This document shows, piece by piece, positions 1 to 64,000 of a DNA stretch of 64,000 bases. Source of the stretch: Euryarchaeota archaeon UBA130 (GTDB lineage Archaea; Thermoplasmatota; Poseidoniia; Poseidoniales; Thalassarchaeaceae). The translations under genes and the position numbers were made by a program. How positions within the stretch are numbered: position 1 is the stretch's first letter; every line of letters begins with the position of its first letter. Where the stretch lies: NCBI GenBank assembly GCA_002505775.1, contig DAVY01000009.1:101614-165613 (forward strand), in the 5' to 3' direction. The notes under the pieces are model-generated. The model saw nothing but the letters and a program-made list of their open reading frames with translations. It was not told the origin of the DNA and ran no database searches.

Positions 1-1103
1 TCTGCTGTAACATCAGCAAAGACGGTCGGCTTCACGAAAAATCCAGTATTAATCCCGTCTGGCAAACCCTCTCCTCCAGAAATAAGGGTAGCTCCTTCTG
101 ATATCCCTAATGAGATATACTCTGATACTGATTTTTGCTGACTCTCTGAGACCATGGGTCCACATTTGATTGACTCATCCATAGGGTCACCAACTGAGTA
201 TCTTTCCATCGTTGATGCAATGATGTTTACAATTTCATCTCGATGACTAGCCGGAACTAGTAGGCGACTAAGAGATGAGCATTCTTGGCCGGAGTTATTG
301 AAACAAGAGTATACCGCCATTTTGGATGCCTTTGCTATATCTGCATCATCAAGGATGATATTAGCACTCTTTCCTCCCAGCTCAAGAGTCACTCTCTTCA
401 CCGTTTCAGAGGCGGCTTTAGAGACACTAACTCCAGCGGATGTAGACCCAGTGAAACTAACCATATCGACTTCAGGGTGGGAGGAAATAACCTCTCCAAT
501 TTCTCTTCCGTGACCAGATACTAGATTGAATACTCCCGCGGGAAGGCCGCATTCATCGATGATATCAGCAAGAATGAATGCATTTAGAGGAGCTTCTTTT
601 GATGGCTTCAATATCATTGTACAGCCTGCTGCGAGGGCTGGAGCCACCTTTCCCACAATCTGGTGAAGTGGAAAATTCCAAGGAGTAATCATTCCAACTA
701 CCCCAATAGGCTCCTTTACAATGAGTGAATTCCTTACCTTTTCCTCCCACTCAAAGGTTTCTAGAATCTTGGCATAAGATTTCGCAACAACTCTCGGAGT
801 TCCGACCATTGCCATCCTAGAATAATTGATGGGGGTCCCAACTTCCGAGGTAATCAGCTTAGCAATCTCTTCTCCTCTCTCAGCAATTGCAGATGAGATT
901 GCGTTCAGGTACCCCTGCCTCTCTTCTATACTGGACTTCGACCACGAAGGAAATGCGGCTCTAGCTGCCGAAATGGCCGCATTGACATCTCCTTCCGTAC
1001 CAACTGGAACAGAGCCGATGACTTGTTCATTTGCCGGGTTGATGATCTCAATTTTTCCATCCCCCCCTGCTGGAACCCACTTCCCATCAATGTATATGGC
1101 ATC
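1..1103 (-). CDS. aldehyde dehydrogenase (NAD(P)+); C-terminal end runs off the left edge
   Basis: Not in the ORF track (no stop in window). Hand translation of the minus strand gives one open frame with ALDH hallmarks: VKEPIGVVGMITPWNFP, catalytic-Glu box LELGGKSANII, catalytic-Cys box FNNSGQECSSLSR, and GFFVKPTVFADV at the edge. First in-frame ATG is at 1103. Confidence 0.85.
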
Positions 1104-1183
1104 TCGCGTAATCATATACTTCCCAGTGAGGTCTGACTTATCACCTTCATGGAGTTCAATAATGAGTACCCCTTTCGATTGCC

Positions 1184-1984
1184 ATGCCCTTTACCGTCGA
1201 AAGGCATGATGGCGGCGTCGCAGTTGTCCACATGTCAGAAGAAGCTTCGAGAAACACCTTCAATCCAGAAAATTTTGGCCCCATAAGGAACAAATTGATG
1301 TCACTGATGGGAGATCCTACATGCAAAGCAGTCGTTTTAACGGGCTCTGGAAAATTCTTCAGCGCAGGAGGGCCGGTAGACGAATTTGCCGATGCCATAA
1401 ATGAGGGTACTATTGTTGATATGGTTAGTGAGATGACCAAATCACTGCACTCATTAATCCTAGAAATAAGAGCCTCAGATACTGTTTTTGTTTCTGCAAT
1501 AAACGGCGCCGCTGCCGGGGGCGGTCTCGGCCTAGCATTATCTACTGACTACAGAATATGCTCAGATAAAGCAAAGATAGCAGCGGCGTTTTTTGCACTA
1601 GGAGCATCTCCGGATGGAGGGACCACATGGCTATTGCCAAGACTAGTAGGAAGCCAAAGGGCCAGGAAGTTCTTCTTCGGAAATGAGGTCTGGTCAGCCA
1701 ACGATTCTCTAGAGGCTGGAGCAGTGGATGAAGTAACTCAATCAGAAACACTAATTTCGAGATCTATTGAAGTGGCTAAGGATTGGGGAAGATGGTCGGT
1801 AAACAGCCGTAGGTCTACAAAGCAATTGATCGATGCTTCGACATCTACGTTCTTGGAAACCCAATTAGAATTCGAGAGAGCCTTGATGATTTCTTCGTCC
1901 CAATCTAAGGATTTTCTCGAGGGAGTCACAGCATTCATGGAGAAAAGAGAGCCTCGATTCTCCGGAGGAAGTGAGGATGAATAG
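1184..1984 (+). CDS. enoyl-CoA hydratase/isomerase (crotonase) family protein
   Basis: 266 aa. Crotonase pattern KFFSAGGPV, AINGAAAGGGLGLALSTDYRI, and C-terminal EGVTAFMEKREPRF. Confidence 0.85.
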   Translation: MPFTVERHDGGVAVVHMSEEASRNTFNPENFGPIRNKLMSLMGDPTCKAVVLTGSGKFFSAGGPVDEFADAINEGTIVDMVSEMTKSLHSLILEIRASDTVFVSAINGAAAGGGLGLALSTDYRICSDKAKIAAAFFALGASPDGGTTWLLPRLVGSQRARKFFFGNEVWSANDSLEAGAVDEVTQSETLISRSIEVAKDWGRWSVNSRRSTKQLIDASTSTFLETQLEFERALMISSSQSKDFLEGVTAFMEKREPRFSGGSEDE

Positions 1985-2426
1985 GCGCTTGATAATTCTC
2001 AGGCACGCGCATAGTAGTAGGGACGACCCCGATTTAGACGATCATGACAGGCCATTGGATGAGATGGGGCGTCGAGATTCACCGATTGTTGCTAGGGAAA
2101 TAATTCAGAGGGGCTGGAAGCCAGACCATATCTTCGTCAGTAGCTCTTTGAGAACACTACAGACTTTGGAGAATATGGGGCCTCAGTTTTCAGAGATACC
2201 AAAATCCATCGAAGGAGAACTATACCAAGCCTCCCTTCTAACCTTGCTTTCTATGGTGGATAGAATCGACGAGGGATGCACTGAAATGATAATTGGACAC
2301 AATCCTAGTTGTGAGATGCTACTGGAATCTATGACTGGTAATCTTGAGATGTTGCCGACCTGCTCAGCCTCACTAATTTCAATGGTAGGGGGAAAATGGA
2401 TTCTCAATGATATCATTAGACCATAA
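1971..2426 (+). CDS. histidine phosphatase superfamily protein, SixA-like
   Basis: 151 aa. N-terminal LIILRHAHS (catalytic RH motif) and later IGHNP. Overlaps the upstream gene by 14 nt. Confidence 0.7.
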   Translation: MRMNRRLIILRHAHSSRDDPDLDDHDRPLDEMGRRDSPIVAREIIQRGWKPDHIFVSSSLRTLQTLENMGPQFSEIPKSIEGELYQASLLTLLSMVDRIDEGCTEMIIGHNPSCEMLLESMTGNLEMLPTCSASLISMVGGKWILNDIIRP

Positions 2427-2430
2427 GAAG

Positions 2431-3483
2431 TCAACTGCTATTCCATGCAAGAGCATCAGTGAAGAAAGACACCAACCTTCCTTGGTATTCTGGATTCTCC
2501 CAAACTGCATCCACATGACCAGAATCCTCGATCATCCATAGCGTCACGTTCGCATCCGAAGCAAGAGCCCTATCATAGAACATCTGAGAATGAAGGGGGG
2601 AAATTCTCCCATCATCTTCGCCATGCGCAAGATACATCGGCCTTTCTCCAGCCTTGGATGCAGCGGTCATTGGTGGCACCTCATTAGGATTAATCCCGAT
2701 AATTCTCTCCCCCATTGCAATAGCAGGTGATGCCAGCATCTTTGGATACCCAAGTCTCTCCAGCTCATTCTCAACTAGCAATGGAAAGTCGATGATCGCA
2801 CTATCCAACCACATAGCTTGTATCTCGGACTCTCCGAATGCCAACGCTGTTGTAAGTGCTCCAGTAGATATCCCAAGTATGCCGATAGATGAGGAAGGAT
2901 AGGATTTTTCTTCCAAGAGCCAATCATATGCACCTAATACATCCAGATATTCCTTCTGACCTAGATACATATAGTCAGACACATTTTCACTAGCTCCATG
3001 ATTTCTGAGGTCAATCATCAGAGTATTAATGCCCCCGTCAGCTAAGTAACTGGCCGTAAGTAGAACTTCTGGTTTGCACTTTCCGTTCAGATATCCCCCA
3101 TGTACCAAAATTACAACCGGCGCAGACTCATCTACCTCTGAGTACCACGCTGCAATATTCAAACCATCTCGGCTACTGAAACTGATATTTTCGTAAGAAT
3201 CAAACTGCCACGGTGATGCGTCGAAATCCTTCCTAATTGAGATCCGGTTTTCTGAATCCGGCCAAGGCTCGAAGGACTCCCAATCATCATCCACAGTCCA
3301 ATTAGTTGGAGTATTAGACTCCCAAATTCCACATCCATGAGGTGAGGTCAAAGCCTGCATTGCGATTACGTGCCCCAAGCCGAACCAAATAGTTGGTACG
3401 AGGAGCAGGACCACGGCAGTTGAAACGGAGAAAATCTTCTTTCTTCGACTAATCGAGCCCCAATACTCCCTCGCCCCAGCCAT
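2431..3483 (-). CDS. membrane-anchored alpha/beta hydrolase
   Basis: 350 aa. N-terminal hydrophobic helix, nucleophile elbow GISTG, acid GEDDG and SGHVD near the C-terminus (Ser-Asp-His triad order). Confidence 0.75.
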   Translation of the reverse strand: MAGAREYWGSISRRKKIFSVSTAVVLLLVPTIWFGLGHVIAMQALTSPHGCGIWESNTPTNWTVDDDWESFEPWPDSENRISIRKDFDASPWQFDSYENISFSSRDGLNIAAWYSEVDESAPVVILVHGGYLNGKCKPEVLLTASYLADGGINTLMIDLRNHGASENVSDYMYLGQKEYLDVLGAYDWLLEEKSYPSSSIGILGISTGALTTALAFGESEIQAMWLDSAIIDFPLLVENELERLGYPKMLASPAIAMGERIIGINPNEVPPMTAASKAGERPMYLAHGEDDGRISPLHSQMFYDRALASDANVTLWMIEDSGHVDAVWENPEYQGRLVSFFTDALAWNSS

Positions 3484-3572
3484 GGTCCCAGAACACAGCC
3501 ATCATTGATGACTATTGCTGTAAATGGTATATCGACCGATGAGCACTTCAACCAAAGTCTACACGGAGCACC

Positions 3573-5219
3573 GTGGCGAGAGAGCTAATCCGTCTGGAAG
3601 ACGTGCATAGGGCGTTTGGTCCTCTGACAGTTCTAGAAGGAATCAATCTTAGAATAGATGAGGGAGATAGGATTGGAGTTGTTGGACACAACGGAGCTGG
3701 AAAGACTACACTACTACGTACGATTAGTAATCGAGATCAGGACATGGGCGACATAACGTATGCCGCTGGATTAAGGTTGGCATTCCTGACTCAAATTCGA
3801 GATATAGTGGAGGAAGCAACCCTCGGTGAGGAGCTAAACCGCAGAGGGAGGCAGTTTCAGGAGTTAGAGGACGAGATCTCCAAGATAGAGGGGATGATGG
3901 CAGACCCCGGATTCTATGATGGTGAATGGCAAAGTGCAATGGATAGGTATCAGGAGCTCCAGAGTCTGATGGCAAGATCCGGAGGAGGGGATGTAGCCGG
4001 ACATGCACAAGAAATTCTGAAGGCACTTGATTTAGCTCATCATTCGATAGATATCCCCCTCTCATCATTATCTGGAGGAGAGAGGGCAAAGGTGGCATTA
4101 GCCAGACAGTTGGTAGGGCTCAGAGAAATAGACGTATTTTTCCTAGACGAACCGACAAATCATTTAGATTTCCAGACATTGGATTGGTTGGAAAGGTTTC
4201 TGAATACATTCGAAGGAGCTCTATTGATAGTCAGCCATGATAGATACTTCCTTGACCGAGTATGCAACAACATAGTAGAGGTTCAAGATGCTCATCTAAA
4301 GGGATACAGTGGTAACTACACCTCCTTCTTGCATCAGAAGGAACTATTTCTACAGACATTACAAGATAGGATTGAGAAGACACAGAAAGAAGTCAAGAGG
4401 CTACTTGGAGCAATGCAGTCCATGAAAAGGGCCAATAAATACGACAAGTCAGTATCTCAGAAGCATGTCATGATTTCAAGGGCCCAAAGGGAATTAAAAT
4501 GGCTCAAGACACTCAAGCCACGTCAGAGGCAGTCTCTAAAATTTAACTTAAAATCAATAGAGAAGAGCAGTCTGGAGGTATTGGATTTTCATAATGCTAA
4601 ATTCTCGTTTCAAGATTTGAATAGGCCGATTATAAATGGCCTTGAAGTCGGCATAAGAAGAGGTCAGAAAATCGGCATAGTAGGGCCAAATGGTGCTGGA
4701 AAGACTACTCTTCTGAGATTAATTACAGGAGAAATTCAACTTGACTCCGGTTCGATTGACATCAGGCCCGGTGTCCAAATTGGTTATTTCCATCAAGATC
4801 ACAGATCACTGGATTTCAAATTAAATCCAGTTGAACAGGTTAAAGCCCTAAGGCCAAGAATGGATTATGGAGAAATTCGGGCACTTCTTGGACGGTTTCA
4901 ATTCACCAAAGATATGGTTAAGGTTCCATTGGGAAAACTTAGTGGAGGAGAGAGAGCAAGGATAGCACTCTTAGAACTCTTATTGGGAGAAAACAACATG
5001 CTCCTCTTGGACGAGCCGACAAATCATCTCGATACAGATGCAAAGGAAGCATTGGAAGAGACCCTCCAGGATTATGAAGGAGCTATAATAACAGTCAGTC
5101 ATGATAGATATTTCCTAGACAAAATTTGCGATACAATTTGGGAGTTACCAGGAGACGGGAGTCTATGGGTATGGCCGGGCAATTACTCAGACTATATCCA
5201 AAGAAAGAGCCAGCAATAA
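3573..5219 (+). CDS. ABC-F family ATPase (two ABC cassettes, no transmembrane domain)
   Basis: 548 aa with a GTG start. Walker A GHNGAGKTTLL and GPNGAGKTTLL, signatures LSGGERAK and LSGGERAR, LDEPTNHLD twice, SHDRYFLD twice, and a basic inter-cassette linker. Confidence 0.85.
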   Translation: MARELIRLEDVHRAFGPLTVLEGINLRIDEGDRIGVVGHNGAGKTTLLRTISNRDQDMGDITYAAGLRLAFLTQIRDIVEEATLGEELNRRGRQFQELEDEISKIEGMMADPGFYDGEWQSAMDRYQELQSLMARSGGGDVAGHAQEILKALDLAHHSIDIPLSSLSGGERAKVALARQLVGLREIDVFFLDEPTNHLDFQTLDWLERFLNTFEGALLIVSHDRYFLDRVCNNIVEVQDAHLKGYSGNYTSFLHQKELFLQTLQDRIEKTQKEVKRLLGAMQSMKRANKYDKSVSQKHVMISRAQRELKWLKTLKPRQRQSLKFNLKSIEKSSLEVLDFHNAKFSFQDLNRPIINGLEVGIRRGQKIGIVGPNGAGKTTLLRLITGEIQLDSGSIDIRPGVQIGYFHQDHRSLDFKLNPVEQVKALRPRMDYGEIRALLGRFQFTKDMVKVPLGKLSGGERARIALLELLLGENNMLLLDEPTNHLDTDAKEALEETLQDYEGAIITVSHDRYFLDKICDTIWELPGDGSLWVWPGNYSDYIQRKSQQ

Positions 5220-5325
5220 ACAGAATCCCGCTGTGTCATTCAGGCTCATCTTCCCACATTTACTCTATTCTATAACTGCCTATACTAAATAGAGTACCTA
5301 CGGGGGGCCTTTTGTAGGGTTCTCA

Positions 5326-6663
5326 GTGGTTCGATTCTCAGACTTAGGAATCAAGCCAAGCTTGGTCGAATCGCTTTCTAATGAGGGCATCATAGAACCC
5401 TTCGAAGTCCAAATTGAAGCCATACCAAGTGCGCTAGAAGGCAGAGACATATGTTGTAGGGCCCCAACTGGCTCAGGTAAGACCCTAGCTTTTGGCCTTC
5501 CTCTGATCTCAATGGCAAAACCGGCAGCATCTAAACGCCCCACTGCTCTGATATTAACTCCAACTAGGGAGCTAGCAGAACAGATAAGGAACGTTCTGGA
5601 TCCGTTGGCTTGGAGCTATTCTAAATTGAAAGTTCTCTCGATTTATGGAGGATCACCATACGGGAGGCAGATCAGGGCCCTAGAAAAGGGAGTAGAGATT
5701 ATAGTGGCATGTCCAGGAAGACTTCTGGACCTAATTGAGAGAGGAGCTCTGGCATTAGATGAAATCGATATTTTAGTTCTAGATGAAGCTGATAGGATGG
5801 CAGACATGGGATTCATGGAGCCAGTATGCAAGATTATTAACAAGTGTGCGAGTAATCCTCAGATGATTCTTTTCAGTGCGACACTAGATCGAGACGTCTC
5901 TAGACTAGTGAGGACGTACCAAAATGATCCTGTGAAGATTGAGGTAGGCCCTGAGGAAGTCAGTATGGAGACTATGGACCATAAGTTCTGGAATATCAAG
6001 CCACATAAAAAGACTGAGATAGCGGTGAAATCAGTCAGAAGATCGGGTAGGAGCATCATCTTCTGCAGAACCAGGGCTGGAGTAGATAGGCTTAGTGAGG
6101 AAATGAAGCTAGAAAGTGTACCCATCTCGTCCTTGCATGGGGGCTTGAATCAGAAACAAAGAGATCGAGCCATGAACAAATTCAGTAGTGGAAGGAGTAT
6201 GGTTCTCATCGCTACAGACGTGGCGGCACGGGGAATTGATGTTGATGGCATTAATTGTGTGATTCATTATGATCCTCCTGATGATGGAAAGGTGTACAAG
6301 CATAGAAGTGGCAGAACTGCTAGGGCTGGAAATAGTGGTACAGTAATATCATTTGTAAGGAAAAATGAACAGAGGACCTACAATAGAATTCAGAGAGAGG
6401 TGGGGATAAGGAAAAGATTCACCGACCCTAATCCCGAGGGACTCAAGAAAAATAAATTCGATCTAGTTCCCTCTAGAGAAGGAGAGAATGGCAGGGGTCA
6501 GAAGGCCAGAAAACCGAGGTCCAGAAGGGGACGCTCCAGAAATTCTAGAAGAGTCAGGGATAGAAAATCATCGGATACCGAGAAAAATAAGCCTCACCGA
6601 AACAAGAAGAAACGAAGACGGGGAAGAGGGCCAAAGAAGCGTAAGGCAGATGCCAGACCGTAG
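5326..6663 (+). CDS. DEAD-box ATP-dependent RNA helicase with Arg/Lys-rich C-terminal tail
   Basis: Motif I APTGSGKTLAF, motif II VLDEADRM, motif III FSATL, motif VI HRSGRTARAG. The last ~70 aa are almost entirely R/K/S/G. GTG start. Confidence 0.9.
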   Translation: MVRFSDLGIKPSLVESLSNEGIIEPFEVQIEAIPSALEGRDICCRAPTGSGKTLAFGLPLISMAKPAASKRPTALILTPTRELAEQIRNVLDPLAWSYSKLKVLSIYGGSPYGRQIRALEKGVEIIVACPGRLLDLIERGALALDEIDILVLDEADRMADMGFMEPVCKIINKCASNPQMILFSATLDRDVSRLVRTYQNDPVKIEVGPEEVSMETMDHKFWNIKPHKKTEIAVKSVRRSGRSIIFCRTRAGVDRLSEEMKLESVPISSLHGGLNQKQRDRAMNKFSSGRSMVLIATDVAARGIDVDGINCVIHYDPPDDGKVYKHRSGRTARAGNSGTVISFVRKNEQRTYNRIQREVGIRKRFTDPNPEGLKKNKFDLVPSREGENGRGQKARKPRSRRGRSRNSRRVRDRKSSDTEKNKPHRNKKKRRRGRGPKKRKADARP

Positions 6664-6710
6664 AAATTAACCGAGTCGCTAAATTACCAGCTTCTTCTCT
6701 CATCTAACAG

Positions 6711-6785
6711 GCGGACATGGTCTAGTGGTTATGACAGCAGGTTCCCAACCTGCTAACCCGGGTTCAACTCCCGGTGTTCGCACCA
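6711..6785 (+). tRNA. tRNA-Gly (anticodon CCC), CCA encoded
   Basis: Hand-folded cloverleaf: acceptor GCGGACA/TGTTCGC, anticodon stem GCAGG/CCTGC with loop TTCCCAA, T arm CCGGG-TTCAACT-CCCGG, then discriminator A and CCA followed by TTTT. Confidence 0.9.
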
Positions 6786-7060
6786 TTTTGAGCTTCAATC
6801 ATCCTTAGCCTTATCACGCCAAAGATTAACGATAGAATGCAGACAAGTGCAGCCAAATTCGCTACAATTATTGAAAATGACCTAATCAGTATTCCATAAA
6901 TTAGCCAGAGTATAAGTGCAGTAGAGACAAGAAAGAATGTTGGGAGGGAAATCCCCTCATGCAAACCCTCTATCCAGACTTCCTTAATCTGGGGGATCCA
7001 AGCAATTACTCCCAGCGTACCAGCAATCAAACCAATTATCTCTATGAAAGCGCCTTGCAT
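6764..7060 (-). CDS. SemiSWEET / PQ-loop family small sugar-type transporter
   Basis: 98 aa with three predicted TM helices. PQ motif AWIPQIKEV followed by ISLPTFFL, LWLIYG and IVANL. The 3' end overlaps the tRNA-Gly on the opposite strand by 22 nt. Confidence 0.7.
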   Translation of the reverse strand: MQGAFIEIIGLIAGTLGVIAWIPQIKEVWIEGLHEGISLPTFFLVSTALILWLIYGILIRSFSIIVANLAALVCILSLIFGVIRLRMIEAQNGANTGS

Positions 7061-7069
7061 GAATACCGC

Positions 7070-7993
7070 TCACAAATCATCTCTTTCCGACTTTCCCTCA
7101 TTTGTCCAGACGTATATCCCTCTGCCCGTCTTTCTGCCTAAGTCCCCTGAATCTACGAGCTTGTCCAGTAGAGGATGAGGAAGGTATGATGGGTCCTCAA
7201 ATGACTCTGCCAAGTTCCTCAATATGTCCCTTCTGACGTCCAGCCCAACCAAATCCGAAAGCTCAAGCGGGCCCATTGGATGCCTGTATCCGAGCTTCAT
7301 CGCAGTGTCGATATCACTAGCACTGGCTACGCCTTCTGCAAGCATCCTAATTGCCTCATTACCAAGGACCACCCCTAGTCGGCTAGTAGCAAAACCAGGG
7401 ATATCTCCAACAATTATCGTAGTCTTCCCCATTGCCTCTCCGATTTCTTTGGCCTTCTCCAGAGTCTCTCCGGACACTAGATCGTGTTCAATAATTTCTA
7501 AGAGCTCCATGAGAGGAACTGGATTGAAGAAGTGCATCCCCACAACTCTCTCAGGACATTTGGTGGCAGAAGCGATTTCAGAAATTCTAAGACCGGATGT
7601 ATTTGTAGCCAGGATTGCATCTTCTGGAGCGTATCTTTCAATTTGGGCAAAAATACTCCTCTTTAGATCAATCTTTTCAGGGACAGCCTCGATTACTAAA
7701 TCAACACCCTCAAGTGCGTCTTCCAGGTTCTCTAATCTGTGCAAGTTTTTTGACCAGGACTTTACCTCGTCTTCCGAATTTTTCCCCCTTGAAATCCCCT
7801 TCATCCAGAACTCATTAATCGTTGAGAAACCCCTGTCCAAAGAATCACTGAATGCGTCATAAAGTTTGGTCTCCCATCCTGTCTGAGCGCAAACTTGTGC
7901 AATTCCAGAGCCCATAGTTCCGGCGCCAATAACAGCAACTTTGCGTACGTCCACGTTGCTTGGAGGAGCACCCATGAAATAAGGCGTACTCAA
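7070..7993 (-). CDS. 3-hydroxyacyl-CoA (3-hydroxybutyryl-CoA) dehydrogenase
   Basis: 307 aa. Rossmann VAVIGAGTMGSGIAQV, then NTSGL, GFATSRL and GYRHPMGPLELSDLVGLD, typical of 3HCDH N and C domains. Confidence 0.88.
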   Translation of the reverse strand: MSTPYFMGAPPSNVDVRKVAVIGAGTMGSGIAQVCAQTGWETKLYDAFSDSLDRGFSTINEFWMKGISRGKNSEDEVKSWSKNLHRLENLEDALEGVDLVIEAVPEKIDLKRSIFAQIERYAPEDAILATNTSGLRISEIASATKCPERVVGMHFFNPVPLMELLEIIEHDLVSGETLEKAKEIGEAMGKTTIIVGDIPGFATSRLGVVLGNEAIRMLAEGVASASDIDTAMKLGYRHPMGPLELSDLVGLDVRRDILRNLAESFEDPSYLPHPLLDKLVDSGDLGRKTGRGIYVWTNEGKSERDDL

Positions 7994-8562
7994 GCTTCCC
8001 GCCCATATGCGGCGAGTGCCGACTGAAACAGCCTCTGCCGAGGAACATCATGCTCTAGGAAGCATGTGAATGGGGCAACGTCCTTCAGAAGCTCGATTGC
8101 AGAAACATAAGCGCCGTAAATGAATGGATCGGCCTGCTCTATCGACGGTATCATTATTCCCAGCTTTTCCAATCCCTTTCGGGTATCCTCATCCCATATT
8201 GAGTATGTATGATGAGTGAAGTGTAGGTAAGCTGACAATCGGTATATGTCGGATTTTGCATTATCAGTCAGACTTTCAATCAGTAGTGTGTCAGGATATC
8301 TGATGGCGTAAAGAGAGAGCATAACCTCTCTTTGGGTCTCTTCCCTCCACATCCTCTTTGGAAGCCCCATCCATTCATCGATTTGATCAAGCATCTCAGC
8401 GGTGTAAGGCCTCTTGACAGTGTAGAGGAGATTCTCGTAGGTTTCTGAATCCTGATTTTCAGAGTGGTGGTGTTCATGGAAGTAATCAGTAAGGTGCTCA
8501 AAAAAGTGAGCACATTTGTCCTTGTCGAAAACTGATAATGAATGAAACTGCAAAGATATCAC
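7990..8562 (-). CDS. hypothetical protein, His-rich N-terminal segment
   Basis: 190 aa. Start abuts the boxB-like stop and the stop overlaps the hbd-like start by 4 nt. Contains HFFEHLTDYFHEHHHSEN. No family recognised. Confidence 0.55.
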   Translation of the reverse strand: MISLQFHSLSVFDKDKCAHFFEHLTDYFHEHHHSENQDSETYENLLYTVKRPYTAEMLDQIDEWMGLPKRMWREETQREVMLSLYAIRYPDTLLIESLTDNAKSDIYRLSAYLHFTHHTYSIWDEDTRKGLEKLGIMIPSIEQADPFIYGAYVSAIELLKDVAPFTCFLEHDVPRQRLFQSALAAYGREA

Positions 8563-9702
8563 CTATCCTTTCCACTCACGGTATTGAATCCACTCTTGCT
8601 TCATGTATTCGTTCACTAACCTATCCTCGTCTTCATCGGTCGGTAAAACACTGGAAAGATACTCCTCGTACTCATCATCTGTTCCTTCGAATAAATCCCC
8701 ATGAACAGTGTAATTCGTGCCTGCATACTTACCTATGCCCCTCTTGAATCTGTCAGAGGGTATGTAGAGCTCAGGCTCGCCCTCTTTTCTGGACTTGCTT
8801 ATCCTCACCATTTCCTTTCTTAGCTCTTCGAAGTATAGCTCTCTGCTGGCCTCATTAAGGTGCTCTCTATCTGCATCAACATCCGATTCTCTCTCGTCGT
8901 ATCTCCCCTTGATTCCGTAAACATATGCCCATTGAGCACTAGTTGAATCGTCAGTGCCAAAGAGATCTAAACCAGTGCTTACCCACTTGTTGATGTATTT
9001 TTGCAGAAGTGCTATGGGAATCACTCCCTGTTTGACAATCCTCCTGAGCCCATTAGCTCCGGTCCCCAGGTGAAATGACTCTTCCTTCAGCATCGGTCCC
9101 ATACTAGCGGCCAATGGTTTGAATGAAGAGGTACTAAGCATCTTAAGCTGATACTTCCCATCTCTATCAATGAAGTGTGTAAAGCAGAAGAAATCCAGCC
9201 AGTGGTCGATGGGCTCATTGAAAGACCCAAGAATTCTAGTCCCCTCTTGCGCATTTCTCTCCAGCAACTTCGATGCCTCTCTAACGCCTTGCTCACCGAA
9301 GAAAGTACACAGAAGATACGCCATCTGCCAGCCATGACGCTGTTCTTCACACATGATCCTGAGAGCAGATTTTCTGTCATATTCCGTGGGGGCAGAAGCC
9401 AGTAGGTGGTTCTGTTGCTCCACACTAGCGAACTCAGTATCGCCCTGCACGCTTACCATGTTAATTATCGCATCCATGATGTTCTGTTGTGGAATTTGCA
9501 TTCTTCGATTCCACTTTGGCATCCCTTGGAAGTCTCCAAACTCAATCTCATTTCCTGCCGTATCCCAGTCAAACTTGATGTCGAACCTGTAATCTCCTAG
9601 CCATGACGGATCGAAACCTATTCTGGTCTGCCATTCACTGAAGTCGTTAATCCAAGATTCGAAGTTCTGACTGTAACTCTCTACTATCTCAGTATCTGCC
9701 AT
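8563..9702 (-). CDS. boxB: di-iron oxygenase, benzoyl-CoA 2,3-epoxidase subunit B (BoxB)-like
   Basis: 379 aa. VQGDTEFASVEQQNHL matches my memory of the BoxB signature QGDTEPASVEQQ. Carboxylate-bridged di-iron style boxes CEEQRHGW and LKEESFHLG. Also FTHFIDRDGKYQL. It is shorter than the ~470 aa I recall for bacterial BoxB. Confidence 0.65.
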   Translation of the reverse strand: MADTEIVESYSQNFESWINDFSEWQTRIGFDPSWLGDYRFDIKFDWDTAGNEIEFGDFQGMPKWNRRMQIPQQNIMDAIINMVSVQGDTEFASVEQQNHLLASAPTEYDRKSALRIMCEEQRHGWQMAYLLCTFFGEQGVREASKLLERNAQEGTRILGSFNEPIDHWLDFFCFTHFIDRDGKYQLKMLSTSSFKPLAASMGPMLKEESFHLGTGANGLRRIVKQGVIPIALLQKYINKWVSTGLDLFGTDDSTSAQWAYVYGIKGRYDERESDVDADREHLNEASRELYFEELRKEMVRISKSRKEGEPELYIPSDRFKRGIGKYAGTNYTVHGDLFEGTDDEYEEYLSSVLPTDEDEDRLVNEYMKQEWIQYREWKG

Positions 9703-9762
9703 GCCCTGCGCTGGAATAACAGGTATATCAAACGACGTATCAGAAAATCCGCCAAAACGAAA

Positions 9763-10656
9763 CTAGTTTCCTTCGAATCTGGGAGTTTTCGTCTCCACAT
9801 ACGCCTTAATCCCCTCTTTGGCATCTTTAGACTGGAACAGATCTGATTGCAGTTCCCTTTCTAGGGCGAGATGATATTCAAGGGGGATTTCTAGCCCACT
9901 TTGTACGCTCCTCTTGATATTGCCTATGGCCTTAGCAGCCGCGAATGGCAGTGTAAATCGACCGGAATAATCCAAAACATCCTGACGGAACTCTTCCAAA
10001 CTCATAGAGTCATATATATCGTGCACAAGATCCATCTCGCGTGACTCCTCAAATGAGAACTTCCTGCCAGTCACCATTATTTCCATTGCCTTAGCTTTCC
10101 CCACGAGCCTGGACAAGCGCGCAGTTCCACCTGTTCCGGCAAGAACACCGAGTGCTACTTCTGGGAGGCCTACCTGGAAATTACCCTTTCTGGCCACTCT
10201 AATGTCAGCCGCCATAGCGATTTCCAGTCCGCCTCCTACTGTGTGCCCGTTCAATGCCGCGATTACTAGTTTGGGAGTCTGTTCCAAGCGTGACAGGGTT
10301 TCGTTGGCATGCAGGCAGAAGAAGTACTTGTATCTTGGAGAAAGCTTATTCAGATACTTGATGCTAGCGCCTGCAGAGAAAAACTTCTCTCCATGACCAG
10401 TGATTAGGATCACTGAAACGCTGTCATCAAACCTTGCACTCAATATCGCATCATCAATATCGTGCCACATCTCTCGGGTATACGTATTCACTGATGTTTT
10501 TCCCTCGGTCAAGGGCTCACCTGCTGAGTCTGAGCACAGCTCTATGATTGCTATTCCGTTCTCGGTTACTCCGTAGTTGACTAGATTGTTCTTCATTGGC
10601 TTTAGCTCGGGCCATGACGTCATGCCCAACCCACCGGGGATGGCCATATCAATCAA
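9763..10656 (-). CDS. enoyl-CoA hydratase/isomerase (crotonase) family protein
   Basis: 297 aa. KFFSAGASI, ALNGHTVGGGLEIAMAADIRV, LPEVALGVLAGTGGTARL, and C-terminal EGIKAYVETKTPRF. Confidence 0.85.
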   Translation of the reverse strand: MIDMAIPGGLGMTSWPELKPMKNNLVNYGVTENGIAIIELCSDSAGEPLTEGKTSVNTYTREMWHDIDDAILSARFDDSVSVILITGHGEKFFSAGASIKYLNKLSPRYKYFFCLHANETLSRLEQTPKLVIAALNGHTVGGGLEIAMAADIRVARKGNFQVGLPEVALGVLAGTGGTARLSRLVGKAKAMEIMVTGRKFSFEESREMDLVHDIYDSMSLEEFRQDVLDYSGRFTLPFAAAKAIGNIKRSVQSGLEIPLEYHLALERELQSDLFQSKDAKEGIKAYVETKTPRFEGN

Positions 10657-10674
10657 ACGGACGAGGCCACAGTA

Positions 10675-11901
10675 TCAAACATCGCTGTCTGGGAACGATA
10701 CTGAGCCACCAGATTTCTTGACAACCTTCCACTGCTCAGAAATTTCTACAGCTCTATCACTTTCTTCCCAAGAGTCCCTGCGAAGAGATTTTCTGAATGG
10801 CATTCTAGTGACCATCCTTCCATCGGCTAACTTTTTCCTCCTGAGCATTGCGAGTTTCGTTACAGGCCAAAGCATCTTTCTGAATATCCCAGGAGTGTAT
10901 ACCCATCGCATGAATTCGAGCCCATCCCCCTTCTTCCGCTGGTCTCTCATCCAATAACGGGCGACCATTTTGAATCCATTGTCCCCTATTCGATTCATCA
11001 AGAATCTGTTGGTGGCGCTTATCTTGATTAGTGGCACTAGGTTTTTTCTGACCTCAGACTCATAATCGCCCTCACCTAGAATTGACTTAGCTGCCAGAAC
11101 ACCGCTGGTAATTGCATACCTCATCCCGAAACCCCACATGAAGTCTTGAAGCCCCCCTGCCTCGCCAACGTAGTATCTGCCGTCATGGAAATATTTGTCA
11201 GGTAGAGAAAAATCACCCTTCCCGCCGACCCTTTTTATGGGCCTACGATTTAACTCATAGTGACTCTCATACCAAGCAATTGTCTCATTTAGATATCTCC
11301 CACTCTTCTTCTGTTTTCTCCACAGGCAAGTGCAAATCAAGCCAATCCCATCGATAACGATCAAATATGAATAAGCACCCGGGGCAAGCTTGTCATTTAG
11401 TTGGAATGAAACATGGTTAGGATGGTCAGTGTGAAAGATCTCTCCAAATGCCACAGCGCTGGAATCCTTCGGACCAGCGGCTATAATCTGGCATTCTTCC
11501 GGGTCCCTCTTTGATCCATAGTGAATAGTAGCTCCAGCCTCAATTGCCATTCTCTTGAATCCCTGGTCGATACAATGCTCATCCGTTCCCCTTTCCACTA
11601 CTCTGAAGGCTACTCCATCCGTGATGGGTTGGGTAATCTCATCATCTGGATGGATCAAGTCGACCACGCTGAACGCGTCAGATTTGAATGAGTCAGGATC
11701 TAGGCCCCACTCTCTCATCTCATCGAAGAAATCTTTACTGCCAGTCCAATTTTCCAATCCTTGGAAATCGCCATCAAACCTTGCACCGCTATCGCTCCTA
11801 ATTTCATGGACATGCACATCATAGCCATTTTTTGATAGAATAATTGCGGCCGATAGGCCTGACAGGCCAGCCCCGAGAATGTGTACCGGCTCACTTTTCA
11901 C
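10675..11901 (-). CDS. FAD/NAD(P)-binding oxidoreductase (geranylgeranyl-reductase-like fold)
   Basis: 408 aa. N-terminal dinucleotide-binding VHILGAGLSGLSAAIIL...HVHE. Substrate unknown. Confidence 0.65.
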   Translation of the reverse strand: MKSEPVHILGAGLSGLSAAIILSKNGYDVHVHEIRSDSGARFDGDFQGLENWTGSKDFFDEMREWGLDPDSFKSDAFSVVDLIHPDDEITQPITDGVAFRVVERGTDEHCIDQGFKRMAIEAGATIHYGSKRDPEECQIIAAGPKDSSAVAFGEIFHTDHPNHVSFQLNDKLAPGAYSYLIVIDGIGLICTCLWRKQKKSGRYLNETIAWYESHYELNRRPIKRVGGKGDFSLPDKYFHDGRYYVGEAGGLQDFMWGFGMRYAITSGVLAAKSILGEGDYESEVRKNLVPLIKISATNRFLMNRIGDNGFKMVARYWMRDQRKKGDGLEFMRWVYTPGIFRKMLWPVTKLAMLRRKKLADGRMVTRMPFRKSLRRDSWEESDRAVEISEQWKVVKKSGGSVSFPDSDV

Positions 11902-11980
11902 GAATATCCGACTGAAGTCATACGCTTCAACAGTTGGGTTCCATCCGGCGAATTCAAGTCTTATATGGTAATGCGGGTAT

Positions 11981-12400
11981 GTGTCAGTCCATGTTTCGGT
12001 GGAGCCGGAGATTCTTGACCCTGATTACCTGAAATCCAAATTAGACGTTGACGGGTGTGGAAGTATAGTGTCATTTGTTGGGATAACTAGGGGATTAGAG
12101 GAAGGCTTAGAGGTCAAAAGACTGGAATTTGACTCTTGGGAGGAGAAGCTACCTGTGGTTCTCGAAAGTATCGCAATGGAGGCTCTAGACGAATTTGGGA
12201 TATGTTCGGTGGTAATTGCCCACCGAACCGGGACAGTCCTGCCAACAGAACCAATAGTGTGTATCCATGTTTCATCACCGCATAGATCCGAGGGATTCAG
12301 AGCATGTTCTAGAATAATTGATGAGCTGAAAATTCAAGCCCCCTTATGGAAGAAAGAAGTTAGATCCGATGGAGAATTTTGGAAGGATGGGCTAGGGTGA
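11981..12400 (+). CDS. moaE: molybdopterin synthase catalytic subunit MoaE
   Basis: 139 aa. GSIVSFVGITRG, IAHRTGTVLPTEPIVCIHVSSPHR, IDELKIQAPLWKKE. Confidence 0.8.
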   Translation: MSVHVSVEPEILDPDYLKSKLDVDGCGSIVSFVGITRGLEEGLEVKRLEFDSWEEKLPVVLESIAMEALDEFGICSVVIAHRTGTVLPTEPIVCIHVSSPHRSEGFRACSRIIDELKIQAPLWKKEVRSDGEFWKDGLG

Positions 12401-12466
12401 AAACAGCTATTCTCAACCATTATCCACGTTACACACCAACTAATAGTAGGCCCTGCTTCGCGGACT

Positions 12467-12931
12467 ATGATGAATGGCCCAACCGAAGGTATCACTGATA
12501 TCAGCTTCAAAGAAGATGTATTTAGAGAAGCAACTGCAACCGGCTTTCTTAGACTATCTCAAAAGAGTCTACGAGTTGTCTCAGACGGGAGATCAGTGAA
12601 GGGAGATGTTAGGGAGGCTTCAAACATAGCAGCTATTCTAGCAGTTAAAGAAACACCTAGAACTATTCCCCATTGCCATCCCATCCCAATAGAGGCTTGC
12701 TCAGTGCGATGGGACATTGAAGAATCTGGACTAAGATGCACTGTAACAGTTAGGACCCACTGGTCGACAGGGGTCGAAATGGAAGCCCTCTGTGGGGTGA
12801 GCGCCGCTCTCCTCTGTGCCTTTGATATGTTAAAATCAATAGAGAAAGATAACGAGGGACAGTATCACGATACGTCTATCGAAGGAATAAGGGTCATCGA
12901 GAAAAAGAAAGGCAACCGCACAGTTGAATGA
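12467..12931 (+). CDS. moaC: cyclic pyranopterin monophosphate synthase MoaC
   Basis: 154 aa. KGDVREASNIAAILAVKETPRTIPHCHPIPI and TGVEMEALCGVSAALL. Confidence 0.85.
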   Translation: MMNGPTEGITDISFKEDVFREATATGFLRLSQKSLRVVSDGRSVKGDVREASNIAAILAVKETPRTIPHCHPIPIEACSVRWDIEESGLRCTVTVRTHWSTGVEMEALCGVSAALLCAFDMLKSIEKDNEGQYHDTSIEGIRVIEKKKGNRTVE

Positions 12932-12953
12932 CTACCTTCTCCTCGGGATTAGC

Positions 12954-13907
12954 ATGGTGACAGCAGACTTCGTCGATTTTTTCTTGGAGGCCACAGAAGC
13001 CGCGGCTGTGGCCGCATCCCCCTGGAGGGGGAAAGGAGATGGCAAAGCGGCTGATGGAGCAGCAGTTGAAGCCATGAGAGCGGTTTTCGACAAAGTCCCA
13101 TTTGATGGCAGAGTTGCTATAGGAGAAGGAGAGAGAGACAATGCTCCAATGTTATGGATTGGGGAGCCACTAGGTTCCATGCAAGGTCATCCAAATGCAT
13201 CAAGAATAGATATCGCAGTAGATCCGTTGGAGTGCACAAATCATGTCGCAAAGGACCTCCCTAATGCCATGGCGGTTCTGGCAGCGGCTCCTCGCGGTTC
13301 CCTATTACATGCCCCCGATTGCTACATGAACAAAATTGCGGGCTCAAGTGATCTAGTTGGCCAGATTAACCTGGATGAGGAAACCTCGTACAACCTCGAA
13401 TCAGCCTGCATGGCTCTAGGGAAAAATCCTTCAGAACTCAACGTAGTGGTGATGGAAAGGCCTAGGCACAAAACACTAATCCGAGAGATTAGCCAATTCG
13501 GGGCAAACGTGATCCTGATAGGTGACGGCGATGTTTCCGCCGCACTCAATGCTGCAGACCCAGAGTCCGAAATTGATATGCTGATGGGAATCGGTGCAGC
13601 TCCCGAGGGAGTTATTACGGCTACTGCATTGAGGGGATTGGGAGGGGCTTTTCAAGGAAGACTCGTATTCAAAAATGAAGGCCATAGAGAAAGAGCCGAA
13701 AGAATGATCGATGATGACATTGAGAAGCTCTGGGAAAGAGACGAACTTTGTTCATCAGATGACTCCGTATTCATTGGATCAGGTGTGTGCGAAGGAAGGA
13801 CAAAGGGAGTTAAAATCAATGGTGATGGAACCGCTTCAGTTCATTCAGAAATAATAGATGTCGCCTCAGGTGAGCACAAATTTGTTTCGCGCACGAGAGA
13901 ATTTTAG
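12954..13907 (+). CDS. glpX: class II fructose-1,6-bisphosphatase (GlpX type)
   Basis: ATEAAAVAASPWRGKGDGKAADGAAVEAMR and AIGEGERDNAPMLWIGE match the GlpX N-terminal pattern. The ORF track starts at TTG 12924; I prefer ATG 12954, just after the moaC stop. Confidence 0.85.
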   Translation: MVTADFVDFFLEATEAAAVAASPWRGKGDGKAADGAAVEAMRAVFDKVPFDGRVAIGEGERDNAPMLWIGEPLGSMQGHPNASRIDIAVDPLECTNHVAKDLPNAMAVLAAAPRGSLLHAPDCYMNKIAGSSDLVGQINLDEETSYNLESACMALGKNPSELNVVVMERPRHKTLIREISQFGANVILIGDGDVSAALNAADPESEIDMLMGIGAAPEGVITATALRGLGGAFQGRLVFKNEGHRERAERMIDDDIEKLWERDELCSSDDSVFIGSGVCEGRTKGVKINGDGTASVHSEIIDVASGEHKFVSRTREF

Positions 13908-13969
13908 GATTCTAAGCCGAACCATGCAACGATGGATTCATTTCATACCGCTCCCTCGTAATATCGGTA

Positions 13970-14986
13970 ATGGTCATGGATGTGGAACTTTTAGAGAGGA
14001 CAGCAGCAGAATTAGTAGCTTCGGGAAAGGGGGTCCTTGCTGCGGATGAGAGCAATGGAACTATGTCCAATAGACTGGCAGCCGTGGGCGTCGAACCATC
14101 TGCAGAAACTCGTCGTTCATACCGGTCAAACATATTTGCAACTCCCGGATATGAATCTGCAATTAGTGGGGTTATATTGTTCGACGAGACTATTCGCCAG
14201 AATATGGACGATGGGACCCCGATCCCCCAATACCTAGCTAGTAGGGGAATTTATCCTGGAATCAAAGTTGACACAGGCGCAAAGGAATTGGCAAACCATC
14301 CCGGTGAGAAAATAACTGAAGGACTAGACGGCCTAAGGGAGCGGTGTGCAGAATATTTCCAGATGGGCGCGCGCTTCGCAAAGTGGCGTGCCGTGATTCG
14401 TATAGGGAAAGGAATGCCATCACTGGCATGCCTGTCCACAAATTCCCATGCACTTGCAAGGTATGCTTCGATATGTCAAGAACAGGGGTTAGTGCCTATA
14501 ATCGAACCGGAAGTTTTGATGGATGGCGACCATGACGCCCAGAGTTGCTATGATGTGACAGCGTCTGTATTGAAGATGACTTGGGATGAATGCAAGAAGC
14601 AGGGAGTTCACCTCAAAGGTGTCCTCCTCAAACCAAATATGATTCTTCCAGGAAATTCATGTTCCGATCGAGGAAGCAGGAAAAAGGTCGCTAAGATGAC
14701 AGTTGACTGTTTGACTGAAAATGTCCCCAGCGAGGTTCCCGGAATTGTGTTCTTATCAGGGGGGCAATCAGATGAAGATGCCACAGCGCATCTCAATCTA
14801 ATGAATGCTATGGATATAGACCATCCATGGGAGCTATCTTATTCCTATGGGAGGGCACTTTTAGCCCACGCATTGCAGACATGGGCCCGAGGATCTAGTG
14901 AGGGTAGCCAAGATGCATTCAGACACAGAGCGGAGATGAACAGTCTGGCGAGAACAGGGGACTGGAGAGAGGAATTAGAAAGCTAG
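13970..14986 (+). CDS. fba: class I fructose-bisphosphate aldolase
   Basis: 338 aa. SGKGVLAADESNGTMSNRL, GIYPGIKVD, LKPNMI, FLSGGQS, LSYSYGRAL. Confidence 0.88.
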   Translation: MVMDVELLERTAAELVASGKGVLAADESNGTMSNRLAAVGVEPSAETRRSYRSNIFATPGYESAISGVILFDETIRQNMDDGTPIPQYLASRGIYPGIKVDTGAKELANHPGEKITEGLDGLRERCAEYFQMGARFAKWRAVIRIGKGMPSLACLSTNSHALARYASICQEQGLVPIIEPEVLMDGDHDAQSCYDVTASVLKMTWDECKKQGVHLKGVLLKPNMILPGNSCSDRGSRKKVAKMTVDCLTENVPSEVPGIVFLSGGQSDEDATAHLNLMNAMDIDHPWELSYSYGRALLAHALQTWARGSSEGSQDAFRHRAEMNSLARTGDWREELES

Positions 14987-15234
14987 TTATCTTCAAGCAC
15001 GCCTGGTCTTAGTTGCCAAACGCATATCTCATATCGTCCAGAGAGAGCACCTCCTCTCTTCGTTGTTGAAACCTTCATTATGTCCTTGTCTTTTGAGAGT
15101 ACGTTTCCGAGTTGTTGAGGAGTAGTCCCGTGTCTCATGGTGGTATTGACGTGCTCAAGGATTTCGGTGGTATTTGCCTCGCCTCTTGAATGTAGAAATT
15201 TCTTGATTTTTTGCCTTAGTCTTGTAGTTCTCAT
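14983..15234 (-). CDS. small hypothetical protein, putative winged-helix; paralog of the next gene
   Basis: 83 aa. KIKKFLHSRGEANTTEILEHV ... GGALSGRYEICVW aligns by eye with the 89-aa neighbour, at roughly 30 percent identity. Confidence 0.55.
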   Translation of the reverse strand: MRTTRLRQKIKKFLHSRGEANTTEILEHVNTTMRHGTTPQQLGNVLSKDKDIMKVSTTKRGGALSGRYEICVWQLRPGVLEDN

Positions 15235-15236
15235 AT

Positions 15237-15506
15237 TTACTCCTCCTTCATGGACAATCCCCGCTCATGATGAGCCACCCACTCGTCGGTAGCCCATTCC
15301 GACAGGGGGTATTCACGACCTGCTATGCCGCTTCTTCTCATGGTGCCTATTCTGATTATAGTCTCATCCGATTCAAGCAGTCCTGAAATATCGGTCTTGG
15401 AAGTCTGGATCTCTTTTTGCGCTTCTAGCCAGGAAACTATTTCTGCTGTATTTCTTGGCTTGCTGGCTACGAATTTCCTGATCAATTTTCGGATATTTTC
15501 CGACAT
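15237..15506 (-). CDS. small hypothetical protein, putative winged-helix; paralog of the previous gene
   Basis: 89 aa. LIRKFVASKPRNTAEIVSWL ... SGIAGREYPLSEW. Sits 2 nt upstream of its paralog. Confidence 0.55.
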   Translation of the reverse strand: MSENIRKLIRKFVASKPRNTAEIVSWLEAQKEIQTSKTDISGLLESDETIIRIGTMRRSGIAGREYPLSEWATDEWVAHHERGLSMKEE

Positions 15507-15767
15507 TATCTATCTCTCCATCTCGTGTCTGCAGGTCCCCGTCTCTTACCCGATATGCACAGGATGGCAGGCACTGATATAACCGTTCTGTAGGATTTAA
15601 CTAACTTTAGTTACTTAACATCACACAAATAGCCCCAATTTTTGCTACAGAATTAAGTGTCGAAATGAAACCACGTACTTCTCCAATAGAAATGTGTAAT
15701 TATATGTAACTAAATAGATTAATTTAATACAAATATCTTATGTGGATTAATTAAGTGGTGGTAATTC
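15507..15767. promoter_or_regulatory. AT-rich divergent intergenic region with a 9-nt inverted repeat (candidate operator/promoter region)
   Basis: Lies between divergent genes. TTTAGTTAC at 15606-15614 and its exact reverse complement GTAACTAAA at 15706-15714. Several ATTAAT/TTAATT runs. GGTGGTG lies 7 nt before the ATG at 15768. One hand-counted 60-nt line (15661-15720) is 17/60 GC. Confidence 0.5.
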
Positions 15768-18383
15768 ATGCCGGATGTTGACAATAATCTGAATATTCAG
15801 TATCCTCCATCGCGTCCAATCAAGATTAGAAGTAGGAACAAGAGAAGGATCCTAAGATACCTAGCAGAGAGGAGCTCAACAGTCAGTGAAGTAGCCATCG
15901 CAACTGGAATCAGGGTCCCTCATGCATCAGCAGAGATTAGGAGGTTGAGAAATGATACACTGCTAGACAGTGACATGCCCTCAGGAAGCAGAGGTGGGAG
16001 ACTGCATCTGACAGAAAATGGCTGGGGAGTATTGAAATCAGACGAACTCGCAATGGCGTCAGAAGCGAAAACGATCTCTATGGAAGAGAGGGGATATTGC
16101 ATACTTTTTCGAGATGGACCTAATCTTCTCCTGGGATTAACCGGATCGCCAGACTCACCATTGTTGCCCATTCCCGACAGGCCCCCGGAGAAACTCGGAG
16201 GTGAAGAATTCTCCAGTGGAACTAAGGGGGTTCCATGGAGTTGGGCTGTGTTCACAGAGAGGTCTCCAAGATGGGTAGATCTTTCTACTAATGAATTCAA
16301 ATCAGCACCACCGGTGTATGATAGGGAGAAAATCGAGACTTTCTCTGAAAGTAAATCCATTATTGGGATAATTAGAGCGAGACTTCTGGATGAGGAAAGG
16401 CCGATAGCGATCGCACCGGGCGAATGGTTTTCCGCGCCAGATCACAGACCAAAACCCCCACTTCCAGAAGAATCCATGCACAGAGGTAATTGGACTCTCG
16501 CAAAATGTCATGAAATGTCACCAGATATCAGGCCATCGTCGACTATTGTGGCAGTTGTGTCGGAAAAGCTACCCAGAACCATGCTTTTGAAAGCTGCAAA
16601 GAGCGGATCTTTGATCATCGCCGACTTAACCGGATTTGAATCAAACAGTGATAAACTCCCTTTAGAATCTCTCGATCATTGGATTTCAATAGCTCATCCT
16701 AGACTATCTGAGGCAGAGAGAAATAGAAGATGCCAAGCTCTGAAGGATAGAATATCCGGGACCAGAAGGGCGAGAACCGAAGACTCCACATGGAGGAGAT
16801 TTAGACAGGATTGGGGAAACTCTGAATTCTCATCATCCTCAAATCATCCGAGACTACTGGATACGAGAAGTTTAGGGAAAGCAGCTTCAGAATCACTCAC
16901 TAGATGGGCTCTATCTAATGATGAAAACCCTCCATTGGTAATTGACGTACCAGACAACATTTCAAACGATTTAGCGAATTCTATTTCTTCAAATCCAAAT
17001 GTTAGAATGGTACTGACAAAGAGAAATTTGGAGCCGTTCTCAGGGATGGACAGTGTACGGATTGATCATCTCAGGCCTCTCCCATGGATGGTACTTTCAA
17101 CTAAAGGGGGCAGGGAGGTGCCAATCAGAATTGTTGATCCAATCCTCCATTCTCCTGACACACATCAGATACCACTATCGAAGGAAAAAGATAGCCATAT
17201 TACCAATGAGCTAAAGGCTCTGGCAAGCTCAATTGATGACAAAGAGTATCAATCAATGGTGAGGTCCGCAATCTCTCAATATCCTGAGGGAAATGAAGAT
17301 TGGGCCAACAGGATGGAAGCGAGATATCCAGTAGCAGCCTGGATAGCGTCACCTCCCCGTTCCAGATGGCCAAGGTGGCAGAGGCTAAGCTCTAGGTTAA
17401 ATCCAGAATGGCTAATAATCCTTGATTTTGATCACCTTCCTTTGGAGGGTCTTTCTGAGGTAGCGGATGTTGCACCACAGTCAGTATTGGAGGTTTTTTC
17501 AGTGGAGTTCACACGTCTGCTAAGAACAGATCAAAATACCGCACTCAAATCTAGACCCACTATAGATCCTAGAAATGCTACTCGTGGGTCATCATGGGTT
17601 GCATCCCAGTTATTGGCAAACTCTGCTTGGCTTCCTGAGTCATTTCATGATGATCTGATTGAATGGTCCTTGGGAGTGTGGCTTGCCCATCCTCCAATCA
17701 AATCAATAAACACTATACAGGGACTTGTGTGGCTCTTCTCTTCTAGTGAGAGAGTTTCAGAGGATAAAGAGATTTCAATATTGAAAAAGATACTTTCCAA
17801 AGCCTCACAGTTGCCTCTTGACCACGATATGAGGTCTTGGGCCATTCTAGATAGGGTAACTCCGAAAAATATAGATCCTTCATTTGAAGAAATAAAGCTA
17901 ATTCTAACCAATTTACCCCTAGAGTGGTGGGCGCATATCTCCTCGGATTTACTGGAGGCAATGTTACAAGATGACAAAGCTTTCACATGGCTTGTAAGTA
18001 AGAGTATATCATGGCCGGCAGCCGTTCTCAGACCTGTGGGGTTTGAAAGTAAATTCCCTTTTCATCGTTCGTTAAACTACGAGGGATGTAGTTCCAAAAT
18101 CAGGGGATTACTATCTAGAAGGATAAGAGGTAAGGAAGATTTTTCATCAGAGGCCGAACCACTTTTTGATTTACTGGAGGCACTCGATGCACTTAATGAG
18201 AACAGGCCTCCAAAAATGGGGAATACTCATTCATTGGTAGGATGGTTAGCACAGCCCGCTGAGAGATGGCCAGAATTCAGTGTCAAAGAAATCTCAGAAG
18301 GGGATACCTATGTTATGGAAAGTCTGTTGCTAAAAAGAACCGGTTTCCATCAAGATCTGATTTCAAAAGGTACTTTTGACTAG
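15768..18383 (+). CDS. large orphan protein with N-terminal ArsR/TrmB-like winged-helix domain
   Basis: 871 aa. Residues ~25-90, RRILRYLAERSSTVSEVAIATGIRVPHASAEIRRLRNDTLLDS...GGRLHLTENG, look like a wHTH. The remaining ~780 aa are Trp/Ser/Pro-rich with no P-loop, nuclease, methylase or other motif I recognise. Confidence 0.7.
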   Translation: MPDVDNNLNIQYPPSRPIKIRSRNKRRILRYLAERSSTVSEVAIATGIRVPHASAEIRRLRNDTLLDSDMPSGSRGGRLHLTENGWGVLKSDELAMASEAKTISMEERGYCILFRDGPNLLLGLTGSPDSPLLPIPDRPPEKLGGEEFSSGTKGVPWSWAVFTERSPRWVDLSTNEFKSAPPVYDREKIETFSESKSIIGIIRARLLDEERPIAIAPGEWFSAPDHRPKPPLPEESMHRGNWTLAKCHEMSPDIRPSSTIVAVVSEKLPRTMLLKAAKSGSLIIADLTGFESNSDKLPLESLDHWISIAHPRLSEAERNRRCQALKDRISGTRRARTEDSTWRRFRQDWGNSEFSSSSNHPRLLDTRSLGKAASESLTRWALSNDENPPLVIDVPDNISNDLANSISSNPNVRMVLTKRNLEPFSGMDSVRIDHLRPLPWMVLSTKGGREVPIRIVDPILHSPDTHQIPLSKEKDSHITNELKALASSIDDKEYQSMVRSAISQYPEGNEDWANRMEARYPVAAWIASPPRSRWPRWQRLSSRLNPEWLIILDFDHLPLEGLSEVADVAPQSVLEVFSVEFTRLLRTDQNTALKSRPTIDPRNATRGSSWVASQLLANSAWLPESFHDDLIEWSLGVWLAHPPIKSINTIQGLVWLFSSSERVSEDKEISILKKILSKASQLPLDHDMRSWAILDRVTPKNIDPSFEEIKLILTNLPLEWWAHISSDLLEAMLQDDKAFTWLVSKSISWPAAVLRPVGFESKFPFHRSLNYEGCSSKIRGLLSRRIRGKEDFSSEAEPLFDLLEALDALNENRPPKMGNTHSLVGWLAQPAERWPEFSVKEISEGDTYVMESLLLKRTGFHQDLISKGTFD

Positions 18384-18413
18384 CCAAAATGGACCGAGGG
18401 GTTCATTTCCCAT

Positions 18414-18708
18414 CAGGTGTGCCCGGGACTGCCCAGCGGCAACACCCTGTTGACAAAACCCCCTCGCCGGAGGTTGAGAATGAAACATGGTACCACGTAT
18501 GGGTAGCCATCTGTCGAAGACCAGTAGGATCATCATCGATGAAATGAATACTGGCGCAAATCAGGTGGCCGGACCATGTTAGGTCCCCTGAGGACCCGTA
18601 GGGGATGAATCAAGGGACTACCCCATGGTCCGACAGACGTCCCGGGGTGGGTCAGGCGCTCGAGCCAAGCTGTGAAGGTCGCCGTTACGCCCCGGGGCAC
18701 ACATTTTT
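18414..18708 (+). ncRNA. candidate structured non-coding RNA (~290 nt), identity unknown
   Basis: No credible ORF. Two hand-counted 60-nt lines are 40/60 GC, against 21-26/60 in the upstream gene. Ends pair: GTGTGCCCGGG 18417-18427 with CCCCGGGGCACAC 18690-18702, followed by TTTTT at 18704-18708. Internal helices: CGGACCATG 18570-18578 with CATGGTCCG 18624-18632; CCCGGGAC 18422-18429 with GTCCCGGG 18639-18646; CCAGTA 18521-18526 with TACTGG 18549-18554; hairpin GGTCC-CCTGA-GGACC 18582-18596. Strand was chosen from the T-run and gene orientation. Confidence 0.45.
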
Positions 18709-18740
18709 CCAAAGCCCTCAATACTTCTCACTTCTACAGA

Positions 18741-19790
18741 ATGGTGATGAAAGCCCTTGGCCTGTTGGGCGGAACCTTTGATAGATTCCATAAAGGGCAT
18801 AGAAAATTATTGGAAACTGGGCTCAGCGAGTGCCAGAATCTGGAAATTTGGATGACCTCTGACAATTTAGCTAAGAGTAAGGACCCCCGAATCGATTCTT
18901 GGGATGACAGAAAGGAACTGATTGTCAACTCATTGGTTGGAGATGTCCGAGAAAGGATATCATTTCACGTTCTAGAGGATCTCTATGGCCCAGCAACTAT
19001 CAGGGAAGATGTCCAAGCAATTGTCTGCACACCTGAAACTGTGGACAACTGCAAGAAAATCAACTCTCTCCGTTTGGAGAACTCCTTGGCGCCATTGCAT
19101 ATCGTCATCGCCGAACATGAGTTGGATTGGATGGGTAGGCCAATTTCCAGCACCAATATTAGGAGGGGAATAATGGACAGGGAAGGATATCCCTGGCTAC
19201 ATGAGGAAATAGGATTATTTGATCTAATTCTGAACCAAGATGTTGAATTATCCTTGAAGACACCATTCGGGCAACTCGTTGAGGGAGACGAGGATGATCC
19301 CAAATTGGCTATGAGAGAGGTGTTAAGTAGAATTTCCGACTCTACTGGGCCAATAATTGCGGTTGGCGATGTAACTGTGAAGACCCTTCAAGATCTGGGA
19401 CGTTCAGCTGACATCGCGCTAATTGACGGAATGACCAAGCGTCAGAAGTGGAACGGGTCCTCAGAAATTGATGAGAGGCTCTTTGACTCCGTCCTCAGAT
19501 GCTCCAACCCACCAGGCCAGATAACCCCGGACCTGTACAGATGTTGCATTGAGGCAATCTCCAAGTTTGGATACGGTAGAGGTGAAGATAAATCTCAATC
19601 CACATTGATAGTCATTGATGGTGAAGAAGATCTGGCCCCGCTCATAATCCACCCTTTGACTTCGCTTGGTTCAGTGATTCTGTATGGTCAGCCTGGAAAG
19701 GGAGTGGTCATCAGATATACTGATCTCGATGCAAAAACTAGGTGTAGGAACCTATTGGAATCGATGGATGGAGACTGGTCACAAAGGTAG
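18741..19790 (+). CDS. fused phosphopantetheine adenylyltransferase (archaeal PPAT) and GTP-dependent dephospho-CoA kinase (DUF359)
   Basis: N-terminal half has the nucleotidyltransferase motif GGTFDRFHKGH. C-terminal half has AVGDVTVKTL, IDGMTKRQ, IDGEEDLAPL and ILYGQPGKGVVI, which I recognise as DUF359/archaeal DPCK. The ORF track starts at 18672; I prefer ATG 18741 (MVMKALGLLGG). Confidence 0.8.
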   Translation: MVMKALGLLGGTFDRFHKGHRKLLETGLSECQNLEIWMTSDNLAKSKDPRIDSWDDRKELIVNSLVGDVRERISFHVLEDLYGPATIREDVQAIVCTPETVDNCKKINSLRLENSLAPLHIVIAEHELDWMGRPISSTNIRRGIMDREGYPWLHEEIGLFDLILNQDVELSLKTPFGQLVEGDEDDPKLAMREVLSRISDSTGPIIAVGDVTVKTLQDLGRSADIALIDGMTKRQKWNGSSEIDERLFDSVLRCSNPPGQITPDLYRCCIEAISKFGYGRGEDKSQSTLIVIDGEEDLAPLIIHPLTSLGSVILYGQPGKGVVIRYTDLDAKTRCRNLLESMDGDWSQR

Positions 19791-19854
19791 ATCGGTTCTT
19801 AGATCGCTGAAATACTCTTATTGGCTAAGGCAAATGGTTTAGTTCTGCAAGGTA

Positions 19855-20370
19855 CTAATTTTCTGCTTCTTCGAGAAGTCCTATTCCAACTCCGAAAGAA
19901 ACTAGGACTGCAAACACCGAGTAGACTCCGGGATCCACCCATGTATTCTCCATAGCACTCCAAAGGACATAGAATAGCACTCCTATTGCTACTAACCAAC
20001 TAGAGACCATTTTTGTCGCTCCTCTGTCAGAAGATAGGAGGCTCTCTGAGATGCAACTTGGGAGCCCAGTCAGCCAGCCGACAAAGCCTGAATCATGGAT
20101 TTTATTCAGGCCCCTTGCCCCGAGCCCGATTAGAAGCAATCCAACAAGTCCGAATAAAGCATCATCCATCACAAATGCCATTTCAGTGGTGGAAGGGTCC
20201 CTGGTCCCACTGAAGAAATCTATCCAAAGTACCTTTTTCCCCTCTGAATAAGCGCCTATGAAAAGGTTAACTATTGTTAGGAAAACTACCCACGATCCCA
20301 ACAAGGCCAAGGCCGCCGACAAGGTCTTACTCGGACGCATCAAGGAACTCATCCACTCTGATTCACTCAT
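19855..20370 (-). CDS. hypothetical integral membrane protein
   Basis: 171 aa with 4-5 hydrophobic helices. No family recognised. Confidence 0.5.
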   Translation of the reverse strand: MSESEWMSSLMRPSKTLSAALALLGSWVVFLTIVNLFIGAYSEGKKVLWIDFFSGTRDPSTTEMAFVMDDALFGLVGLLLIGLGARGLNKIHDSGFVGWLTGLPSCISESLLSSDRGATKMVSSWLVAIGVLFYVLWSAMENTWVDPGVYSVFAVLVSFGVGIGLLEEAEN

Positions 20371-20429
20371 GGTACAACGTCCCGGGGACCTAGGACTTCT
20401 GTATAATCATTATCTGAGTGCATGTGGAA

Positions 20430-21668
20430 TCATAATCTGCTTTGGAGAGCATATTTCTCCTCAGATGCCTGGGCCACCAAGGCTTCAGAATCACTCAAGG
20501 TTGAGATTACATCAATCCCTCTGGGGACAGCGGAATTCACTTGTTTACTTCTACCTCCTCTTCCCTTGCTAACATTTCTGGCCATTATCAGCCCAAGGGT
20601 GTCCAGCTCATTCAGTAGAGAAGATATCCTCCTTGCAGTCAGAGGTTCGACTGAAATTTTCAAACAGGCATCTGAGTAAGTCCTGAATACTTCTCCCGTG
20701 CTGATATTTCTTAGGCCATTCTCCTCATTGAGTTTGATGGTAAATAAAACCAGTTTTTGGTGCAAAGGAAGGGTCCTCAAGACAGGAGTGACCTGATCGT
20801 ATTCTAATTGGCTCTGGGCCAATCTTACATGAGGAGGAGAGACCGACTCATGTCCCTCCTGCTCAGCCTTTTGGACGGAGATCCTGAGAAGATCCAAGGC
20901 CCTTCTAGCATCACCGTGTTCAGATGCTGCCAATGCCGAACATAGCTCTATTACGCCATTTCCGATAGAATCCTGTCGCAAACCTGTCTTGGCCCTATCT
21001 TCTAGAATATCCTGAATCTGAGCGGCCCCGTATGGATGGAATACTAGGTCCTCCTGGCTCAGCCTAGAGCTGACTCTCGGGTCTAGGTGTTGAGTAAAGT
21101 GTAGATCATTACTGATGCCAATTATGCAACACCTTGAAGACTTTAGAACGGTATTGAGATTTGTAAGATTGTAAAGGATACCGTCTCCAGCCCTTGCCAC
21201 AAGATTATCAATCTCATCAAGAACGATGATATGGACGCCTCCTTCCCTGTCCATTCTTGTAACCAGGGTGTCCAGAACTCTGTCTGTTGGCCATCCAGTA
21301 AATGGGATAGGGGCATCTCCCCTGTGGGATAGTTGCGAGGCGATATTTTGTACTACCCTGTACTTAGTGTCTATATTCCTACAATTTATCTCGTAGCTGA
21401 AAACTGGCTCACCCATTTCCTTCCCTTTGTCAAGAAGCTGTGAGAGTACATATCTAGTGACTACAGTTTTTCCTGAACCAGGAACTCCGTAGAGTAGCAT
21501 ATTCGAAGGGATATGACCGTTCAATGCGTCAACAAGATTCCTAACCAGCGCGTCGACCTCTCCTCCTCTGTGAGGGAGTTTATCAGGCTCGAAGGCGTGA
21601 TCGAAAGCCCTCCTATCAATAAACAAGCTCTCCTGTCCAAGAATCTTTTCGAAAATGTTTCTCTCCAT
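20430..21668 (-). CDS. cdc6: Orc1/Cdc6 replication initiator
   Basis: 412 aa. Walker A YGVPGSGKT, Walker B IIVLDEIDNL, sensor region, and a C-terminal winged helix. Faces an AT-rich intergenic region. Confidence 0.9.
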   Translation of the reverse strand: MERNIFEKILGQESLFIDRRAFDHAFEPDKLPHRGGEVDALVRNLVDALNGHIPSNMLLYGVPGSGKTVVTRYVLSQLLDKGKEMGEPVFSYEINCRNIDTKYRVVQNIASQLSHRGDAPIPFTGWPTDRVLDTLVTRMDREGGVHIIVLDEIDNLVARAGDGILYNLTNLNTVLKSSRCCIIGISNDLHFTQHLDPRVSSRLSQEDLVFHPYGAAQIQDILEDRAKTGLRQDSIGNGVIELCSALAASEHGDARRALDLLRISVQKAEQEGHESVSPPHVRLAQSQLEYDQVTPVLRTLPLHQKLVLFTIKLNEENGLRNISTGEVFRTYSDACLKISVEPLTARRISSLLNELDTLGLIMARNVSKGRGGRSKQVNSAVPRGIDVISTLSDSEALVAQASEEKYALQSRL

Positions 21669-22057
21669 TTTCTAACACTCCTTGCACATGTCGTCGAACT
21701 ACTCTCCTACTCCCCATCTGAGTGGTTGAATAGCCAACGCGGATTGACAGCGAACAAGCTCCAGATAATAAGCCTCTCTGAAGAATCAGTAACTCAAGTA
21801 AGTTTACAACAGTAAATTGCATTCAAGTTTACTTTCTACATCAGTAATTTTTTTTGTCCTGTAAACAACTTTCAGTATCTCGTTTTTACATTTTTTTATC
21901 TGGTGCAAATATCTCACTGTAAAAGAAAATATCCATCAACATAATATGATAAAATAGTCAATCATGGAGTATGAATGATATTCAATTTTTTTAACTCGAA
22001 TGATCTAGAATGTTATATCATCCGAATTATTTTGACGAGATGAGGTATATATGCATG
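21669..22057. other. candidate replication origin (AT-rich unwinding region plus short repeats) upstream of cdc6
   Basis: 389-bp non-coding stretch. T-runs at about 21847-21856, 21890-21898, 21984-21992 and 22057-22080. AAGTTTAC at 21800-21807 and 21825-21832, with inverted GTAAAC at 21861-21866. TCAGTAA at 21786-21792 and 21841-21847, plus CAGTAA at 21810-21815 and TCAGTA at 21872-21877. Confidence 0.55.
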
Positions 22058-22897
22058 TTATTTTTTTGATTTTTTATTTATAATTTGAAATGACCCGTCA
22101 TCAAATATTTGAAGCGCGTCAAAATCTTCAAGCTGGTAAATTTTCTCTGGCAACGCGGGCATCTGGAAACCCTCTTGACGACCCCTCGCAGAAGAGTAGT
22201 TGTGAGTCACGAGAATTTTCGCATGGGGATTCCTTTCTGAGAGTTTGACCACATCCGAGGGACGGTGATGATGAGGAAAATCCCCAATATCAGGAACCCC
22301 CATCTCCACTATGATAACGTCGGCATCCGGGGCTCTCCGATCTATCTCCGAACATGGCCCGGAATCCCCACAATGAAGGATACTAAATCCGCTGGAATGT
22401 ATAAGCTCGTATCCATGAGGGTCAGTTTCTGGATTGTGATTGACAGGGAATCTAATGAACCTCCAACCTGTATCTCCAATGAGCCCATTTTCCTCTTCAT
22501 TCCAATCAACCATCGAGTCCAGCGAATCCAAACTCCCGGGGAAGCCCGTTTCACACAAACCATGAAGGATTTTTCTCCCACCTGGACGAAGATAGACATC
22601 CAGCCCCACCTTCGAGTCTCTATTAGTCACGTATTTCCTTTCCAGAAGGAAAAAGGGGAATCCGAAAATGTGATCCCCGTGCCAGTGAGTGAACAACAGA
22701 TGACGAATGTCTCCACTCGAATGCCCCGTTCTCTTTAGCTGAGTGATAACTGTCGGAGGGGCGTCAATTAGGATTTTGCCATCGATCAGGGCCAGTGCAT
22801 GCATCCTCCCATGTGGGGAGAAGGCATTGCCAGTTCCCAGGAAATCAACTCTCGGCATGGGCCTGCGAAAGAGACCAATGACTTGACCCCATCGCAA
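22058..22897 (-). CDS. metallo-beta-lactamase fold hydrolase
   Basis: 279 aa. FLGTGNAF and the HxHxDH box FTHWHGDHIFG. The real start may be M14 at 22858. Confidence 0.75.
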   Translation of the reverse strand: MRWGQVIGLFRRPMPRVDFLGTGNAFSPHGRMHALALIDGKILIDAPPTVITQLKRTGHSSGDIRHLLFTHWHGDHIFGFPFFLLERKYVTNRDSKVGLDVYLRPGGRKILHGLCETGFPGSLDSLDSMVDWNEEENGLIGDTGWRFIRFPVNHNPETDPHGYELIHSSGFSILHCGDSGPCSEIDRRAPDADVIIVEMGVPDIGDFPHHHRPSDVVKLSERNPHAKILVTHNYSSARGRQEGFQMPALPEKIYQLEDFDALQIFDDGSFQIINKKSKK

Positions 22898-22968
22898 TTA
22901 TTGCTATTCTTTGAGAACTCCCATTACATTTATTCATAAACGAGGGATTTCCCGAGGGACTGAGAGAT

Positions 22969-24798
22969 ATGTCGAGTCAACCCCGTTCCATCCTCATATT
23001 ATATGGTTCACAGTCAGGAAACTCAGAGGAGCTTGCTGAACAGGCGGGTAAGGCCTGTTCTGCTCAAGGACTTAATCCCTCAGTCAAAGCCATGGACGAA
23101 ATTCAAATCACAGACCTTAGCTCCCAGAAGAGGGTCTTGGTATGCTGTAGCACTTGGGGGGACGGCGAACAACCAGATAACGCGGAAGATCTTTGGGAAG
23201 CTGCCAACAGTGGAGCGATATCCAGCCTCAAGGGTCTGAACTTCTCCGTTCTTGCATTAGGAGATACATCTTACGACCTTTTCTGCGAATCCGGCAAAGA
23301 GTGGGATGCATGGTTCGAAAAAATGGGTGCTAACAGGGTTCATCAACGAGTTGACTGTGATGTAGATTTTGAAGGACCCGCCGCGGAATGGACCGCTGCA
23401 GTCATTCCACTAATGGTCGCAATAGAAGACGATCCAGATGCAATGGACGAAGATTCCTCCTCAACTTCCGCAACCGAGGTTACAGTGGCTTCAATGGAAA
23501 TCCCAACCAAGACCGAGAAGTCACAATGGAACGCTAAGAATCCATACTCGACGAAAATCACCCAGAATTATGTATTAAACGGAGAAGGGTCCGGAAAAGA
23601 GACAAGACACATCGTCTTCGAACTTGGGGACTCTGGATTAAATTACAAAGCAGGGGATGCTCTCGGTGTCATCCCTAGATGCCCCCCAGAGGTTGTGGCC
23701 GAAATCCTCTCGATAACGGCCCTAACAGGTGAAGAAATAGTTGAGACATATGCGGGAGAGTGCACATTGCAAGAGGCACTAATGGACAAGTATGAAGTCC
23801 ACAGAGTTTCCAAGAAATGGATCGAGTCTCTAGGCCCCAGGCTAGTATCATCCTCCTCCAGTATCGAGATTAAGATTGTTAGTAGAAAGAGAACCTCCTC
23901 CAGAGATGGAACGCTCTTGGTCGAGTGGAAGGGCTCGGGCGAGGGAGATGATCTGCCCGAGAGATATGTGGAAATTGGCATGCCCTCCAATCCATCCGAA
24001 GCTCTCTGGAATGAACTAACATCCGATTCCAAAGCGATGGAAGACTACATGTGGTCCCGTGATTACGTTGATGCACTTTCGGACTTTGGTCATATAGGAT
24101 TCAGCGCTCAACAATTAATTGAAGGAATGGATCGATTGAAGCCTAGGCTTTACTCCATTGCCAGCAGTCCTGACCATGAGCCCGGGACCGTTCATTTGAC
24201 CGTTGGAATTGTCAGGTACAATCATCATGAAAGGGACAAGACTGGACTCTGCACAGGTTTCCTAGCCGACAGATGTCAAGTCGATGAAACTGATATTGGG
24301 GTATTCATGTCTCCAACCAGATCATTCGTGCTTCCCTCCGATGGCTCCGTGGATGCGATCATGGTCGGACCGGGAACGGGAATTGCTCCTTTCAGGGCAT
24401 TCCTTCAGCAAAGAGACATTAACGGAGACACAGGTAGAAACTGGCTCTTCTTCGGAGATTGGACTGAAGAAGGGGAGTATTATTATCGAGACGAAATGGA
24501 GTCTTGGAAAGAAAGAGGAGTCTTGGACAAGCATGACCTTGCTTGGTCCAGACAGGGATCAGAAAAGGTGTACGTCCAGCACCTGATGAAGAAGAATGGG
24601 GAAGAGATTTGGAAATGGATTGATGGTGGAGGTTATTTCTATGTCTGTGGAGATAAGAATTACATGGCGAAAGACGTACACACAACACTCATTGAGATAT
24701 GCTCAGAGTTCGGTTCAATGACTCCAGATGAAGCAAAGGATTTCGTCGAAACCAAGCTAATGAAAACAGAGAAGAGATATCTAAGAGATGTCTACTGA
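22969..24798 (+). CDS. diflavin reductase (sulfite reductase flavoprotein CysJ / cytochrome P450 reductase-like)
   Basis: 609 aa. Flavodoxin-like ILYGSQSGNSEELAE and LGDTSYDLFC. FAD-binding RLYSIASSP. NADPH-binding GPGTGIAPFRAF and YFYVCGD. C-terminal YLRDVY. Confidence 0.85.
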   Translation: MSSQPRSILILYGSQSGNSEELAEQAGKACSAQGLNPSVKAMDEIQITDLSSQKRVLVCCSTWGDGEQPDNAEDLWEAANSGAISSLKGLNFSVLALGDTSYDLFCESGKEWDAWFEKMGANRVHQRVDCDVDFEGPAAEWTAAVIPLMVAIEDDPDAMDEDSSSTSATEVTVASMEIPTKTEKSQWNAKNPYSTKITQNYVLNGEGSGKETRHIVFELGDSGLNYKAGDALGVIPRCPPEVVAEILSITALTGEEIVETYAGECTLQEALMDKYEVHRVSKKWIESLGPRLVSSSSSIEIKIVSRKRTSSRDGTLLVEWKGSGEGDDLPERYVEIGMPSNPSEALWNELTSDSKAMEDYMWSRDYVDALSDFGHIGFSAQQLIEGMDRLKPRLYSIASSPDHEPGTVHLTVGIVRYNHHERDKTGLCTGFLADRCQVDETDIGVFMSPTRSFVLPSDGSVDAIMVGPGTGIAPFRAFLQQRDINGDTGRNWLFFGDWTEEGEYYYRDEMESWKERGVLDKHDLAWSRQGSEKVYVQHLMKKNGEEIWKWIDGGGYFYVCGDKNYMAKDVHTTLIEICSEFGSMTPDEAKDFVETKLMKTEKRYLRDVY

Positions 24799-24860
24799 TG
24801 CGTTGTTATGCAATCATTCTTCCGATTCAATCATAGGTCCCCCTTATCACCGTCGCCCTG

Positions 24861-26204
24861 ATGTTTAGGAGGGTACTCATCGCAAACAGGGGAGAGATAG
24901 CCCTCAGAATTCTTCGCTCCCTTAGGGTAATGGGAGTCGAAGTAGTTACCATCCACGGTAAGGAAGATCGACTGTCGCTTCCAGTTAGACTTGCTGATGA
25001 GTCAGTATATATCCCTCGCTCAGATCCACTCGCATCTTACCTCGATATCGAGGCAATCGTAGCCGCGGCAAAGGAAGTGGGTGCGGACGCTGTTCACCCG
25101 GGATATGGTTTCCTCGCAGAGAACCCTATTTTCGCGGAAAGGTTGGAAGAAGAGGGAATCACATTCATAGGCCCTAGTCCGGATGTTCTACGTTTACTCG
25201 GAGATAAGATTGCTGCTAGAGACGCCATGGTAAAATCTGGAATTCCAGTTGCCAGGGGGTCGGACGGCCCGGTGTCCGATCCAGAGGAAGCGGCCATCCA
25301 GGCCGCAGAGATTGGCTACCCTGTGATAATCAAAGCCTCAGCAGGCGGAGGGGGGATTGGAATGCAGGTGGTGGAGTCTCCTGCTGACTTCGACAAAGCA
25401 TTGAGAATTTGTCAAGGCAGAGCAAAATCCGCCTTTGGAGATGACAGAGTTTTTCTCGAGAAATTCATTCAGGGAGCACAACACATAGAATTTCAAGTAA
25501 TTGGAGATGGTGAGCGGGCAATTCACCTAGGAGAAAGATTCTGCTCTATCCAGAGAAGACATCAAAAGATTCTGGAAGAAGGGCCTTGGCTGTCAGAGGA
25601 AGTCAGGGCTGACCTAGGCTCCAAAGTAGTTGAAGGGGCCAAGGCAGTGGGATACAAGGGACTGGCAACATTTGAATTCCTAAGGGACTCAAATGGTGAT
25701 TTTTACTTCCTTGAAGTAAATCCTAGGGTACAGGTCGAACACACCGTAACTGAGATGATTACAGGTACAGATCTAGTATCGATGGGAATCAGAGTGGCTG
25801 CTGGGGAAGGAATACCATTGAAGCAAGATGAAATACGAATCAGTGGCCATGCAATCCAGACTAGGATCAATGCAGAGAACCCAAGGACCCTTTCGCCCTC
25901 CCCCGGAAGACTTTGGGAGTGTCATTGGCCTAGCGGACCAGGCGTAAGAGTAGACTCCCATGCCCACACCGGGTATGATATGCCAGCTTCCTTCGACTCA
26001 TTGTTAGCGAAAATAATAGTATGGTCACCCAGCAGGGCCGAGGCCATCTCGAGGATGAAAGCAGCTTTGGATGAGACCATGTTGCTAGGGGTGGATACCC
26101 TTATACCGCTACACAAAGCAATCCTGGAAAATGAAGATTTTCTTTCAGGAGATATCACAATAAGATTTCTGGAAGAGCACCCAAACCTCCTCGGAGGCGA
26201 GTGA
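24861..26204 (+). CDS. accC: biotin carboxylase (acyl-CoA carboxylase BC subunit)
   Basis: 447 aa. RVLIANRGEIA, HPGYGFLAEN, ATP-grasp KASAGGGGIGMQVV, EVNPRVQVEHTVTE. Confidence 0.9.
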   Translation: MFRRVLIANRGEIALRILRSLRVMGVEVVTIHGKEDRLSLPVRLADESVYIPRSDPLASYLDIEAIVAAAKEVGADAVHPGYGFLAENPIFAERLEEEGITFIGPSPDVLRLLGDKIAARDAMVKSGIPVARGSDGPVSDPEEAAIQAAEIGYPVIIKASAGGGGIGMQVVESPADFDKALRICQGRAKSAFGDDRVFLEKFIQGAQHIEFQVIGDGERAIHLGERFCSIQRRHQKILEEGPWLSEEVRADLGSKVVEGAKAVGYKGLATFEFLRDSNGDFYFLEVNPRVQVEHTVTEMITGTDLVSMGIRVAAGEGIPLKQDEIRISGHAIQTRINAENPRTLSPSPGRLWECHWPSGPGVRVDSHAHTGYDMPASFDSLLAKIIVWSPSRAEAISRMKAALDETMLLGVDTLIPLHKAILENEDFLSGDITIRFLEEHPNLLGGE

Positions 26205-26205
26205 C

Positions 26206-27168
26206 TTGGAGATGGTAATAGTTGGAACCATCGCACATGATGACATCGAGACCCCCTCGGAGAAAGCAAACGGAATCCTTGGTGGCTCTGCCCCTCATTC
26301 TGGACTGGCGGCCTCATTCCACCTCAGGCCCCCTCCGGGACACCCCCCTAGAATTGGGATAGTCAGTGTTGTAGGTCAGGATTTCTCGACATATCACCAG
26401 ATGGTATTAGAAGACGCAGGCCTGAACCTCGCAGGCGTAGCACTTAGTGAGGGAGAAACCCCTCGGAGGTATCTGAAATACGATTCAGAAATGGCCATAA
26501 TGGGTTTGCCCAGAACAGAACCTAATGTTTTAGATGGCTTCTCCCCATTTTTGCCACAGGCATGGACCAGTCCTGAAGTTCTCCTATGTGCAGATTCAAA
26601 TCCAAGCATCCAGCTTGAGGCTCTAAATCAATCATCTGGATCTAGAATCAATGCATTGGATACTAGCAAGATTTGGATCGAAGAAGAATTTGTGAATTTA
26701 TCTAATGCGATGAGATTGTCTGATATCGTCATACTCGACGAGGATGAAGCTAACCTTATTTCGGGAGAGAAGGTTCTGACTCAATCAATTTCTTCCATCA
26801 TTTCCGGAGAGTCATTACATGGAGGCATCGCCGCAGGAAAGGGCCCTAGAAGCCTGATCGTGAAGAGAGGAAGTAGTGGGGTCTTGGCCAATCTTCCCTG
26901 TGGGACAATCGCGCTTCCGGCTTACCCCATGGAGAACCCAATAGATCCTACTGGATTCGGAGATACATTCGCAGGAGCATTATTCTCTTCCCTTGTGGGG
27001 CACGAATCTCCGCTGAATGATGTTGAGGTAATGAGGAAATCCATAGTTCATGCATCGGTTTCTGCTTCATATTGTTCAGAGGGAATAGGAACCAAGGGAG
27101 TCAGATCCCTGGGAAGAGGGAAATATCATGCTAGAGCAGATAGGTATAGAAGGATAGTCGGGATATAG
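26206..27168 (+). CDS. PfkB-family carbohydrate/nucleoside kinase
   Basis: 320 aa. C-terminal DPTGFGDTFAGA resembles PfkB signature 2. Starts 1 nt after the accC stop. Confidence 0.7.
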   Translation: MEMVIVGTIAHDDIETPSEKANGILGGSAPHSGLAASFHLRPPPGHPPRIGIVSVVGQDFSTYHQMVLEDAGLNLAGVALSEGETPRRYLKYDSEMAIMGLPRTEPNVLDGFSPFLPQAWTSPEVLLCADSNPSIQLEALNQSSGSRINALDTSKIWIEEEFVNLSNAMRLSDIVILDEDEANLISGEKVLTQSISSIISGESLHGGIAAGKGPRSLIVKRGSSGVLANLPCGTIALPAYPMENPIDPTGFGDTFAGALFSSLVGHESPLNDVEVMRKSIVHASVSASYCSEGIGTKGVRSLGRGKYHARADRYRRIVGI

Positions 27169-28836
27169 TTACTCCAATCTCCTTACGCCTGGGATGTGGT
27201 GCTTCTCTCCCTTTGACTGGGCTTTCCTAAGTTGCGAGAATTTCAGCCCCCCACTTGGAATGCTCAATTTTCGTTGTTCTTTTGCTCGTCCCATGGATAC
27301 TCTGTCGACAACAGAATACAACGCCTCCTTGGCAGAGACAGGATGAACATCTTCGACCATGGGGTGTCTCTCAATAAGATCCGCTTGATGATCTTGATCA
27401 CTCCTCAGTCTGATATACTGGGAAGTCTGAAACCTCTCCCCTACTCTGAAATTAGCCCCATCAGAATCTCCATATTGGGAAGCGTAACTGTCTTCTTTGC
27501 TATGTCTTGCCCTGCTCCTGGGCCTGAGCAAAGACTCTATCCAACTAGGTTTGCTCCTCTCCTTTATCGCTAATCCGCGACTTAATCTACCTCCATTCAT
27601 AGAAGCAACTAGACTTGAGACTCCAGGGTAGTCATGCAAATCCGTAGCTTCCCCACCCGTGTTTGTGAGAGATTTCCTTGAATCTGCTTGTTTCGCCCTA
27701 GCCTGCCTCACTATTCCTGGGACACACTCCTCCCTAACTGCCTCTTGGGTGGGACTCGGAAGTAAACCCTCCCGTCGGTAATCGGTTGTCGGTGCCCCAT
27801 GTTGTGAATGTGCCCGCCTTATCATTTCAGAACTTGAAGGCGAGATCATCCTGTCCTCATTAGTTGGGATTTTTTCGATGGGGCTATCAAAGCCAACAAA
27901 TGAGTTTGCCTTTGGCTCATGAATAACATCATCATCAAACATACCCCCAAAACCAAACATATCGGAGGGCTCATCATTGATCGTGTCAAATCCATTTTGA
28001 ATTTCAAGTGGACGCTCCTTTTCCCTGTACCAAGACGCCTCTTCCCTGCCCCACGCCCTCTCATAAGCCGAAGTTGCACTATCCCTCGATGTCTCAAAAG
28101 ACCCAACTTGTGACACAATTGGATTCGATGCTGTATCATTATTTGATACAGACTCCTCTTTCACATCCCCAAACATATTGAAATCAAAATTCACGCTCTC
28201 GGAAATCGCAGGAACCACTTCTCCTGAATCAATGATAATTTCAGCCTCTATACCACTCCCAACAGTCTGTATTTCTGGAGGAGATGGCGGCCAAGGGAGA
28301 GCCTTTGGTGCTGGCATTCCACCTGCATCTTGGAAAGCTGGAAATAAAGGAAGCTCATTTTCAATCTCTTCCAATCCTACCCTAGCTTCCTCCACACTTA
28401 ATCCTCTACGTAGCCTATCGGCCATCAGGCACAGCCTCATCAGAGAACCCTCTCTTCCCCCAATCATGTGCCTAGATTTATCATTGTCTTCTATCACGAG
28501 AACAGAGCTCCTCAAGCGGAAATAGGATAGTGAGGCAAAAGCTCCAGCCAAGGAGACGACCCAACCAATTGGTGGTACTAGGATGGAATATCCAATAGCG
28601 ACTGCTACAGCGCCAATTACAGGTGTTCCCGAAGGCAAGATTGGGATGTTTATATGCCTCATTTTGGATATCGAATTGAGATCTATCCTGAGTCCTTGGC
28701 CTATTCTGTTCTCTATGGTCAGCTGTCGCTGATTCAGAACAGCAACGAAGTTCCCTCTCATCCCGACCAAACTCAGGTTTCCAATTAGCTCAGATTCACC
28801 TTCCATTCGGTCGGGCTTATGCCCGACTGAGTACAT
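27169..28836 (-). CDS. hypothetical membrane-anchored protein with a long low-complexity region
   Basis: 555 aa. Two hydrophobic helices around residues 65-105. The remaining ~400 aa are acidic, Ser/Pro/Arg-rich and predicted to be disordered. Confidence 0.5.
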   Translation of the reverse strand: MYSVGHKPDRMEGESELIGNLSLVGMRGNFVAVLNQRQLTIENRIGQGLRIDLNSISKMRHINIPILPSGTPVIGAVAVAIGYSILVPPIGWVVSLAGAFASLSYFRLRSSVLVIEDNDKSRHMIGGREGSLMRLCLMADRLRRGLSVEEARVGLEEIENELPLFPAFQDAGGMPAPKALPWPPSPPEIQTVGSGIEAEIIIDSGEVVPAISESVNFDFNMFGDVKEESVSNNDTASNPIVSQVGSFETSRDSATSAYERAWGREEASWYREKERPLEIQNGFDTINDEPSDMFGFGGMFDDDVIHEPKANSFVGFDSPIEKIPTNEDRMISPSSSEMIRRAHSQHGAPTTDYRREGLLPSPTQEAVREECVPGIVRQARAKQADSRKSLTNTGGEATDLHDYPGVSSLVASMNGGRLSRGLAIKERSKPSWIESLLRPRSRARHSKEDSYASQYGDSDGANFRVGERFQTSQYIRLRSDQDHQADLIERHPMVEDVHPVSAKEALYSVVDRVSMGRAKEQRKLSIPSGGLKFSQLRKAQSKGEKHHIPGVRRLE

Positions 28837-28918
28837 CCCAGTTGTCGAGCGTCAGATTTCTGGTATAAGCTCTGGGGGTGATGCTTCATTCAATCGCTCT
28901 CTTACAGGGCAAACGAAC

Positions 28919-29899
28919 TCATACCGGCGATACTTCTGAAATAGTTCCGAAGATCCTCATGGGAGTGGCGTCTAATTGAACAATAATCACTACTCCGCCT
29001 CCATCCTTCCTGACTACCAGTGGGGTCTCCCAGTCAATAGTGATTAATTCACCATCCATTCCCACAACCCTGCCAACTTTGAATTGTAGATTTATGGAAG
29101 CGTGAACTATGTCATTTACGTATAAAATCCTCTTTTGAAACTTAGTTGAGTTTAGTTTGTATGTAGAAGAGTTGACCTCAGTCATTAAATCGGATCCATG
29201 ATGAATTATCAACGACCCTTTCCCCAGTGAATTCTCTTCGACACCTCTGAGCGCTACTCCGACTCTGTCTCCGGCAAAGGCTTCCTCAACATCATCGTCC
29301 ATTACCTGCAGGCTCCTCACTACGCCGTTATTCCCTCCTGGGACAATTTCTACCTGATCGTGCTTCTTTATCGAACCAGACTGAACGTACCCTATCCCCA
29401 CAACTCCTATTCCCTGAACGTTAAACCTCTGATCAATCGGAACTACAAGGACATCATCGCCTTCCCTCCCTGTATGCAATGAGAACAACTTTTCTCGAAA
29501 CTCATGTGGCTCCGGAGGCTCCTCTATTATGTCCCATTCAAGCTCCGCCTGCCGAAAAATGAATCTAACTTGATCAGGATCTATCCAACTCTCCGTTTTT
29601 TGATTAATCATTGCTACTCCCGACTCGATTCCAGAACTTTTCATTGCTACCAAAACTTCTCCGAGAGCCGCATCGATTTTTGTAACCTCAATAAATCCAA
29701 CGCTAGAGACATTGAGTACTGATAGCAGGGGCCTGATACTTTCAGGATGCTTCAGAGGCCTCAGGAGAGAGAGAATCCTAGTCTGGGTCGAGCTAGTATC
29801 CTTGAAAACATAGGAATCTATGTCTCTGGAGTCACTTTTCTTAGCCAGTAATTTAGCGAGGTCATCGGACCCATAGAATGCCACATTTACTACCGTCAT
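28919..29899 (-). CDS. EF-Tu/EF-1alpha-like protein with degenerate GTPase domain
   Basis: Strong EF-Tu domain II pattern: VVPIDQRFNVQGIGVVGIGYVQSGSIKKHDQVEIVP...AFAGDRVGVALRGV...GKGSLI. The N-terminal domain reads NVAFYGSDDLAKLLAKKS where the P-loop GHVDHGKS is expected. Start taken at M31 of the track ORF, to avoid a 74-nt overlap with the upstream gene. Confidence 0.65.
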   Translation of the reverse strand: MTVVNVAFYGSDDLAKLLAKKSDSRDIDSYVFKDTSSTQTRILSLLRPLKHPESIRPLLSVLNVSSVGFIEVTKIDAALGEVLVAMKSSGIESGVAMINQKTESWIDPDQVRFIFRQAELEWDIIEEPPEPHEFREKLFSLHTGREGDDVLVVPIDQRFNVQGIGVVGIGYVQSGSIKKHDQVEIVPGGNNGVVRSLQVMDDDVEEAFAGDRVGVALRGVEENSLGKGSLIIHHGSDLMTEVNSSTYKLNSTKFQKRILYVNDIVHASINLQFKVGRVVGMDGELITIDWETPLVVRKDGGGVVIIVQLDATPMRIFGTISEVSPV

Positions 29900-29915
29900 G
29901 GCATCACCGAGACAA

Positions 29916-30368
29916 TCATCGACGCATGGCATCACGGGCAGACTTGGCACTTTCCCATTCAGCACGCTCTTCATCGTCAGAAGGAACAAACTGAGGGACC
30001 TCTATCGGCCTCATATCGCCATCAATTGCTACCATGAAAAAATAACCTGAGCAAATCAACTCAGGGTCCCAATCTGACCTTGTCATTCTGCATGACCTAA
30101 CCAATACTCCGACAGTCCTTGGTGATGTCCAAACCACCTTTCCTATGGTCCTGATGATATCTCCCTGATATGCCGGCCTCTCGAATTTCAAAGCGTCCAC
30201 GGATACGGTGACGAACTCCTCATGGGCGAACTTGCTGGCAGCCAGCCCTGCAGCCCTGTCCATTATCGACATAAGGTGGCCTCCGAACAAAGTATTCAGC
30301 GCATTCGTATCTCCTGGAAACACCTCATCTAAGAGTACAACAGGTTCGGTAGACCGCGGCTCTCCCAT
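29916..30368 (-). CDS. acyl-CoA thioesterase (hotdog fold)
   Basis: 150 aa. VFPGDTNALNTLFGGHLMSIMDRAAGLAA is typical of YciA/Acot-type thioesterases. Confidence 0.8.
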   Translation of the reverse strand: MGEPRSTEPVVLLDEVFPGDTNALNTLFGGHLMSIMDRAAGLAASKFAHEEFVTVSVDALKFERPAYQGDIIRTIGKVVWTSPRTVGVLVRSCRMTRSDWDPELICSGYFFMVAIDGDMRPIEVPQFVPSDDEERAEWESAKSARDAMRR

Positions 30369-30477
30369 GCTCCTCGAGCTGATGCTGGGGTCTGCCCCCC
30401 TTCAATCCTCCATTAAAAATCCCAAAAAATGCACAATTCTACCGCTGTATTGAATCGAAGAATCTCCTAGGGTATGC

Positions 30478-31278
30478 ATGGATGACAACGCCTTGGCATG
30501 GAGAGAGGTAGTAATTCAGGATCCGGATGGAGGAGATTTAGTACTCTGGCCGCACCTTCCATGTGTTATCATGCCGAGTAAAGTAAGGTCTAGGAAGAAA
30601 TGGGATGGATTAGCCCTCACAATCTCCAAAAATGACTTTCTTTACATGATGGAGGATTACGAAAGGGAGAAGGAGAGCCCCGGCGCTAATGTTGAGGCCG
30701 CTATATCGTCGGGAACGCTGATATCAAGGCTATTGAAAGACCTCAGGGAGTTGGATATAGACGGTCCCCATATTCCTGACCCTGAGCCAGTTAGATTGGT
30801 ATCACATGCCGAGAATGCCAGAGGGGGCCTGCCAATATTTCTTATTGAGCCAGAAATTGATGATGAAATGTGGTTTGAATGGCTTTCCAAATGCGCGGAA
30901 ATGGAAGTTAAGATAGGATCACTGCTTTCTCGATTGACCACGTCAAAGAGGTGGAGGAAATATGCTCAAAATGCAGTATCTTTGATCCTGAAAGATAGCG
31001 ACATAGACTCAGAACTTGGAGCAGCATCAGCTACTTGCTATGCTTGGGAACAAGAATGCAACAAAGATATTGGAGAGGAGCTGATCTTGGAAAAAAATGT
31101 GCGTCTAGCGTCAAGGATTAGAGGGGCACTGGCCGATCTTAGGAGCAGTAGCATTGATGATGATGAAACCTCACAGCCTACTCTGATGGTACCCGTGCAT
31201 CAAGCCAGACTCCCATCTTTGGCAAGGGCTATCAACAACTGGCCCGAACCAGAAACAATAAGGAGAATGAAAAAATGA
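30478..31278 (+). CDS. hypothetical protein
   Basis: 266 aa and acidic. First gene of a translationally coupled trio (ATGA overlap with the next gene). No family recognised with confidence. Confidence 0.55.
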   Translation: MDDNALAWREVVIQDPDGGDLVLWPHLPCVIMPSKVRSRKKWDGLALTISKNDFLYMMEDYEREKESPGANVEAAISSGTLISRLLKDLRELDIDGPHIPDPEPVRLVSHAENARGGLPIFLIEPEIDDEMWFEWLSKCAEMEVKIGSLLSRLTTSKRWRKYAQNAVSLILKDSDIDSELGAASATCYAWEQECNKDIGEELILEKNVRLASRIRGALADLRSSSIDDDETSQPTLMVPVHQARLPSLARAINNWPEPETIRRMKK

Positions 31279-31799
31279 GCGTCACACCAAAATTCACCAC
31301 TGAGACTCAAAACTTCAGATTCATTCCAGCGGTGCCAATAAATCATGATGATGCCGTGTCTATGGCTTCTGGAACGAAGGCTGGGGACTACGTCGTTGTC
31401 TCACACGAGCAACCAAGGGCCACCTATGTTATTGAGCCCGAAGGCTCCATCCTGGTACATGGACTATCCAGGGTGGAGGTTGCAGAGTTAGCAGTTCAGG
31501 AGCTACTTCTGACAATGGGGCTTCCACTTGAGGGGCTCACTGTGGAGTCTGGAGAGCTGATTGTCAGTTTCTCATTAGGGAAGGATGTGAACTTGGAAAT
31601 TTCTGAAAGAAGGTTTGCTGATATAGAATATGACTCACGGATAGAAGCCCTCAGAATTAACGCATCACTCCACAATGCGACAATCATTCTGTTTGACAAT
31701 GGAAGAGGGGTGGTCTTGGAACAATCTTCCAGAAAGGTGTCTGAGATGGCTGTGAGGCATTGGGCAGAGAAGCTAGAGAGTGAAGATGCTTTGATGTGA
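31275..31799 (+). CDS. hypothetical protein, possible highly divergent TBP-fold (two-repeat) protein
   Basis: 174 aa, the size of an archaeal TBP. The second half, LIVSFSLGKDVNLEI...IEYDSR...ATIILFDNGRGVVLEQSS...AVRHWAEKL, aligns by eye with a TBP repeat (MVFSGDIGREFNLDV...CEYEPE...VILLFSSGKIVCSGAKS...AVRKLLREL). The first half is much weaker. Confidence 0.5.
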   Translation: MSVTPKFTTETQNFRFIPAVPINHDDAVSMASGTKAGDYVVVSHEQPRATYVIEPEGSILVHGLSRVEVAELAVQELLLTMGLPLEGLTVESGELIVSFSLGKDVNLEISERRFADIEYDSRIEALRINASLHNATIILFDNGRGVVLEQSSRKVSEMAVRHWAEKLESEDALM

Positions 31800-31800
31800 G

Positions 31801-32685
31801 ATGATGCTGGTAGATGGGAAATGGGAAGGCCCTATAGTGGACCAGCACATGCATCTGGACAGGGAAAATAGATTCATCTCTGCAGCAGAGGAGTTTTCAA
31901 GAAGCGGTGGAACGGAAATTTTTCTGGTACACAAGCCATCATTCTCAAAAACACTGCCAACAGATCTGAATGGGTACAGAGAAGTTTACAGGGACACAAT
32001 CAAGATGGCAGAAATTGTCAGGAAGAAAACCGAATTGAAAGTCAATGTCGTCCTAGGGCCCCATCCAGTAGTCTGGGATATCCAGGCCAATGATATCGGA
32101 GTCAAAGCATCTTCAGAGCTCCACATATCAGCTGTTGGACTCGCCCTCGACATGATTGAGGAAGGTGAGGCGATTTGCCTCGGAGAGGTTGGAAGGCCTC
32201 ACTATTCGGTTCCGGAAGATAGATGGACAGAGGCAAACGACCTCCTTTTGGAAATAATGAGAATGGCATCGTCCTCCAATTCCCCCGTTCAGTTACATGT
32301 CGAGGAAAACGGAAATCAGACTTGCAGAGATATTGCCACACTTTGCGATAGATCAGGATTGTCCAAGAGAAGGACAGTCAGACATTTCGCACCTTCTGAC
32401 ATCAGTTATCAAGGAACCTCGGGACTTCCGGTTACCGTTAGCATGGGAAAAGGAAGTATCGAGGGAATCTGCTCCACAATTAGCGACAATTCTTCACCAT
32501 GGGGTATGGAAACCGATTTCCTAGATGATCCCAGAAGACCAGGTGCAGTTCTGGGCCCGAAAACAATACCAAAGAGGACACACCAACTTTGTCAGGCACT
32601 TACCATCAAGGGATGGGATAAGGCTGAGATTGAGAATTGCATGCTCAATGTACATGAAAGATGGATCGAATCCACATATTTCTAA
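31801..32685 (+). CDS. TatD-related metal-dependent hydrolase (amidohydrolase superfamily)
   Basis: 294 aa. N-terminal VDQHMHLD (HxH metal site) and later QLHVEE. Starts 1 nt after the upstream stop. Confidence 0.65.
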   Translation: MMLVDGKWEGPIVDQHMHLDRENRFISAAEEFSRSGGTEIFLVHKPSFSKTLPTDLNGYREVYRDTIKMAEIVRKKTELKVNVVLGPHPVVWDIQANDIGVKASSELHISAVGLALDMIEEGEAICLGEVGRPHYSVPEDRWTEANDLLLEIMRMASSSNSPVQLHVEENGNQTCRDIATLCDRSGLSKRRTVRHFAPSDISYQGTSGLPVTVSMGKGSIEGICSTISDNSSPWGMETDFLDDPRRPGAVLGPKTIPKRTHQLCQALTIKGWDKAEIENCMLNVHERWIESTYF

Positions 32686-32882
32686 CCGAATTTAGTTTTT
32701 GGTGTGAATGTCATCAAGGCCCCTGCAACAAAAAGAGCCAATGATAATGCGAAGAATCCGAAACCAGAAAGTCCCGGGCCATATCCTAACCCCTCAAGTC
32801 CCATTTTCCATACTGGACTGTTCACTGGCATGAACAAAATCATCAGTAAAATGCCGATACGTTGCCTTATGAGCACAAACAT
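32682..32882 (-). CDS. small hypothetical membrane protein
   Basis: 66 aa counted from an internal Met of the 108-aa track ORF, with two hydrophobic helices. The longer version would overlap tRNA-Gly(UCC). Weak call. Confidence 0.3.
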   Translation of the reverse strand: MFVLIRQRIGILLMILFMPVNSPVWKMGLEGLGYGPGLSGFGFFALSLALFVAGALMTFTPKTKFG

Positions 32883-32970
32883 CGGAGCACACACTCTCTT
32901 TTGAAGTACTGAGTTCAAACATCTCCGCAACCGAATCGGTTTAGAGATACCATATGCTCGCCCAGCCCGA

Positions 32971-33045
32971 GCGCCTGTAGTGAAGGGGTTATCACAAGAG
33001 GTTTCCAACCTCTTGTCCCGGGTTCAAATCCCGGCGGGCGCACCA
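32971..33045 (+). tRNA. tRNA-Gly (anticodon TCC), CCA encoded
   Basis: Hand-folded: acceptor GCGCCTG/CGGGCGC, D arm GTGA-AGGGGTTA-TCAC, anticodon stem AGAGG/CCTCT with loop TTTCCAA, T arm CCGGG-TTCAAAT-CCCGG, then A and CCA. Confidence 0.9.
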
Positions 33046-33097
33046 CTCGAGACACTCAGAGTGAAGCATTGAAACGCTCCTCTCTCTGCGAGGCATC

Positions 33098-34999
33098 ATG
33101 TCGGATGAGAGCGACTCCAAAACTAAGGAGTCAATGCCTGTAACATCGATAAGTAAGGACAACTCAGACCTCCTCGAAGAAAGGCAAGTTGTAGGACGAA
33201 AAATTTGGAGAATTTTCCCGTATGTGATAAAATACTGGCAGAGGGCACTCGGTGGGTTACTCGCCAACATGGGTGCTAGAGTTTTCGATCTGATTCCATT
33301 CATTGCCATAGGAATGGCCGCTGATTATTACAATCCCGATAATCCCCAATTCACAGATTCTAGGGTAGAGAGGTTCGTCACTATAGAATCAATACCTGAT
33401 CTTGGCCCAATAAGCTCAACAGAGCTTGGCTTTGGACTGCTAATATTTGCATCATTTGTAATTCTAGCAATATTCCAGGGATTTAGCAACCAACTCTGGC
33501 AATCTATAGCATACAAGGCCCAACATGACATTAGGATGGATGCCACGAGGTCCCTACTGAACATGGAAGCATCCTATTTCGAAACCCGTCAAACTGGAAA
33601 TCTAATGTCTGTCTTATCCGCAGACGTAGCGCAACTCGAGGATATAATTTCGGATTCCAGCACTAGTATAATCAGGATTTTCACAACTCTGTGCACGGCA
33701 TTTGTAATCCTTTATTGGATGTCTCCATTGCTATGCATGATTCTTTTTGGCCCACTGATTATGATAGTGCCAATGGTCATTTGGTTCTCAACCAGAGTAC
33801 AAAGAAAATATCGTAAACAAAGGGAAAGTACTGGTGGGATAATCGCCATCCTTGAGAACGTCCTATCTGGAATAACCATCGTTCAAGCATACAACGCGAC
33901 CGGATTCGAGAGGGACAGGGTCGAGAACCAGAGCGGTAATTACAGGGATCAGGCAGTACAGGCAGCGTTCATCAGGAATAGATTCATTCCAGGTTTCCAC
34001 ATTGTAGCAGGAATCTCATTCGGCCTTCTAGTCTCCGCAGGAGGATGGCTAATGAATTCGGGCGAGATTAGTGTAGGGCAATTTGTGACATTCCTCCTAA
34101 TATCAACAAGAATGACCATGCCATTGTGGATTTTGGGGATGCTTTTGAACCAGCTCCAGAAGGGAGAAGCCGCATCTAGAAGGGTTTTTGCAGTCATCGA
34201 TTTGGAGCCTTCCATTTTTGATAGAGAAGGATCAATCCCCTTGCAGGAACCAATCAGCAGCGTCTCATTTCAAGATGTCTCGTTTGCATACCCATCCTCG
34301 AGTTCAAATGTTCTCAACGGAATTAATCTGAGCGCCTCATCAGGACAATTTCTAGGAGTGATGGGACACACGGGAGCTGGAAAAAGTACGATCCTCAAAC
34401 TAATAGAGAGATTCTATGAGCCACAAACAGGAGAAGTATTGATCAATGGCAGGGACATCAACGAATTCTCCATTGAATCAGTTAGATCAAGAATCGGCTT
34501 TGTATCACAGGAGCCATTCCTGTTTTATGGGACGATTAGAGACAATGTCGCCTATGCTAGGGATGCTGAAGAGAGCGAGATTCTAAATGCCTTGGAGCTG
34601 GCAGGTGCATCGGAATTCATATCTCAACTATCAAACGGCCTAGATACAATGGTAGGCGATAGAGGGGTAATGCTGTCTGGAGGTCAGAGGGCAAGGATCA
34701 GCCTGGCGAGAGCACTGTTGAAGGACCCAGATCTATTGATCCTAGATGAGGCCAGTGCGGCTCTCGATGCCGAAACAGAGAAGCGAATCCAGCAATCGCT
34801 ATTCGATGGCTCTAGCGGCACAAAGAAGAGGATTACAATCGCAGTTGCCCATAGGCTTGCTACAATAAGGAATGCTGACGAAATAATCGCTATGGTCGAT
34901 GGAGCTATAGTTGAAAGAGGCAAGCACGAGGAATTGCTGTCTAATGATAATGTATATGCATCTCAGTGGTCTATACAGACTGGGGAACTAGACTCATAG
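33098..34999 (+). CDS. ABC exporter, fused permease and ATPase (MsbA/multidrug type)
   Basis: 633 aa. Six-TM N-terminal half. Walker A GHTGAGKST, signature LSGGQRARISLARAL, Walker B LILDEASAALD, and AHRLATI. Confidence 0.88.
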   Translation: MSDESDSKTKESMPVTSISKDNSDLLEERQVVGRKIWRIFPYVIKYWQRALGGLLANMGARVFDLIPFIAIGMAADYYNPDNPQFTDSRVERFVTIESIPDLGPISSTELGFGLLIFASFVILAIFQGFSNQLWQSIAYKAQHDIRMDATRSLLNMEASYFETRQTGNLMSVLSADVAQLEDIISDSSTSIIRIFTTLCTAFVILYWMSPLLCMILFGPLIMIVPMVIWFSTRVQRKYRKQRESTGGIIAILENVLSGITIVQAYNATGFERDRVENQSGNYRDQAVQAAFIRNRFIPGFHIVAGISFGLLVSAGGWLMNSGEISVGQFVTFLLISTRMTMPLWILGMLLNQLQKGEAASRRVFAVIDLEPSIFDREGSIPLQEPISSVSFQDVSFAYPSSSSNVLNGINLSASSGQFLGVMGHTGAGKSTILKLIERFYEPQTGEVLINGRDINEFSIESVRSRIGFVSQEPFLFYGTIRDNVAYARDAEESEILNALELAGASEFISQLSNGLDTMVGDRGVMLSGGQRARISLARALLKDPDLLILDEASAALDAETEKRIQQSLFDGSSGTKKRITIAVAHRLATIRNADEIIAMVDGAIVERGKHEELLSNDNVYASQWSIQTGELDS

Positions 35000-35709
35000 G
35001 TGAGCGATTGGAAAGCATAGATTGGGTGGTTGTAGAGCCCGGCTCAACATACATAGGATCCAGTAATCGTGCAGTCATGTTTGGAGCGCCAGGCCCTAGG
35101 CATGAAGTATCTATACAATACAGATATGAGATATCCGATAGTGCGGTCAAACTCTCCGAAGTTGTGACTTCCGTAGAGTCTGGAGAGGTGGACATATCTT
35201 CAGAGTCAGAGTGGCAGCTAGCATTTGATAGAGGTCTAATCAGTGAGGGACTGGGGATCGAAGTCCTCCAAGATCGTCTGGCATCGTCATACTGGGGGAA
35301 GATATGCGATGGAAGACCATTTCATCAGAGGAACTCAAGCCTGATGGTCTGCAGGGAGTGGAGAGGCAGAGAGGCCATTCCAAGATACCTCCCTGCGAAC
35401 TCTGAGACTGAACATATGGTGAGAGTTGTAAGAAGAGAAACTAGGGAGCCAAACCCTATGGCCCCGAGATTACCTATTCGACCTCCAAGAACCGCTGTAA
35501 TGAGGGAAGAGGCGTTGATTATTCTCATTCTGGGAATAATCCCCTCATTTTTGTGGGCCCTGTTCAATGCTAGTCCAGGCTATATTGAGACGGGCTGGCC
35601 TGGCCTGGTCCTCGGGGGGTTAATTCTAGGACTATTGTCTGGTATAATATGGAGGCCGACCCAGCCAACATGGTGGTCTGAAGGATCACAAATGTACCCA
35701 AGGAGATAG
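34966..35709 (+). CDS. hypothetical membrane protein (possibly a degenerate FGE/SUMF1-like N-terminal domain)
   Basis: 247 aa. GSTYIGSS...GPRHEVSIQYRYEIS vaguely resembles the FGE-sulfatase pattern. Two C-terminal TM helices. The start is uncertain because it overlaps the ABC gene by 34 nt. Confidence 0.4.
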   Translation: MVYTDWGTRLIGERLESIDWVVVEPGSTYIGSSNRAVMFGAPGPRHEVSIQYRYEISDSAVKLSEVVTSVESGEVDISSESEWQLAFDRGLISEGLGIEVLQDRLASSYWGKICDGRPFHQRNSSLMVCREWRGREAIPRYLPANSETEHMVRVVRRETREPNPMAPRLPIRPPRTAVMREEALIILILGIIPSFLWALFNASPGYIETGWPGLVLGGLILGLLSGIIWRPTQPTWWSEGSQMYPRR

Positions 35710-35714
35710 AGGGC

Positions 35715-35942
35715 GTGAATGAAGCAAACTCCAGACTTATCTGGTCATATATACAAGAAGCCGGAGGTATGTTGGTTGGGAAGCTGCCTCCTTCCAAACA
35801 CCATCCAAGTGGTAGAAATCCATACGCACACGTAGCTATTTGTGTGAAGAAAAAGTTTGGAAAGTCATACAAGGAAATCCCAGATGAAATGTTTCATGAT
35901 GTGATTGAATACATCAATTTTCTAGTGGAAAACCCGTCATAG
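35715..35942 (+). CDS. small hypothetical protein
   Basis: 75 aa. Starts 6 nt after the upstream gene. No family recognised. Confidence 0.4.
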   Translation: MNEANSRLIWSYIQEAGGMLVGKLPPSKHHPSGRNPYAHVAICVKKKFGKSYKEIPDEMFHDVIEYINFLVENPS

Positions 35943-35945
35943 AAC

Positions 35946-37046
35946 CTATCTGGACCTGTCGTCTATTTGTAATCCAGATTTTCCGAAAAGCCTTCTCCAC
36001 CTGCCACGTAGGACTCCCATTCCGTAATTCCAATGAAGAGTGAAAGTTACAATCGGAGATAGGAAAATTGTAACTGTGTCTTTATTCGGAGAGCCTCCCT
36101 TAGCTGAACCATACCATGCAATGATATTGTACATGATTATCAGAGTTGGAAGAGTGTGTGCACCAGCTCTCGGAAGTCCGAGAGGAACTGCAGACAACCC
36201 AATATCCCAAAATTCTGGCCATGCTATTCCCCCATTAGCTACCCCCCATATGAAGAAAACAAGAGTAGAAAGTACGATTGGAGGGAAAAGAGCGACCATT
36301 GTATGGGTGAAATGATGCAGTTCACTGTACCTCTCACTTGCCAAAGTCCTGACCAATCCGTAGTTTGCGATCTGCTTCCTTACCCTCGACAGATTCCTAC
36401 GCCTATGCCAAATCACAGACTTTCTGTCCGTCCATAATTTATGGCCAGAAATCCTTATTCTGTGATCTAGAAGCACATCCTCAGCTCCAATGGCGCCGTC
36501 ATCGAATCCTCCTACCTCGTCCAGTACCGACCTTCTGTATGCAGAGTTAACTCCTGGAAGCTGGGTTACTTCTTCCAACTCCTCGGATCCCACTTTTCCG
36601 TAGTTTGTACCGACAGTGAAAATTGCGCTACAGAAAGTAACGTCAATCACTCTTTGCCACAGGGTGGACTCATCAGGAGGGGCAAAATTGGGTCCGCCAA
36701 CTCCGGCAACCTCATCTCTATCGAACCACCTCACTAGATTCTCTACCCAATCCTTGGGAACGATAACATCATCATCTGTAAAGAACACTAGTTCTGACTC
36801 GGTCTCCCTCAACGCTACGTTACAGGCATCAGCTCTTGTCGAAGACCCCTCATCATCGATGTACCTAACCCCTCTAGACTCTGAAACTATCCTGCCCTCA
36901 TCCCTTTCTGGGCCCACCACAACGACATCAACCTCGGGGTATGTTTGAGATAGGAGCCCATCCAATGCGATACCCAACTCAGCATGGTTTCCAACGGAGG
37001 GTACAATGACGCATACCGAGCGAGCCATACTTCGCGGTAGGACCAT
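35946..37046 (-). CDS. family 2 glycosyltransferase with C-terminal membrane domain
   Basis: 366 aa. CVIVPSVGN...LDGLLSQTYPEVDVVVVG, the DxD-like FFTDDD, and several C-terminal TM helices. Confidence 0.8.
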   Translation of the reverse strand: MVLPRSMARSVCVIVPSVGNHAELGIALDGLLSQTYPEVDVVVVGPERDEGRIVSESRGVRYIDDEGSSTRADACNVALRETESELVFFTDDDVIVPKDWVENLVRWFDRDEVAGVGGPNFAPPDESTLWQRVIDVTFCSAIFTVGTNYGKVGSEELEEVTQLPGVNSAYRRSVLDEVGGFDDGAIGAEDVLLDHRIRISGHKLWTDRKSVIWHRRRNLSRVRKQIANYGLVRTLASERYSELHHFTHTMVALFPPIVLSTLVFFIWGVANGGIAWPEFWDIGLSAVPLGLPRAGAHTLPTLIIMYNIIAWYGSAKGGSPNKDTVTIFLSPIVTFTLHWNYGMGVLRGRWRRLFGKSGLQIDDRSR

Positions 37047-37070
37047 GTTTATTCAAAACAACGCTGTAAA

Positions 37071-37820
37071 TCATGGGTCGTTAGTCACTCTTGGAGCCAA
37101 GAAGTATGTCCAACTGGCACCCCCATCGTTACTGTTCCATGACATTCTGAGCGGGAACTTCTCCTGAAATTCTACTACTACCTGTTCAGTAAGGCCCCCG
37201 GCAAGCTTCCTTGTCAAGGGGTCTAGGAACTGGAGAGAATATGTGGAGCTGGTTGGAGATGGTGAGCTCAACTCACTAAGCTCACCAGATTCGAAAGATA
37301 CAGTCACGCTCTCTCCAGCCTCCTGATCAGCAGAGATCGTCATTTTCGTACTGTCAAGACTCAGGTTTACAAGCTCATTGACCATTTTTGCCGCCCTCAA
37401 TGCCCTGGAAAGCTTGTCCGAGCCGATAGTGGCGCTGTTATTGAATGTCAACTCAGGGGTTTTGGGTTGTGTCATAGTTCCAACGTCAAGTCCCCTAAGG
37501 ATTCTGTGAACCTCCCCGACCCTTACGTTAATTGCACCTACTGCATCATCGTAGTCTATCTCTACCAAATCCTCAGGTCCAGCTAGACTCAAGAGGTCCC
37601 TCATCTTACTGAGCTCAATACCTATCTCAACAGGCTCTACCTCATAGGTCTCGAAGCACTCATCACCAATGGTAGCGGAGAGCAATGCCACGTGAGATCC
37701 GTCAACCACAATGGTATGCAACCCCTTCTCCCCCCAGACTAGTTTAGCTTCCTCTGCCAAGACGGAAAGGAGATCAATAATTTCCCTCATTAGTTGGGTA
37801 TTTGCAGTCACTCTCAGCAT
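37071..37820 (-). CDS. pcn: DNA polymerase sliding clamp PCNA
   Basis: About 250 aa from M19 of the track ORF. N-terminus MLRVTANTQLMREIIDLLSVLAEEAKL and C-terminus TYFLAPRV fit the archaeal PCNA pattern. Confidence 0.8.
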   Translation of the reverse strand: MLRVTANTQLMREIIDLLSVLAEEAKLVWGEKGLHTIVVDGSHVALLSATIGDECFETYEVEPVEIGIELSKMRDLLSLAGPEDLVEIDYDDAVGAINVRVGEVHRILRGLDVGTMTQPKTPELTFNNSATIGSDKLSRALRAAKMVNELVNLSLDSTKMTISADQEAGESVTVSFESGELSELSSPSPTSSTYSLQFLDPLTRKLAGGLTEQVVVEFQEKFPLRMSWNSNDGGASWTYFLAPRVTNDP

Positions 37821-37882
37821 CTTATCGCTCCCCTCAGACAGTAGGGGGTCTTTCATCCTTCGGAGACGGCCCATAGGGCCGA

Positions 37883-38263
37883 TTACTGGTATTCCCTGAA
37901 CTTCTTACCACAGTTTTTGCACGTGCAGACTTTTGTTTCAGGCTCATCAGAGCTTCTGGTTTGCATCAAAATAACGTAAATCTCATTTTTGTCACACTTA
38001 GGGCACCTTATGTCTCCGACCCTTAGGACCCCTTTGCCCCCCTCATCCTCGACAACCTCAGTGAGGTGCTTGAGATCCTTCGTCTGTCCAGAGGACCTAG
38101 CCTTGCTCAAATCGATAGTTTCGCCCGTCATTGGGTCGGTGAACTCTGCTCCCTTGCCATCTTTCCCTGTCAGCGGACCTTCATACCCACATGTATAGTT
38201 CGTACATCTAATATTCCCATTCGGCTCCATAAAACCCAGAGTTCCACATTCCGGACAAAACAT
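37883..38263 (-). CDS. tfs: transcription factor S (TFS) / RpoM-like zinc-ribbon protein
   Basis: 126 aa. N-terminal ribbon CPECG...CTNYTC. C-terminal TFIIS-type ribbon CPKCDKNEIYVILMQTRSSDEPETKVCTCKNCGKKF. Confidence 0.85.
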   Translation of the reverse strand: MFCPECGTLGFMEPNGNIRCTNYTCGYEGPLTGKDGKGAEFTDPMTGETIDLSKARSSGQTKDLKHLTEVVEDEGGKGVLRVGDIRCPKCDKNEIYVILMQTRSSDEPETKVCTCKNCGKKFREYQ

Positions 38264-38351
38264 CGCTCCATCTCCTGCCTTAACACACAGACATACCAGT
38301 GCTGAACCAACTGACTATTCAACTATTCTACGATAAGGACGCGAAAAACGT

Positions 38352-38813
38352 CTATGACAGTATTTCCATTGTTGCACGATATCCAACCATTGCCAATCCA
38401 ATGCTGCCAATTATCGTCACTAGTAAATACACAATCGCAGAAGTTATCGAGCTATCTGAGACCTCGACGTAATCCATGGCGAATGCCGACATCGTGGTGA
38501 ATGATCCAAGGACCCCGGTCGCCAAAATCGCGATTACGCCCTCGCTCACGGTCATTCCAGCAGACATAGCCCCGAACATCATCCCCAAAAGAAGTGAGCC
38601 CAACAGATTGACAGTTATCGTCGCATAAGGTCCCGAATGAGTATCAAAGGAGCTTTGCACAACATACCTTAGCGATGCTCCGATAGCTCCTCCGAGGGCG
38701 ACAAGGGCCAAGAGACGCACATCCACGAGGCGACATTGTGCTACGGCCTTTGACTCCTTCTGTGGCGAAATCCTTCTTCCGGACCGTTGAAGGGTGAGGA
38801 CCCGATGCGACAT
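38352..38813 (-). CDS. crcB: fluoride channel CrcB/FluC
   Basis: LGGAIGASLRY and TGVLGSFTTMSAF. The ~30-aa N-terminal extension is doubtful, and a GTG at 38726 (VDVRLLALVALGG) is a plausible true start. Confidence 0.8.
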   Translation of the reverse strand: MSHRVLTLQRSGRRISPQKESKAVAQCRLVDVRLLALVALGGAIGASLRYVVQSSFDTHSGPYATITVNLLGSLLLGMMFGAMSAGMTVSEGVIAILATGVLGSFTTMSAFAMDYVEVSDSSITSAIVYLLVTIIGSIGLAMVGYRATMEILS

Positions 38814-38815
38814 AC

Positions 38816-39820
38816 ATGGAGATTAGGTATGACTGGAAACTTTCCAGGGTAGTGGATGGGGATGAAAATGTCCTCGACCAACTAGAATGGGCATCTTCTC
38901 ACTCTGTAAATTCGTTGGTTGACAGGCTATCAGACCTTCAATCAGGGAGACTTACCCCCGAAGCTAGAATACTCAGAGATAGATTCCCTGATGCGGTCCC
39001 AAACCCTCTCGGGGCCATTTCAGATGTAAAATGGCCTGAGTTGTCCGGAGAAGAATCTGAAATGCTTTCCAATGCCTCATTAATCCTCGCCAAGAGGGGG
39101 GTGGCGAATGCAGTAACAGAGCCAGATAGGAGACTGGATATGCTTTCATCCGCGTCAACTGAACTGAGGTCGTCATGGACAACTCAAGAGTCAAGAGCAG
39201 TGGAATGGGCTGGGTTGTTCTTACCTGACCTCGACTTAGATGGAAAGAGAGCGGAAATTCCGTCATGCATTGCCGAGTCAGATAACATATCTCAAGCCGC
39301 AGTCGAACTAGGGGCTTCTATTCCCGAGCACATGCCCACTGATTCTGAGTGGGTTGCGATGAACTCGCAAGCCAGAGGGGTAATCTCCCTTTCTGAAAGG
39401 TTGGCGTTGAACGAGCAGGCTACTAGGGAGCTCGCGACTTCCCACGTGCCCACTCTATCTTCCCTGATAGGGCCTCTTGGAGCCGCTAGGATGGTAGTTC
39501 TTGCAGGAGGCAGAGAGAGACTGGCTAGGATGCCTAGTGGAAGCCTTCAGGTTCTTGGGGCATCGGGGGCGATGGCGGCACACAGGAGGGGAGCGCCTCC
39601 CCCCAAGCACTCCCCAGTCTTGTTTTCCATGCCCCTAGTCAGTAGATCTCCTCGTTGGGTACGGGGAAAAATTGCTCGTTTCCTAGCTGGAAAGTGCTCT
39701 ATTGCAGTCAGAATTGATCACTTCGGTGGTCAATCTTGGGATGAGGAGCAAGTCAGGATGATTCATGCCCAAGCAGAGAAAATAAGGGACAAATTCCCTA
39801 AGCCCAAGAAGAGGGGTTAG
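38816..39820 (+). CDS. nop5: C/D box sRNP protein Nop5 (Nop56/58)
   Basis: 334 aa. NOP domain LIGPLGAARMVVLAGGRERLARMPSGSLQVLGA...KIARFLAGKCSIAVRID. Lies directly upstream of fibrillarin, as in the conserved archaeal operon. Confidence 0.85.
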   Translation: MEIRYDWKLSRVVDGDENVLDQLEWASSHSVNSLVDRLSDLQSGRLTPEARILRDRFPDAVPNPLGAISDVKWPELSGEESEMLSNASLILAKRGVANAVTEPDRRLDMLSSASTELRSSWTTQESRAVEWAGLFLPDLDLDGKRAEIPSCIAESDNISQAAVELGASIPEHMPTDSEWVAMNSQARGVISLSERLALNEQATRELATSHVPTLSSLIGPLGAARMVVLAGGRERLARMPSGSLQVLGASGAMAAHRRGAPPPKHSPVLFSMPLVSRSPRWVRGKIARFLAGKCSIAVRIDHFGGQSWDEEQVRMIHAQAEKIRDKFPKPKKRG

Positions 39821-39823
39821 CTG

Positions 39824-40525
39824 ATGCCTAGGAAACCCGTGTCTTTGGGATGGGGGGTGAGAAGAGAGGGAAGGACATTGTGGTCAAGAAATTCGACTAG
39901 AGGAAAGTCTGTCGGGGGCGAGAGAAGGAAGAGGGACGGAAAGATCGAGTGGAGACGATGGGACCCCTTTAGATCAAAGGTAGCGGCCGCACTCCTGATG
40001 ACATCCCAAAAAGCATCGGAATTACTCCCTGGTCCAGGTGACACCTGTTTGTATCTAGGCGCATCATCCGGAACTACTGTTAGCCACATCCACGATATGG
40101 TTTGCGGGTCAAATAATCACCACAATGGACAGATTATCGCGGTGGAAATATCCCCTAGAATGATGAGGGACCTGAGCTCTCTTGCGGAAGACAGGTCGGG
40201 CCTGATTCCAATCCTGAACGATGCTAGGGAAACTCAAAGCTATGCGCCCGTTATGAGGGAGAAAGCACATTGGATTCATCAGGATTTGTCTATAGCGGAT
40301 CAAGCAGAGAACTTCATCTCTATCGCTACGAGTACACTCAAAAATGGAGGAATCGGATTATTAAGCCTGAAAGCCGCAAGCGAGAGACAATTCGAGGGTG
40401 ATGACCAAAGTAGGTTCTCGAGGGCTGAAAAACTGATTGAAGAATCCGAATTGGAGCTGATTGAGAAGATAGATATCAGCCAATACCAGGAACAGCACAT
40501 GGTTTTCTTCGTCAGGCTACTATAA
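39824..40525 (+). CDS. flpA: fibrillarin-like rRNA/tRNA 2'-O-methyltransferase
   Basis: 233 aa. WRRWDPFRSKVAAALL and the SAM site CLYLGASSGTTVSHIHDMV. Confidence 0.9.
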   Translation: MPRKPVSLGWGVRREGRTLWSRNSTRGKSVGGERRKRDGKIEWRRWDPFRSKVAAALLMTSQKASELLPGPGDTCLYLGASSGTTVSHIHDMVCGSNNHHNGQIIAVEISPRMMRDLSSLAEDRSGLIPILNDARETQSYAPVMREKAHWIHQDLSIADQAENFISIATSTLKNGGIGLLSLKAASERQFEGDDQSRFSRAEKLIEESELELIEKIDISQYQEQHMVFFVRLL

Positions 40526-40939
40526 GCCGGCAGATCCAATCAAGCCGAACCCTGCAACCAAGAGGCCATACAGTCCGATTGAAAGATAGTTCATGATAAG
40601 GCCCGCAATTGCCATTCCTTTGTTCAAGCCATTTAATTCAGAGGCTTTCCTCAGTCCCAAGTGGCCGAGTATCACCCCTCCAATGGTACTGAATGGCGCA
40701 ATACAGCCCGTGAAACACAAAAATGGGGATGAAATGTGTGAGAACCAAGTCAAGAGCCCCATAACCATACTCCATGTGGCCTCGTCATTGCTAGGCTGCA
40801 TCATCATCATCGGTTGGACATAGGGCCCGCTCTGACCCTGCTCTCCACTACCTCCCTGGCTCGGGGTTCCTGTCAAGACGCCCTGGGTGCCGGAATTCTC
40901 AGAGTCCCCCCACCATTCTCCCTCCTTGCCTTCTTCCAT
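40520..40939 (-). CDS. hypothetical membrane protein (DUF4190-like)
   Basis: 139 aa. Gly/Gln/Ser-rich N-terminus, then two TM helices with GVILGHLGLRKA...GMAIAGLIMNY. Confidence 0.5.
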   Translation of the reverse strand: MEEGKEGEWWGDSENSGTQGVLTGTPSQGGSGEQGQSGPYVQPMMMMQPSNDEATWSMVMGLLTWFSHISSPFLCFTGCIAPFSTIGGVILGHLGLRKASELNGLNKGMAIAGLIMNYLSIGLYGLLVAGFGLIGSAGL

Positions 40940-41030
40940 ACACGTTCCACCGGGATAACCGATATGAGCTTTCTTGAACTACTGAATTCATGACAGATAC
41001 TATCTTTGAGTTCCTTGCATACCATGGGTC

Positions 41031-41924
41031 ATGCCCGAGCTACCAGAGGTAGAGACCGTGAGAAGGGGCCTGACTCAGCATTTAGTCGGAAGGAGGGTGG
41101 TCGACCTTCAGTTGAGAAGAGGTGATCTAAGGTTCCCCTTCCCTGATGATTTCAAGGAACTAATTGAGGGTTCAGAAATTACCTCAATAGACAGAAGAGC
41201 GAAGTATCTATTGATTAGAATGAATAACGGTATAACATGGCTTAGTCACTTGGGAATGAGTGGTAGATGGACCTTGATAGGAGAGGGAAAGAAAGGCAGT
41301 CCCGGAAGGTTTTCTCATGGGGCTGTGATTGGGTCCGGAGACGGGCCACATGACTGGGTTGTGGCACATCTTGATGATGGTGGGAAGGCGGTGTACTCCG
41401 ATCACAGGAGATTTGGAATAATGGACTGCTTCCCAACCGAGTATCAGCTAGAAAACAGATTCATCTCGAATCTCGGTCCCGAGCCAACACCAGATAGCCT
41501 CTCGCCGATGGAATTGGCAGAATCGCTCAGAGGCAGAAGAACTCCAATCAAGTCCGCCCTACTAGATCAGAGGGTGGTCGCGGGTCTCGGAAATATCTAC
41601 GTATGTGAGATTCTACACAGATCGGGAGTCTCTCCTCGTCGTACAGCATCCAATGTGGCCGGTAAATCTGGAGTCTCCAAAAGAATCGAGAGGATAACTT
41701 ACAACACACACGCTGTTATCACTGAGGCGATAGATGCAGGGGGATCCACTCTCCAAGACTTCAGAGGTGTTGATGGAGATGACTCCCTAGGATACTTCCC
41801 ACATCATTTTGGCGTATATGGAAGGGAGGGCGAGGAATGCACCAAATCTGGTTGTGAAGGAAAGGTAAGGAGGATCGTCCAATCTAACCGCTCCACATTC
41901 TACTGTCCAAAATGTCAAAACTGA
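41031..41924 (+). CDS. fpg: formamidopyrimidine-DNA glycosylase (Fpg/Nei family)
   Basis: 297 aa. Catalytic N-terminus MPELPEVETVRRGL, H2TH region LLDQRVVAGLGNIYVCEILH, and C-terminal zinc finger C..SGC...FYCPKCQ. Confidence 0.9.
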   Translation: MPELPEVETVRRGLTQHLVGRRVVDLQLRRGDLRFPFPDDFKELIEGSEITSIDRRAKYLLIRMNNGITWLSHLGMSGRWTLIGEGKKGSPGRFSHGAVIGSGDGPHDWVVAHLDDGGKAVYSDHRRFGIMDCFPTEYQLENRFISNLGPEPTPDSLSPMELAESLRGRRTPIKSALLDQRVVAGLGNIYVCEILHRSGVSPRRTASNVAGKSGVSKRIERITYNTHAVITEAIDAGGSTLQDFRGVDGDDSLGYFPHHFGVYGREGEECTKSGCEGKVRRIVQSNRSTFYCPKCQN

Positions 41925-41961
41925 GGCTATATTTATCTCCCTCTCGCACGGGTCAAGATTC

Positions 41962-42597
41962 ATGAGTAACACTAGCTTGAACTCAAAATTGGCGGCAGAA
42001 TTCATCGGAACTTTCTTTTTAGCTTTGACAATATGTACAGCGGCAGTACACGGTTCTGCCGGGGAATACGCCCCCTTTGCAATCGCGGCCACATTAATGG
42101 TAATGATTTATGCTGTAGGCTATATTTCCGGTGCTCATTTCAATCCAGCAGTAACTGTTGCAGTTTGGATTAGGGGCGCCTGTGACAAGAATGATGTCGC
42201 TCCATACATTGGAACTCAGCTACTGGCGGGGGCACTCGCCGCCTTCGTGTCCCAGGAACTCCTTTTTTCAGAGACATCCGTAGCTTCAATTCAAATGGAT
42301 ACAACCAATGCCATTTCAGCAGAATTCCTCTATACCTTTGCTCTTGTCTACGTAATTCTGAATGTCGCCACCGCCGAGGCAACAGAGGGCAATTCATACT
42401 ACGGGGCCGCGATTGCATTCGTGGTTCTTGCAGGCGCATTGACGGTTGGAGAAATTTCTGGGGGGTCATTCAATCCAGCAGTAACAGGCGCATTGTATGT
42501 ATCCGGTGTGCTAGAGCTTTCCGACCTGTGGATACATTTAGTCCCACAATTCTTAGCAGGACTTGTCGCAGTTCAAGCTTTCAAAGTATTCCAGTAG
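41962..42597 (+). CDS. MIP-family channel (aquaporin-like)
   Basis: 211 aa. Two NPA boxes (HFNPAVT and SFNPAVT) and six hydrophobic segments. Confidence 0.85.
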   Translation: MSNTSLNSKLAAEFIGTFFLALTICTAAVHGSAGEYAPFAIAATLMVMIYAVGYISGAHFNPAVTVAVWIRGACDKNDVAPYIGTQLLAGALAAFVSQELLFSETSVASIQMDTTNAISAEFLYTFALVYVILNVATAEATEGNSYYGAAIAFVVLAGALTVGEISGGSFNPAVTGALYVSGVLELSDLWIHLVPQFLAGLVAVQAFKVFQ

Positions 42598-42602
42598 TCT
42601 AA

Positions 42603-45600
42603 TCACATGTTTCTTCTGAACTTCCCACCACTCTCGAACAAGGCTTGAGTAACTTGTCCAACTGTGCAAAAATCAACTATTTCCATCATTACTTCGAATA
42701 GATTTTCCCCATTTCTTGCAGCTTCCTTAAGCCTTTCAATGCCAATCTCGGCCATTGCGGAATTACTCTTCTTGAATGCCACATTTCTCTCTATGACCAT
42801 TCTCTTCTCGTCCTCATCGGATCTAGTTACCTCGATATCAAAGTTTTCAGCAGATACTGACTCTGCCTCCGAGTCGGTGAATGTGTTTACCCCCACTATG
42901 GGTGTCTCACCAGTATGTTTTCGATGCTCGTACAGCATCCCCTCGTCTTGAATACGATTCCTCTGGTAATTAACTTCCAAGGCCCCCAGGACTCCTCCTC
43001 TGCTATGCATCTCTTCGAAAATCCTGAGAACTTGCTCCTCTACCTCATCAGTCAGAAATTCGGCGATAAATGATCCCTGTAACGGGTTCTCATTACGCAG
43101 CCAACCGTATTCCTTAGCTAGGATTAGCTGGATCGCCACAGCGTCCCTCACAGTATCCTCTGTCGGTGTCCCGAAGGCCTCATCCCTACTATTTGTGTGA
43201 AGGCTGTTCGCATTATCCGATAGTGCATAGAGCGCTTGAAGAGTTGTCCTGTAGTCGTTCCATGTGAATTCTTGGGAGTGGAGGGATCTTCCGCTGCTCT
43301 GGATGTGGTACTTCAGCTTCTGTCCCCTATCTCCTACGCCGTATAAATCCCTCATCGCGATAGCCCAGATTCTCCTTGAAACCCTTCCAATTACCGCATA
43401 TTCAGGATCCATTCCATTCGAAAAGAACCAAGAGAAATTACGTAAGAACTTGTCAGCATCCAGCCCTCTTGATTTGAATAACTCGACATAGGTTAGCCCA
43501 TTTGAGAGCGTAAGGGCCGATTGGGTGATAGGATTCGCCCCCGCCTCATCTATGTGATATCCGCTGATGCTCACGAAGTAGTGGTTCCGGACATTGTTGT
43601 CAACGTAAAACTCAGCAACATCCCCCATCATCTTCAGGGCAGTGTCAAGGTTGAACACAAGTGTATTCTGGCCCATAGCCTCTTTCAGTTGATCGGCTTG
43701 CACTGTCCCTCGAACAGTTGAAAGCGTATCAGCTCTAATTTTGGAGGCCTCATCTTCTGTAGGCTCCCTGCCCTCCGAATCTACGAACTTCTTCATCTGC
43801 TGCCTTATTGCTACTTTGAAGAAAGCCGCTAGATGCCACCAGTAGTTACCATTGATGGTCATACTAACAGAAGTGTTAGGGGCGCAAAGGTCGAATCCCT
43901 CGAACAACTTATCCATCTCATCAATAGTGCTTATGCTGACCCCCGACTCGCAAACCTTTCCAAAAATATCCAAGCGTTCTTGTGGATCATTTCCATACAA
44001 GCTAGGGGAGTCGAAAGCCACTGAGAGGCGGTTGAAGTCTTGATCCTTGGAAAGAAAATGATATCTCTTATTTGTTCTCTCGGCACTGCCCTCTCCAGCG
44101 AACATCCTGACGGGTAGCTCATCCTCCCTCCTGAATGGGAAAACCCCTCCGGTATAGGGAAAAGACCCCGGAACATTCTCCTTGCGAATCCATTTCAGCC
44201 TCTCCCCCCAATCCTCGGAAGTGGGAAGAGCCACACGTGGGACCTTGGTCCCAGACATCGTCTCATGGGTAGTCTTGACTGGGATTTCCCTTCCTCTGAC
44301 TGTGTAGCTAGCCTCGCCCGATCTGTAGGCCTCAGCCATAGCCTCGAACCTCTCCAAGGACCCCCAAGCCTCAGTTGGAACAGTTTCTCTGATTTCCGAT
44401 GCCTCCTCTTCCAAGTCACCAACAGATGATATCTTTCCAGACTTCCTCAATCGCTCTGCAGATGCCTCTAGGCGTTGGACTAGCCTAACTGAATCACTGA
44501 CCTCCTCCGTCCTACTATGATACCCTCGAACCGCTGAAGCGACCTCTGCTAGGTACCCCTGTCTTTCAGGGGGTATAGGGGGCTCACGAGTAGGAAGCCC
44601 GTCCACACCCAGCCTTGGCACAGATGCAGTGAAGTTGCATCCGTACTCATGGTTGAGTATCTCAGAAATGGCCTCCCATAGCCTATCAACCCCTGCATCC
44701 GCAAACTGACTTGCAATAGTGGGTATGACTGGCATGGATTCTGGGCTTTCGTCAAACGCCTCTCTGTTTCTCTGGAATTGCTTCCTAATCTCGATTAGGG
44801 CGTCTTCAGCGCCAGCCCTGTCAAATTTGTTCAAGACCACGATATCAGCGAAGTCCAGAGCGGCCAGTTTCTCCAGTTGACTCGGGGCCCCATACTCCCG
44901 AGTGGTAACATACATCGAGACATCTGATACTTCTGTAATCGCATCATTTCCTTGCCCTATACCACTGGTTTCCACGATTACCAAGTCGAATCCAACTGCT
45001 TTGCACACTTTCACCGCCTTGCCAACACAGTCCGCGATTTCCCGACCACTGTCCCTGCTGGCAAAAGATCTCATGAATAGGTTCGAATCGGATAGAGAAT
45101 TCATTCTGATTCTGTCTCCAAGGAGCGCCCCGCCTGTCTTCTTTCTCGTGGGATCAGTAGCTAGCAGTGCCACTTTAGCGCCCGGATTATCCCTCCTTAT
45201 TCGTAGCATAACCTCATCCATCAGGCTCGACTTCCCTGCTCCTCCTGTTCCAGTCACTCCCAAAACTGGGCACTCCTCGTAGCCCTTCACTGAGCGCACT
45301 CTGGTTAGCGTCTTCTCAAACTCCTGTTCCGTCGAGTTCTCTGCCATAGTGAGTAATTTTGAGACTGATGCGTGGTCATCTGCAGAAACAGGATCCCGCA
45401 GAGACTCAAACCTAGAAGCATCCATGAGATTGATTTTACCTGCTTCTTCCATGGCATCCTTTACCATTCCGACCAATCCCATAGTCCTCCCATCCTCAGG
45501 TGAGTATATTCTTCCGATGCCGGAATTCTTCAGATGTTCAATCTCATGAGGGAGAATCGTGCCACCTCCACCTCCAAAGAGGAAAACATGGCCGAATCCA

Positions 45601-45854
45601 GAATCTTCCAGTATGTCACTGGTATGTGTGAACATCTCCACGGCCCCTCCCTGATATGACGTGATTGCAACTGCGTGAGCATCCTCTTGGATTGCGGCTC
45701 TAGCCACTTCATCAGCTCCCCTGTCGTGGCCTAAGTGAATCACTTCACACCCCTGACTCTGCAGAATCCTCCTGAATATGCCTATTGCCGCGTCGTGGCC
45801 ATCAAAGATAGCTGCGGCAGTGATGACTCGAAGAGGCAACTGGCCACCCGCCAT
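42603..45854 (-). CDS. icmF: fused isobutyryl-CoA mutase IcmF (B12-binding domain, MeaB-like GTPase, mutase barrel)
   Basis: B12 site AAIFDGHDAAI...GHDRG. G-protein P-loop GVTGTGGAGKSSLMDE, then VETSGIGQ and LNKFD. Large C-terminal methylmalonyl-CoA-mutase-like domain. Start taken at M33 (45854) of the 1115-aa track ORF. Confidence 0.88.
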   Translation of the reverse strand: MAGGQLPLRVITAAAIFDGHDAAIGIFRRILQSQGCEVIHLGHDRGADEVARAAIQEDAHAVAITSYQGGAVEMFTHTSDILEDSGFGHVFLFGGGGGTILPHEIEHLKNSGIGRIYSPEDGRTMGLVGMVKDAMEEAGKINLMDASRFESLRDPVSADDHASVSKLLTMAENSTEQEFEKTLTRVRSVKGYEECPVLGVTGTGGAGKSSLMDEVMLRIRRDNPGAKVALLATDPTRKKTGGALLGDRIRMNSLSDSNLFMRSFASRDSGREIADCVGKAVKVCKAVGFDLVIVETSGIGQGNDAITEVSDVSMYVTTREYGAPSQLEKLAALDFADIVVLNKFDRAGAEDALIEIRKQFQRNREAFDESPESMPVIPTIASQFADAGVDRLWEAISEILNHEYGCNFTASVPRLGVDGLPTREPPIPPERQGYLAEVASAVRGYHSRTEEVSDSVRLVQRLEASAERLRKSGKISSVGDLEEEASEIRETVPTEAWGSLERFEAMAEAYRSGEASYTVRGREIPVKTTHETMSGTKVPRVALPTSEDWGERLKWIRKENVPGSFPYTGGVFPFRREDELPVRMFAGEGSAERTNKRYHFLSKDQDFNRLSVAFDSPSLYGNDPQERLDIFGKVCESGVSISTIDEMDKLFEGFDLCAPNTSVSMTINGNYWWHLAAFFKVAIRQQMKKFVDSEGREPTEDEASKIRADTLSTVRGTVQADQLKEAMGQNTLVFNLDTALKMMGDVAEFYVDNNVRNHYFVSISGYHIDEAGANPITQSALTLSNGLTYVELFKSRGLDADKFLRNFSWFFSNGMDPEYAVIGRVSRRIWAIAMRDLYGVGDRGQKLKYHIQSSGRSLHSQEFTWNDYRTTLQALYALSDNANSLHTNSRDEAFGTPTEDTVRDAVAIQLILAKEYGWLRNENPLQGSFIAEFLTDEVEEQVLRIFEEMHSRGGVLGALEVNYQRNRIQDEGMLYEHRKHTGETPIVGVNTFTDSEAESVSAENFDIEVTRSDEDEKRMVIERNVAFKKSNSAMAEIGIERLKEAARNGENLFEVMMEIVDFCTVGQVTQALFESGGKFRRNM

Positions 45855-45992
45855 GCTTTCCGGACAACACCACCAGACATGAAGCCGACGGAAGACGTAG
45901 AAATGTGGAATATAGACATCAATATGTTCGTAGACAATAATTCGGGTCATAATTCAAGAACCCAAGCATGAGGTGAACCGCGAGGCGAAGGC

Positions 45993-46439
45993 ATGCTGTG
46001 TCCAAGGGATGGTTCAGAACTGGTAGCACATACTGACCAAACCCGTTCAGCATTCATTGACCACGGCATCTCGCACTGCCCGAGTTGTTCAGGCATGCTT
46101 CTGAATGCTGACGCCGCCGCTAACTCCATGACTGAAAGTAAATTGAAGAAGATGCACGAAGCCTTCAGTAGCGACTGCGAGGAAGTCGACCTGGACTGTC
46201 CCTGTTGCAACTCAAAAATGAGGGTCAGGAATATTGTTTTCAAAAGAATAAATGGGACAGACATGGAACCTATCGAGATAGATGGATGTCCGGAGTGCAA
46301 CACCTTCTGGTTCGATGCGGGGGAGCTACAGAGAATTGTCAATCCGGACAGTAAGCCGTATGATGATACTGCAGTGGAGTCGACAGCTCTGGCATTGGCA
46401 TTGGAAATACTACTACAACTTCCATTCGTGATTCTTTGA
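45993..46439 (+). CDS. zinc-ribbon protein (zf-TFIIB-like, CxxC...WFD..EL type)
   Basis: 148 aa. CPRDGSEL...HCPSCSGMLL and CPCCNSKM...IEIDGCPECNTFWFDAGELQRI. Confidence 0.6.
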   Translation: MLCPRDGSELVAHTDQTRSAFIDHGISHCPSCSGMLLNADAAANSMTESKLKKMHEAFSSDCEEVDLDCPCCNSKMRVRNIVFKRINGTDMEPIEIDGCPECNTFWFDAGELQRIVNPDSKPYDDTAVESTALALALEILLQLPFVIL

Positions 46440-47063
46440 TCACAACCATCCGCTAGCCAGTATGCCAGCGAAAACGAACATTAAGATCCCCATACAGCCG
46501 TCTATGAGATGAGCGTTAGATCTGAGCCTATCAACACCATTTCCCGAACTTAGGATAGTGGCCACAGTAACGTACCATGTCCCATCTATGCCCATTCCTA
46601 GCGCCCCCATCCCGAGAAGGGTTTCGATACTAACGTCTGCCTCAATGAAGGGGGCGTAGAGTGCGAGCATCCAAGCTAGGATTTTAGGATTGAATAATGC
46701 AATCATGAAACCCTGGAAGAAGCCACTGGCCTCGGATGGTCCATCTTCCCTGTTTCCTTCAGGGGCCCGAGGTCCACTCAATGAGCTCTTGATGAATCTG
46801 AAACCCAACCAAAGTAGGATGGCAACTCCTCCCCAATGAAGGACAAACTGGGCTCCCTCGTGCATTGACAGCGCGGTCGCCAGACCAAGTGCTGCAAGGA
46901 ACGCGTATATCCCGAAACCGATCCCATGCCCCAGTCCAGTGGCAATCCCCTGTCTCCTCCCTCCTGAAATTGTATTGCTGAGTATCACAGCGAGGGAAGG
47001 TCCCGGGCTCATTGCCCCGAGCATGAACACGACCGCTAATGCGGCCCATGCCTCAGGACCCAT
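46440..47063 (-). CDS. LysE/RhtB-family amino acid exporter
   Basis: 207 aa with six TM segments. N-terminal GAMSPGPSLAV is typical of LysE translocators. Confidence 0.75.
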   Translation of the reverse strand: MGPEAWAALAVVFMLGAMSPGPSLAVILSNTISGGRRQGIATGLGHGIGFGIYAFLAALGLATALSMHEGAQFVLHWGGVAILLWLGFRFIKSSLSGPRAPEGNREDGPSEASGFFQGFMIALFNPKILAWMLALYAPFIEADVSIETLLGMGALGMGIDGTWYVTVATILSSGNGVDRLRSNAHLIDGCMGILMFVFAGILASGWL

Positions 47064-47072
47064 TCAACGACC

Positions 47073-48866
47073 TCAGGAGTACATTGCTTCTATCTCAGAT
47101 GACCAGTTCTCTCGAATCTGTTTCCTTCTAATCTTCAGGGTCGGAGTCAGCTCACCCTCATCCACACTCAAATCTCGAGGGAGTACTGTGAACTTCTTCA
47201 CTTGCTCGGGGTTGCTGAACTTCCCATTCAGCTCGGCAACTGCCACTTCGATCTGTTTGTACGTCTCACTTCCGACGGAGGTGTATTCTGACAAATCATG
47301 GCCCAACTCAGCAAGCTTAGCGAGTTGTTTTGCAGGGTCCTTAGGGACCTCTGTGGCACCATCAAGGCCATGGACGTCTCTGAGAATGGCGCCGACGTCA
47401 AGTGTGAAGAGGGCACTGCAGTACTTTCTGTTGTCTCCAATCAGCATGCATTGCGACACAACTGGGATGGATTTCATTGTCTCCTCAATCACTAACGGGG
47501 CTACATTCTTTCCCTGCGAGCTCACGTAGATTTCCTTCAGTCGACCCGTGACGTAAACGAATCCGTCCATGTCCATCTTGCCCAAATCTCCCGATTTAAG
47601 CCACCCATCTTCCGTCATTGTGGCAGCTGTAGCCTCTGGATCCTTGTAGTAACCCGGCATTATGTGCCTTCCACTGAACTGGATTTCCCCATTGCCATTC
47701 TCATCAGGATCAGCAATCCTGAGTCCAGTTCCTTCGAAAGGCTTCCCTACTGAACCTATCCTATTGTGTGCTGGAGACCCCAGGGTAGCTCCAGCGGTAG
47801 TCTCAGTCATGCCATATCCCTCGAAAAGAGGTACTCCAAGCTTAGAGAATAGCTTGAGGATATCTGGATTGATCGGAGCAGCTCCAGTAACTGCAAACTT
47901 GACATTCGAAAAGCCAATCTTTCCCTTTGCCTTCTTTTTGATAATCCCACCTAGTCCTGGTACGCTGAGTAGCCATGTTGGAGGAAGTCCAGCGACTAGG
48001 TTGCTGTACACCTTCTCATAGATTCTCGGGACCCCAATAAAAAGAGCAGGCATCGCCTCCTTACAGTAGTCAATTGAGTGTAGCGGACTGTCGACCACGG
48101 TCATGTGCATCGCGTCTCTAATCCAGAGATGATTATCTGCAACTTGACCGAATACATGTGCGCAAGGAAGCCAAGAAACATACCCATCTCCGGGATTGAA
48201 TTTGGCTAGCTTTCCAATGCACTCTAACTCATAGTCGAAGTTATCGTGGGTCAGAACAACTCCCTTCGGATTTCCGGTTGTCCCAGAAGTGTAAATGAGG
48301 GCGGCTGTATCAGAGGGCTTGATTCCCGAGATCCTTTCCATAACTGCATCATCAGAGATTTTCGATCCCATTGACATGAAACTCTCCCAGTCATGAGCAT
48401 TCGGGTGATCAATAGCTTGCATTGAAGACATGGAAACGATGGCCTCTACCTTATCCAAGGAGGGCATGGCCTTCTCGAGGCGCTTCGTGCACATTTTTTC
48501 TGGGTCTCCGTTATCCATAGGATTTGTACCCACAAAAACTACCTTTGAGTCCGAGTTACCAACTACCCATTCGACCTCGTCAGGTGAGCAAGTGTGGTAG
48601 ACTCCTACCGCAGCACCGTTGCAAAAATTAGCAGCCGCGTAAGCCGCATACCATTCCATTCTATTGTATGAGTAAATGCTTAGGTTATCTCCAGGCTCAA
48701 AACCAATGGCAATCAGTGACTTTGCCATTTTCATAGTTACATCATAAAAATCCGACCATGTCATTCTTACCCAGTTTCCGGACTCATCTTTGTATGACAG
48801 AGCTATAGCATTCGGCATGTTTACGGCGTTTGATTTCAGGTACTCGGGCGTCGTCTTGGCGTCCAT
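47073..48866 (-). CDS. long-chain acyl-CoA synthetase (AMP-forming)
   Basis: 597 aa. AMP-binding signature IYTSGTTGNPKGVVLTH, then EGYGMTET, GWLKSGDLG and PTLKIRRK. Confidence 0.88.
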   Translation of the reverse strand: MDAKTTPEYLKSNAVNMPNAIALSYKDESGNWVRMTWSDFYDVTMKMAKSLIAIGFEPGDNLSIYSYNRMEWYAAYAAANFCNGAAVGVYHTCSPDEVEWVVGNSDSKVVFVGTNPMDNGDPEKMCTKRLEKAMPSLDKVEAIVSMSSMQAIDHPNAHDWESFMSMGSKISDDAVMERISGIKPSDTAALIYTSGTTGNPKGVVLTHDNFDYELECIGKLAKFNPGDGYVSWLPCAHVFGQVADNHLWIRDAMHMTVVDSPLHSIDYCKEAMPALFIGVPRIYEKVYSNLVAGLPPTWLLSVPGLGGIIKKKAKGKIGFSNVKFAVTGAAPINPDILKLFSKLGVPLFEGYGMTETTAGATLGSPAHNRIGSVGKPFEGTGLRIADPDENGNGEIQFSGRHIMPGYYKDPEATAATMTEDGWLKSGDLGKMDMDGFVYVTGRLKEIYVSSQGKNVAPLVIEETMKSIPVVSQCMLIGDNRKYCSALFTLDVGAILRDVHGLDGATEVPKDPAKQLAKLAELGHDLSEYTSVGSETYKQIEVAVAELNGKFSNPEQVKKFTVLPRDLSVDEGELTPTLKIRRKQIRENWSSEIEAMYS

Positions 48867-48932
48867 GAGGCTTTACGGGACATCAGTCGACTTAACTCTT
48901 TACTAGAAATAAATGCAGTATTTTTCTTTGTT

Positions 48933-49664
48933 TTAGGGCAATACTGCCCGTACATTTTCGCGCCAGTCAGCCCCTCCATTCCTATTTGCGAGAGGGGATG
49001 CTGGAGATGGATGCCAGCAGCCTTTGACTTGGATGCCACTACCTTCCAACGCATTCAATGCCCGTCTTTCCGCAAATTTCCCGATCCCGATAACACAGTC
49101 TGCATTCAAGGAATCCACTACCTCTTTCAGGTGCTTGTCACACCTCTGCAGTAGCTTTCTTGCAGTCATCCCGGAAATTTTGTCCGGAGTAACATTCACT
49201 CCCCTCTCGCCGTTAAGTAACATAAGAGGACAGTGGTTGACCAAGAACACTTTCTCGAAGATTCTGTCCGAGCTGCCATATGTCTCTGATAGAAGGCCCC
49301 AAATCCTTGTTCCAGATACCTCCTCTCTGGGGTATTCAAGGCCGATTACTGGCCTTTTGGGGTGAGGTGTTGATGGTTGCTTAACCGGAATGTTCCTTAT
49401 TCCAAGGATGTCCCTCACCATGCTAGTTGCAGCGAAGGGTATCCCCATCTGCCCCATTCCATGTGGTCCCGGATTCATTCCGAGCATCACAGTCTTAGCG
49501 CCTCTTCCTCCGGAAATCTGAATGTACCGTTCATGAATATCCCATGCGTAATCCAGAGGGTTATAGACGCAGTCAACTGAACCCTCCTCGACAAGCATGG
49601 CCCCCAGCTCATCAGCGTCATCCCTGAGTCGGGAAGCAGAACTAATTAATCTCTCAATCGACAT
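48933..49664 (-). CDS. family 3 (SMUG1-like) uracil-DNA glycosylase
   Basis: 243 aa. GMNPGPHGMGQMGIPF and C-terminal CWHPSPASPLANR match the SMUG1 motifs as I remember them (GMNPGP..M.QTGVPF and HPSP). Confidence 0.7.
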   Translation of the reverse strand: MSIERLISSASRLRDDADELGAMLVEEGSVDCVYNPLDYAWDIHERYIQISGGRGAKTVMLGMNPGPHGMGQMGIPFAATSMVRDILGIRNIPVKQPSTPHPKRPVIGLEYPREEVSGTRIWGLLSETYGSSDRIFEKVFLVNHCPLMLLNGERGVNVTPDKISGMTARKLLQRCDKHLKEVVDSLNADCVIGIGKFAERRALNALEGSGIQVKGCWHPSPASPLANRNGGADWRENVRAVLP

Positions 49665-49671
49665 AATTCCA

Positions 49672-50145
49672 CTACTGTTTGATATCCTCTAAAGATGCGC
49701 CAGAAATATGCAATAGTGCTTCAGGTGAGATGGGGAAAACCGTCTGGGCCGTCCCTCCCGCTCCCCAAATTGTACCATATTGCATCAAATCCTCGTCCAT
49801 CAAGACACGAGTTTTCTTGGTGTGTCCGAATGGAGGAACCCCTCCAACCCTATATCCTGTGTTTTCCTCCACATATTCTGGATCTGCCATACCCGGTTTG
49901 TAACCGAGGATCCTCTTCAGCTTTCGTTTTCTATCGACTCTGTTAGAACCAGATGTAATTACAACAACCGCGCACTCCTCACCAACAAACACCACCGACT
50001 TCGCAATATGGGAGACTTCGCACCCAAGCTGATTTGCGGCATCTTGAGATGTCCTCGTTCCTTCCTCGTAGATCTTGGCATCGGCAGAGAAACCCATCTC
50101 GAGACACTTGGACAGCCATAGCTCGTGACCATCCATGACGCCCAA
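49672..50145 (-). CDS. YbaK/ProX-type aminoacyl-tRNA deacylase domain protein
   Basis: 157 aa. IAKSVVFVGEE...VITSGSNRVD...GYRVGGVPPFGH. Confidence 0.7.
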   Translation of the reverse strand: MGVMDGHELWLSKCLEMGFSADAKIYEEGTRTSQDAANQLGCEVSHIAKSVVFVGEECAVVVITSGSNRVDRKRKLKRILGYKPGMADPEYVEENTGYRVGGVPPFGHTKKTRVLMDEDLMQYGTIWGAGGTAQTVFPISPEALLHISGASLEDIKQ

Positions 50146-50160
50146 AGGGGGCCATGAGTA

Positions 50161-51702
50161 TTGATGGTTAGGGATTCATTGAATACTAGCGGTCCTTATG
50201 GAATATGTGTAATATTCATGACTGGCTCATTACGGGGCAAGCTCATGTCGTGGCCCATCGGACCCTATGGGACGATAATGGCTTTTATCCTAATTTCAAC
50301 GATCCCTCTCAGAAACCTCCTTTCCAGGGATGAGAAGGAAGAGCGCCTCAAGCTCTCCGAATTGCCTGCTGAGATTAGGGAAAAGGGGTACAAGTGGCAC
50401 ATATCGCTATTTGTTGTCATGTACCTGTACAAGGCGGTGATTGACCACCACAATGAGCCGATTAAAGCCAGAGTTGGAGGCTACACACATTGGATTCACT
50501 CAATAGAGGGGGATTTCACAATCTGGGCCCAGAACGCATTAAAGAGCGACATTCTTACCGATGCATTGTCCTTCCACTACCTCTATGTGTACCTGTTCAC
50601 GATATGGTTTCTCCCGATTTACTTCATCATGGTAAAGGATCACGTGATGGCCGACAAGGCCACTTTGAATTACTTTGTAATTTATGTCCTAGCAGTACCG
50701 ATGTACCTGTTCTTCAACGTGGAAGTCACAAGCTCTTTCATTCCTGGCATGGAGGCGTTGCTCTACCACGATTCATGGTACCTCGAGTTCTTCACGAATA
50801 ATGACCCCATGGACAATGGCTTTCCAAGCTTGCATTTCGGCTTACCTATTGGACTGTTGATCATCAATAGATTGCACTGCAGGGATCTCGGGATATCCAT
50901 CAGGGACTGGAGGCATAGGGAACTCGATATGTTTGTGATGGTCAATGTTGGAATCTACTTCTTCAGCATACAGTATCTTGGAATCCATTGGATAACTGAT
51001 GTTGTTCCTGGTTTGATACTTGGTGGAATATGTGCTATTTTCTGTCACAGCTGGCAACCAATTCTACGAAACAGGCCCGTGCATGGATGGAAGTCGCTAG
51101 TTCCGAACAAAAGGGCACTCTCGACTGCGACAATTTTCACCATCCTATGTGCCAGTCTAATGGTAAACGCAATAGTTGACGGTCCCGGAGCAGATGATGA
51201 GGTGCCTAATTTCAGGTTGGGTGAGGGCGATTTCATCATCGATACAATAGAGGTCCACAGTTTATCCCATCCTGTGACAGTGGAGGTGACAAACCTTGCA
51301 AGCTCCCCCTCGGCCGGGCCCCAGGAGGGGATGCTAACCTGCGTCATTACCGCTAGGAGCGAGGTTGTAGACTTCTTCGAAAGAGGAGGATTCTCCGAGG
51401 GGCATGATTTCTCTGGTCTTCTGGAGGTACCCCACCATTCGAACCACACGATTGGCCCCGGGGAATCAGTGGCCACTGCAGTCGATACGAAGACAATCTT
51501 CGACACTCATCTGGTAATCTGCTCTTCAGACCAATCATCCATGGAATTAAGGATAAACATGCACTATTTCGATGATGAGCTGATTTGGTCTGCTGTTGTG
51601 GTGTCATTACCCGCCTTCTTTATTGTAGGCCTGGTAATTGATTCCAGGAGGGAGCAATCAAGTCACATTGAAGGCGAAGATTCCACCCATGTAGACTCCT
51701 GA
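50161..51702 (+). CDS. PAP2-superfamily membrane protein (Aur1/sphingomyelin-synthase-like C2/C3 motifs) with extra C-terminal domain
   Basis: 513 aa and multi-TM. FPSLHFG and GIHWITDVVPG resemble the SGH and HxxxD motifs of PAP2_C-type phosphotransferases. About 170 aa of non-membrane C-terminal sequence. Confidence 0.55.
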   Translation: MMVRDSLNTSGPYGICVIFMTGSLRGKLMSWPIGPYGTIMAFILISTIPLRNLLSRDEKEERLKLSELPAEIREKGYKWHISLFVVMYLYKAVIDHHNEPIKARVGGYTHWIHSIEGDFTIWAQNALKSDILTDALSFHYLYVYLFTIWFLPIYFIMVKDHVMADKATLNYFVIYVLAVPMYLFFNVEVTSSFIPGMEALLYHDSWYLEFFTNNDPMDNGFPSLHFGLPIGLLIINRLHCRDLGISIRDWRHRELDMFVMVNVGIYFFSIQYLGIHWITDVVPGLILGGICAIFCHSWQPILRNRPVHGWKSLVPNKRALSTATIFTILCASLMVNAIVDGPGADDEVPNFRLGEGDFIIDTIEVHSLSHPVTVEVTNLASSPSAGPQEGMLTCVITARSEVVDFFERGGFSEGHDFSGLLEVPHHSNHTIGPGESVATAVDTKTIFDTHLVICSSDQSSMELRINMHYFDDELIWSAVVVSLPAFFIVGLVIDSRREQSSHIEGEDSTHVDS

Positions 51703-52086
51703 AGCAGCCCCTAGGCCTAACCAGACCCCTATCCTGAATGCCGGATAGGCCTTCCTCCATACGAAAATGGATTCACGGACCCATATCAGTATCACTGGCA
51801 CGAACCAGACGAAGAAAATAAGCTGCGGCAGCAGGGAGAACAGTATTGAGGAAAGGGATCCGAGAAACATCTCAGCTTTAGCATCGAATCTACCTTGCAA
51901 GAAACAAATCGCTAAACAAGCGACTGTCGCAATAGCGAACGGAGCGAACAAAGAGAATTTCGACTCGGTAGTCAAGTATTCGGACTCAACTAGATATGGG
52001 AGGCAACCGGACACGAAGCCCAAGATACTGGGAATCGCCACAGGCCACAGTGGAGGCTTGTCCCACTTCACGACTGCGCGCCTCAT
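51658..52086 (-). CDS. hypothetical integral membrane protein
   Basis: 142 aa with four hydrophobic helices. Overlaps the 3' end of the convergent upstream gene by 45 nt. Confidence 0.45.
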   Translation of the reverse strand: MRRAVVKWDKPPLWPVAIPSILGFVSGCLPYLVESEYLTTESKFSLFAPFAIATVACLAICFLQGRFDAKAEMFLGSLSSILFSLLPQLIFFVWFVPVILIWVRESIFVWRKAYPAFRIGVWLGLGAASGVYMGGIFAFNVT

Positions 52087-52151
52087 TTCTCACCAATGAA
52101 GTCTGGTATTTCTCCGAAAGGTTTTCTTTAGATTTCTTCATCTCAGACAAC

Positions 52152-53057
52152 ATGCCAAAAGGGGAAATCGTACTCGGATGCCTCGCTCCTCACCCGCCTC
52201 ACGTTGTTTACGCTGAGAACCCAGAACAGAACGAGCCAGTCTCAGAGGGTGGCTGGGAGACCCTAAGGTGGGGCTATAACAGGCTCGCTAGGAAACTGAA
52301 GTCGATAGACTATGACGCCCTTGTGATTTTTACTCCTCACTGGCAGACATACATAGGAACGCACTTCCTGGGTCTCCCTGAGTTCAAGTCCAAGTCAGTA
52401 GACCCCGTATTCCCAAACATATTCAGGTACAACTACGATATCAAAGTCGATGTAGACCTAGCAGAAAAAATGCGTGAGAAGGCATCGGAGCACGGGATTA
52501 TTACCAAGATGATGAGGAATCAGGACTTCAGAGTGGACTACGGGACCATCACTTCGTGCCACATGCTCAACCCAGACTGGGACAAACCCATCGTGACCAT
52601 TAGCAGTAACAGGAATGCCCACTACTACTCTGCAGAAGTCATGAATGAGCAGGCCGCTGCTCTTGGAAGGGCTTGTGCTGAGGCAATAGAGGAGAGCGGA
52701 AAAAAGGTGGTTATGATCAGTAGCCACAGCCTCTCCCACAGGCACTTCGTGACGGAGTCACCGCTTCCAGAGGATATGAGCAAGGAGCACATATACAACC
52801 ACAGTCAGTACGTTTGGGACATGAAGCTGGTCGATCTGATGAGGGAGGGCAAGATGAGGGAGCTAATCGACATCCTTCCTGAATTTACTGAGCAGACTAT
52901 AGCCGAGACTGAAGCAGGAGGACTCACTTGGATGATGGCAGCGATGGGATTCCCTGACTACTCTGCTGAAATCTATGGATACCAGTCCGTAATTGGGACT
53001 GGTAATCTCGTAGCCGCATGGGACCCTAATAGCGTCACTAGAGAGATAGTACTCTGA
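52152..53057 (+). CDS. amnB: extradiol dioxygenase LigB family, 2-aminophenol 1,6-dioxygenase beta-subunit (AmnB)-like
   Basis: LAPHPPHVVYAENPEQNEP, GGWETLRW, KSVDPVFPNIFRY, TKMMRNQDFRVDYGTIT, PEDMSKE and VIGTGN closely follow the AmnB sequence as I remember it. Start taken at ATG 52152 (MPKGEIV). Confidence 0.8.
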   Translation: MPKGEIVLGCLAPHPPHVVYAENPEQNEPVSEGGWETLRWGYNRLARKLKSIDYDALVIFTPHWQTYIGTHFLGLPEFKSKSVDPVFPNIFRYNYDIKVDVDLAEKMREKASEHGIITKMMRNQDFRVDYGTITSCHMLNPDWDKPIVTISSNRNAHYYSAEVMNEQAAALGRACAEAIEESGKKVVMISSHSLSHRHFVTESPLPEDMSKEHIYNHSQYVWDMKLVDLMREGKMRELIDILPEFTEQTIAETEAGGLTWMMAAMGFPDYSAEIYGYQSVIGTGNLVAAWDPNSVTREIVL

Positions 53058-53058
53058 G

Positions 53059-53991
53059 GTGTTTGAGATGGAAGACGCTGAGGTACTTTTCGGAATCTAC
53101 TGCCCCCCTCACCCTCAGCCTCTGCTGTCTCCGGACGCCAACCATGGATATTCCAAACTCAGGGCGGCCTTCGAAACCTGCAGAGAGAGGATAGAGCAGA
53201 GCGATGCCGACCTCCTTATTGTCTACTCCACCACTTGGCCCAGTATAATAGGGCATCAAATCCAAGCTCACCCCGAACCAGAGTGGGTTCACGTTGACGA
53301 TGACTTCCACTATCTGGGAAGCATGCCTTACAAATTCAAAATGGACGTGGACTTCGCCGAATGCCTAGTCGACTCTGCCAAGTCCAGAGGGCTACATTCC
53401 CGAACAATAGCTTACGATGGATTCCCAATAGACACTGGTTCTGTTGTCGCCCTTAAGCTACTTAACCCTGACAATAGAATCCCCGCATGTATCGTTTCAA
53501 GCAACATGTACGCAAACAGATCTGAGACAATTGTTCTAGGCAAATCCATCAGGGACGCCTTATCGAAGCAGAAGAAGAAGGCAGTTGTTGTCGTGGTCTC
53601 GAGCCTGTCCAATAGGATGTTTACAGAGCACATAGACCCCACAGAGGATCGCATCCACAGTCCCAAGGATGACGAATGGAACAGGAAGATACTCGAGTTC
53701 TTCGCCGATGGCAGGCTTGAGGACCTGTCCCAGCTTTCTAGGGAGATTCACGGTCAGATAAGGGTTCAGAAGGTAGTGGCTTACAAGCCGGCCTGGTGGA
53801 TGGCCGCCACCATGGGACAGCACAACAACTACGATGGCGAGGTCCTCGCCTACGAGGCTCTACACGGCTCAGGGGGGGCGGTAGTGACACTGACACCGTC
53901 CACAGGCTCAGTAGGCGACAAGGAATTCGATGAGGACGATGTCGAGTACTACCACGGAGACAGAGACGTTCTGACCAAGGGGATGCTCTGA
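53059..53991 (+). CDS. amnA: LigB-family paralog, AmnA (non-catalytic alpha subunit)-like
   Basis: 310 aa. Same fold pattern (CPPHPQPLL, IVYSTTWPS, FPIDTGSVVAL), but the second metal-ligand His box (PHW) is replaced by TTW. Starts 1 nt after the amnB-like stop. Confidence 0.65.
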   Translation: MFEMEDAEVLFGIYCPPHPQPLLSPDANHGYSKLRAAFETCRERIEQSDADLLIVYSTTWPSIIGHQIQAHPEPEWVHVDDDFHYLGSMPYKFKMDVDFAECLVDSAKSRGLHSRTIAYDGFPIDTGSVVALKLLNPDNRIPACIVSSNMYANRSETIVLGKSIRDALSKQKKKAVVVVVSSLSNRMFTEHIDPTEDRIHSPKDDEWNRKILEFFADGRLEDLSQLSREIHGQIRVQKVVAYKPAWWMAATMGQHNNYDGEVLAYEALHGSGGAVVTLTPSTGSVGDKEFDEDDVEYYHGDRDVLTKGML

Positions 53992-54653
53992 TGGGCACCG
54001 AATCTAAGGATGAGGAACAGGAAACCTCCACATTCGCTCATCGCCTAGAGATGATGAGAGAACTTGTGGAGGCTCCTGATGAGGTAATAGAGGCACTTTA
54101 CAACTCCTATGGGAAGACTATGTTCACAAATGCTGGCGGTGCGGTAGGTGCCGCAGCTGGAGTAGCAGTGGGAGGTCCCGTAGGAGGGATAGTCGGAGGA
54201 GTCGTGGGGAAGAAAACGGCAGGAAAGATGACTAGCCAAGACGGCCCTTTCACAGCGGAGGCAGGTCCCTCCGCAATGGGTGCATACCCGCACCTCAGGA
54301 GAGTCGGAGACCTAGTATTCGTAAGTGGGATGGGCCCAAGGTCTCCGGAGACAAACGAGATTCCCGGAGGCCCTGTGAGGGATGATTCAGGTGAGCCCCT
54401 CGATTATGACATCACTGCGCAGGCCCACTCCGTGATCAACAATATTAGGGTGATACTGGAAGAGTACGGAGCGGGTCTGGAAAATGTTGTCGACGTTCTG
54501 GTATTCCTAATCGATATGGACAGGGACTTCAAGGCCTACAATGAGGTATATGCCGAGCACTTCGGCGAAATAATGCCCGCTAGGACAACTGTCTCGATAA
54601 ACGCTCTTCCGTCCCCGATTGCGATAGAGATGAAGGTAATCGCGAAGGTGTAA
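53991..54653 (+). CDS. RidA/YjgF-family deaminase domain with N-terminal glycine-zipper extension
   Basis: 220 aa. The C-terminal ~130 aa (YPHLRRVGDLVFVSGMGP...NVVDVLVFLIDM...ARTTVSINALP..IAIEMKVIA) are RidA-like. Residues 48-73 read AGGAVGAAAGVAVGGPVGGIVGGVVG. TGATG overlap with the upstream gene. Confidence 0.75.
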   Translation: MGTESKDEEQETSTFAHRLEMMRELVEAPDEVIEALYNSYGKTMFTNAGGAVGAAAGVAVGGPVGGIVGGVVGKKTAGKMTSQDGPFTAEAGPSAMGAYPHLRRVGDLVFVSGMGPRSPETNEIPGGPVRDDSGEPLDYDITAQAHSVINNIRVILEEYGAGLENVVDVLVFLIDMDRDFKAYNEVYAEHFGEIMPARTTVSINALPSPIAIEMKVIAKV

Positions 54654-54694
54654 TACGCCGATAAATTGAAGCCCATGCTAGTTGTTCTCCACTT

Positions 54695-55552
54695 ATGGGC
54701 AAGCGGAACTGCGCAGTCGAGGGTTGCAACGCGCTCGAGTTCAGGTCCAATGGAATCTGCAATAGACACATGCGCGACGAGATGGCAATTCGTGAGATCG
54801 ATTTGGAGGAACTCCAAGTGGCCGCTCAAGAAGAGACGGACGAATCAGAGCATGCTCTGGGACAAATGGCCAATACCGAACCAAAGGGAGAAGAATTCGA
54901 GTGCCCGAGAGGGTGCGGAAAGATGTCTTACCAAGATGAACAAGTTGGCGTCTCTGGCCTCGGATTCGTGTCTTTCTTCGGTATCCCTGTACTGGCAGTA
55001 ATCTACTTCGTATGGTCCTTCATGGTATATGACTGGTCAAATACCGCTCTCGAAGCCAATGGCTCTCCTCCTCATCCAAGCGTTGGAATCCTAGCTCTCT
55101 TTGCAATTGCTTGGTTTGGCTTGATGCCCTTCGGTCTAATCAGATCCAAAACCCACGTTTGCAATTCTTGCTATGGCAGGATGTTTGAAGAGAAGGCAAT
55201 GGCATACATATTCGATGAAGAATCCTTATCCAAAATCAACTCATTGATTCACAGCATGGCTCCGCATACTAGCGATCTAAAGTGCCCAATATGCAATGAG
55301 AAAATGGGAAGATTCTCCGTACCGTACACTCCGTCTGATGATTTCGAGAGCCATGGAAGGACGAGACGGAGGGTACCCAAATCAGCAGAGGGATTGGTAG
55401 CTGGACTGGCAATTGCCGCCGTCGTCACCGCAGTGAAGGTAATCGTGCCAAATGCCGAAGAAACGATTGATCTAGATGCGTGCAGAGAATGTAGAGTGGT
55501 TTGGTTCGACGCCTCAGAGAGAGGTGAACTTGAAGATGGTACGATTAACTGA
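54695..55552 (+). CDS. membrane protein with N- and C-terminal zinc-ribbon modules
   Basis: 285 aa. CAVEGC...ICNRH, CPRGCGKM, two or three TM helices, then CPICNEKM...LDACRECRVVWFDASERGELE. The last is the same ribbon type as 45993-46439. Confidence 0.55.
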   Translation: MGKRNCAVEGCNALEFRSNGICNRHMRDEMAIREIDLEELQVAAQEETDESEHALGQMANTEPKGEEFECPRGCGKMSYQDEQVGVSGLGFVSFFGIPVLAVIYFVWSFMVYDWSNTALEANGSPPHPSVGILALFAIAWFGLMPFGLIRSKTHVCNSCYGRMFEEKAMAYIFDEESLSKINSLIHSMAPHTSDLKCPICNEKMGRFSVPYTPSDDFESHGRTRRRVPKSAEGLVAGLAIAAVVTAVKVIVPNAEETIDLDACRECRVVWFDASERGELEDGTIN

Positions 55553-56617
55553 TCAAACAGAGGTTTCCAGGCTCTCGATATCCAACGATGTGCACCAGTT
55601 GGGGGCTATCACAGGGTTACATCGACTCGGATTCCCTTCAGGGATATCAATCCAGTATTCCACTCCGTCGACCGGTCCGGGGTAGTCTGTCGCGATGGTG
55701 TGAGCACCTGAAGCAAGTGCCGCCTCGAACCGAGTCGTGTCATTGTTATCTGGCTCTACACCACCGCTATCGGCTCTCGTTCTGACGATGAAACCCTCCT
55801 CTACAAGTCTGGTTATCTCCTCCCCGTTCGATAAGGGGTCAGTGAGGGAGAAAACCACTTCTTCCCCTGGGTACTGGCCTTGGGAGGTGAACATCGGGAA
55901 CATTTTCGCTCCTACCAAACCAGGCCTCTCATCCATGTACAAATCCCTCATGTCTCCAGTGGCCAGAAGTACGAACATCGCCTTTCCACGACTCTCATCT
56001 ATCATGGGCCAACCCTCATCCAAAACAGCCCCAGTGAGATTAGGGCTGTCACCACGTACATCATCAGGGGTTATGGTCAGGTTGGCTGGCCAAAATTGGG
56101 TTATCTCATCCTCAATCTCCTGAAGAATGCCAGTGAGCTCTACAGTCGTTGTGATCTCAGCTCCCTGCTCGAGCCAGTCCTTTGGCTCAACCCAAATCAT
56201 AATCGGGTGATGATCACTATTTCCCTGTGACCAGAGAAGGAGGGCCTCCAGACAGCTTTGGAACGTGGGGCACGTGGTCCCGGAGTCATACTGGTTGTGA
56301 TAGACTCTGAGGCCCTCCCTGACGTCCCACCAAACGTCTAGCTCAAACTGCCTCACGCCTAGGTCGGAGGCTTGCACCCCAAGCTCCTGATGTGTGTACA
56401 TGTACTCCCTGGTCGGAGAGAAGATTGGCTCCACGTGATATGAGTTATGGGTCCCTTTCATCTGTAAGTGGTTAATCCTAAGGGGCTCCTCATCAGGTAG
56501 GTCATCCGCCATGGAGGGGATAAGATCAGTCCCCAAGCACCCTCCGAGCATTGGCGATAGCACAAGAATCACCGTAAGAACGGCTATGCCCCTCATCATG
56601 ACGCCAGATGGGCTCAC
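55553..56617 (-). CDS. secreted/lipid-anchored PI-PLC-like phosphodiesterase (PLC X-domain fold)
   Basis: 354 aa. Signal peptide ending in LGGCLG (lipobox-like). LQMKGTHNSYH catalytic-His box and FELDVW. Confidence 0.65.
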   Translation of the reverse strand: MSPSGVMMRGIAVLTVILVLSPMLGGCLGTDLIPSMADDLPDEEPLRINHLQMKGTHNSYHVEPIFSPTREYMYTHQELGVQASDLGVRQFELDVWWDVREGLRVYHNQYDSGTTCPTFQSCLEALLLWSQGNSDHHPIMIWVEPKDWLEQGAEITTTVELTGILQEIEDEITQFWPANLTITPDDVRGDSPNLTGAVLDEGWPMIDESRGKAMFVLLATGDMRDLYMDERPGLVGAKMFPMFTSQGQYPGEEVVFSLTDPLSNGEEITRLVEEGFIVRTRADSGGVEPDNNDTTRFEAALASGAHTIATDYPGPVDGVEYWIDIPEGNPSRCNPVIAPNWCTSLDIESLETSV

Positions 56618-56638
56618 ATGAAAGAATGATTCGGAGAT

Positions 56639-57127
56639 CTAATGATTGATACCACCAACGCCATGGGCATGACCATGGGCCAACTCATCTCTAGTGGCCT
56701 CCCTGATTCCTACAACCTCAACACTGAATCTGAGAGTCATCCCAGCCATCTGATGGTTGAAGTCAACCGTGACCTCATCACCATCAATTGAGACGACAGA
56801 GAACTGAACTGGTCCACGGTCGCTCTGTGCCCCTAAGACCATCCCCGGGACTAACTGCATGTCATCCGGAAACTGGCTCTTCGGTACCTTCTGAATCGCA
56901 GACTCATCCCTCATTCCGTATGCCTTCTCAGGAGTCAGCGTGAACTCCCTCTTCTCTCCGATCTTTGCACCAAGCATCTCCTGCTCGAACCCTGTGATCA
57001 TCTGGCCATGTCCCACTAGAAACAAAAGGGGCTCACGTCCTTCGCTAGTATCGAACACCTCGCCATCAGTGTAGGACCCAGTGTAGTGAACTGAAACGAC
57101 CTTGTTAACCTCAACCTTACTTGACAT
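56639..57127 (-). CDS. slyD: FKBP-type peptidyl-prolyl isomerase, SlyD-like, His-rich tail
   Basis: 162 aa. VHYTGSYTDGEVFDTS, LFLVGHGQMITGFEQEMLG, an insert-in-flap region, and the C-terminal tail HGHAHG. Confidence 0.85.
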   Translation of the reverse strand: MSSKVEVNKVVSVHYTGSYTDGEVFDTSEGREPLLFLVGHGQMITGFEQEMLGAKIGEKREFTLTPEKAYGMRDESAIQKVPKSQFPDDMQLVPGMVLGAQSDRGPVQFSVVSIDGDEVTVDFNHQMAGMTLRFSVEVVGIREATRDELAHGHAHGVGGINH

Positions 57128-57178
57128 AGGTTGACCACGTGGCCTCGACTTCTAACCCTGTGGGTGGTAATCCACCAA

Positions 57179-57661
57179 TCAGGCACAGCCACAGCCAGGT
57201 CCGCAGCTGTCCATGTCCTTCTGCTCGGGAGCTTGACGAATATCAACTACCTCCACACTGAAGTTCAGAGTCTTCCCGGCCATCTGGTGATTGAAATCCA
57301 CAGTAACCGAGTCGTCTTCGACAGATGCGACGGAAAACTGGATCGGCCCCATTTCGCTCTGGGCCCCTAGGACCATCCCGACCTCAATTGCCATCTCCTC
57401 TGGGAACTGGCTTCGAGGGACCTTCTGGATGGCATCCTCGTCCCTCTCCCCGTATGCCCTGTCTGGAGTCAGTGTGAACTCCCTCTTCTCGCCGATCTCG
57501 GCACCGAGCATCTCCCGCTCGAACCCAGAGATCATCTGCCCTTTGCCGACTTCGAAGGAAAGGGGCGCCCTGCCCTCGCTGGAATCAAAAATTTCGCCGT
57601 CAATGAATGTGCCTGTATAGTGAACTGATACGATCGTGTTCTGTTCTATCCTGTTAGTCAT
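57179..57661 (-). CDS. slyD: FKBP-type peptidyl-prolyl isomerase, SlyD-like, Cys-rich tail (tandem paralog)
   Basis: About 160 aa from M26 of the track ORF. VHYTGTFIDGEIFDSS, SFEVGKGQMISGFEREMLG, and the C-terminal tail SCGPGCGCA. Confidence 0.85.
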   Translation of the reverse strand: MTNRIEQNTIVSVHYTGTFIDGEIFDSSEGRAPLSFEVGKGQMISGFEREMLGAEIGEKREFTLTPDRAYGERDEDAIQKVPRSQFPEEMAIEVGMVLGAQSEMGPIQFSVASVEDDSVTVDFNHQMAGKTLNFSVEVVDIRQAPEQKDMDSCGPGCGCA

Positions 57662-57767
57662 GATACGTCCTGATATGCCCCCCCTTCTAACTCTGTGGGT
57701 ATCTGTCCCTCTGCGTTCACGGACTGGCCGTGGCAATGTTCAACAAACATCGGTCGCTCCATCGTGC

Positions 57768-59465
57768 ATGGCGAGTAACGGTGCAGGGGACCTGATCGAC
57801 TTCTCCTACAGACCTACTGAGGGCCTTTCAGACACTCTGGAGAGGAAGCTAGGGATGTTCTCAGTCGTGATAATTTCACTATCTGCCATGTTGGGAACAG
57901 GTCTTTTCGTTCTACCTGCCTTGGTTATGGTGGATATGGGAGGAGGAACCGTCCCGGTGTCAGGAATATGGCTGGCATATACGCTCGCCGCTCTGGCCAT
58001 CCTCCCTGCAGCGGTCTCCAAAGGAGAGCTGTCAACTGCGATGCCATCATCCGGAGGTTCCTACGTGTACATCGAGAGGACCTTCGGGCCATTAGTAGGG
58101 ACGATCGCAGGCGCTGGCCTTTGGGGTGCCTCAATGTTGAAGACAGTCGTCGCACTTGTTGGATTCAAGGCATATCTGTGGGCCCTGGAGGAGCTTCTTG
58201 GTGTAACTATCGATATCGAGATAGCCGCCCTCATCCTGTTGGCCCTCATCACAATCATCAACATACTTGGCGTGAACCGGATCAAGAAGATTCAGACTCC
58301 CATAGTGGCTCTCATGGTTGCTTTCATCGCAATTCTTTGCATCTGGTCTATTTTCACCCTACCGATGAACTGGGACGTCGCCTTCGGGGAGGGTGCTTAC
58401 GGCGCTGGATGGGAGGATGTTGCCCATGCCACTGCATTCGTCTTCGTGGCATACGCCGGAGTGACAAAGATAGCAGCCGTTGGAGGGGAAATAAAGGATC
58501 CAAGTAAGAACATCCCATACGGGATGATTCTGTCCCTGCTGATTGCTTGCGCCCTTTACGTCATGGTAACGATAGTTATGGTATCGGCAGTAGACCCCTC
58601 GGGATACCTTGACACCGAAACAGGCAAGGCGAGGGAAGATCCCGTATATGTATTCGCAGAAATGGTAGGGGGGTCGACAGCGGGAACCGTCTCAGCGGTT
58701 TTCGCAGTCACCGTACTAACTTCCCTCGCGCTTGCTTCACTGATGGCAACCTCAAGGTTTCCATTCGCCATGGCAAGGGACAACCTCCTCCCCGAATCAC
58801 TAGAGAAGGTGCATCCTAGCTACCAGACTCCGCACCTTGCCATTATTGGTACGAGCGTGTCGATGGCTCTTGCCATCACACTCCTGCCAGTCGAGGAGAT
58901 AGCGAAACTCGCATCCGGGTTCAAAATCATGATATTCATGACCATCAATGCCTCAGTGATAGTCCTAAGAAGGGCCTCTGGAACACACTCTTGGTACCGC
59001 CCTGAGTGGAAGTCCCCGATGTATCCATTTATCCAGATCTTCGGAATACTAAGTGGAGGGCTCCTCCTCTATGTCATGGGAATGACAGCTGTCATAGGTG
59101 GTCTGGCTTGCTGTACGGTAGGGGTCCTAATTTACTTCCTATACGGCAAGAAAAGAGTAGATCCGATGCTGACACCCTGGAGGACGGTTCGTACCGAGAT
59201 CACAAACCCGACTCAGGCAGAGCGCGAGAAGAGATGGCTGGTTTTCCACAGCGTCGCTGGCACGAAGGAGAGATACTCCGAACAGATGACAGAGGGCGAG
59301 TTCGTCCACGCGATGAGCATCATTTCTCCTCACTTAGACAGGTCCGGTGTCAGGGACTTGTTCCATGAGATAGATGTGAATGGTAACGGAATCATAGACC
59401 TGGACGAGTTCCTAATGGGCATCGACGAAGACAATCTATTCGGGGACATTTCTGAGTCCGAGTGA
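57768..59465 (+). CDS. APC-superfamily amino acid permease with C-terminal EF-hand
   Basis: About 565 aa from ATG 57768, with a roughly 12-TM core. The C-terminal cytoplasmic ~100 aa ends in a canonical EF-hand loop, DVNGNGIIDLDE (59373-59408). Confidence 0.8.
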   Translation: MASNGAGDLIDFSYRPTEGLSDTLERKLGMFSVVIISLSAMLGTGLFVLPALVMVDMGGGTVPVSGIWLAYTLAALAILPAAVSKGELSTAMPSSGGSYVYIERTFGPLVGTIAGAGLWGASMLKTVVALVGFKAYLWALEELLGVTIDIEIAALILLALITIINILGVNRIKKIQTPIVALMVAFIAILCIWSIFTLPMNWDVAFGEGAYGAGWEDVAHATAFVFVAYAGVTKIAAVGGEIKDPSKNIPYGMILSLLIACALYVMVTIVMVSAVDPSGYLDTETGKAREDPVYVFAEMVGGSTAGTVSAVFAVTVLTSLALASLMATSRFPFAMARDNLLPESLEKVHPSYQTPHLAIIGTSVSMALAITLLPVEEIAKLASGFKIMIFMTINASVIVLRRASGTHSWYRPEWKSPMYPFIQIFGILSGGLLLYVMGMTAVIGGLACCTVGVLIYFLYGKKRVDPMLTPWRTVRTEITNPTQAEREKRWLVFHSVAGTKERYSEQMTEGEFVHAMSIISPHLDRSGVRDLFHEIDVNGNGIIDLDEFLMGIDEDNLFGDISESE

Positions 59466-59525
59466 TTTCGGCTCAGTCGTGCAATTGAAGTCTTGAACTC
59501 CTCTCGAGGTAACCCGGGTGAGCCA

Positions 59526-60341
59526 ATGGCGATAGCTGGTCGTGCGAAGAAAGTCACTACTCATACCCTCCAGGAGATGAAGAGGGCAGGGGAGAATATC
59601 ACCATGCTGACTTCCTACGATTACTCCCTAACCAGGCTTGTAGATGGGGCAGGGATCGACGTCATTCTCGTAGGGGACTCTGCATCCAATGTGATGGCAG
59701 GGAACGATACGACGGTACCGATCACCTTGGATCACATGATATATCACGCTCAGTGCGTGGTAAACGGAGTAGACAGGGCACTCGTCGTAGTCGACATGCC
59801 ATTTGGGACTTACCAAGGGGACACAAAGCTCGCCCTGAAGAGCGCTATCAGGATAATGAAGGAATCAGCTGGCCACGCGGTCAAGCTTGAGGGAGGAGTA
59901 GAAATCACTGACTCCATCAAGAGGATTCTCACGGCGGGCATACCAGTCATGGGCCACCTCGGGCTCACTCCCCAGTCGATCTACAAGTTCGGCACCTACG
60001 GAGTGAGGGCCAAGGAGGACCAAGAGGCAGAGAGGCTAATCTCAGATGCGCTCGCCCTACAGGACGCGGGGTGCTTCGCCATCGTACTGGAGAAAATCCC
60101 AGCTGAACTAGCAAAGATGGTCAGTGAGAAGCTGAACATCCCGACAATCGGCATCGGAGCCGGTCCCCACTGCGATGGGCAGGTGCTAGTGCTCCATGAC
60201 ATGCTGGGCATAACCAAGGACTTCTCTCCCCGCTTCCTCAGGAGATACGCAGACTTGGGAGACGCGATCGACAACGCTGTCAAGCAGTACATCACAGACG
60301 TGCGAAGCGGCGACTTCCCCAACGAGGAAGAGAGCTACTAG
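59526..60341 (+). CDS. panB: 3-methyl-2-oxobutanoate hydroxymethyltransferase PanB
   Basis: [49 protein letters not shown] 59526 preferred over TTG 59493. Confidence 0.88.
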
Positions 60342-60392
60342 GGCCTCCCCCAACCTTCAAGGACGCCCGTCCACTAGTGGGGCCCGGTAAAC

Positions 60393-61361
60393 ATGAGTGA
60401 GCTGTGGGTAGAGAGGCACCGTCCCCGCACAGTTGATGATATCAAGGGCCAGAAACAGGTCGTTGACCGACTGAAGGCGTATGCCGGCAAGCGCTCATTT
60501 CCCCATTTGATGTTTGCAGGCCCGCCCGGAACCGGAAAGACCACCGCCGCAATCGCACTGGCAAGGGACGTATTCGGGGATGACTACCGTAGAAACCTGC
60601 TTGAGATGAATGCAAGCGATGAGAGGAAGCTGGAGTCTATCAGGACCAAAGTAAAGCAGTTCGCCAGGACCGCACCAGTTCCTGGGACGACGTTCAAGGT
60701 CATATTCCTTGACGAGGCGGACGCACTCACCCCGGATGCGCAGGGTGCGCTCAGGAGGATAATGGAGCAGAACGCCCAGACGTGCAGGTTCATCCTTTCC
60801 TGCAACTACTCATCGAAGATCATTGAACCGATACAGTCGCGGTGTGCGGTCTTCAGGTTCAGGCCACTGGCCGATGATCAAGTCAGGTCCATGGTGGTGT
60901 CCGTGGCAGAGGGAGAGGGAATAAAGCTCGACGAGGACGCTGCCGACGCGATCGTTCACGTCAGCCTCGGAGACCTCAGGAAGGCGATAACCTCACTCCA
61001 GGTAGCAGCCTCGATGGACGAGCACGTCTCAAGGGAGATTGTCTATGAGACAACCGCCACTGCCCCTCCCGAGGAGCTTCATCGCTTCTTCCTAGCCTGC
61101 AGAGAGGATGGGTTCCAACCAGCTAGGAGAAGGCTTAGGGAGCTACTGGACCGCTTCGGCCTAGCTGGTACCGACCTGGTAAACCAGCTTCACCGCGGAT
61201 TGGGGGACGTTCCATTCCTAACAGAGAGCCAGAAGCTATCGGTCACTCAAACCATGGCAGAAGCTGACTTCAGGATGGTCGAGGGAGGTGGCGAGGCTTT
61301 GCAGCTGGACGCGATGACGGCGAGGCTTTGCACTCTTCTTTCACCCGAGCTCAAGACCTAG
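60393..61361 (+). CDS. rfcS: replication factor C small subunit
   Basis: 322 aa. LWVERHRP, Walker A GPPGTGKTT, FLDEADAL, and the SRC motif IQSRCAVF. Confidence 0.9.
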   Translation: MSELWVERHRPRTVDDIKGQKQVVDRLKAYAGKRSFPHLMFAGPPGTGKTTAAIALARDVFGDDYRRNLLEMNASDERKLESIRTKVKQFARTAPVPGTTFKVIFLDEADALTPDAQGALRRIMEQNAQTCRFILSCNYSSKIIEPIQSRCAVFRFRPLADDQVRSMVVSVAEGEGIKLDEDAADAIVHVSLGDLRKAITSLQVAASMDEHVSREIVYETTATAPPEELHRFFLACREDGFQPARRRLRELLDRFGLAGTDLVNQLHRGLGDVPFLTESQKLSVTQTMAEADFRMVEGGGEALQLDAMTARLCTLLSPELKT

Positions 61362-61865
61362 CTAGTCTGTTACCAGGGCGAAGGCAGCCGCGGGGGTGAT
61401 CCTCTCCTCTGGGGTCCCGATGATGTCCGATATCTTCACTGGCTCTGGGTTAGATTCTAGAGAAGCCGAGGTACCACAGGTTTGGCCTTCGCTTTCTGAG
61501 CTTGGTCTTCCGTAGAGGTACGCACCATAACCAGCGGAGATGTGTCCAGCTCCGATGACTGACATCATGACCTGTTCGATTAGTGAGGTGGTGGTTACCC
61601 AGCTTCCTGTCAAAGCAGTACCCAGTCCGAGCAACACCGATATCGATGACATCAGGAAGGCGAAGTGCATCGAGACGGCGTTAGTGGATGGTCTTGCGAT
61701 AGATATTCCTCCAGCGCCGGCGATGAACACCCCAAACAGAAGCGGGAACAGTGCAGTCACATAGTCGGTTGCGGCAAAAAAGGCGATTCCTAGGGTCCCC
61801 AACATTCCGCCTGTCATGATTGACAGCTGTGGCATGTTGAAACCGGCGATGGTGTATCTTGTCAT
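61362..61865 (-). CDS. hypothetical integral membrane protein
   Basis: 167 aa with about 5 TM helices. No family recognised. Confidence 0.5.
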   Translation of the reverse strand: MTRYTIAGFNMPQLSIMTGGMLGTLGIAFFAATDYVTALFPLLFGVFIAGAGGISIARPSTNAVSMHFAFLMSSISVLLGLGTALTGSWVTTTSLIEQVMMSVIGAGHISAGYGAYLYGRPSSESEGQTCGTSASLESNPEPVKISDIIGTPEERITPAAAFALVTD

Positions 61866-61928
61866 AGCTCTCCGGATTTAGGTGGAGTATATTATGTGCT
61901 GTTTGGAAGTAAACCAGAAAATCAGCTA

Positions 61929-62840
61929 CTATCCTGTCTGGCTGATTTTGATCTTCCAGTCCGCAGTCCACTTGTTTACTTCCCATGGTCCCATGTTGTC
62001 CCTGGACTCGCTCATCTCTATGTGGAGGTCGTAGGTCCCAGGCCCAAGTAGGCCAAGGTCCCAAGCCAAGGAGACATCCTCGGCCCTGTTGGAGACCTTG
62101 GGTCCGAGATTCGTTTTTCTGGTGATGGTGGTCTCGTTACCCCTCAGCCAATCCCCTGAGTCTTGCTCGTCGAAAGTCCCCATGGCTTCCGTCAGATTAC
62201 CCGCGGTGTCGTTTGCGAGGATCAGCGTATTTCCCTTGTGAGTCAGTGTGATCAGGACCTGAGCGGACTCGGAGTCAATGTTGTCCGCAACTCCCAGCCC
62301 CATCACCACATGGACCTCGTCTCGGTCGATCTCCAGTTTGTACTCGCCACCTCTCCAGCTCGAGTCTATGATCCCGTCCGCATCCTGTATGTCGATACCG
62401 TTGGAAGTAGTTGGGGGAGCGATATCGCTCAGAGGCGGGTTCGAGAGGACGAAAGTTAGGGCCAGCCATGAGAAGACAAAGAGGAAGCACGCCCTGAACC
62501 AGTTCCCACCTGTGTACAGCTCCACAATCCTGGACGGCAATACGAGCTTGTGCAGTGAGGGAACTGTCGCGGCGAGGGAGACGGGGAGCACCCAATGAAT
62601 TCTACTGGGCTCGGTCGTGGTAGGCATGAACACATATCGCATAAACAGTGCCACACTCAACCCGTAGACTATGACCAGCCACATCGAGTAGGCGTCGGCC
62701 ACCTCCTTTACAGCGTGCTCATCGGGCTTGAAAGGCTCTAGCTCACGGCTCTTGGGCTCCTCCTTTTCCCCAGAACCACCACGCCCCCTCTTGCGCTTGT
62801 CGAAGGCGCTTGCACGCATCGCGGTATCCACGTCCACCAT
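61929..62840 (-). CDS. hypothetical membrane protein with extracytoplasmic C-terminal domain
   Basis: 303 aa. Basic N-terminus, three TM helices, then about 170 aa of beta-rich-looking sequence. Confidence 0.5.
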   Translation of the reverse strand: MVDVDTAMRASAFDKRKRGRGGSGEKEEPKSRELEPFKPDEHAVKEVADAYSMWLVIVYGLSVALFMRYVFMPTTTEPSRIHWVLPVSLAATVPSLHKLVLPSRIVELYTGGNWFRACFLFVFSWLALTFVLSNPPLSDIAPPTTSNGIDIQDADGIIDSSWRGGEYKLEIDRDEVHVVMGLGVADNIDSESAQVLITLTHKGNTLILANDTAGNLTEAMGTFDEQDSGDWLRGNETTITRKTNLGPKVSNRAEDVSLAWDLGLLGPGTYDLHIEMSESRDNMGPWEVNKWTADWKIKISQTG

Positions 62841-62948
62841 GACTATCGGCCCCTCTCGGAGGTGCTCCCCACATCAACCCTGTGGGTGTGAGCCACCCTT
62901 GTCTATGACGCTAACGCTCAAATGGACGGTGCTAGTCCCCGACGCGTC

Positions 62949-63103
62949 GCCGGGGTGGCGTAGTTGGTAGCGCGTCGGACTCATAGGGTAACTTTCTGCG
63001 GGGGGCTCAGCCCCTCTGGAGCTAGTCGATGAGCGCAACAGCCTAACTGAAGATTGTCTGAGACATCCGAAGGTCGCGGGTTCAAGTCCCGCTCCCGGCA
63101 CCA
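62949..63103 (+). tRNA. tRNA-Met (anticodon CAT; elongator type, or Ile2) with a 79-nt intron at 37/38, CCA encoded
   Basis: Hand-folded. Acceptor GCCGGGG/TCCCGGC. D arm GCGT-AGTTGGTA-GCGC. Anticodon stem TCGGA (62975-62979) / TCCGA (63066-63070), with loop C-T-CAT-A then the intron at 62986-63064. T arm GCGGG-TTCAAGT-CCCGC. The G1-C72 pair argues against an initiator. Bulge-helix-bulge: helix CTCA 62980-62983 / TGAG 63059-63062, flanked by 3-nt bulges. Confidence 0.85.
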
Positions 63104-63178
63104 CATTACAAGCTGCGTGATAATCATCGTTCGGAAAACAATTCTTGAATAGGACGGGATTTCAGACGGGTACGGACC

Positions 63179-64000
63179 ATGACGCTGAGTTCACTCAATT
63201 GGGTTAGTCGGTTTACCGACCAGACCCCAGGTGATGCCGAGAAAGGAGGCACATCGAGGCAGGTGCCCGGGGCCTGCTGGTCAAGGGTTGACCCCACTCC
63301 CGTCCCAGAGCCCGTTCTCAGGCTGTGGTCCAGGGAGATGGCTGTGGAGCTTGGAATAGAGGCCGGGGAAGGCGACGTACTGGGCGGAAGCAGCTTGATC
63401 AAGGGAATGGACCCCTATGCGCAGAGGTACGGTGGCCACCAATTCGGAAATTGGGCGGGCCAGCTTGGTGATGGAAGGGCAATAACCCTGGGCGAGGCCG
63501 AAACGGGTGAGGGGGTGCTGGAGCTACAGCTGAAGGGCTCCGGAATAACCCCCTACTCGAGATTCGCAGATGGCAAGGCAGTCCTACGCTCCTCAATCAG
63601 GGAGTTCCTCTGCAGTGAGGCGATGTTCCACCTCGGGGTCCCGACCACGCGAGCGCTCTCCCTGGTCACAACGGGCGAGGATGTCATCCGGGACGTGATG
63701 TACGACGGAAGACCCGCTCCAGAAACGGGCGCGGTGGTATGCAGGGTGGCCCAGAGCTTCCTGCGCTTCGGGAGCTTCCAGATACACGCCATGACAGGGG
63801 ACTTCGAGACACTCAGGAAACTCGTCGACTTCACGGTAAGACATCACTTCCCGGGCCACAGGACCGACAGCGACGAGGCCCTGCTGGAATGGCTCAAGCA
63901 GGTCGCTGACGAGACCGCTCGGATGATCGCCCATTGGATGAGGGTGGGATTCGTGCATGGCGTCATGAACACGGACAATATGTCAATTCACGGGCTGACC
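63179..64000 (+). CDS. selO: protein adenylyltransferase SelO (YdiU/UPF0061); C-terminal part runs off the right edge
   Basis: Not in the ORF track (no stop in window). Hand translation from ATG 63179: [85 protein letters not shown]. Confidence 0.88.

What the first reader, a model, noticed from the sequence alone, without database searches (positions are those of the whole stretch)
14983..18740. Top candidate: low-GC module of three wHTH proteins, an 871-aa orphan, and an adjoining GC-rich structured RNA
Seen in sequence:
1. Two tandem paralogous ~85-aa ORFs on the minus strand.
2. A 261-bp AT-rich divergent spacer with an exact 9-nt inverted repeat whose starts are 100 bp apart.
3. An 871-aa ORF with only an N-terminal wHTH recognisable.
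4. About 30 nt after its stop, on the same strand, roughly 290 nt of non-coding sequence with paired ends, several internal helices and a terminal T-run.

Hand counts of single 60-nt lines give 21-26 GC inside the orphan (lines 16081, 16501, 17001, 17761, 18181). The flanking fba line 14401 gives 29 and the CoA gene gives 33-34 (lines 19081, 19501). The RNA segment gives 40 (lines 18421, 18601).

Inference: this is a horizontally acquired or fast-evolving island between housekeeping genes, self-regulated by small wHTH proteins. A large protein with a structured RNA encoded at its 3' flank recalls RNA-guided or RNA-scaffolded systems. However, I see no nuclease, ATPase or RT motif, so any function is speculative.
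Basis: partly seen in the sequence, partly recalled or inferred. Interest (0 to 1): 0.7.

Follow-up and report, generated by a model that had tools for sequence, protein, structure and literature searches.

The report
H/ACA guide RNA beside lineage-specific genes
The 'structured RNA' is a four-hairpin box H/ACA guide RNA of the kind that directs pseudouridine formation in ribosomal RNA, and the genes beside it are a vertically inherited set of proteins specific to Marine Group II archaea, so this is neither a foreign island nor an RNA-guided system.

Summary
All four observed features are real, but the interpretation mostly fails.

**Not an island.** The window comes from a Poseidoniales (Marine Group II) archaeon. 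The order fbp, fba, DUF3860 (one or two copies), 871-aa gene, RNA, PPAT/DPCK, membrane protein, cdc6 recurs in 80 species-representative genomes. The core block DUF3860, large gene, RNA, PPAT survives in relatives only 22-31% identical. The GC contrast is small: 44.6% against a window mean of 48.5%.

**The RNA (18393-18708, 58.5% GC).** It forms four tandem hairpins with strong covariation. Each has a lower stem, a pocket, a 6-bp upper stem and a K-turn signature. The last three match HgcG/Pab40 (Rfam E 6e-9, below the gathering score) and share its guide sequences. Hairpin 3 is complementary to the 23S helix-69 loop and hairpin 1 to a site near the peptidyl-transferase centre. A fourth 5' hairpin, and the lack of ACA boxes after hairpins 0 and 1, are new variations.

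**The 871-aa "orphan".** It has more than 200 homologues. It combines an ArsR-like winged helix, a HerA-like barrel plus RecA-like fold without a Walker A motif, and a helical domain.

**The small ORFs and spacer.** Both small ORFs belong to Pfam DUF3860 (PDB 2od5). The 261-bp spacer is a conserved control region with GTAAC sites.

The function of the protein module remains unknown.

The parts
14983..15234 (-). DUF3860_A: an 83-aa basic protein (pI 10.2), nearly invariant across the family.
   Evidence: It is an ORF matching Pfam PF12976 at E 6e-38 and PDB 2od5 at E 3e-29. It is 88-100% identical in 80 loci.
15237..15506 (-). DUF3860_B: an 89-aa diverged paralogue (pI 6.1), absent from about 12 of the 80 loci.
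   Evidence: It matches Pfam PF12976 at E 4e-22. It is 45-92% identical across loci and missing in, for example, L041, L044, L067 and L073. Lineages with one copy carry an intermediate form.
15507..15767 (.). A 261-bp divergent control region (35% GC). TATA-like blocks lie at 15575-15583 (for the minus strand) and 15720-15730 (for the plus strand). A GGTGGT Shine-Dalgarno-like run precedes the ATG.
   Evidence: Its length is 241-270 bp in 77 of 78 loci (one 325 bp). Conserved blocks appear in a 26-sequence alignment. Reading the blocks as promoters is inference.
15606..15614 (.). Left arm TTTAGTTAC of the exact 9-nt inverted repeat (a GTAAC site on the minus strand).
   Evidence: Found. A TAGTTAC match sits at about spacer position 101 in 41 of 78 loci.
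15695..15714 (.). Tandem TGTAAT-N4-TGTAAC, including the right arm GTAACTAAA (15706-15714), just upstream of the plus-strand TATA-like block.
   Evidence: The pattern is unique in the window (0.01 expected). A GTAACTA match sits at about spacer position 199 in 46 of 78 loci.
15768..18383 (+). 871-aa protein. Residues about 20-98 form an ArsR/MarR-like winged helix. Residues about 100-455 form a HerA-like beta-barrel plus RecA-like domain with no Walker A. Residues about 480-865 are all-helical. The most conserved motif is W-I-x-x-A-H-P-R-L (aa 305-313).
   Evidence: Homologues. AlphaFold2 gave pLDDT 85.5 for the full protein and 83.5, pTM 0.79, for aa 100-478. Foldseek matched HerA 4d2i_B at E 1.8e-8, TM 0.52/0.45, and MarR/SmtB for the N-terminus. 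None of 44 members has a Walker A.
18393..18430 (+). RNA 5' leader: the conserved ACCGAGGGGTTC(A/T)TGA followed by a variable hairpin.
   Evidence: Seen in alignment A2. Its role is unknown.
18431..18504 (+). Hairpin H0, an extra H/ACA-type hairpin. Lower stem GCCCA/TGGGT, pocket strands GCGGCAACA and TACCACGTA, upper stem 18445-18450/18485-18490, K-turn signature TTGAC...GAATGAA. It has no ACA box and no target was found.
   Evidence: The upper stem has 3 covarying pairs. One lower-stem pair switches A:U to G:C in 32 of 32 distinct sequences. Folded alone, it adopts this structure.
18506..18569 (+). Hairpin H1, matching Pab40 motif 1. Guide strands TCGAAGA (18514-18520) and CGCAAAT (18555-18561). 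No ACA box follows.
   Evidence: Rfam alignment. Eight pairs in the lower and upper stems show compensatory changes (11 with the apical stem). It pairs 6+6 bp with guuugc[U]acuucgaugucgg in an archaeal 23S. Folding z-score -3.5.
18570..18635 (+). Hairpin H2, matching Pab40 motif 2, with an ACA box at 18633-18635, 14 nt after the upper stem. The pocket is irregular and the target is unresolved.
   Evidence: Rfam alignment. The lower stem has 4 covarying pairs. Folding z-score -3.6.
18639..18701 (+). Hairpin H3, matching Pab40 motif 3. Guide strands TGGGTCA (18648-18654) and GTTACG (18684-18689). ACA box at 18699-18701, 15 nt after the upper stem.
   Evidence: Rfam alignment. Covariation. It pairs 5+6 bp with gguaac[U]cugacccuc, the helix-69 loop, in an archaeal 23S. 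The target of Pab40 motif 3 is helix 69 (PMC2377435).
18704..18708 (+). TTTTT run, a probable archaeal terminator.
   Evidence: Seen in the sequence. It is present in many but not all homologues. The terminator reading is inference.

Best explanation
Two conserved, vertically inherited core features of Poseidoniales genomes lie side by side here.

(A) The GC-rich RNA at 18393-18708 is a four-hairpin box H/ACA guide sRNA.
- Each hairpin would bind L7Ae at its K-turn and a Cbf5-Nop10-Gar1 set at its lower stem (inferred from family knowledge).
- Each pocket would pair with rRNA on both sides of a uridine, which is then converted to pseudouridine.
- Hairpins H1-H3 are the counterpart of Pab40/Pf7/Afu4/HgcG.
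- H3 targets the helix-69 loop uridine of 23S rRNA (E. coli U1915, P. abyssi U2016).
- H1 targets the uridine near the peptidyl-transferase centre that matches P. abyssi U2588.
- The targets of H2 and H0 are unresolved.
- The RNA starts 10 nt after the stop codon of the upstream gene. It is probably made by read-through, or from a promoter inside that gene's 3' end, and then trimmed (inferred).

(B) The DUF3860 gene or genes and the 871-aa gene form a clade-specific divergent pair.
- They are driven from a fixed-geometry 260-bp control region with three GTAAC sites. One of the encoded DNA-binding proteins most likely binds these sites (inferred).
- The 871-aa protein joins a winged helix to a HerA-like barrel plus RecA-like fold that has lost the P-loop, and then to a helical domain. 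It is most likely a DNA-binding, possibly ring-forming, non-ATPase protein (inferred).

Nothing ties (A) to (B) functionally beyond adjacency and possible co-transcription.
For: RNA:
- Rfam HgcG/Pab40 hits at E 6e-9 (window) and 1.2e-7 (L018, model positions 58-268), with similar guide sequences in all three hairpins.
- The RNA was found after the large gene in every locus with enough sequence and in distant loci L202, L203 and L205.
- In the four-hairpin structure 94.5% of cells are paired, against 33-46% in slid controls. There are 25 pairs and 228 cells with compensatory changes, and 0 of 500 shuffles reach this.
- A lower-stem pair of H0 covaries in 32 of 32 distinct sequences.
- All four hairpins share one geometry: a 6-bp upper stem, 1 nt, then GA...TGA. 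This agrees with the 5-6 nt rule in PMC7991803.
- ACA lies 14 nt (H2) and 15 nt (H3) below the upper stem, within the 14-16 nt rule.
- The best H3 match in an independent archaeal 23S is the helix-69 loop. The H1 match lies 569 nt downstream of it, against 572 nt between Pab40's two targets.

Not an island:
- Identical gene order in 80 species-representative genomes.
- The core block is kept at 22-31% identity.
- The GC difference is only about 4 points.

Protein:
-.

Control region:
-.
Against: - The Rfam scores (38 and 33 bits) are far below HgcG's gathering score of 77 bits. No HgcG hit was obtained in the most distant locus.
- H0 and H1 lack the ACA/ANA box that the family normally needs. 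H0 has no target and folds weakly (z = -0.8).
- The rRNA used for the target test is from a Methanophagales MAG, not from Marine Group II. It was retrieved with a pattern partly derived from the H1 guide, so the H1 match is partly circular. The H3 score alone is reached by 76 of 500 shuffles.
- No expression data were available.
- The block large gene, RNA, PPAT survives rearrangements on both sides. That could mean a functional link.
- The role of the protein module is inferred only from folds and motifs.
Confidence: 0.78

Rival explanations
1. RNA-protein system. The 871-aa protein binds, assembles or uses the adjacent structured RNA, for example as a dedicated chaperone for a four-hairpin H/ACA particle whose inner hairpins lack ACA boxes, or as an RNA-scaffolded complex.
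For: - Adjacency is universal and on the same strand. The RNA starts 0-60 nt from the stop codon.
- The block survives rearrangement of both flanks in lineages where the protein is only 22-31% identical.
- The ACA-less hairpins might need an extra factor.
Against: - The RNA has the complete anatomy of a housekeeping H/ACA guide.
- The only recognisable nucleic-acid-binding module of the protein is a DNA-type ArsR/MarR winged helix.
- HerA relatives act on DNA.
- PPAT/DPCK and DUF3860 are just as tightly linked, so synteny or co-transcription suffices to explain the adjacency.
Confidence: 0.07
2. A horizontally acquired island or an anti-phage defence module built on a HerA-like protein.
For: - The GC content is slightly low, in the lowest 5% of windows of equal size.
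- Foldseek hits include HerA subunits of anti-phage complexes: 8xav_A at E 3e-4 and 9c1m_M.
Against: - The module is in the same place in every genome examined, and its divergence tracks that of its neighbours.
- There is no Walker A in any of 44 members.
- There is no Sir2, nuclease or other effector partner, and no mobility genes, among the neighbours.
- PADLOC gave no meaningful hit.
Confidence: 0.03
3. The RNA is not a guide RNA but a cis-regulatory leader of the downstream PPAT/DPCK gene, or another housekeeping RNA such as SRP or RNase P RNA.
For: - It ends 35-40 nt before the PPAT start codon (18744).
- It is always upstream of that gene.
Against: - No Rfam family other than H/ACA families matched, even at E <= 10.
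- It is built of four independent hairpins with K-turn signatures and ACA boxes.
- In this sequence an ACA plus T-run separates it from the PPAT gene.
Confidence: 0.04

Closest known systems
Pab40 / Pf7 / Afu4 / HgcG (Rfam RF00064), the three-hairpin archaeal box H/ACA sRNA
   Same: - Three tandem hairpins in the same order, with similar guide sequences.
- K-turn signatures above the pockets.
- ACA boxes after the last two hairpins.
- The predicted target of the third hairpin is the helix-69 uridine. The first hairpin targets a site about 570 nt downstream, as shown experimentally for Pab40 (PMC2377435).
   Different: - An additional conserved 5' hairpin (H0) plus a leader make it a four-hairpin RNA of about 313 nt. 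A review states that archaeal H/ACA sRNAs have one, rarely two or three, hairpins (PMC7991803).
- H0 and H1 have no ACA/ANA box.
- It scores only 33-38 bits against the 77-bit gathering threshold.
HerA (FtsK/HerA-superfamily hexameric DNA translocase, e.g. Sulfolobus HerA, PDB 4d2i)
   Same: The fold of residues 100-478, an N-terminal beta-barrel followed by a RecA-like alpha/beta domain. Foldseek gave E 1.8e-8, TM 0.52/0.45. The full-length model also hits HerA-NurA.
   Different: - No sequence-level similarity.
- No Walker A in any of 44 members.
- It is fused to an N-terminal winged helix and a C-terminal helical domain of about 390 aa.
- No NurA, Mre11 or Rad50 genes among the neighbours identified in the related loci.
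- Oligomeric state is unknown.
ArsR/SmtB and MarR winged-helix regulators expressed from divergent, self-controlled promoters
   Same: - The N-terminal domain of the 871-aa protein matches ArsR/NmtR profiles (E 4e-4) and MarR/SmtB structures.
- The divergent spacer carries inverted and tandem copies of one short motif.
   Different: - The regulator-like domain is a small part of an 871-aa protein.
- No metal-binding or ligand site was identified.
- Which protein binds the GTAAC sites is unknown.
Pfam DUF3860 / PDB 2od5 (a JCSG structure of a novel Global Ocean Sampling family)
   Same: Both small ORFs are members. 2od5 corresponds to the single-copy form seen in L202 and L205.
   Different: No function has been assigned to the family. 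Here the gene is duplicated, with one copy nearly invariant and one diverged.

Membership tests
Archaeal box H/ACA guide sRNA | Hairpin made of a lower stem, an internal loop (the pseudouridylation pocket) and an upper stem. | tested here: met
   Four hairpins. 94.5% of cells are paired against 33-46% in slid controls, with 25 compensatory pairs. The H0 lower stem is supported. Each hairpin folds this way on its own.
Archaeal box H/ACA guide sRNA | K-turn or K-loop 5-6 nt above the pocket (PMC7991803). | tested here: met
   All four hairpins have a 6-bp upper stem, then 1 nt, then GA on the 5' strand and nnTGA on the 3' strand. This is a sequence pattern only. L7Ae binding was not tested.
Archaeal box H/ACA guide sRNA | ACA (ANA) box 14-16 nt downstream of the top of the pocket: hairpins H2 and H3. 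| tested here: met
   ACA at 18633-18635 (14 nt) and 18699-18701 (15 nt), invariant in alignment A2.
Archaeal box H/ACA guide sRNA | ACA (ANA) box 14-16 nt downstream of the top of the pocket: hairpins H0 and H1. | tested here: not met
   After 15 nt the next hairpin's stem begins (GCC, CGG). No conserved A-N-A is present in 43 sequences.
Archaeal box H/ACA guide sRNA | Two-part complementarity of the pocket to rRNA on both sides of an unpaired U-N. | tested here: inconclusive
   H1 pairs 6+6 bp and H3 5+6 bp at the sites expected from Pab40, in a 23S rRNA. That rRNA is from Methanophagales, not Marine Group II, and it was retrieved with a pattern partly derived from H1. H0 gave none and H2 is ambiguous. 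E. coli rRNA gave nothing useful.
Archaeal box H/ACA guide sRNA | Assembly with L7Ae, Cbf5, Nop10 and Gar1, and formation of pseudouridine. | not testable with these tools
   Needs biochemistry or pseudouridine mapping.
Rfam RF00064 HgcG (Pab40) | Covariance-model score at or above the gathering threshold of 77 bits. | tested here: not met
   38.1 bits (E 6e-9) in the window and 33 bits (E 1.2e-7) in L018. No hit at gathering thresholds.
HerA/FtsK-type ATPase | HAS-barrel plus RecA-like fold. | tested here: met
   Foldseek of the aa 100-478 model hit 4d2i_B at E 1.8e-8, TM 0.52/0.45, and also 8xav_A and 9c1m_M.
HerA/FtsK-type ATPase | Walker A P-loop (GxxxxGK[ST]) and a catalytic Walker B. | tested here: not met
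   None of 44 members has a Walker A. The equivalent loop reads VVSEKLPRT (consensus AVxSERLPRS). Only a hhhhD-like LIIAD strand remains.
HerA/FtsK-type ATPase | Sequence-profile membership (Pfam, NCBIfam or PDB profiles). | tested here: not met
   Only HTH matches were found.
ArsR/MarR winged-helix DNA-binding domain (N-terminus of the 871-aa protein) | Profile or fold match to the winged helix-turn-helix. | tested here: met
   HTH_5 scored 16.4 bits, below the cut-off of 22. The family profile hit NmtR and ArsR at E 4e-4 to 7e-4. Foldseek matched ZitR, SmtB and MarR with probability 1.0 and target-normalised TM 0.4-0.76.
Pfam DUF3860 (PF12976) | Score above the curated cut-off of 27 bits. 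| tested here: met
   129.1 and 78.5 bits. PDB 2od5 matched at E 3e-29.
   A profile search against the PDB found only 2od5. hhalign against the large protein's HTH gave E 0.17, probability 0.4.
Genomic island / horizontally acquired module | Patchy distribution, atypical composition, mobility genes or integration scars. | tested here: not met
   The module sits at the same locus in all 80 species-representative genomes plus 3 distant loci. GC is 44.6% against 48.5%. No integrase or transposase lies among the neighbours.
HerA-based anti-phage defence systems | An active HerA ATPase with an adjacent effector (Sir2, a nuclease or similar), and matches to PADLOC models. | tested here: not met
   PADLOC gave only a spurious HTH-region hit at E 0.025. 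The neighbours are DUF3860, the RNA and PPAT. There is no Walker A.

The most novel reading that the evidence does not exclude
The DUF3860 proteins and the 871-aa winged-helix, HerA-like, P-loop-less protein form a chromosome-organising or replication-associated DNA-binding system specific to Poseidoniales and encoded about 3.3 kb from cdc6/oriC. In this reading the nearly invariant basic DUF3860_A acts as an abundant nucleoid protein and the large protein as a ring-forming DNA clamp or scaffold. A more radical variant is that the large protein is a dedicated assembly factor for the co-transcribed four-hairpin H/ACA particle, whose two inner hairpins lack ACA boxes.
Probability: 0.15. Interest if true: 0.65.

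Novelty: new variant of a known kind. Interest (0 to 1): 0.4.

Why it matters
Marine Group II archaea are the most abundant planktonic archaea of the surface ocean (PMC6461757 abstract) and are uncultivated.

**The RNA.**
- This result gives them a first annotated H/ACA guide RNA.
- The RNA carries four hairpins, more than the one to three described for archaea.
- Two of the hairpins lack the ACA box thought necessary for Cbf5 docking. That offers a natural test of how strict the requirement is in multi-hairpin particles.

**The proteins.**
- The result removes a false 'orphan island' label.
- It shows that a large conserved clade-specific protein has a HerA-like fold without a P-loop, fused to a winged helix.
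- It pairs this protein with DUF3860, a solved structure with no known function, whose main copy is almost invariant.
- It identifies a conserved operator-like region. Together these give concrete handles for biochemical work on an uncultured lineage.

None of this overturns current understanding.

Tried and rejected
- **Rfam at gathering thresholds.** Nothing was found in the region. One multi-locus Rfam call failed, and a 54-kb E-value search lost the weak hits to the filters.
- **'Paired ends' helix (18417-18428 with 18690-18702).** It is present in this sequence but not conserved, so it was rejected.
- **GGGG (18398-18401) pairing with CCC (18432-18434).** Rejected because some lineages lose the GGGG while keeping the CCC, and the CCC covaries with the downstream GGG.
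- **E. coli 16S and 23S as a target proxy.** No meaningful matches.
- **First metagenome scan, for CGTAAC-T-N-TGACCC.** Zero hits, because the real helix-69 stem reads GGUAAC.
- **Second metagenome scan.** Most hits were protein-coding DNA and about 12 were rRNA. The best two belong to Methanophagales, not Marine Group II.
- **H2 match of 7+8 bp at one 23S site.** Judged to be chance: about 0.08 expected by my rough estimate, three G-U pairs, and the guide positions vary between species.
- **H0 target.** Only a 3+6 bp match in a different archaeon's H93 region, and the uridine is absent at that site in L165.
- **Apparent 280-nt insertion in the RNA of L006.** It is a run of N.
- **Independent promoter for the RNA.** No conserved TATA box was found upstream.
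- **PADLOC, NCBIfam and PDB-profile searches of the large protein.** Only the HTH was found.
- **DUF3860 against winged-helix profiles.** Not significant.
- **Literature on DUF3860 and 2od5.** No functional information.


Full report
**Origin and layout.** The window comes from a Marine Group II archaeon (order Poseidoniales). The closest loci are MAGs named Euryarchaeota archaeon UBA28 (94% protein identity) and Candidatus Poseidoniales archaeon (90%). Features in the region:

| Coordinates | Strand | Feature |
|---|---|---|
| 12924-13907 | + | fbp |
| 13970-14986 | + | class-I fructose-bisphosphate aldolase |
| 14983-15234 | - | small ORF, 83 aa |
| 15237-15506 | - | small ORF, 89 aa |
| 15507-15767 | . 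| 261-bp spacer |
| 15768-18383 | + | 871-aa ORF |
| about 18384-18743 | . | gap with no convincing ORF |
| 18744-19790 | + | fused PPAT/DUF359 (dephospho-CoA kinase) gene; true start probably 18744 |
| 19855-20370 | - | membrane protein |
| 20430-21668 | - | cdc6/orc1 |

**Check of the observation.**
- *Small ORFs.* Both are Pfam DUF3860 (129 and 78 bits). The first matches PDB 2od5 at E 3e-29.
- *Inverted repeat.* The exact 9-nt repeat is there, with starts 100 bp apart. The 9-mer occurs nowhere else in 64 kb.
- *Large ORF.* By sequence only a weak ArsR-type HTH is recognisable.
- *GC content.* The GC-rich segment is real: 58.5%, in the top 2% of 313-nt windows. The 'low-GC module' is not striking. 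The 871-aa gene is 44.6%, the window mean is 48.5%, the neighbours are 46-49%, and the CoA gene is 46.3% rather than about 55%.

**Not an orphan and not an island.**
- The 871-aa protein has 214 homologues among 90%-identity clusters. The 120 best that were listed are mostly 869-881 aa long (two are shorter, 700 and 726 aa) and go down to 45% identity. The few that carry a source name are called Marine Group II, Thalassarchaeaceae or Thermoplasmatota.
- An exhaustive profile search of 1.84 billion representatives found only 190 proteins. The full-length ones are 800-910 aa and none shows another architecture.
- A scan of one genome per GTDB species returned 80 loci. In every locus with enough flanking sequence the order is fbp, fba, DUF3860_A, optionally DUF3860_B, large gene, a gap of about 350-460 nt, PPAT/DPCK, membrane protein, cdc6.
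- Identity to the window falls in parallel for all genes:

| Gene | Identity to the window in the more distant loci |
|---|---|
| Large gene | 40-50% |
| PPAT | 45-55% |
| fba | 73-80% |
| cdc6 | 76-80% |
| DUF3860_A | 88-100% |

- This is vertical inheritance of a core neighbourhood.
- Three relatives whose large protein is only 22-31% identical still show DUF3860 (minus strand), large gene (plus strand), gap, PPAT. In L202 the flanks have changed: a DeoC-type aldolase lies upstream, and in all three a glycosyltransferase is inserted downstream.

**The RNA is conserved and structured.**
- A search with 18384-18715 finds the segment directly after the large gene in every locus that has the sequence (112-335 bits), and in distant loci L203 and L202. 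It is visible by eye in the GC-rich L205.
- A 43-sequence alignment shows invariant single-stranded stretches alternating with covarying stems. RNAalifold predicts 60 pairs, 24 of them with compensatory changes.
- For my four-hairpin structure, 94.5% of cells are paired against 33-46% when partners are slid. There are 25 pairs and 228 cells with double changes, and 0 of 500 shuffles reach the observed covariation.

**The RNA is a box H/ACA guide.**
- With permissive thresholds the only meaningful Rfam match is HgcG/Pab40, the three-hairpin archaeal H/ACA sRNA. It scores 38.1 bits (E 6e-9) over 18452-18706. The last hairpin also weakly matches Pab160.
- The match recurs in a homologue that differs substantially in sequence: L018, 33 bits, E 1.2e-7, model positions 58-268, which are exactly the three hairpins.
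- These scores are below the gathering score of 77 bits, so by Rfam's rule the RNA is not a family member.
- The Rfam alignment shows similar pocket sequences in all three hairpins. These hairpins are H1 18506-18569, H2 18570-18632 and H3 18639-18698.
- Features checked against those listed in a review (PMC7991803):
  - A K-turn or K-loop 5-6 nt above the pocket. All hairpins have a 6-bp upper stem, one nucleotide, GA on the 5' strand and nnTGA on the 3' strand.
  - An ACA box 14-16 nt below the top of the pocket. ACA follows H2 after 14 nt and H3 after 15 nt.
- A T5 run follows the last ACA.

**A fourth hairpin and missing ACA boxes.**
- The conserved 5' part (18431-18504, H0) has the same anatomy.
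  - Its short lower stem GCCCA/TGGGT has an inner pair that switches between A:U (19) and G:C (13) in all 32 distinct sequences.
  - Its pocket strands are GCGGCAACA and TACCACGTA.
  - Its 6-bp upper stem covaries, and it has the same K-turn signature.
- In both H0 and H1, 15 nt separate the upper stem from the end of the lower stem. The next hairpin begins where the ACA should be, and no ANA is conserved there.
- The review states that archaeal H/ACA sRNAs have one, rarely two or three, hairpins and that the box is needed for function. A four-hairpin RNA with two box-less inner hairpins is therefore a variant. It is not a new kind of RNA.

**Targets.**
- Muller et al. (PMC2377435) showed that Pab40 motif 1 guides pseudouridine at 23S position 2588 and motif 3 at position 2016. 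The latter is one of the highly conserved pseudouridines of helix 69.
- No Marine Group II rRNA was available to me, and E. coli rRNA was uninformative.
- A metagenome scan yielded archaeal 23S genes. In two of them (L141, L165):
  - the best H3 match is gguaac[U]cugacccuc in the helix-69 loop (5+6 bp);
  - the best H1 match is guuugc[U]acuucgaugucgg (6+6 bp), 569 nt downstream.
- The corresponding Pab40 targets are 572 nt apart.
- Caveats:
  - These rRNAs belong to a Methanophagales MAG.
  - The scan pattern was partly derived from the H1 guide.
  - The H3 score alone is reached by 76 of 500 shuffles. Its force comes from landing on the known site.
- H2, whose Pyrococcus counterpart is also structurally ambiguous, and H0 have no convincing target.

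**The 871-aa protein.**
- AlphaFold2 with a 44-sequence alignment gave a confident model (pLDDT 85.5). Its parts are:
  - a winged helix at residues about 20-98;
  - beta-rich and alpha/beta domains at about 100-455;
  - a disordered linker;
  - an all-helical domain at about 480-865.
- Foldseek of the whole model hit HerA-NurA (E 7.5e-4) and F1-ATPase subunits weakly. It hit MarR, ArsR and SmtB for the N-terminus.
- A separate model of residues 100-478 (pLDDT 83.5, pTM 0.79) hit Sulfolobus HerA 4d2i_B at E 1.8e-8 (TM 0.52/0.45). HerA subunits of two other complexes followed: 8xav_A, an anti-phage defence complex, and 9c1m_M, a HerA-DUF assembly.
- No member of the family has a Walker A motif. 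The loop where it should be reads VVSEKLPRT. The best conserved motif is W-I-x-x-A-H-P-R-L.
- Sequence profiles see only the HTH.
- I therefore read it as a DNA-binding protein with a HerA-like fold that cannot bind nucleotide in the usual way. Its oligomeric state and role are unknown.

**DUF3860 and the control region.**
- DUF3860_A is basic (pI 10.2) and almost invariant. DUF3860_B is acidic to neutral and diverged. About a dozen lineages lack B. Distant single-copy lineages carry an intermediate form identical in type to PDB 2od5. 2od5 was solved as one of five novel ocean-metagenome families and has no assigned function.
- The spacer keeps its length (241-270 bp in 77 of 78 loci; L041 has 325 bp) and several blocks:
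  - TGATATAAC, TATA-like for the minus strand;
  - the TTAGTTAC site;
  - GGTG..GAAATGAAAC;
  - tandem TGTAAT-N4-TGTAAC directly upstream of a TAATTTAATAC block about 40 nt before the ATG.
- The tandem motif is unique in the window.
- This looks like an operator arrangement for one of the encoded DNA-binding proteins. That is inference.

**Is the RNA linked to the proteins?**
- For a link: the adjacency is universal, the RNA starts 0-60 nt from the stop codon, and I found no conserved independent promoter. Co-transcription is therefore likely.
- Against: PPAT and DUF3860 are equally linked, and the RNA needs no further explanation. I give the RNA-protein-system reading about 7%.

**Verdict.** The finding combines an ordinary class of housekeeping RNA, in an unusual four-hairpin and partly ACA-less form, with a conserved clade-specific gene pair of unknown function. 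It is worth annotating and is modestly interesting. It is not a new RNA-guided system or an island.

Noticed in passing
window 21700-22150: A very AT-rich stretch (GC 0.27-0.33) lies directly upstream of cdc6/orc1 and carries the inverted repeat GCTCCAGATAATAA / TTTTTATCTGGTGC (21758-21771 / 21893-21906). It is probably the replication origin with ORB-like repeats, about 3.3 kb from the 3' end of the 871-aa gene.
   Followed up: partly
window 63200-63650: This is the highest-GC stretch of the window (0.63). It has no Rfam match even at permissive thresholds and only short ORFs were listed. It could be a gene running off the window end or another structured RNA.
   Followed up: partly
window 62949-63100: A tRNA gene with an 81-nt intron in the anticodon loop, which fits an archaeal origin.
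   Followed up: no
window 14983-15234 and loci L001-L080: DUF3860_A is 88-100% identical across all Thalassarchaeaceae-type loci, where Cdc6 is only 76-80% identical and the large neighbouring protein 40-50%. It is also basic (pI 10.2). Such constraint on an 83-aa protein of unknown function suggests an abundant core role.
   Followed up: partly
window 14983-14986: On opposite strands, the stop-codon ends of the aldolase ORF (ends 14986) and DUF3860_A (ends 14983) overlap by 4 nt. DUF3860_A and DUF3860_B are separated by only 2 nt. The packing is very tight.
   Followed up: no
L202 9889-11013, L203 10182-11336, L205 10241-11401: In the distant lineages a family-2 glycosyltransferase gene is inserted between PPAT/DPCK and the membrane-protein side of the block (cdc6 itself is called only in L202 and L205). 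A metallo-beta-lactamase-fold gene (Pfam Anti-Pycsar_Apyc1/Lactamase_B) follows further along.
   Followed up: no
L006 6878-7157: An apparent 280-nt insertion inside the RNA gene of this MAG is a run of N, either a scaffold gap or masking. It is not a mobile element.
   Followed up: yes
window 18672-18743: The mechanical ORF list extends the PPAT/DPCK gene back to a GTG at 18672, overlapping hairpin H3 of the RNA. Homologue alignments start at the ATG at 18744. In L203 the public gene call (443 aa) likewise runs over the RNA. Automatic annotation therefore probably hides this RNA in many MAGs.
   Followed up: partly

Follow-up and report, generated by a model that had tools for sequence, protein, structure and literature searches.

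What kind of element is the GC-rich stretch that stands directly in front of a CoA-synthesis gene in a genome of the Poseidoniales? The window (the whole stretch of DNA analysed, 64,000 nt) has a GC content of 55-60% at 18400-18800, against approximately 43-49% in the flanks, and the gene that follows is, as a preliminary description had proposed, a PPAT fusion (CTP_transf_like + DUF359). The same description took 18414-18708 to be a structured non-coding RNA with mutually exclusive helices and offered two hypotheses, a stand-alone RNA partnered with the upstream 871-aa orphan or a CoA-responsive leader of the PPAT gene. Here we present evidence that the locus is very probably the gene for a stand-alone box H/ACA guide sRNA of Poseidoniales (Thalassarchaeaceae), a divergent ortholog of HgcG/Pab40/Pf7/Afu4 with an extra 5' hairpin. 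Its most likely function is to guide the pseudouridylation of key positions in the large rRNA.

Compared with shuffled sequences the plus strand folds with z = -3.3 and the minus strand with z = -1.75. With nhmmer a homolog of the RNA was found directly 5' of PPAT-DUF359 at each of 72 Poseidoniales loci, a count that comprises only the loci holding enough upstream DNA. E-values across related loci range from 1e-34 to 1e-96, and the identity of the neighbouring gene's protein falls to 45-55% across the 72 loci. The gap between RNA and gene is approximately 30-45 nt, always on the same strand. An apparent insertion of about 280 nt in the L007 homolog is not real; the inserted run of N represents a scaffold gap. 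The conserved RNA corresponds to approximately 18430-18703 of the plus strand (roughly 272 nt) and is thereby somewhat shorter at the 5' end than originally proposed (18414); the stretch between an upstream promoter-like block and the first hairpin is not conserved among the 72 homologs. The suggested partnership with the upstream orphan found no link either; in other lineages the upstream sequence differs, and the RNA and the promoter-like block stay constant.

RNAalifold returned four hairpins in succession from the 72-sequence alignment (Table 1). In the refined four-hairpin model 93.3% of cells are paired (slid controls, 34-44%), and both partners have changed in 29 pairs (422 cells). None of 500 shuffles matched the observed percentage of paired cells, the both-side pair or cell counts, or the covariation score. 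The number of further pair types, by contrast, does not stand out, being reached by 51 of the 500 shuffles. Each hairpin comprises a lower stem, an internal loop and an upper stem, backed by covariation in all four. The extra lower-stem pairs of hairpin 1 covary in the alignment (CG/CG, CCG/CGG, GCU/AGU, UGCU/AGCA), compensatory changes are present in 14 pairs of helices 4-6 in hairpin 2, and hairpin 3 includes a U-A to G-C covariation (alignment columns 193/230).

Table 1. Coordinates of the predicted RNA, its guide units and the flanking signals in the window
Feature	Position	Strand	Remarks
Promoter-like block ACCGAGGGGTTCATTT	18393..18408	+	~22-37 nt 5' of hairpin 1
Hairpin 1	18430..18505	+	covariation in helices 1-3; extra relative to HgcG/Pab40
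Hairpin 1 lower stem	18432-35/18500-03 plus 18437-38/18496-97		
Hairpin 1 pocket	18439-43; 18492-95		5' GCAAC; 3' ACCA
Hairpin 1 upper part	GA 18452-53; UGA 18481-83		10-layer GA stem; K-turn motifs; no ANA box after
Hairpin 2	18506..18569	+	aligned to Pab40 motif 1; within Rfam HgcG alignment
Hairpin 2 lower stem	18506-13/18562-69		
Hairpin 2 pocket	18514-20; 18555-61		5' UCGAAGA; 3' CGCAAAU
Hairpin 2 K-turn	GA 18528-29; UGA 18545-47		C-stem 18530-34/18538-42
Hairpin 3 + ACA box	18570..18635	+	ACA 18633-35; helices 7-8; aligned to Pab40 motif 2
Hairpin 3 lower stem	18570-78/18624-32		
Hairpin 3 pocket	18579-85; 18617-23		5' UUAGGUC; 3' ACUACCC
Hairpin 3 GA stem	18586-94/18607-16		A18612 bulged; K-turn GA 18593-94, UGA 18606-08
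Hairpin 4 + ACA box	18639..18701	+	ACA 18699-701; helices 9-11; aligned to Pab40 motif 3
Hairpin 4 lower stem	18639-47/18690-98		
Hairpin 4 pocket	18648-54; 18684-89		5' UGGGUCA; 3' GUUACG
Hairpin 4 K-turn	GA 18662-63; UGA 18673-75		
T5 run	18704..18708	+	2 nt 3' of terminal ACA; then PPAT-DUF359 start 18741

The K-turn signature, a 5' GA and a 3' UGA, is invariant in all four hairpins (72/72 sequences), from which we infer a K-turn fold and a putative L7Ae site in each. The GA stems of hairpins 1 and 2 have 10 and 9 layers, and those of hairpins 3 and 4 have 9 layers and a bulge each. The ACA boxes 3' of hairpins 3 and 4 are invariant as well (72/72) and stand 16 nt and 15 nt from the respective upper stems. 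Published rules for archaeal H/ACA RNAs are 10/5-6/9 and 14-15 nt (PMC4652768, PMC2377435), and the values measured on the predicted fold are close to these, although the 16 nt of hairpin 3 exceed the 14-15 nt. No ANA/ACA box is conserved 3' of hairpins 1 and 2 in any lineage; GCC and CGG stand at the expected 14-15 nt, and hairpin 2 adjoins hairpin 3 with neither a linker nor an ANA box. The pockets of hairpins 1 and 2 are invariant or almost so across the family while the stems vary by compensatory changes, as would be expected of pockets that function as guides.

At gathering thresholds an Rfam search of the whole window gave three tRNAs only. The match to HgcG (RF00064) surfaced only when 18300-18800 was searched by E-value (E up to 10); it spans 18452-18706 and model positions 1-276 with 38.1 bits (E 4.4e-9 in this 501-nt search). 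Within it, hairpin 4 matches HgcG and, weakly, Pab160. HgcG was also matched in L059 (33 bits, E 1.6e-7) and L017 (26 bits), with no match in the divergent lineage L077. The match is significant, yet scores of 26-38 bits are below the Rfam gathering score of 77; the RNA is therefore a divergent relative and not a member of RF00064 by Rfam's rule. A significant match to a housekeeping RNA, which the preliminary description had named as evidence against its own reading, was in substance obtained, albeit below the gathering score.

HgcG/Pab40/Pf7/Afu4 is a three-hairpin H/ACA sRNA of Pyrococcus, Archaeoglobus and Methanocaldococcus. Hairpins 2-4 align in order to its three motifs (structured model part 58-268), and both RNAs have a K-turn or K-loop in each motif. 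In either RNA it is the middle motif that is atypical; that of Pab40 has an ambiguous fold and low activity (PMC2377435). Unlike Pab40, the marine group II RNA has an additional 5' hairpin, four in all; archaeal H/ACA RNAs have one, rarely two or three hairpins (PMC7991803). It further differs from the HgcG consensus, which has aACA after motif 1, in that no ACA follows the aligned hairpin 2, and from HgcG/Pab40 in the joining of hairpins 1/2 and 2/3 without a linker. The hosts differ too, that of the marine group II RNA being an uncultured mesophilic marine lineage.

Targets for the four pockets were sought in 16S and 23S rRNA. Marine group II 23S contigs were searched for through spurious ORFs antisense to the H. 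marismortui 23S gene, and complete 23S genes came from L209-L212, reached via L205. The 23S used is that of L209, a Thalassarchaeum, which is another genus of the same family and not the genome of the window; the taxon of L209, and likewise that of L205, was assigned via the adjacent eIF-6 gene. L206 and L208, in which the 16S gene adjoins the 23S gene, were rejected as other archaea; L207, with a 23S identical to that of L206 at two compared sites, was grouped with it and set aside. L204 was rejected because its sequence close to the peptidyl-transferase centre is atypical. In marine group II the genes for 16S and 23S rRNA are unlinked.

The pocket of hairpin 4 pairs with GUAAC-UA-UGACCC of the L209 23S (5+6 bp) in helix 69, leaving E. 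coli U1915 unpaired. This is the unique best hairpin 4 site in three archaeal 23S rRNAs, and 5 of 400 shuffled guides do equally well. Pab40 motifs 1 and 3 have been assigned P. abyssi 23S 2588 and 2016, respectively, so that the helix 69 site (2016) is the one published for motif 3 (PMC2377435). The pocket of hairpin 2 pairs with UUGC-UA-CUUCGA (4+6 bp) around E. coli position 2496, with 9 of 400 shuffled guides doing equally well. This segment lies at the foot of helix 89, beside the peptidyl-transferase centre. The rRNA reads CUUCGA in marine group II and CCUCGA in H. marismortui, and the guide reads GAAG in marine group II and GAgG in the HgcG consensus; the two together are a guide-target compensatory difference. 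The 2496 site fits the consensus pocket of Pab40 motif 1 (PMC2377435, Table 1), and by our own mapping P. abyssi 2588 appears to be equivalent to E. coli 2496. Hairpins 2 and 4 would then each share the 23S site of the Pab40 motif to which they align, 1 and 3 respectively.

The other two pockets gave less. The best site for hairpin 1, GGU-UU-GUUGC (3+5-6 bp) in helix 93, is matched by 63 of 400 shuffles, and on the 3' guide side, treated in the literature as the more important, it is held by only 3 bp. The E. coli 2605/2606 region of helix 93 is probably the target of hairpin 1, though a weak candidate. Pab35/HgcF motif 2 guides pseudouridylation in the same neighbourhood, at P. abyssi 23S 2697 in helix 93 (PMC2377435). 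The likeness is one of target region only, it depends on a weak prediction and on our own numbering offset, and hairpin 1 has no Rfam match to HgcF. For hairpin 3 neither the 16S nor the 23S rRNA of marine group II offers a convincing target, since 339 of 400 shuffled guides do equally well. A candidate that a search of E. coli rRNA had given at U2244, near the P-loop (7+4 match), was discarded: the marine group II 23S reads GGGCAGUUUGGGUGGGG, and the guide of the O1 clade differs too. For no hairpin was a convincing 16S target found in the marine group II 16S contigs (Eury806 probe target), and perfect targets of hairpins 1 or 3 in the marine group II DNA examined were chance-level matches only.

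Another multi-hairpin archaeal guide is the double stem-loop H/ACA sRNA sR-h45 of Haloferax volcanii. With its 3' hairpin it acts on uridines 1940/1942 of helix 69 (H. volcanii numbering; PMC7075261) and with its other hairpin on a domain V uridine, a theme shared with the RNA described here. In the case of sR-h45, UNUN stays unpaired and both uridines are modified. Here the second uridine (UGACCC) is paired by the pocket of hairpin 4, and therefore only the first helix 69 uridine is predicted to be modified. The two RNAs also differ in that the marine group II RNA has no ANA after hairpins 1 and 2. The Pyrobaculum guides sR203-sR210 have a K-turn-bearing upper stem and function with a degenerate or absent ANA box (PMC4652768); hairpins 1 and 2 resemble them as guide units with a K-turn upper stem and no ANA. 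However, the Pyrobaculum units have lost the lower stem, whereas hairpins 1 and 2 have retained one, well supported and 6-8 bp long, and form part of a larger RNA that includes canonical ACA-bearing units.

The missing boxes raise the question of whether all four units are guides. The RNA could be H/ACA-derived with active guides only in hairpins 3 and 4, hairpins 1 and 2 being L7Ae-binding structural or chaperone modules or decayed guides. The absence of ANA boxes and the weak predicted pairing of hairpin 1 speak for this, as does the finding that the internal ANA of sR-h45 is required for activity of its 5' hairpin (PMC7075261). Against it stand the near-invariant pockets within stems that change in a compensatory manner and the 4+6 bp fit of hairpin 2 to the presumed Pab40 motif 1 site with its compensatory difference; moreover, the ACA box is dispensable in vitro for typical single stem-loop guides (PMC7075261). 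We consider such a division improbable. The arrangement of four guide units head to tail without linkers, with two 5' units that have lost their ANA boxes and pockets still under strong selection, might amount to an undescribed H/ACA architecture, a proposal that we make with little confidence. Cbf5 could be recruited to the box-less units via coaxial stacking on, or cooperation with, their ACA-bearing neighbours; another option is that hairpins 1 and 3 have targets other than rRNA, or serve as chaperones of folding.

The signals around the RNA bear on whether it is a transcript of its own. The conserved block ACCGAGGGGTTCATTT appears to be BRE/TATA-like and is a putative promoter. A block of the type ACCG[AT][GT]RGGTTC[AT]T stands at a constant distance in most listed lineages, regardless of the sequence further upstream, and the most divergent lineages differ at a few of its bases (ACGAGGGGTTCAT in L017 and L033, ACGATGCCTTCAT in L077). 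Similar ACCGA...T/A-rich blocks are located at equal distance 5' of the window tRNA genes at 6711 and 32971; the promoter reading is tentative because the survey 5' of tRNA genes drew on only the 3 genes given by aragorn. The T-run that had been noted at 18704-18708 is present and is probably an archaeal oligo-T termination signal. It is found in the clade of the window and in the O1 clade and is missing from several other lineages; termination at this point is therefore inferred, and may be leaky.

A cis-regulatory leader of the PPAT-DUF359 gene, a riboswitch or attenuator in which exclusive helices and a terminator-like helix with the T-run control CoA synthesis, would agree with the position of the RNA in all 72 loci, with the T-run in the window, with plausible read-through in the lineages that have none, and with the complementary alternative segments. 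All four complementarities named in the preliminary description exist as written in the window, but only one is backed by the 72 homologs. That one, the 9-bp helix 18570-18578/18624-32, is the lower stem of hairpin 3 (95% of cells paired, 4 pairs changed on both sides). The terminal helix 18417-18427/18690-18702 has 38% of cells paired, which is no improvement on slid controls (29-37%), and no compensatory change; its 5' arm is in the non-conserved stretch and its 3' arm is the hairpin 4 lower stem plus ACA box. The CCCGGGAC/GTCCCGGG alternative is paired in 47% of cells, the same as slid controls. The helix 18510-18522/18627-18637, which would compete with the hairpin 3 stem, is 78% paired, nearly all via invariant columns, with one both-side pair and ends that fail, which amounts to essentially no covariation. 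Its columns are the hairpin 2 guide pocket on one side and the hairpin 3 lower stem plus ACA on the other, and the pairing is probably a chance complementarity of two elements that are each constrained. Covariation, suggested earlier as a check, thus holds for the four-hairpin fold and not for the terminal and alternative helices.

What is conserved instead of a switch is a series of four independent hairpins with K-turn and ACA signatures, the only Rfam family matched is an H/ACA guide, and for two internal loops the rRNA match falls on a known pseudouridylation site. No terminator-like hairpin 5' of the T-run was found in the scan. A leader is on these grounds very improbable. Of the two original hypotheses the stand-alone RNA is the closer to the evidence, and a CoA-responsive leader is not supported. 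The tight and universal linkage of the RNA to PPAT-DUF359 is most simply attributed to genome compaction or read-through transcription rather than regulation by a CoA metabolite. In a further reading, held with little confidence, a single transcript would give rise to both the sRNA and the CoA-synthesis mRNA across the family and so couple them.

Another housekeeping or K-turn RNA (SRP, RNase P, C/D box sRNA) or a translated region has next to no probability and is already effectively refuted: the size of approximately 270-290 nt and the GC-richness recall archaeal 7S and RNase P RNAs and small ORFs overlap the region, but no SRP, RNase P or archaeal C/D family of Rfam matched (window at gathering thresholds; 18300-18800 at E up to 10), the first reading having likewise found no SRP or RNase P motif, the alignment has compensatory substitutions and indels that are not multiples of three, and the overlapping ORFs are just 52-62 aa, on both strands.

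For the stand-alone H/ACA guide the following course of events is proposed. Transcription would start approximately 25 nt 3' of the promoter-like block, near 18430, and the RNA would end after the terminal ACA, near the T-run. The transcript would fold into the four hairpins, and each K-turn would bind L7Ae, by analogy with solved archaeal H/ACA RNPs. The lower stems and ACA boxes would be held by the PUA domain of Cbf5, together with Nop10 and Gar1. The internal loops would then pair with rRNA on either side of the target uridine, which Cbf5 would convert to pseudouridine.

The Poseidoniales are among the most abundant archaeal groups of the surface ocean. To our knowledge no H/ACA guide has been described from them. 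A tempting false lead, the CoA riboswitch, is replaced here by a concrete annotation for an RNA that escapes Rfam's curated threshold. The 72-sequence alignment can seed a covariance model to annotate the gene in all Thalassarchaeaceae genomes. The layout of four hairpins, two of them ANA-less, offers a test case for the need for an ACA/ANA box in multi-hairpin archaeal guides. For the ribosomes of these archaea, the guide predicts pseudouridines in helix 69 and, close to the peptidyl-transferase centre, at the foot of helix 89; a further one in helix 93 is possible.

The gap that runs from the stop codon of the 871-aa ORF to the ATG of the PPAT-DUF359 gene holds a GC-rich segment (55-60% at 18400-18800 vs about 43-49% in the flanks). 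The + strand has a folding energy of -125 kcal/mol (z = -3.3 vs dinucleotide shuffles), and the - strand of the GC-rich region gives z = -1.75. RNAalifold predicts four hairpins in series, each with an internal loop. In the refined model the lower stem of hairpin 1 is longer, with CG/CG, CCG/CGG, GCU/AGU and UGCU/AGCA interchanging, and small helices capping the K-turns are added. Standard pairs fill 93.3% of the cells in this model, compared to 34-44% in controls where the same helices were tested with a slid partner strand. Changes on both sides affect 29 pairs (422 cells) vs 6-12 in the controls, and the covariation score is 0.277 vs 0.04-0.07. The model surpasses all 500 shuffles in percentage paired, in covariation score and in the numbers of pairs and of cells with two-sided changes; for further pair types its count is undistinctive (51 of 500 shuffles). 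The structured GC-rich RNA proposed in the preliminary description is borne out.

The complementarities listed in that description are all present in the window sequence, but only the 9-bp helix 18570-78/18624-32, which forms the lower stem of hairpin 3, is upheld by the homologs. In the terminal helix (18417-18427/18690-18702) 38% of cells pair, as in its slid controls, with no compensatory changes; the CCCGGGAC/GTCCCGGG helix, at 47%, is also at the level of its controls. The helix said to compete with the 9-bp one (18510-22/18627-37) pairs in 78% of cells by way of invariant columns, which have other grounds for their invariance, and changes on both sides occur in one pair only. Because two of these helices stay at control level and the third depends on invariant columns, mutually exclusive folding is unsupported. 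These long-range and alternative helices are unconfirmed, and the idea of a riboswitch or long regulatory leader was rejected in favour of a very probable H/ACA guide RNA.

The anatomy of the hairpins is that of H/ACA units. A 5' GA and a 3' UGA are invariant in all four among the 72 aligned Poseidoniales homologs (alignment A2), a layout that marks a K-turn or K-loop. Between the pocket (the internal-loop guide strands) and the sheared pairs lie 10 layers in hairpin 1 and 9 in each of the other three, with one bulge in addition in hairpins 3 and 4. Hairpin 3 reads, in the last two digits of 18586-18616, C86-G16, C87-G15, C88-G14, U89-A13, bulged A12, G90-C11, A91-U10 and then three non-canonical pairs; U-A to G-C covariation at A2 columns 193/230 backs this register. 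The upper stem lies 16 nt from the ACA in hairpin 3 and 15 nt in hairpin 4. Published rules call for about 10 layers in the GA stem, 5-6 nt in the 3' pocket strand, 9 bp in the lower stem and 14-15 nt between target and ANA (PMC4652768, PMC2377435); the values found here fit, or nearly fit, these rules. The lower stems of hairpins 1 and 2 are well supported. No ANA box follows these two hairpins; GCC and CGG, with which the next hairpin begins, occupy the expected positions because the hairpins abut without a linker. The apical sequence of hairpin 1, CCCCCUCGCCGGAGG (18459-18473), is almost invariant across the family, which would seem to exceed what a K-turn cap needs.

Features of the sRNA locus and best predicted 23S sites of its hairpins
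Feature	Window position	23S position	Description	Basis
871-aa ORF	15768-18383		Ends upstream of the sRNA	No Pfam match at E ≤ 0.001
Hairpin 1 GA/UGA	18452-53/18481-83			Invariant in A2
Hairpin 2 GA/UGA	18528-29/18545-47			Invariant in A2
Hairpin 3 GA/UGA	18593-94/18606-08			Invariant in A2
ACA after hairpin 3	18633-35			Invariant in A2
Hairpin 4 GA/UGA	18662-63/18673-75			Invariant in A2
ACA after hairpin 4	18699-701			Invariant in A2
T5 run	18704-18708			Window sequence
PPAT-DUF359 gene	ATG at 18741		Downstream of the sRNA	CTP_transf_like (PPAT) and DUF359 domains
Hairpin 4 best site		Helix 69, E. coli U1915	GUAAC-UA-UGACCC, 5+6 bp	Equalled by 5/400 shuffled guides
Hairpin 2 best site		E. coli 2496	UUGC-UA-CUUCGA, 4+6 bp	Equalled by 9/400 shuffled guides
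Hairpin 1 best site		Helix 93, E. coli 2605/2606	GGU-UU-GUUGC(U), 3+5-6 bp	Equalled by 63/400 shuffled guides

At Rfam gathering thresholds the whole window yields three tRNAs only. An E-value search of 18300-18800 gave a single strong match, RF00064 HgcG (Pab40), at 18452-18706 over model positions 1-276 (38.1 bits, E 4.4e-9; gathering score 77), as well as a weak Pab160 match over hairpin 4. Two relatives also match HgcG, L059 with 33 bits (E 1.6e-7, model positions 58-268) and L017 with 26 bits; L077, the homolog that diverges most, has no HgcG match. In the alignment, hairpins 2-4 take up the structured part of the model. The sRNA is evidently related to HgcG/Pab40 and would act like it, and is called a divergent ortholog because it falls outside the family by the Rfam threshold. 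To our knowledge, no H/ACA guides have been described for the host lineage. HgcG/Pab40/Pf7/Afu4 is an experimentally studied sRNA with three H/ACA motifs, of which motif 1 directs pseudouridine 2588 of P. abyssi 23S, motif 3 directs position 2016 in helix 69, pseudouridylated in almost all studied organisms, and motif 2 is ambiguous in its fold and weakly active (PMC2377435). Archaeal H/ACA RNAs are described as having one hairpin, rarely two or three (PMC7991803). The marine group II sRNA differs from HgcG/Pab40 in starting with an additional, fourth hairpin (hairpin 1, at the 5' end and without counterpart in the model), in lacking the ANA box in two of four units, and in the fusion of its hairpins without linkers.

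Homologs of the PPAT-DUF359 protein carry names of Thalassarchaeaceae (marine group II / Poseidoniales). Scanning species-representative genomes gave 80 Poseidoniales loci, and the sRNA lies directly upstream of the PPAT-DUF359 gene in all 72 with enough upstream DNA (nhmmer, query 18400-18720; E 1e-34 to 1e-96), where protein identity falls to 45-55%. More distant lineages do not keep the 871-aa ORF 5' of their sRNA. The conserved block extends from TGCCCA (~18430) to GGGGCACAC (18703); the 20 nt before it, including the 5' arm of the terminal helix, are unconserved. One clade (O1-type; L011-L019, L022, L030-L035, L039, L044, L049) has a 12-nt insertion (e.g. AGAACGGAAGAG) at the hairpin 3 apex (A2 columns 204-215) and a U to A change in the 3' pocket strand, ACAACC vs ACUACC elsewhere. 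An apparent 280-nt insertion in the L007 homolog was dismissed as an assembly artefact, being a run of N; this run (2611-2890), a scaffold gap or masked stretch, lies between duplicated sequence.

An ACCG[AT][GT]RGGTTC[AT]T-type block (window 18393-18408) stands at a fixed distance 5' of hairpin 1 in most lineages listed. It was found about 25-40 nt 5' of the sRNA as ACCG...GGTTCWT in 17 of 18 lineages inspected (L059 was missed by the anchor pattern), is retained whatever the sequence further upstream, and differs at a few bases in the most divergent lineages. Similar ACCGA...T/A-rich blocks occur at the same distance upstream of two window tRNA genes (6711, 32971). We infer that this block serves as promoter for a stable-RNA gene that stands on its own and starts near 18430, in which case the 5' arm of the terminal helix (18417-27) would fall outside the RNA. 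It may be the stable-RNA promoter of the lineage, differing from a classical TATA box. Some clades have the T-run 3' of the terminal ACA and others lack it; transcription may therefore read through into PPAT-DUF359, which may account for the invariant synteny. At 18710-18728, in the stretch leading from the sRNA to the PPAT start codon, a tail TTCCAAAG(N)CCTCAA(T/G)ACT is common to the window's clade and the fairly distant O1-clade loci (L017, L033, L037) and missing in others. This tail may act as the promoter of the PPAT gene itself. Elsewhere in the window, a very AT-rich stretch (21700-22000, GC 0.26-0.36) upstream of the start of an Orc1/Cdc6 gene (20430-21668, - strand) could be a replication origin. 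A second AT-rich dip (GC 0.29) lies at 15600-15800, ahead of the 871-aa ORF, and a tRNA gene with an 81-nt intron at 62949-63100 (Rfam tRNA model, 56 bits) was missed by ARAGORN.

The window holds no rRNA genes. Marine group II 16S contigs were retrieved via the Eury806 probe target and 23S by way of spurious antisense ORFs. In L205 the eIF-6 gene, from a cluster named Candidatus Thalassarchaeum, adjoins 23S, and longer contigs (L209-L212) carry a complete 23S gene at about 2852-5705 and eIF-6 at 6001-6663, the 23S gene being immediately upstream. No 23S was found within several kb of 16S on 120 marine group II contigs (L082-L201), so the two genes are unlinked in this group. The Thalassarchaeum 23S was scanned for uridines with flanks complementary to both pocket strands. 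Helix 69 is the best site of hairpin 4 also in H. marismortui and another archaeal 23S. In the hairpin 2 match the 3' strand has its first base, a variable one, unpaired. The HgcG motif 1 consensus pocket (…GcGAgGa / uGCGAc) fits the same segment in other archaea, reading UUGCUACCUCGA. The U of marine group II CUUCGA faces a guide A and the C of H. marismortui faces the HgcG consensus G, which we read as a compensatory difference between guide and target. We infer that the hairpin 2 site would be P. abyssi 2588. The hairpin 1 pocket is short (GCAAC / ACCA), and the helix 93 site takes up nearly all of it in a predicted match that is statistically weak. By our numbering offset its neighbourhood would be that of P. 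abyssi 2697, which is modified via Pab35 in a region often modified in eukaryotes (PMC2377435). Hairpin 3 has no convincing site in marine group II 23S (339 of 400 shuffled guides equal its best); an attractive E. coli match at U2244 was discarded, as it is not retained in marine group II rRNA. In an archaeal metagenome 23S (L204, reverse strand, about 3820-3840), UCGCUGUCGG takes the place of UCGAUGUCGG, the peptidyl-transferase-centre sequence that is otherwise near-universal.

The ACA is dispensable in vitro for typical single stem-loop guides, and the double stem-loop sR-h45 needs its internal ANA (PMC7075261); natural guides that lack ANA occur in Pyrobaculum (PMC4652768). Hairpins 1 and 2 have strictly conserved pockets whereas their stems covary freely, which argues that both would still pair with targets despite the missing box. 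The sRNA is very probably a housekeeping H/ACA pseudouridylation guide RNA, and its variant features deserve specialist attention.
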